In this document: piece after piece, positions 1 through 4,856 of the stretch | How positions within the stretch are numbered: position 1 is the first letter of the stretch | Layout: each line of letters opens with the position of its first letter | Notes under the pieces: generated by a model | What the model was told of the DNA's origin: nothing | What the model saw: the letters and a program-made list of their open reading frames with translations, nothing else | The model's database searches: none | Position numbers and translations under genes: made by a program | Origin: a virus | Lineage: Duplodnaviria; Heunggongvirae; Uroviricota; Caudoviricetes | Strand: one strand, 5' to 3' | IMG/VR virus record: IMGVR_UViG_2778261644_000002 | Length of the DNA: 4,856 nt

Positions 1-3000
1 GTCATAAATCCTGACGGTAATGGTCCCTGATGGCCACCGCTCCGGTGCCCGGGAGTCCCGCGGGAAAGCCTTACCCACTGTTTTGACAATATCGCCTTCA
101 ATCTGGTTGGCTGACAGTTTCCCTTTAATCTGACAGTTCTCATTTATCGTAACGTTGTTGAGCGTCCCGGCGTTCGCATTCACACTGCCACTGATATCTG
201 CATTTTTAGCGGTCAGCTTTCCGTCCGGTGTCAGGGAAAATGCCGGTGGATTTCCACCGCTGGTAATGGTGGGAGCCGTCAGGCGTTTCAGGAACACGTC
301 GTTCATGAATATCTGATCGCCCTGACCAACAAACATCGGTTTTGTGTTGCCATTCGCAGGATTAACCATCGCAATCCTGTCCGCCGCCAGCAGCACCTGA
401 CTCTGCATGCCGTCAGGGGTGTTCTCAATACCGGCACCAATACCCGCGATATAAAGGCGTCCGTCCTGCATCTGCTGCAGCTTCACAGCCCACATGCTGT
501 TCAGGTTATTATTTGTATCAACCTGAACCTTCTGTATCTGCTGAATTGCCGCACTCTGGTCTTCCAGTTTCTTATTGACGGTCTGCGTGATTTCATTGCT
601 GACATCCGTAATGGACGTCCTGATTTCAGCCAGGTCAGGCGCAAGCTGACCGTTATCAATCTGCGTCCACAGCTCCTGAGCCAGATGGGTTTTCCCTATC
701 TCGCCTTTGAAAAAATCCAGATAGCCGGATGCATCATCGCTCGCCCGACCGACGGCCTCCACAAATGCCGATTTGCCTACGGTGTTCACACTGCGGATAT
801 AAAAGTAATAATCATGGCCCGGTTTGATATTGATACTGGCGGCTATCCAGTACAGCGCCGTACCAAGATAGCGGGCTGTGGTTTCAACCTGCCTGATATC
901 CGCAATCCGCTTTTCCGAGAACCAGAACTCAAACTGTACCGTCGGATCATAAACCGCAAGATGCGGCGTGGCGGTTATCTGAAAATAGCCCGGTGTCAGC
1001 TCAATCCGAGACGGCGCTGCCGGTGCGGCAATCCGGAACGATACCGATGCCGGATCGCCCTGCTGTCCCCATGCATTTACCGCCCGGACTGTCAGCCTGT
1101 AGTTCCCCAACGCCAGTTGTGTGAAGCGGTATGTGGTTTCCGTCGTCCGGGCCGTGCTGACCAGCCGCTCACTGCCGTCGTCCGCTGTTACGGTCAGACG
1201 GAGCAGGAAGCTCACGCCCTTCACCACCTTCGGTGTGTCCCAGCGCGCCAGCACCTGATATTCCCCGCTGTCTGCAGTGACTTCTGCGGTCAGGTGCTGC
1301 ACCGCTGGCGGCGTGACACCGTTCACCGTGCCACTCTGTTCGCCGTCAAAGTGCGCCCCGTTATCCACGATGGCCTCTTTTTCCGGCACATGCTGCACGG
1401 CGGTGATGGCATACGTACCGTCATCGTTCTCACGGATACTCACACAGCGGAACAGGCGCTGGCGCAGCGTCGGCAGCTTCAGCCCCCACACGCTGTATCC
1501 GGCAACGCCGTCAGGAACACGGCTCACTTTCACCTTAAGTCCGTCGGTGACGGACTGAACCTCCACGCTGACCGGATTACCACTTCCGTCAACCAGGCTT
1601 ATCAGCGTGGTACCGGAGGATGGCAGCGTGATTTCACGGTCGAGCGTCAGCGTCCGGGTCTGGCTGTTCACCGCCAGCACGCGACCACCGGTGCTGATAC
1701 CGGCATAGTCATCATCGCAGATTTCAATGACATCGCCCGGTACATGGCGAAGCCCTTCAGCACCCACGCTGAAATCCACGGTCTGCGTCTCCAGCAGTTC
1801 CGTTTTAATCAGCCACAGCCCGGCGCGGTGTGCCTGCCCCCGGCTGGTACAGCCAAAGGCATCCATCTTCGTGACATTACGACCGTAACGGGCAATGGCC
1901 TGCGTATCTTCAACAAGCTCTGTCGCCGTCTCCCAGCCGTTGTCCGGGTCAATCCAGTTCACCTCAACGGCATTATGGCGGTCCTTCAGGGCGCTGAAGC
2001 TGTAGCGGAACGGCGCGCCATCATCCGGCATCACCACATTACTGCGGTTATAGGTCCACACCTTATCCGACGGTCGGTCCTGCACGAACGTCAGCGTCTG
2101 CCCGTTCCATACCGGCATACAGCGCATCGCCGAGCAGAAATCACTGAGCACATCCCACGCCTTGCGCTGTGTGGTCAGGTACGCATTACAGGTGATGCGC
2201 GGCTCCGTGCCGCCAAAGCCGTCCGGCACTGACTGGTCGCAGTACTGGCCGATGACATACAGCGCCCATTTGTCCACATCCGCCGCACCAAGACGTTTCC
2301 CCATGCCGTAGCGTGGATGGGTCAGCATATCCCACAGACACCAGGCCATGTTATTGCTGTATGCTGGCTTAAACGTTCCGTCCCAGATACCGCTGTATTG
2401 CCGAGTCTGCGGGTTATAGTTCGACGGCACCTGCAGAATACGCCCGCGCAGATGATAATTACGGCTCACCTGCTGGCTGCCGAACTGCTCCGAATCCACC
2501 TGTACGCCGACCAGTGCCGTGTTCGGGTAGCACTGTTTCACATCGATGATTTCGGTGTATGACGACCAGAGCGTTTTGTTCTGCAGCTGGTCTGTGGTGC
2601 TGTCCGGCGTCATCCTGCGCATCCGGATATTGAACGGGCGCGGCGGCAGGTTATCCACCACCACCGAGGCCAGATACTGCGAGGTGGTTTTGCCCTTAAT
2701 GGTGATGTCTTTTTCCGTCACCCAGCCACCATTACGCTGTATCTGAACCAGCAGGCGGACTTCCGATGGATTCCTGTCCCCCTTTGAGGTGGTTTCCACC
2801 AGTGCCTGCACGCCGAAAGTAAAACGCAGACGGTCAATGTTTGCCGACGTGATGGTCCGGGTGATCGGCGTGTCATATTTCACTTCTGTACCGAGCACCG
2901 TCTCGGAGCCGGAGGATTCAAATCCCTCCGGCGGTGTCTGCTCCTGCTCACCGGCCCGGAACACCACCGTGACGCCGGATATATTGGTATTCCCCTCACT

Positions 3001-3162
3001 GTCCAGCACCGGCGTACTGTTCAGCAGCACGCTTTTTAATCCATCCACCGGACCTTCAACCGGCCCTTCGCTGATGGCATCGATCACACTCAGCAGCTGC
3101 GTGGACTTCAGGTTGTCCTTCGCTTCGCGCGGGGTATGCCCCTTACTGCTGCCTTTACCCAT
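1..3162 (-). CDS. J: Tail tip / host specificity protein J (central tail fibre), 3'-truncated by the window edge: codons 1-1054 present, C-terminal end of the receptor-binding region and the stop lie beyond position 1
   Basis: Minus-strand ATG at 3162 (complement of 'cat' 3160-3162) opens a frame translating [41 protein letters not shown]..., which I recognise as the lambda gpJ N-terminus. The frame stays open for 3162 nt (exactly 1054 codons) to position 1, ending ...[48 protein letters not shown] (hand translation). GGAG lies 8 nt upstream of the ATG. It follows I in the lambda gene order. The plus-strand 515-aa ORF at 685..2232 is its antisense shadow. Confidence 0.95.
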
Positions 3163-3170
3163 TCGTCATG

Positions 3171-3174
3171 CTCC
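3171..3174 (-). promoter_or_regulatory. Shine-Dalgarno-like GGAG for J, 8 nt upstream of the J start codon
   Basis: Plus-strand 'ctcc' at 3171-3174 is GGAG on the coding strand; the 8-nt spacing to the ATG at 3162 is appropriate for an RBS. Confidence 0.5.
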
Positions 3175-3184
3175 ATAAACGATA

Positions 3185-3204
3185 AAACCGCCCGGAGGCG
3201 GTTT
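3185..3204 (-). other. Perfect 8-bp inverted repeat (stem-loop) in the 60-nt I-J spacer; possible RNA structural, attenuator or processing element
   Basis: Plus strand aaaccgcc-cgga-ggcggttt (3185-3192 pairs with 3197-3204, 4-nt loop). On the sense (minus) strand it reads AAACCGCC-uccg-GGCGGUUU followed by UAUCGUUUAU, immediately ahead of the J RBS. The GC-rich core is only 5 bp and the U-run lies partly within the stem, so it is at best a weak intrinsic-terminator-like hairpin. Confidence 0.3.
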
Positions 3205-3222
3205 CACATAAAACATTTTGCA

Positions 3223-3894
3223 TCAGCGACCAATCACCACAACCTGACCACCATCCCCTTCGTCTGCCGTGCTGATCTCCTGAGAAACCACCCGTGACCC
3301 CACGCGCATTTCACCGTACAGAACAGGCAGAACATTGCCCTGGGCAACCATGTTATCCAGTGAGGAGAAATAGGTGTTCTGCTTACCGTTATCCGTTGTC
3401 TGTGTACGGGGAGTTCTGACTTTCGGTGCCAGCATCTGCGCCACACCACCAAGTACCATACTGGCACCGAGAGAAAACAGGATACCGGTCATACCACCGG
3501 CCCCAATGGCTGCCCCCCATGCTGCAATGGTGGCTCCGGCAGTAAAAAATGATCCGGCAATGGCGGCAGCCCCCAGAACAATCTGGAATACGCCCCCTGA
3601 CTTGGCCCCGGCGACTCTGGGAACAATATGAATCACAGCGCCGTCAGGCAGAGTCTCATGTAACTGCGCCGTTAACCCGGACGTGCTGACGTCCCGCCCG
3701 GCAATCCGTACCTGATACCAGCCGTCGCTCAGTTTCTGACGAAACGCCGGGAGCTGTGTGGCCAGTGCGCGGATGGCTTCAGCCCCCGTTTTCACACGAA
3801 GGTCGATGCGGCGGCCAAATCGTTGCAAATCCCCGTAAAGGCAGATGCGTGCCATGCCCGGTGACGCCAGAGGGAGTGTGTGCGTCGCTGCCAT
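3223..3894 (-). CDS. I: Tail assembly protein I (223 aa): N-terminal ubiquitin-like domain ending in Gly-Gly, then a Gly/Ala-rich hydrophobic segment
   Basis: Complete minus-strand ORF, ATG at 3894 and TGA at 3223-3225, translating MAATHTLPLASPGMARICLYGDLQRFGRRIDLRVKTGAEAIRALATQLPAF..., recognised as lambda gpI. Its start lies 103 nt inside K in a different frame, as in lambda. A purine-rich GAGAGAGG sits about 11 nt upstream of the ATG. Confidence 0.95.
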   Translation of the reverse strand: MAATHTLPLASPGMARICLYGDLQRFGRRIDLRVKTGAEAIRALATQLPAFRQKLSDGWYQVRIAGRDVSTSGLTAQLHETLPDGAVIHIVPRVAGAKSGGVFQIVLGAAAIAGSFFTAGATIAAWGAAIGAGGMTGILFSLGASMVLGGVAQMLAPKVRTPRTQTTDNGKQNTYFSSLDNMVAQGNVLPVLYGEMRVGSRVVSQEISTADEGDGGQVVVIGR

Positions 3895-4535
3895 TTGTCG
3901 GTATACCTCTCTCGTTTGCTCAGTTGTTCAGGGATATGGTGCAGCAGCTCGCCATCACCACAGTAAATGGCGGCATGATTCGGCACCGATGAACCAAAAC
4001 AGCACAGCAGCACATCGCCCGGTTGTGCTGATGACAACGGCACCTGATACAGCCCTGTGGCCTCCAGATTATCCAGATAGAGATTCTGACCGTGACGCCA
4101 CCAGTCATCCCCGTGATGAAAATCCGGCATCTCAATCCCCGCCAGATGATAAGCATCCCGGAACAGCGTGTAACAGTCCGTCACCCCGTGCTCAAAGCGC
4201 CGCCCGGTGAGATGCGGCACACAGCGGAACTTATGAATCGTCCCCCGGCAGACCAGCCACCACGGCAAATCACTCTGCACCTGCAGCCGCCGGTCGGCCT
4301 CACTCAGCCAGGGCAGACCACCGGGGTGGCTGTGGACCAGCGCCATAATCTCACCCTGCATTTCTGCACTCAGCCAGTCTTCCGGCGACATACGGAAATA
4401 CGCCTCCGGCTCACCGGAGATATTCACGCAGGGGAAATATCTTTCCCCCTCCGGCGTGCTTACCACGAAGCCGCACGACTCCGCTGGCGCACATCGCCGG
4501 GCGTGCGCCAGAATCGCTGATTCTGTCTGTGTCAT
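3792..4535 (-). CDS. K: Tail tip assembly protein K, JAB/MPN (JAMM) metalloprotease-like domain fused to an NlpC/P60 (C40) peptidase-like domain. Longest ORF is 247 aa; the classically annotated lambda K start corresponds to the internal ATG at 4391 (199 aa, 3792..4391)
   Basis: Minus-strand ORF with stop at 3792. From the internal Met the product reads MSPEDWLSAEMQGEIMALVHSHPGGLPWLSEADRRLQ..., recognised as lambda gpK. The JAMM signature H-x-H-x7-S-x2-D is present (HSHPGGLPWLSEAD), and NlpC/P60-like Cys/His residues lie in the C-terminal half (TDCYTLF, NHAAIY, LLHH). The frame stays open 48 codons further upstream to an ATG at 4535, 5 nt after the L stop. The internal ATG at 4391 is preceded by GGAGG about 11 nt upstream. 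Confidence 0.9.
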   Translation of the reverse strand: MTQTESAILAHARRCAPAESCGFVVSTPEGERYFPCVNISGEPEAYFRMSPEDWLSAEMQGEIMALVHSHPGGLPWLSEADRRLQVQSDLPWWLVCRGTIHKFRCVPHLTGRRFEHGVTDCYTLFRDAYHLAGIEMPDFHHGDDWWRHGQNLYLDNLEATGLYQVPLSSAQPGDVLLCCFGSSVPNHAAIYCGDGELLHHIPEQLSKRERYTDKWQRRTHSLWRHRAWHASAFTGICNDLAAASTFV

Positions 4536-4540
4536 GGGAT

Positions 4541-4856
4541 TTACTGCGAAAGTTTGTTAATGGAAAGGAAGCCGCCAAAGTTGCCGACGTTATTGCGAAA
4601 CTTACAGCCACTCAGGCATTTGCTGCATTTATCCTTCGTGATATCGGACGTTGGCTGGTCATATTCATCCGCGACCGCCGGACCGTGATAACCGCACTCA
4701 TCGCCGCGATAGGTCCAGGTGCAGGTGTTGGCCAGCATGATACGTCCCGGAAAAACAGCGCCATCTGTTTCCGTCGGCGTGGACAGTACAAAGGAGGCAC
4801 TCACCGCGCTCAGTTCGCTGCACTGCTCGATGCGCCAGCGGCTGATCACCTCCTGC
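4541..4856 (-). CDS. L: Tail tip protein L, 5'-truncated by the window edge: C-terminal ~104 aa present, including the Cys-rich region
   Basis: Minus-strand frame open from the right window edge to TAA at 4541-4543, ending ...CSKCLSGCKFRNNVGNFGGFLSINKLSQ, which I recognise as the lambda gpL C-terminus. It sits immediately upstream of K, as in lambda. The Met at 4849 in the ORF track is internal; the true start is outside the window. Confidence 0.9.
   Translation of the reverse strand, partial: QEVISRWRIEQCSELSAVSASFVLSTPTETDGAVFPGRIMLANTCTWTYRGDECGYHGPAVADEYDQPTSDITKDKCSKCLSGCKFRNNVGNFGGFLSINKLSQ

Follow-up and report, generated by a model that had tools for sequence, protein, structure and literature searches.

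Proteins K and I take part in lambda tail assembly, a textbook pathway. The stretch of viral DNA analyzed here (the window; 4,856 nucleotides, IMG/VR record IMGVR_UViG_2778261644_000002) encodes both proteins and raises the question of whether K processes I and, if so, at which bond. On its minus strand lie the C-terminal part of L, K, I and most of J of a lambdoid phage, in the order L-K-I-J (ORF list and Pfam; Table 1), with the start codon of K 5 nt past the stop codon of L. The DNA is approximately 98% identical to known lambdoid phages, mEp460 and 2H10 among these; the sequence is an ordinary lambdoid one, and K and I are an ordinary lambda-type tail-tip gene pair. The notion that I is ubiquitin-like (Ubl) and K a JAB peptidase is likewise already known, being a prediction nearly twenty years old: Iyer, Burroughs and Aravind hypothesized in 2006, under the names 'TAPI/TAPK', that K clips a ubiquitin-like domain off I (PMC1779556). 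Beyond that 2006 prediction, we found in the searchable literature no published biochemical test of K, or of K cleaving I.

Table 1. Coordinates of the L-K-I-J features in the window.
Feature	Position	Strand	Basis
Gene L (tail tip hub protein), C-terminal part, cut by window end; context	4541..4856	-	Pfam Phage_tail_L, E 8.9e-44
Gene K (tail tip assembly protein K), 247 aa + stop	3792..4535	-	ORF list; Pfam Prok-JAB + NLPC_P60; 98% DNA identity to annotated lambdoid phages; phrog_30
K JAB/MPN+ metalloprotease domain, aa 3-104	4224..4529	-	Pfam PF14464, E 6.6e-13
K E19	4479-4481	-	JAB/MPN+ domain
K H68-S-H70-x7-S78-x2-D81 motif	4293-4334	-	Coordinates verified
K NlpC/P60 (C40, papain-like) peptidase domain, aa 111-224	3864..4205	-	Pfam PF00877, E 1.7e-12
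K C121; H187; H199-H200	4173-4175; 3975-3977; 3936-3941	-	NlpC/P60 Cys-His-His set
K C-terminal tail, aa 225-247, HRAWHASAFTGICNDLAAASTFV	3795..3863	-	K alignment
K/I out-of-frame overlap, 103 nt	3792..3894	-	I in -1 (+2) frame relative to K
Gene I (tail tip assembly / plug protein I), 223 aa + stop	3223..3894	-	ORF list; Pfam PF06805; lambda gpI chain 8iyk_I
I N-terminal ubiquitin-like beta-grasp domain, aa 14-97	3604..3855	-	Pfam PF06805; AF2 model; fold searches
I G96-A97, family-conserved Gly-[Ala/Ser] at Ubl di-glycine position	3604..3609	-	Alignment of 63 diverse homologs; register on 1v8c
I G100-G101, start of hydrophobic helix H1	3592..3597	-	Sequence
I Gly/Ala-rich hydrophobic hairpin, aa 101-157, helices H1 + H2	3424..3594	-	Composition, hydropathy; AF2
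I C-terminal plug + beta-strand domain, aa 158-223, kept in virion tail tip	3226..3423	-	Match to solved gpI chains 8iyk_I, 9e7m_Ia
Gene J (central tail fibre / host specificity), first 1054 codons, cut by window end; context	1..3162	-	Pfam Phage-tail_3, Ig_J, FNIII-A_GpJ, Phage_Tail_Tip

An earlier sequence-only reading of this DNA had placed in K a JAMM motif (H68, H70 and D81) and an NlpC/P60 triad including C121, and both were recovered with these four residues at those positions. The Prok-JAB profile scored 49 bits against a cut-off of 25 over residues 3-104 and the NLPC_P60 profile 47.7 bits against 23 over residues 111-224, while among PDB sequences 2kks_A matched the JAB domain (E 4e-6). 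The JAMM motif is complete, comprising E19 together with H68-S-H70-PGGLPWL-S78-EA-D81. Across an alignment of 15 K sequences from 15 phages (median pairwise identity 33%), E19, H68, H70 and D81 were invariant in 15/15, as were C121, H187, H199 and H200, and position 78 was Ser in 14 and Thr in 1; these eight residues make up 8 of the 19 invariant columns among 247. Judged from its sequence, K is thus a double peptidase with both predicted active sites intact. Many database entries begin K at M49 (199 aa) rather than giving the 247 aa found here, and that start loses the first 48 residues of the JAB domain, E19 included.

The association of the two genes is retained well outside the window. Searching phage genomes by tblastn, we found an I homolog in 1,739 phage records, and 14 annotated regions were then taken as homologous loci. 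A K gene with JAB and NlpC/P60 domains lies upstream of I in 14/14 of these phage loci and in an F-pyocin locus, such that the pairing is kept in 16/16 loci examined. K is followed by I and then directly by J in the 14 phage loci, three of which have extra ORFs between K and I; at the F-pyocin locus, K and I alone were examined. Families of JAB-I and K-I fusions also occur in PHROGs. The 103-nt out-of-frame overlap, which the earlier reading had reported, was confirmed at 3792-3894. In the other loci compared (14 from phages and one from an F-pyocin), the two genes either share 0-20 nt or lie apart, except for one 92-nt overlap that stems from a longest-ORF start call in an unannotated record; across these loci, the long overlap is specific to the lambda lineage. 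Most of it is due to the lineage-specific C-terminal tail of K, which in the K alignment is present only in lambda-like, Mannheimia and Dickeya phage proteins, with a common F-x-G-I-x-N-D-like motif, and absent elsewhere. Programmed -1 frameshifting to a K-I fusion was considered, with I in the -1 frame and K-I fusions in databases, and rejected: we read these fusions as indels or assembly errors, since the junction varies among them, almost every one belongs to a cluster of one or two members, additional frame errors are present in several, and inspection of the K/I overlap by eye showed no canonical X XXY YYZ slippery heptamer.

Turning to I, the Lambda_tail_I profile (PF06805) scored 100 bits against a cut-off of 23.8 over residues 14-97; the protein corresponds to phrog_32 'tail assembly protein' (E 3.7e-83) and matched lambda gpI chain 8iyk_I over its full length (E 1.7e-140), with 9e7m_Ia also matched. 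The N-terminus had been expected to adopt a beta-grasp fold, and both the fold searches and an AF2 model built on a diverse alignment gave one (39 close homologs, at 70-99% identity, yielded a mean pLDDT of 46 and were set aside). With the gpI match, these results identify the TAPI architecture, namely an N-terminal beta-grasp, a Gly-rich hydrophobic linker and a small C-terminal domain. The best structural matches of the N-domain were the MoaD, ThiS, CysO and SAMP ubiquitin-like proteins. By sequence, its profile reached MoaD in the PDB at sub-significant E 0.83-1.2, so the fold claim rests on the structure searches. A profile-based homolog search with I returned mostly enterobacterial sequences. 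One candidate, P0288 (2,783 aa, with 23 matches to I residues 10-63), was considered as a poly-Ubl protein and rejected as a repetitive sequence with a chance first-strand resemblance and none of the family motifs.

To place the Ubl C-terminus within I, where it is internal, we aligned the MoaD-related protein 1v8c, whose ...FPPVAGG falls on G96-A97 (profile alignment, E 0.83, with the register resting on the fold match). G96-A97 therefore occupies the di-glycine position of Ubl proteins. Among 63 diverse I homologs, P92-x-x-x-G96-[A/S]97 was found in 55; taken singly, P92 was present in 63/63, G96 in 61/63 and [A/S]97 in 57/63. No E1-like adenylating enzyme (ThiF/MoeB/UBA) accompanies this domain in the window, which encodes only L, K, I and J and gave no ThiF-like Pfam match, and we know of none in lambda. 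I thus has the Ubl fold but does not belong to any conjugation or sulfur-transfer system.

Beyond the Ubl domain, the previously noted 57-residue Gly/Ala-rich hydrophobic stretch was confirmed at residues 101-157, of which 26/57 (46%) are G or A, with 16 small-xxx-small motifs; AF2 modelled helices at 100-129 and 137-155. Its suggested likeness to a membrane segment also held, as it forms helices H1 and H2, which are predicted to insert into membranes (PMC11101478). In virions, the two helices, predicted to be transmembrane, encircle the coiled coil at the C-terminus of the tape measure protein (PMC11101478, PMC10721106), and the C-terminal part of gpI forms a trimeric plug in the tip lumen (PMC12617516, PMC10721106, PMC11101478).

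Published data on mature particles bear directly on the fate of the Ubl domain. Lambda virion structures and mass spectrometry (MS) show the C-terminal part of gpI only, with the resolved portion beginning at residue 101, 134 or 135, and K was not detected (PMC11101478, PMC10721106, PMC12617516). In MS of lambda virions, gpI is represented by a single peptide (9.87% coverage), which must be the C-terminal one, 202-223, and none of the six well-behaved tryptic peptides of the N-domain was reported; this MS evidence is weak, since it consists of one peptide from a three-copy protein. For the F-pyocin of Pseudomonas aeruginosa, the N-region of the I homolog PA0640 is removed in maturation, being absent from mature particles by MS and present in stalled tips, and deletion of the K homolog PA0639 produces tip-less tubes (preprint 10.64898/2026.02.24.707460). 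The PA0639 homolog in a P. paraeruginosa genome has both active sites intact by sequence. The present analysis shows the fold, motifs, conservation and gene linkage, and published work shows that virions lack K and the N-domain and that the F-pyocin N-region is lost; the JAB domain of K as the protease, the exact bond and a chaperone role for the Ubl domain are inferred. We favor, with moderate confidence, a reading in which K and I constitute a tail-tip maturation pair and the Ubl domain is cut from an I precursor at G96-[A/S]97, most likely by the JAB domain of K. For removal of the Ubl domain, the 2006 idea that K clips I is now indirectly supported.

In this pathway, I would be made as a precursor in which a MoaD/SAMP-like N-terminal Ubl domain (aa 14-97) is joined by a short linker, basic and Gly-rich, to a functional part with two hydrophobic helices and a C-terminal beta domain. 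Probably acting as a soluble handle or an intramolecular chaperone, the Ubl domain would assist the hydrophobic part during formation of the J-I-L-K tip complex. It would then be cut off at G96-[A/S]97, most likely by the JAB (JAMM) domain of K, and the functional part would become the trimeric plug that, inside the tail-tip lumen, holds the tape measure protein by its C-terminus. K and the freed Ubl domain are proposed to leave after cleavage, which would explain why both are missing from virions.

The alternative that fares best is that host proteases remove the Ubl domain at an exposed, labile linker, with K acting elsewhere or as an assembly chaperone only. The linker of I (residues 93-99) was indeed modelled by AF2 as a lower-confidence coil, and full-length PA0640 expressed by itself in E. 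coli had its N-region removed by unknown host proteases, indicating that K may not be required; moreover, stalled F-pyocin tips from strains still carrying the K homolog kept N-region peptides, so cleavage is not an immediate consequence of the presence of K (preprint 10.64898/2026.02.24.707460). However, the JAMM residues of K do not vary among phages that infect very different hosts, the JAB domain is kept adjoining or fused to the Ubl domain (PMC1779556), and a conserved G-[A/S] at the Ubl C-terminal position suits a Ubl-specific protease rather than a non-specific host one. We therefore regard host proteolysis as an unlikely explanation and retain cleavage by K as the preferred one.

It is less probable still, and in our view quite doubtful, that the N-domain stays attached in lambda as a flexible element invisible to cryo-EM and acts in infection, as in the speculation of Ge and Wang that it is the missing peptidoglycan-cleaving enzyme. 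The structural papers call the N-domain just 'unresolved' (PMC10721106, PMC11101478). Nevertheless, this small MoaD/SAMP-like beta-grasp had no hydrolase-like matches in the fold searches, which leaves an enzymatic cell-wall role unsupported and makes the gpI N-terminus an unlikely cell-wall hydrolase. The absence of the homologous region from mature F-pyocin and of the six tryptic peptides from the lambda MS report likewise speaks against retention. In addition, three 11-kDa domains at residue ~100 in the tip lumen would be expected to crowd the tape measure protein.

As for the bond itself, the sequence-only reading had taken Gly-Gly 100-101 as the hallmark Ubl terminus and raised cleavage after G101, which would free a 101-residue Ubl with a canonical GG end. 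The GG does occur here, within ...VPRVAGAKSGG, and in most close relatives of I (PRxAGAKxGG), and G101 is fairly common among the 63 diverse homologs (48/63). In contrast, G100 is present in only 29/63, and 28/63 have no GG anywhere from G96 to G108; PA0640, the homolog with processing evidence, reads ...GSKQSG. Hence the dipeptide stands as a feature of this sequence, whereas the family-conserved di-glycine position, by the Ubl register, is G96-[A/S]97. Moreover, in closed lambda tails the resolved part of gpI reportedly begins at residue 101, which fits a cut at 96/97 and speaks against one after G101 (PMC11101478). Cleavage exactly after G101 accordingly appears very improbable, and G96/A97 is most likely the site, albeit a putative one. 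For the design of experiments, G96/A97 is a better target than GG100-101.

Peptidoglycan endopeptidase activity is typical of NlpC/P60 domains, and among PDB sequences the closest NlpC/P60 match, with a weak E of 0.064, was an endopeptidase from a mycobacterium. That K is chiefly a cell-wall hydrolase digesting peptidoglycan at entry or lysis, its link to I being incidental, is nonetheless highly improbable, as K is found in virions by neither MS nor cryo-EM (PMC12617516, PMC10721106), lambda virions carry no peptidoglycan hydrolase (PMC12617516), K starts straight with the JAB domain with no signal-peptide-like or hydrophobic leader on reading its N-terminus by eye, and F-pyocin K-homolog mutants fail at tip assembly, not killing (preprint 10.64898/2026.02.24.707460). 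Fold and triad place K in the NlpC/P60 family, but it is doubtful that its substrate is the cell wall; since virions lack K, this site more likely acts on a protein or peptide in the course of assembly than on the host cell wall. An extended proposal, in which K would be a maturation protease with two targets, both partners of the gpI/tape-measure complex, and the JAB cut at G96/A97 a checkpoint freeing the tip lumen for tape-measure docking, is a long shot.

If the preferred reading of a K-I maturation pair is true, it would represent a Ubl/JAMM processing pair that is encoded by a virus and serves as a checkpoint in assembly; such a pair would be shared by well over a thousand of the siphophages sequenced and by F-type pyocins, and would offer a simple prokaryotic model of the Ubl-deubiquitinase relationship.

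Among known systems, lambda is the closest: gpI and gpK are the same genes as those in the window, with three differences over 223 residues between our I and gpI chain 8iyk_I, and the L-K-I-J order, the 103-nt overlap and the domain architecture all agree, leaving no difference of substance. In phage T5, the plug domain of pb3 resembles the C-terminal part of gpI in position and role, in that it is a trimeric plug that seals the tip lumen and touches the C-terminus of the tape measure pb2; however, it is an insertion within the hub protein rather than the product of a separate Ubl-tagged precursor, and a K-like double peptidase is not described there (PMC10721106). The F-pyocin proteins PA0639 and PA0640 (PDB 25vf) are homologous K-like (JAB plus NlpC/P60) and I-like proteins, and the C-terminal part of the I homolog forms a tip plug around the tape measure C-terminus, as gpI does. 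Unlike lambda, the F-pyocin is a tailocin and not a phage, its K and I genes lie 54 nt apart with no overlap (P. paraeruginosa locus), and its I homolog has G-S at the Ubl C-terminal position followed by no Gly-Gly; the F-pyocin authors name no protease for the removal of the PA0640 N-region.

Examples of a Ubl protein paired with a JAMM protease are CysO-Mec+ and SAMP-HvJAMM1. MoaD/ThiS-type Ubl proteins are associated with JAB/JAMM peptidases that trim the Ubl C-terminus (PMC1779556). As in I, the last strand of the MoaD, ThiS, CysO and SAMP proteins contains Pro and is followed by a conserved pair of small residues at the C-terminal position. The I family differs from MoaD, ThiS and SAMP in that the second glycine is Ala or Ser and the Ubl forms the N-terminal portion of the precursor to a structural protein instead of being a free carrier.

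The N-terminal domain of I is a member of the ThiS/MoaD/SAMP branch of ubiquitin-like (Ubl) proteins, where Iyer, Burroughs and Aravind placed it in 2006 from sequence profiles (PMC1779556). Pfam Lambda_tail_I matched residues 14-97 at 100 bits, far over the curated cut-off, and a whole-library search returned a large family of 3,179 clusters at 50% identity. From an alignment of 55 sequences, 33-61% identical to the window protein, AlphaFold2 produced a confident model (pLDDT 93-97 over residues 11-90) with strands at 14-19, 29-33, 60-64 and 87-92 and helices at 37-47, 49-56 and 74-78; the beta-grasp fold, which the sequence-only reading had proposed as a check, was recovered. Given this modelled fold, the speculative suggestion that the N-terminus of gpI supplies the missing peptidoglycan hydrolase (PMC11101478) is unlikely to hold. 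A protein of the representative library (P0288, 2,783 aa) with 23 stretches matched to residues 10-63 was rejected as spurious: it is highly repetitive (repeats such as FGDFENLSRRMDLKVFADT), resembles only the first-strand region and lacks the family motifs. Residues 1-13 (MAATHTLPLASPG) lie ahead of the Pfam domain; distant homologs lack them and begin at the equivalent of Met14, as do many database entries (210 aa). An SD-like sequence, GAGAGAGG, lies inside K, 11 nt upstream of the I ATG, and favours Met1 as the probable start.

The partner protein K carries two peptidase domains, Prok-JAB (residues 3-104, 49 bits) and NLPC_P60 (residues 111-224, 47.7 bits), both far over the curated Pfam cut-offs. 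The JAMM motif is complete (E19, then H68-S-H70-x7-S78-x2-D81), and the NlpC/P60 set comprises C121, H187 and H199/H200; H68, H70, D81 and C121 all lie where the sequence-only reading had put them. Among 15 K proteins, 28-51% identical to that of the window (median pairwise identity 33%), 19 of 247 positions were invariant, eight of them being E19, H68, H70, D81, C121, H187, H199 and H200, and position 78 was Ser in 14 and Thr in one. This comparison shows strong selection on both active sites, which counts against K serving as a scaffold only. A role for the NlpC/P60 domain at the cell wall is doubtful, because K has no leader and is not found in virions. In many database entries, which together stand for thousands of member sequences, K begins at Met49 (199 aa, MSPEDW...) and so lacks the first 48 JAB residues, catalytic E19 among them; distant phages conserve the 247-aa form. 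Since K begins 5 nt past the L stop codon and no Shine-Dalgarno-like sequence was seen upstream of its start, K may be translationally coupled to L.

Features of the tail-tip region and their window coordinates
Feature	Coordinates	Strand	Remark
L, C-terminal 104 codons	4541-4856	minus	lambda-type tail-tip module
L C-terminus, cysteine cluster	4541-4700		
L/K junction	4536-4543		
K, 247 aa	4535..3792	minus	lambda-type tail-tip module
K codons 1-48	4392-4535		dropped by Met49 start
K/I overlap	3792-3894		103 nt, I in -1 frame relative to K
I, 223 aa	3894..3223	minus	lambda-type tail-tip module
I residues 1-13	3855-3894		
I residues 101-157	3424-3594		57-residue hydrophobic segment
I residues ~109-139	3480-3570		most variable part in close relatives
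I-J hairpin	3168-3216	minus	in 60-nt spacer (I stop 3223, J start 3162)
J, first 1054 codons	3162..1	minus	lambda-type tail-tip module

A Gly-Gly is present at I residues 100-101, where the sequence-only reading had placed the Ubl terminus and a possible cut by K; among 63 diverse homologs, the family-conserved feature is instead G96-[A/S]97. P92 was retained in all 63, G96 in 61 and [A/S]97 in 57, and the pattern P-x-x-x-G-[A/S] in 55, whereas G100 occurred in only 29 and G101 in 48; 28 of the 63 lacked any Gly-Gly in the stretch from G96 to G108, an invariant residue of helix H1. Close relatives share the motif PR-x-AGAK-x-GG. Profile comparison aligned ...IVP-R-V-A-G96-A97 with ...LFP-P-V-A-G-G of the MoaD-related 1v8c at an E value of 0.83, a match used for register only, given the agreement in fold. 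This register, together with the family conservation, places G96-A97 at the position of the Ubl C-terminal di-glycine. The solved homolog 9l9p reads ...VPIPTGSKTGG, and 25vf (F-pyocin PA0640) reads ...VPLVIGSKQSG, with no downstream Gly-Gly. Furthermore, Ge and Wang reported gpI of the closed lambda tail as resolved "from position 101 onward" (PMC11101478), which is difficult to square with a cut after G101 and fits one at 96/97 followed by three or four disordered residues. The likely processing site thus shifts from GG100-101 to G96/A97.

In three lambda structural studies, a trimeric plug within the tip lumen is formed by the C-terminal part of gpI, resolved from residue 101, 134 or 135 on; the N-domain and K were never seen, and K was also missing in virion mass spectrometry (PMC10721106, PMC11101478, PMC12617516). 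The virion table lists one gpI peptide at 9.87% coverage, a size matched only by the C-terminal tryptic peptide 202-223, and none of the N-domain's six well-behaved peptides was reported, which is weak but consistent support for a missing N-domain. The most direct evidence for processing comes from a 2026 F-pyocin preprint (10.64898/2026.02.24.707460), in which PA0640, the I homolog, had no detectable N-region in mature particles, assembly-stalled tips did contain it, and deletion of the K homolog PA0639 gave tip-less tubes. Its authors proposed a proteolytic checkpoint without naming the protease, and ubiquitin, JAB and peptidase are absent from the text. In a P. paraeruginosa locus, the PA0639 homolog keeps both motifs intact (PRECCG, HSHPDAPATPSMAD, LDCWSL, NHAGIY, LLHH), and a second F-pyocin study resolved the I homolog from residue 128 only (PMC12874032). 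A host protease may instead remove the N-region, or cleavage may await a later trigger, because in the 2026 preprint PA0640 expressed alone in E. coli lost its N-region to host proteases, and stalled tips retained N-region peptides even when the K homolog was there during their production.

Association of K with I was widespread. A tblastn search found an I homolog in 1,739 of 50,697 phage records, and in all 14 loci sampled across the ranking (phages of Mannheimia, Ralstonia, Burkholderia, Escherichia (T1-like), Klebsiella, Pseudomonas, Pectobacterium, Vibrio, Dickeya, Salmonella (SSU5) and Rhizobium) a K-like gene matching both halves of the window K lay upstream of I. Fusion families of both K-I and JAB-I type are present in PHROGs (phrog_28576, phrog_35166), in agreement with fusions noted in 2006 (PMC1779556). 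Frameshifting was rejected as the source of database K-I fusion proteins, whose junction differs each time and which nearly all form singleton or two-member clusters; indels or assembly errors are our preferred explanation. The 103-nt overlap, correctly described in the sequence-only reading, is no general feature of the pair: in the other loci sampled it spans 0-20 nt or the genes stand apart, sometimes with inserted ORFs. Lambda-type phages owe it to a 23-residue C-terminal tail of K and a 13-residue N-terminal extension of I preceding the first Ubl strand, and it would shrink to 64 nt if Met14 were the true start; Mannheimia and Dickeya phages have the K tail without overlap. K and I were non-adjacent in Mannheimia phage 587AP2 (L001), Pseudomonas phage BR141a (L009) and Vibrio phage Pel (L011), so the pair is independent of translational coupling or overlap. 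The inserts there were small ORFs, a predicted terminator or oppositely oriented genes, including an anti-repressor-like gene in Pel.

The 57-residue segment of I, delimited as in the sequence-only reading, has a combined Gly and Ala content of 46%, contains 16 small-xxx-small motifs and shows two peaks of hydropathy. Close relatives differ most in H1 and the H1-H2 loop, where indels occur and a number of sequence cassettes replace one another, and hardly at all in the Ubl domain, in helix H2 (LFSLGASMVLGGVAQMLAPK) or in the C-terminal domain. We propose that I is a precursor whose Ubl domain would hold the highly hydrophobic H1/H2 hairpin in solution, or present it to the J-L-K complex, before being cut off at the conserved G96-[A/S]97, probably by the JAB domain of K. 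K and the freed Ubl would then depart, leaving an I remnant of ~126 residues as the plug holding the tape measure C-terminus. Within it, the fold, the motifs, the gene linkage and the lack of the N-domain and K in virions are established, as is N-region loss during maturation in a homolog; which protease acts, which bond it cuts and the chaperone function are inferences. We regard this scheme as a whole as moderately likely.

The coding strand of the I-J spacer contains a strong GC-rich hairpin (AAACCGCC-UCCG-GGCGGUUU), lengthened by flanking pairs and followed by a U-rich tail, UUUUAUCGUUUAU. Its minimum free energy was -23.2 kcal/mol against -13.5 +/- 2.9 in shuffles (z -3.4). The element, which was absent from the output of a simple terminator scan, resembles an intrinsic terminator, or a hairpin stabilising the mRNA, within the late operon.

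The L C-terminus bears a cysteine cluster (…CTWTYRGDECGYHG…KCSKCLSGCKF…) consistent with the 4Fe-4S cluster that the structural papers describe in lambda gpL. Around K/I, 1.76 kb is 97-98% identical to lambdoid phages including mEp460 and 2H10, which carry the same annotation, and I differs at three positions from lambda gpI of the cryo-EM structures 8IYK, 8IYL, 8K35 and 8XCG; the window genes are therefore the well-known K and I. The Ubl/JAB interpretation, a faithful restatement of the 2006 prediction, holds in outline under the present tests and recent structures, with its site moved from GG100-101 to G96/A97. Collectively, the window sequence is ordinary, and the case is one already known in the best-studied phage.

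Follow-up and report, generated by a model that had tools for sequence, protein, structure and literature searches.

A 247-residue JAMM and NlpC/P60 product of lambda-type tail gene K, and a base missing from the lambda reference

Introduction

The tail protein gpK of bacteriophage lambda is needed for tail assembly and has gone undetected in lambda virions by mass spectrometry or cryo-EM. A JAMM motif in lambda K was already listed in 2004. In 2006, the JAB and NlpC/P60 architecture of the protein and its position beside ubiquitin-like I were reported (Iyer et al. 2006), and it was predicted in the same year that K removes the ubiquitin-like (Ubl) domain of I. In the tail tip, only residues 134/135-222/223 of gpI are resolved. 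A 2020 review gives gpK as '199 residues in total' and reports the peptidase domain at residues 52-182 alone.

JAMM proteins also occur in stand-alone form. In AfJAMM, the motif consists of E22/H67/H69/S77/D80; its Glu forms a hydrogen bond to the water on the zinc and is the proposed acid-base catalyst (PMC300881).

The annotated length of K differs between records. A product of 199 residues is still given by NC_001416, OM418626, HK630 and UniProt TIPK_LAMBD, and this annotation was copied in HK630, DE3 and lambda imm434 despite an open frame in their own DNA. A length of 247 residues is annotated in phage 21 and in a 2025 lambda record (PV340536). The lambda-type 247-residue K is a 'MULTISPECIES' RefSeq entry present on at least 1,000 contigs, and in prophages of E. 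coli PGAP calls a 744-nt gene for a 'C40 family peptidase'. Here we describe gene K in a 4,856-nucleotide stretch of Caudoviricetes DNA (the window) and compare it with the lambda records.

Results

Gene K in a lambda-type tail gene cluster

Four genes lie on the minus strand of the window, in the order 3' end of L, a 247-codon open reading frame (K), I and the start of J (3162). The C-terminus of L matches PF05100 (Phage_tail_L) and I matches PF06805 (Lambda_tail_I). The K frame is open from ATG 4535-4533 to the TGA at 3792 (3792..4535, 247 residues plus stop), in agreement with the 247-residue frame from ATG 4535 in the original prediction, and the classical start is its codon 49 (4391). The encoded tail tip assembly protein matches PF14464 and PF00877. 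Its N-terminal half is a JAB/MPN+ (JAMM) domain (residues 3-104; 4224..4529), recognised by PF14464, by profile matches to PDB entries and by Foldseek. It is followed by an NlpC/P60 (C40) papain-like peptidase domain (residues 111-224; 3864..4205).

The window DNA is 96.7-98.8% identical to lambda-like phages (mEp460_4F5, phage 21, HK630, DE3 and lambda), and RefSeq WP_097443064.1 is identical to the 247-residue K of the window. The gene is located between L and the Ubl protein I, upstream of J, and has high identity to lambda K, as is characteristic of a lambda-type K (TAPK). We conclude, with a probability of about 0.9, that this is the lambda-type tail gene K, that its JAMM and NlpC/P60 product of 247 residues begins at ATG 4535, and that the 199-residue form is an annotation artefact.

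The first 48 codons belong to K

The segment absent from the classical protein (4392..4535, minus strand) encodes residues 1-48, MTQTESAILAHARRCAPAESCGFVVSTPEGERYFPCVNISGEPEAYFR. ATG 4535 is the sole canonical start upstream of E19 in the K frame, and an in-frame stop lies 7 codons farther upstream. An open stretch of ~55 codons has a ~7% probability of arising by chance, which alone is not significant. It is the profile match, conservation and purifying selection that show the extension to be coding.

The Prok-JAB profile (PF14464, Pfam cut-off 25 bits) matches the 247-residue protein with 49 bits over residues 3-104, covering profile positions 3-112 of 114. With the 199-residue form the score falls to 20.6 bits, under the threshold, and the match is restricted to positions 65-112, the final 48 of 114. 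As anticipated, the domain thus needs residues 3-48. The extension by itself scores 23.4 bits over profile positions 3-41, and the NCBIfam model of desampylase, a JAMM enzyme, matches the long form of K only.

Searched exhaustively, 1.84 billion cluster representatives yielded 2,750 K homologues. For full-length homologues at 35-50% identity, the alignment begins at query residues 1-19. Several positions of the extension are almost invariant among 109 aligned homologues: E19 (103/109), C21 (99/109), G22 (105/109) and N38 (104/109). The extension and E19 are thus conserved down to ~35% identity. Comparison of the window with seven diverged relatives gave dN/dS values of 0.06-0.5 for codons 2-48 (Nei-Gojobori), and for the more diverged pairs the values fall within the range seen elsewhere in the gene. 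By this sequence-based measure, codons 2-48 are under purifying selection.

The AlphaFold2 model of K has a mean pLDDT of 80.6, with values of 88-95 for residues 1-40. This region forms a helix (residues 3-15) and two strands (residues 21-27 and 30-36), corresponding to helix 1 and strands 1-2 of the JAB fold. The expectation that a JAB domain starting at the internal Met would lose the Glu and the first strands is borne out by the model, in which a helix and two core strands would be missing. The 48 extra residues belong to the K protein, and the original observation is confirmed.

E19 and the JAMM motif

The E19 codon (GAG, 4479..4481) encodes the predicted general acid-base Glu of the JAMM motif, identified within an ExCG sequence by alignment and conservation. 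It had been proposed that E19, in the sequence E-S-C-G, precedes H68-S69-H70 by 49 residues and is followed by S78 and D81; exactly this arrangement is found. The predicted zinc ligands and catalytic Ser, H68-S69-H70 and S78-x-x-D81, are encoded at 4293..4334. E19, H68-S69-H70, a further seven residues and S78-E-A-D81 agree with the pattern E-Xn-H-(S/T)-H-X7-S-X-X-D. Conservation among the 109 homologues is similarly high at these positions (H68, 105/109; H70, 104/109; S78, 99/109; D81, 105/109).

The JAB domain gives PDB profile matches to 2KKS, 2KCQ and PfJAMM1 (5LD9/5LDA). In the family profile alignment, E19 aligns to the Glu of the ExCG sequence of these solved JAMM proteins ('EaCG' and 'EvCG' in 2KKS and PfJAMM1), and in the AlphaFold2 model it is positioned just ahead of strand 21-27. 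Foldseek superimposes the N-terminal half of K on PfJAMM1 with an rmsd of 2.8 Å over 109 columns, and also matches Rpn11, CSN5 and AMSH. Together, these comparisons support E19 as the residue that completes the JAMM motif of K and as its predicted catalytic Glu.

A base missing from the lambda reference

The lambda reference J02459/NC_001416 lacks a G between its positions 14266 and 14267. The corresponding base of the window is at 4401 (minus strand), 9 nt upstream of the internal ATG. NC_001416 reads GAGGCTATTTCCGTATG, while the window and other sequences read GAGGCGTATTTCCGTATG. With one G fewer, the open reading frame starting 5 nt after L (lambda 14132) leaves the frame and ends after 76 codons, and translation upstream of the lambda RefSeq K start runs into an in-frame stop. 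K in the reference then has no usable start before ATG 14276. The short classical K thus results from the base missing in J02459, not from a free choice of the wrong ATG. The original prediction was right to place the classical start at ATG 4391, but it assumed that the frame is open upstream in the lambda reference too, and this part fails since a G is missing there.

DE3, the lambda of K-12 CV601 (KT232076) and of MG1655 (PV340536), lambda imm434 and HK630 all carry the G. It was found in every independently sequenced lambda examined, and in 31 of the 33 loci that carry the stretch. More than 20 lambda-type loci have no mismatch to the reference and exactly one gap, the missing G, over an aligned stretch of up to 1,100 nt. 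The short version occurs in only 4 of 122 matching phage records: J02459, NC_001416 and two others with identical coordinates. It had zero matches among 7,351 places in 5,426 complete E. coli genomes.

The majority of the more than 20 lambda-type loci are contaminating lambda contigs, which we took as lambda resequenced independently. Lambda-identical contigs at low coverage are found in unrelated assemblies, including those of Shewanella, Pseudomonas, Bradyrhizobium, Paenibacillus, Neobacillus and Kitasatospora, among others, and some of them are ~48.4-48.5 kb long. Their presence in unrelated bacterial assemblies is almost certainly due to contamination with laboratory lambda DNA. Vendor documentation for lambda cI857 ind1 Sam7 DNA may likewise note, against J02459, one inserted base near 14266.

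The simplest reading is that the 1982 lambda sequence holds a single-base error or a stock-specific lesion. The missing base in the reference explains the discrepancy between the long and short forms of K, and this explanation is newly added here; the full-text literature searched yielded no explicit statement of a K start correction or of the missing base. Programmed frameshifting in lambda K was also considered and is ruled out, as the extra base is simply present in all independent lambda sequences.

Over all of its 76 positions, phrog_7305, a PHROGs family of unassigned function, aligns to residues 1-76 of K. The out-of-frame upstream reading frame of the lambda reference is likewise 76 residues long, and of these only the initial 45 are common to it and K. 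Pieces of the K N-terminus, and possibly frameshifted reading frames, called as separate genes may make up this family.

Translation start of K

Upstream of K, the L stop codon TAA (4543-4541) is followed by a 5-nt spacer, ATCCC (4540-4536; stop and spacer 4536..4543). The spacer between L and K measures 4-10 nt in related prophages. The upstream ATG had been described as lying 5 nt past the L stop with no Shine-Dalgarno sequence. Both points are corroborated by the spacer and by an anti-Shine-Dalgarno duplex energy of ~0 at this start. Given the short gap and the missing Shine-Dalgarno sequence, coupling to L translation can reasonably be inferred. The classical ribosome-binding site and start consist of GGAGG (4407-4403), 11 nt and the ATG of Met49 (4391-4389; whole element 4389..4407). 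This GGAGG, annotated as a ribosome-binding site in OM418626, gives a duplex of -9.5 kcal/mol.

A good Shine-Dalgarno sequence before the internal ATG, together with the original lambda annotation and several records, would favour the classical view that only the 199-residue K is made, the preceding 144 nt being a spacer between L and K that is not translated and is open by chance. We regard this as highly improbable: the extension matches the JAB profile on its own (23.4 bits), shows protein-level conservation throughout the family, is under purifying selection and folds confidently within the domain, and the frame is closed in J02459-derived records only. Starts between the two ATGs fare even worse. 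The gene is annotated with 675 nt in LR595868 and with 636 nt in KT232076, and initiation at GTG codon 24 or GTG codon 37 would yield 224 or 211 residues. Such proteins would drop helix 1 and strand 1, along with H11, P17, E19, C21 and G22, which are ~82-96% conserved, while the homologues align from residues 1-19. The GTG starts of these automated annotations are ruled out on conservation.

The same Shine-Dalgarno sequence raised the prospect of two isoforms, with lambda and its closest relatives making both the 247-residue protein and a 199-residue form that is without a working JAB domain and has a role of its own. The duplex at GGAGG is strong where the long start has none, and the pair of Met and GGAGG is retained throughout the closest lambda-like group. 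However, it is only in this group that the two co-occur. Residue 49 is Met in just 16 of 109 homologues and is otherwise mostly Ile (66/109), Leu (13/109) or Val (6/109). Relatives at 85% identity retain GGAGG yet carry ATT or ATC at codon 49, and Citrobacter relatives retain the ATG with GGAGG gone. As the Met49 ATG and GGAGG separate among relatives, GGAGG is explained by the codons for E-P-E-A. In addition, the 11-nt spacing exceeds the optimum, and a protein started at Met49 would be without the helix and two core strands of the fold. Thus, the predicted GGAGG at the internal ATG is present, but a conserved short isoform finds no support in the comparison of relatives.

Two functional isoforms are therefore unlikely. 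Some internal initiation, yielding a 199-residue product in lambda-like phages, is conceivable, given a ribosome-binding site that is strong on paper. It is very doubtful that a 199-residue isoform with a crippled JAB domain exists beside L-coupled full-length K and that their ratio tunes the processing of I or H in tail tip assembly. The 247-residue protein started at ATG 4535 remains the preferred reading.

The NlpC/P60 domain

The C-terminal domain matches PF00877 with 47.7 bits over residues 111-224 (Pfam cut-off 23 bits). The Cys-His-His triad is complete, with C121, H187 and H199 each at least 90% conserved in 89 sequences. Both Foldseek and profile searches match the C-terminal half of K to MepS/Spr, CwlO and LytE. 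Given that gpK is absent from virions, it is unlikely to serve as a virion enzyme that degrades the cell wall.

Gene I and other neighbouring features

Gene I encodes a ubiquitin-like tail assembly protein of 223 residues (3223..3894, minus strand) and overlaps the 3' end of K by 103 nt in a different frame. Its annotation problem runs the other way: in PGAP calls and several records the gene begins at GTG 3795-3793, which overlaps the K stop and gives 190 residues. Lambda_tail_I matches the 223-residue protein completely (100 bits, positions 2-83 of 83), while the 190-residue version scores 68.8 bits over positions 26-83. Because only the longer protein covers the profile in full, the 103-nt K/I overlap (3792-3894) looks real. 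The short calls of I would lose the beginning of the ubiquitin-like domain.

Residues 226-247 of K (3795-3860) are encoded inside the overlap with I. In distant homologues these positions are poorly conserved, with 58% gaps and a top-residue frequency of 12%. At the level of sequence comparison, this suggests that the C-terminal tail of K and its overlap with I are confined to phages of the lambda-like lineage.

In the spacer between I and J (I stop 3225-3223, J ATG 3162), the minus strand has a GC-rich hairpin with a perfect 8-bp stem, AAACCGCC-TCCG-GGCGGTTT (3185-3204), and a T-rich run comes after it. A terminator is annotated at the equivalent place in the phage 21 record. The hairpin of the window went unflagged in a simple scan for terminators.

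Some database proteins fuse L to K (PF05100 with PF14464 and PF00877) or K to I (with PF06805 in addition); P0007, P0015, P0025, P0030, P0034, P0041, P0043 and P0048 are examples of fusion proteins. With an L-K gap of 4-10 nt and overlapping K and I, such fusions could conceivably arise from single-base indels or assembly errors. TAPI fusions were mentioned by Iyer et al.

Discussion

The 247-residue K is not novel, since it is present in RefSeq (WP_097443064.1) and its architecture was published in 2006. The long form is a correct but known correction, largely ordinary in kind, with no new biology beyond the repair of the reference. The repair nevertheless concerns the reference phage, whose records J02459/NC_001416 and TIPK_LAMBD still omit the first 48 residues of K. 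Work based on the 199-residue lambda records loses half of the JAB domain. Studies of gpK function by mutagenesis, expression or structure prediction must use the 247-residue protein, in which E19 is the obvious target for a catalytically dead variant.

Most likely, ribosomes that have just terminated on L would reach the K start at ATG 4535. Residues 1-48 supply the first helix and two strands of the N-terminal JAMM/MPN+ metalloprotease domain, including E19, which is predicted to act together with S78 and the putative zinc ligands H68, H70 and D81. In the C-terminal half lies a predicted NlpC/P60 cysteine peptidase with C121, H187 and H199 as its catalytic residues. As gpK is required yet absent from virions, it would act during assembly, and its absence also leaves virion mass spectrometry silent on the N-terminus. 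The domain content, together with the earlier analysis (Iyer et al. 2006), points to K as a non-virion assembly protease, whose probable substrate is the adjoining ubiquitin-like protein I. The partial resolution of gpI in the tail tip is compatible with the 2006 prediction that K cleaves off the Ubl domain of I, and is not proof of it. Cleavage of the tape-measure protein H by K is a speculative further candidate.

The closest described protein is the deposited lambda gpK (TIPK_LAMBD, NP_040598; 199 residues), which is the product of the same gene in the same L-K-I-J order. Residues 49-247 of the window K correspond to the deposited protein with few substitutions, and the lambda-type 247-residue K is 96% identical to that of the window. 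The deposited lambda K is without the first 48 residues, its DNA being one base short, while the window and the resequenced lambdas keep the intact frame. Relative to the K family described in 2006, the window K is a typical member, with the same two domains and the same Ubl I and J neighbours.

The two halves of the protein also resemble proteins outside the tail gene cluster. The C-terminal domain shares the profile, fold and Cys-His-His residues of NlpC/P60 (C40) peptidases such as E. coli MepS/Spr, at an identity of 13-19%. The N-terminal half shares its fold and the E...HxH...S..D motif with the stand-alone JAMM proteins AfJAMM (1R5X), the Pyrococcus furiosus JAMM1 desampylase (5LD9/5LDA) and DSY2949 (2KKS). 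The spacing of the motif is near-identical, E22/H67/H69/S77/D80 in AfJAMM and E19/H68/H70/S78/D81 in K. Unlike the stand-alone JAMM proteins, to which its identity is only ~21-24%, K is a predicted enzyme in which the JAMM domain is fused to a C40 peptidase and placed in the setting of phage tail assembly.
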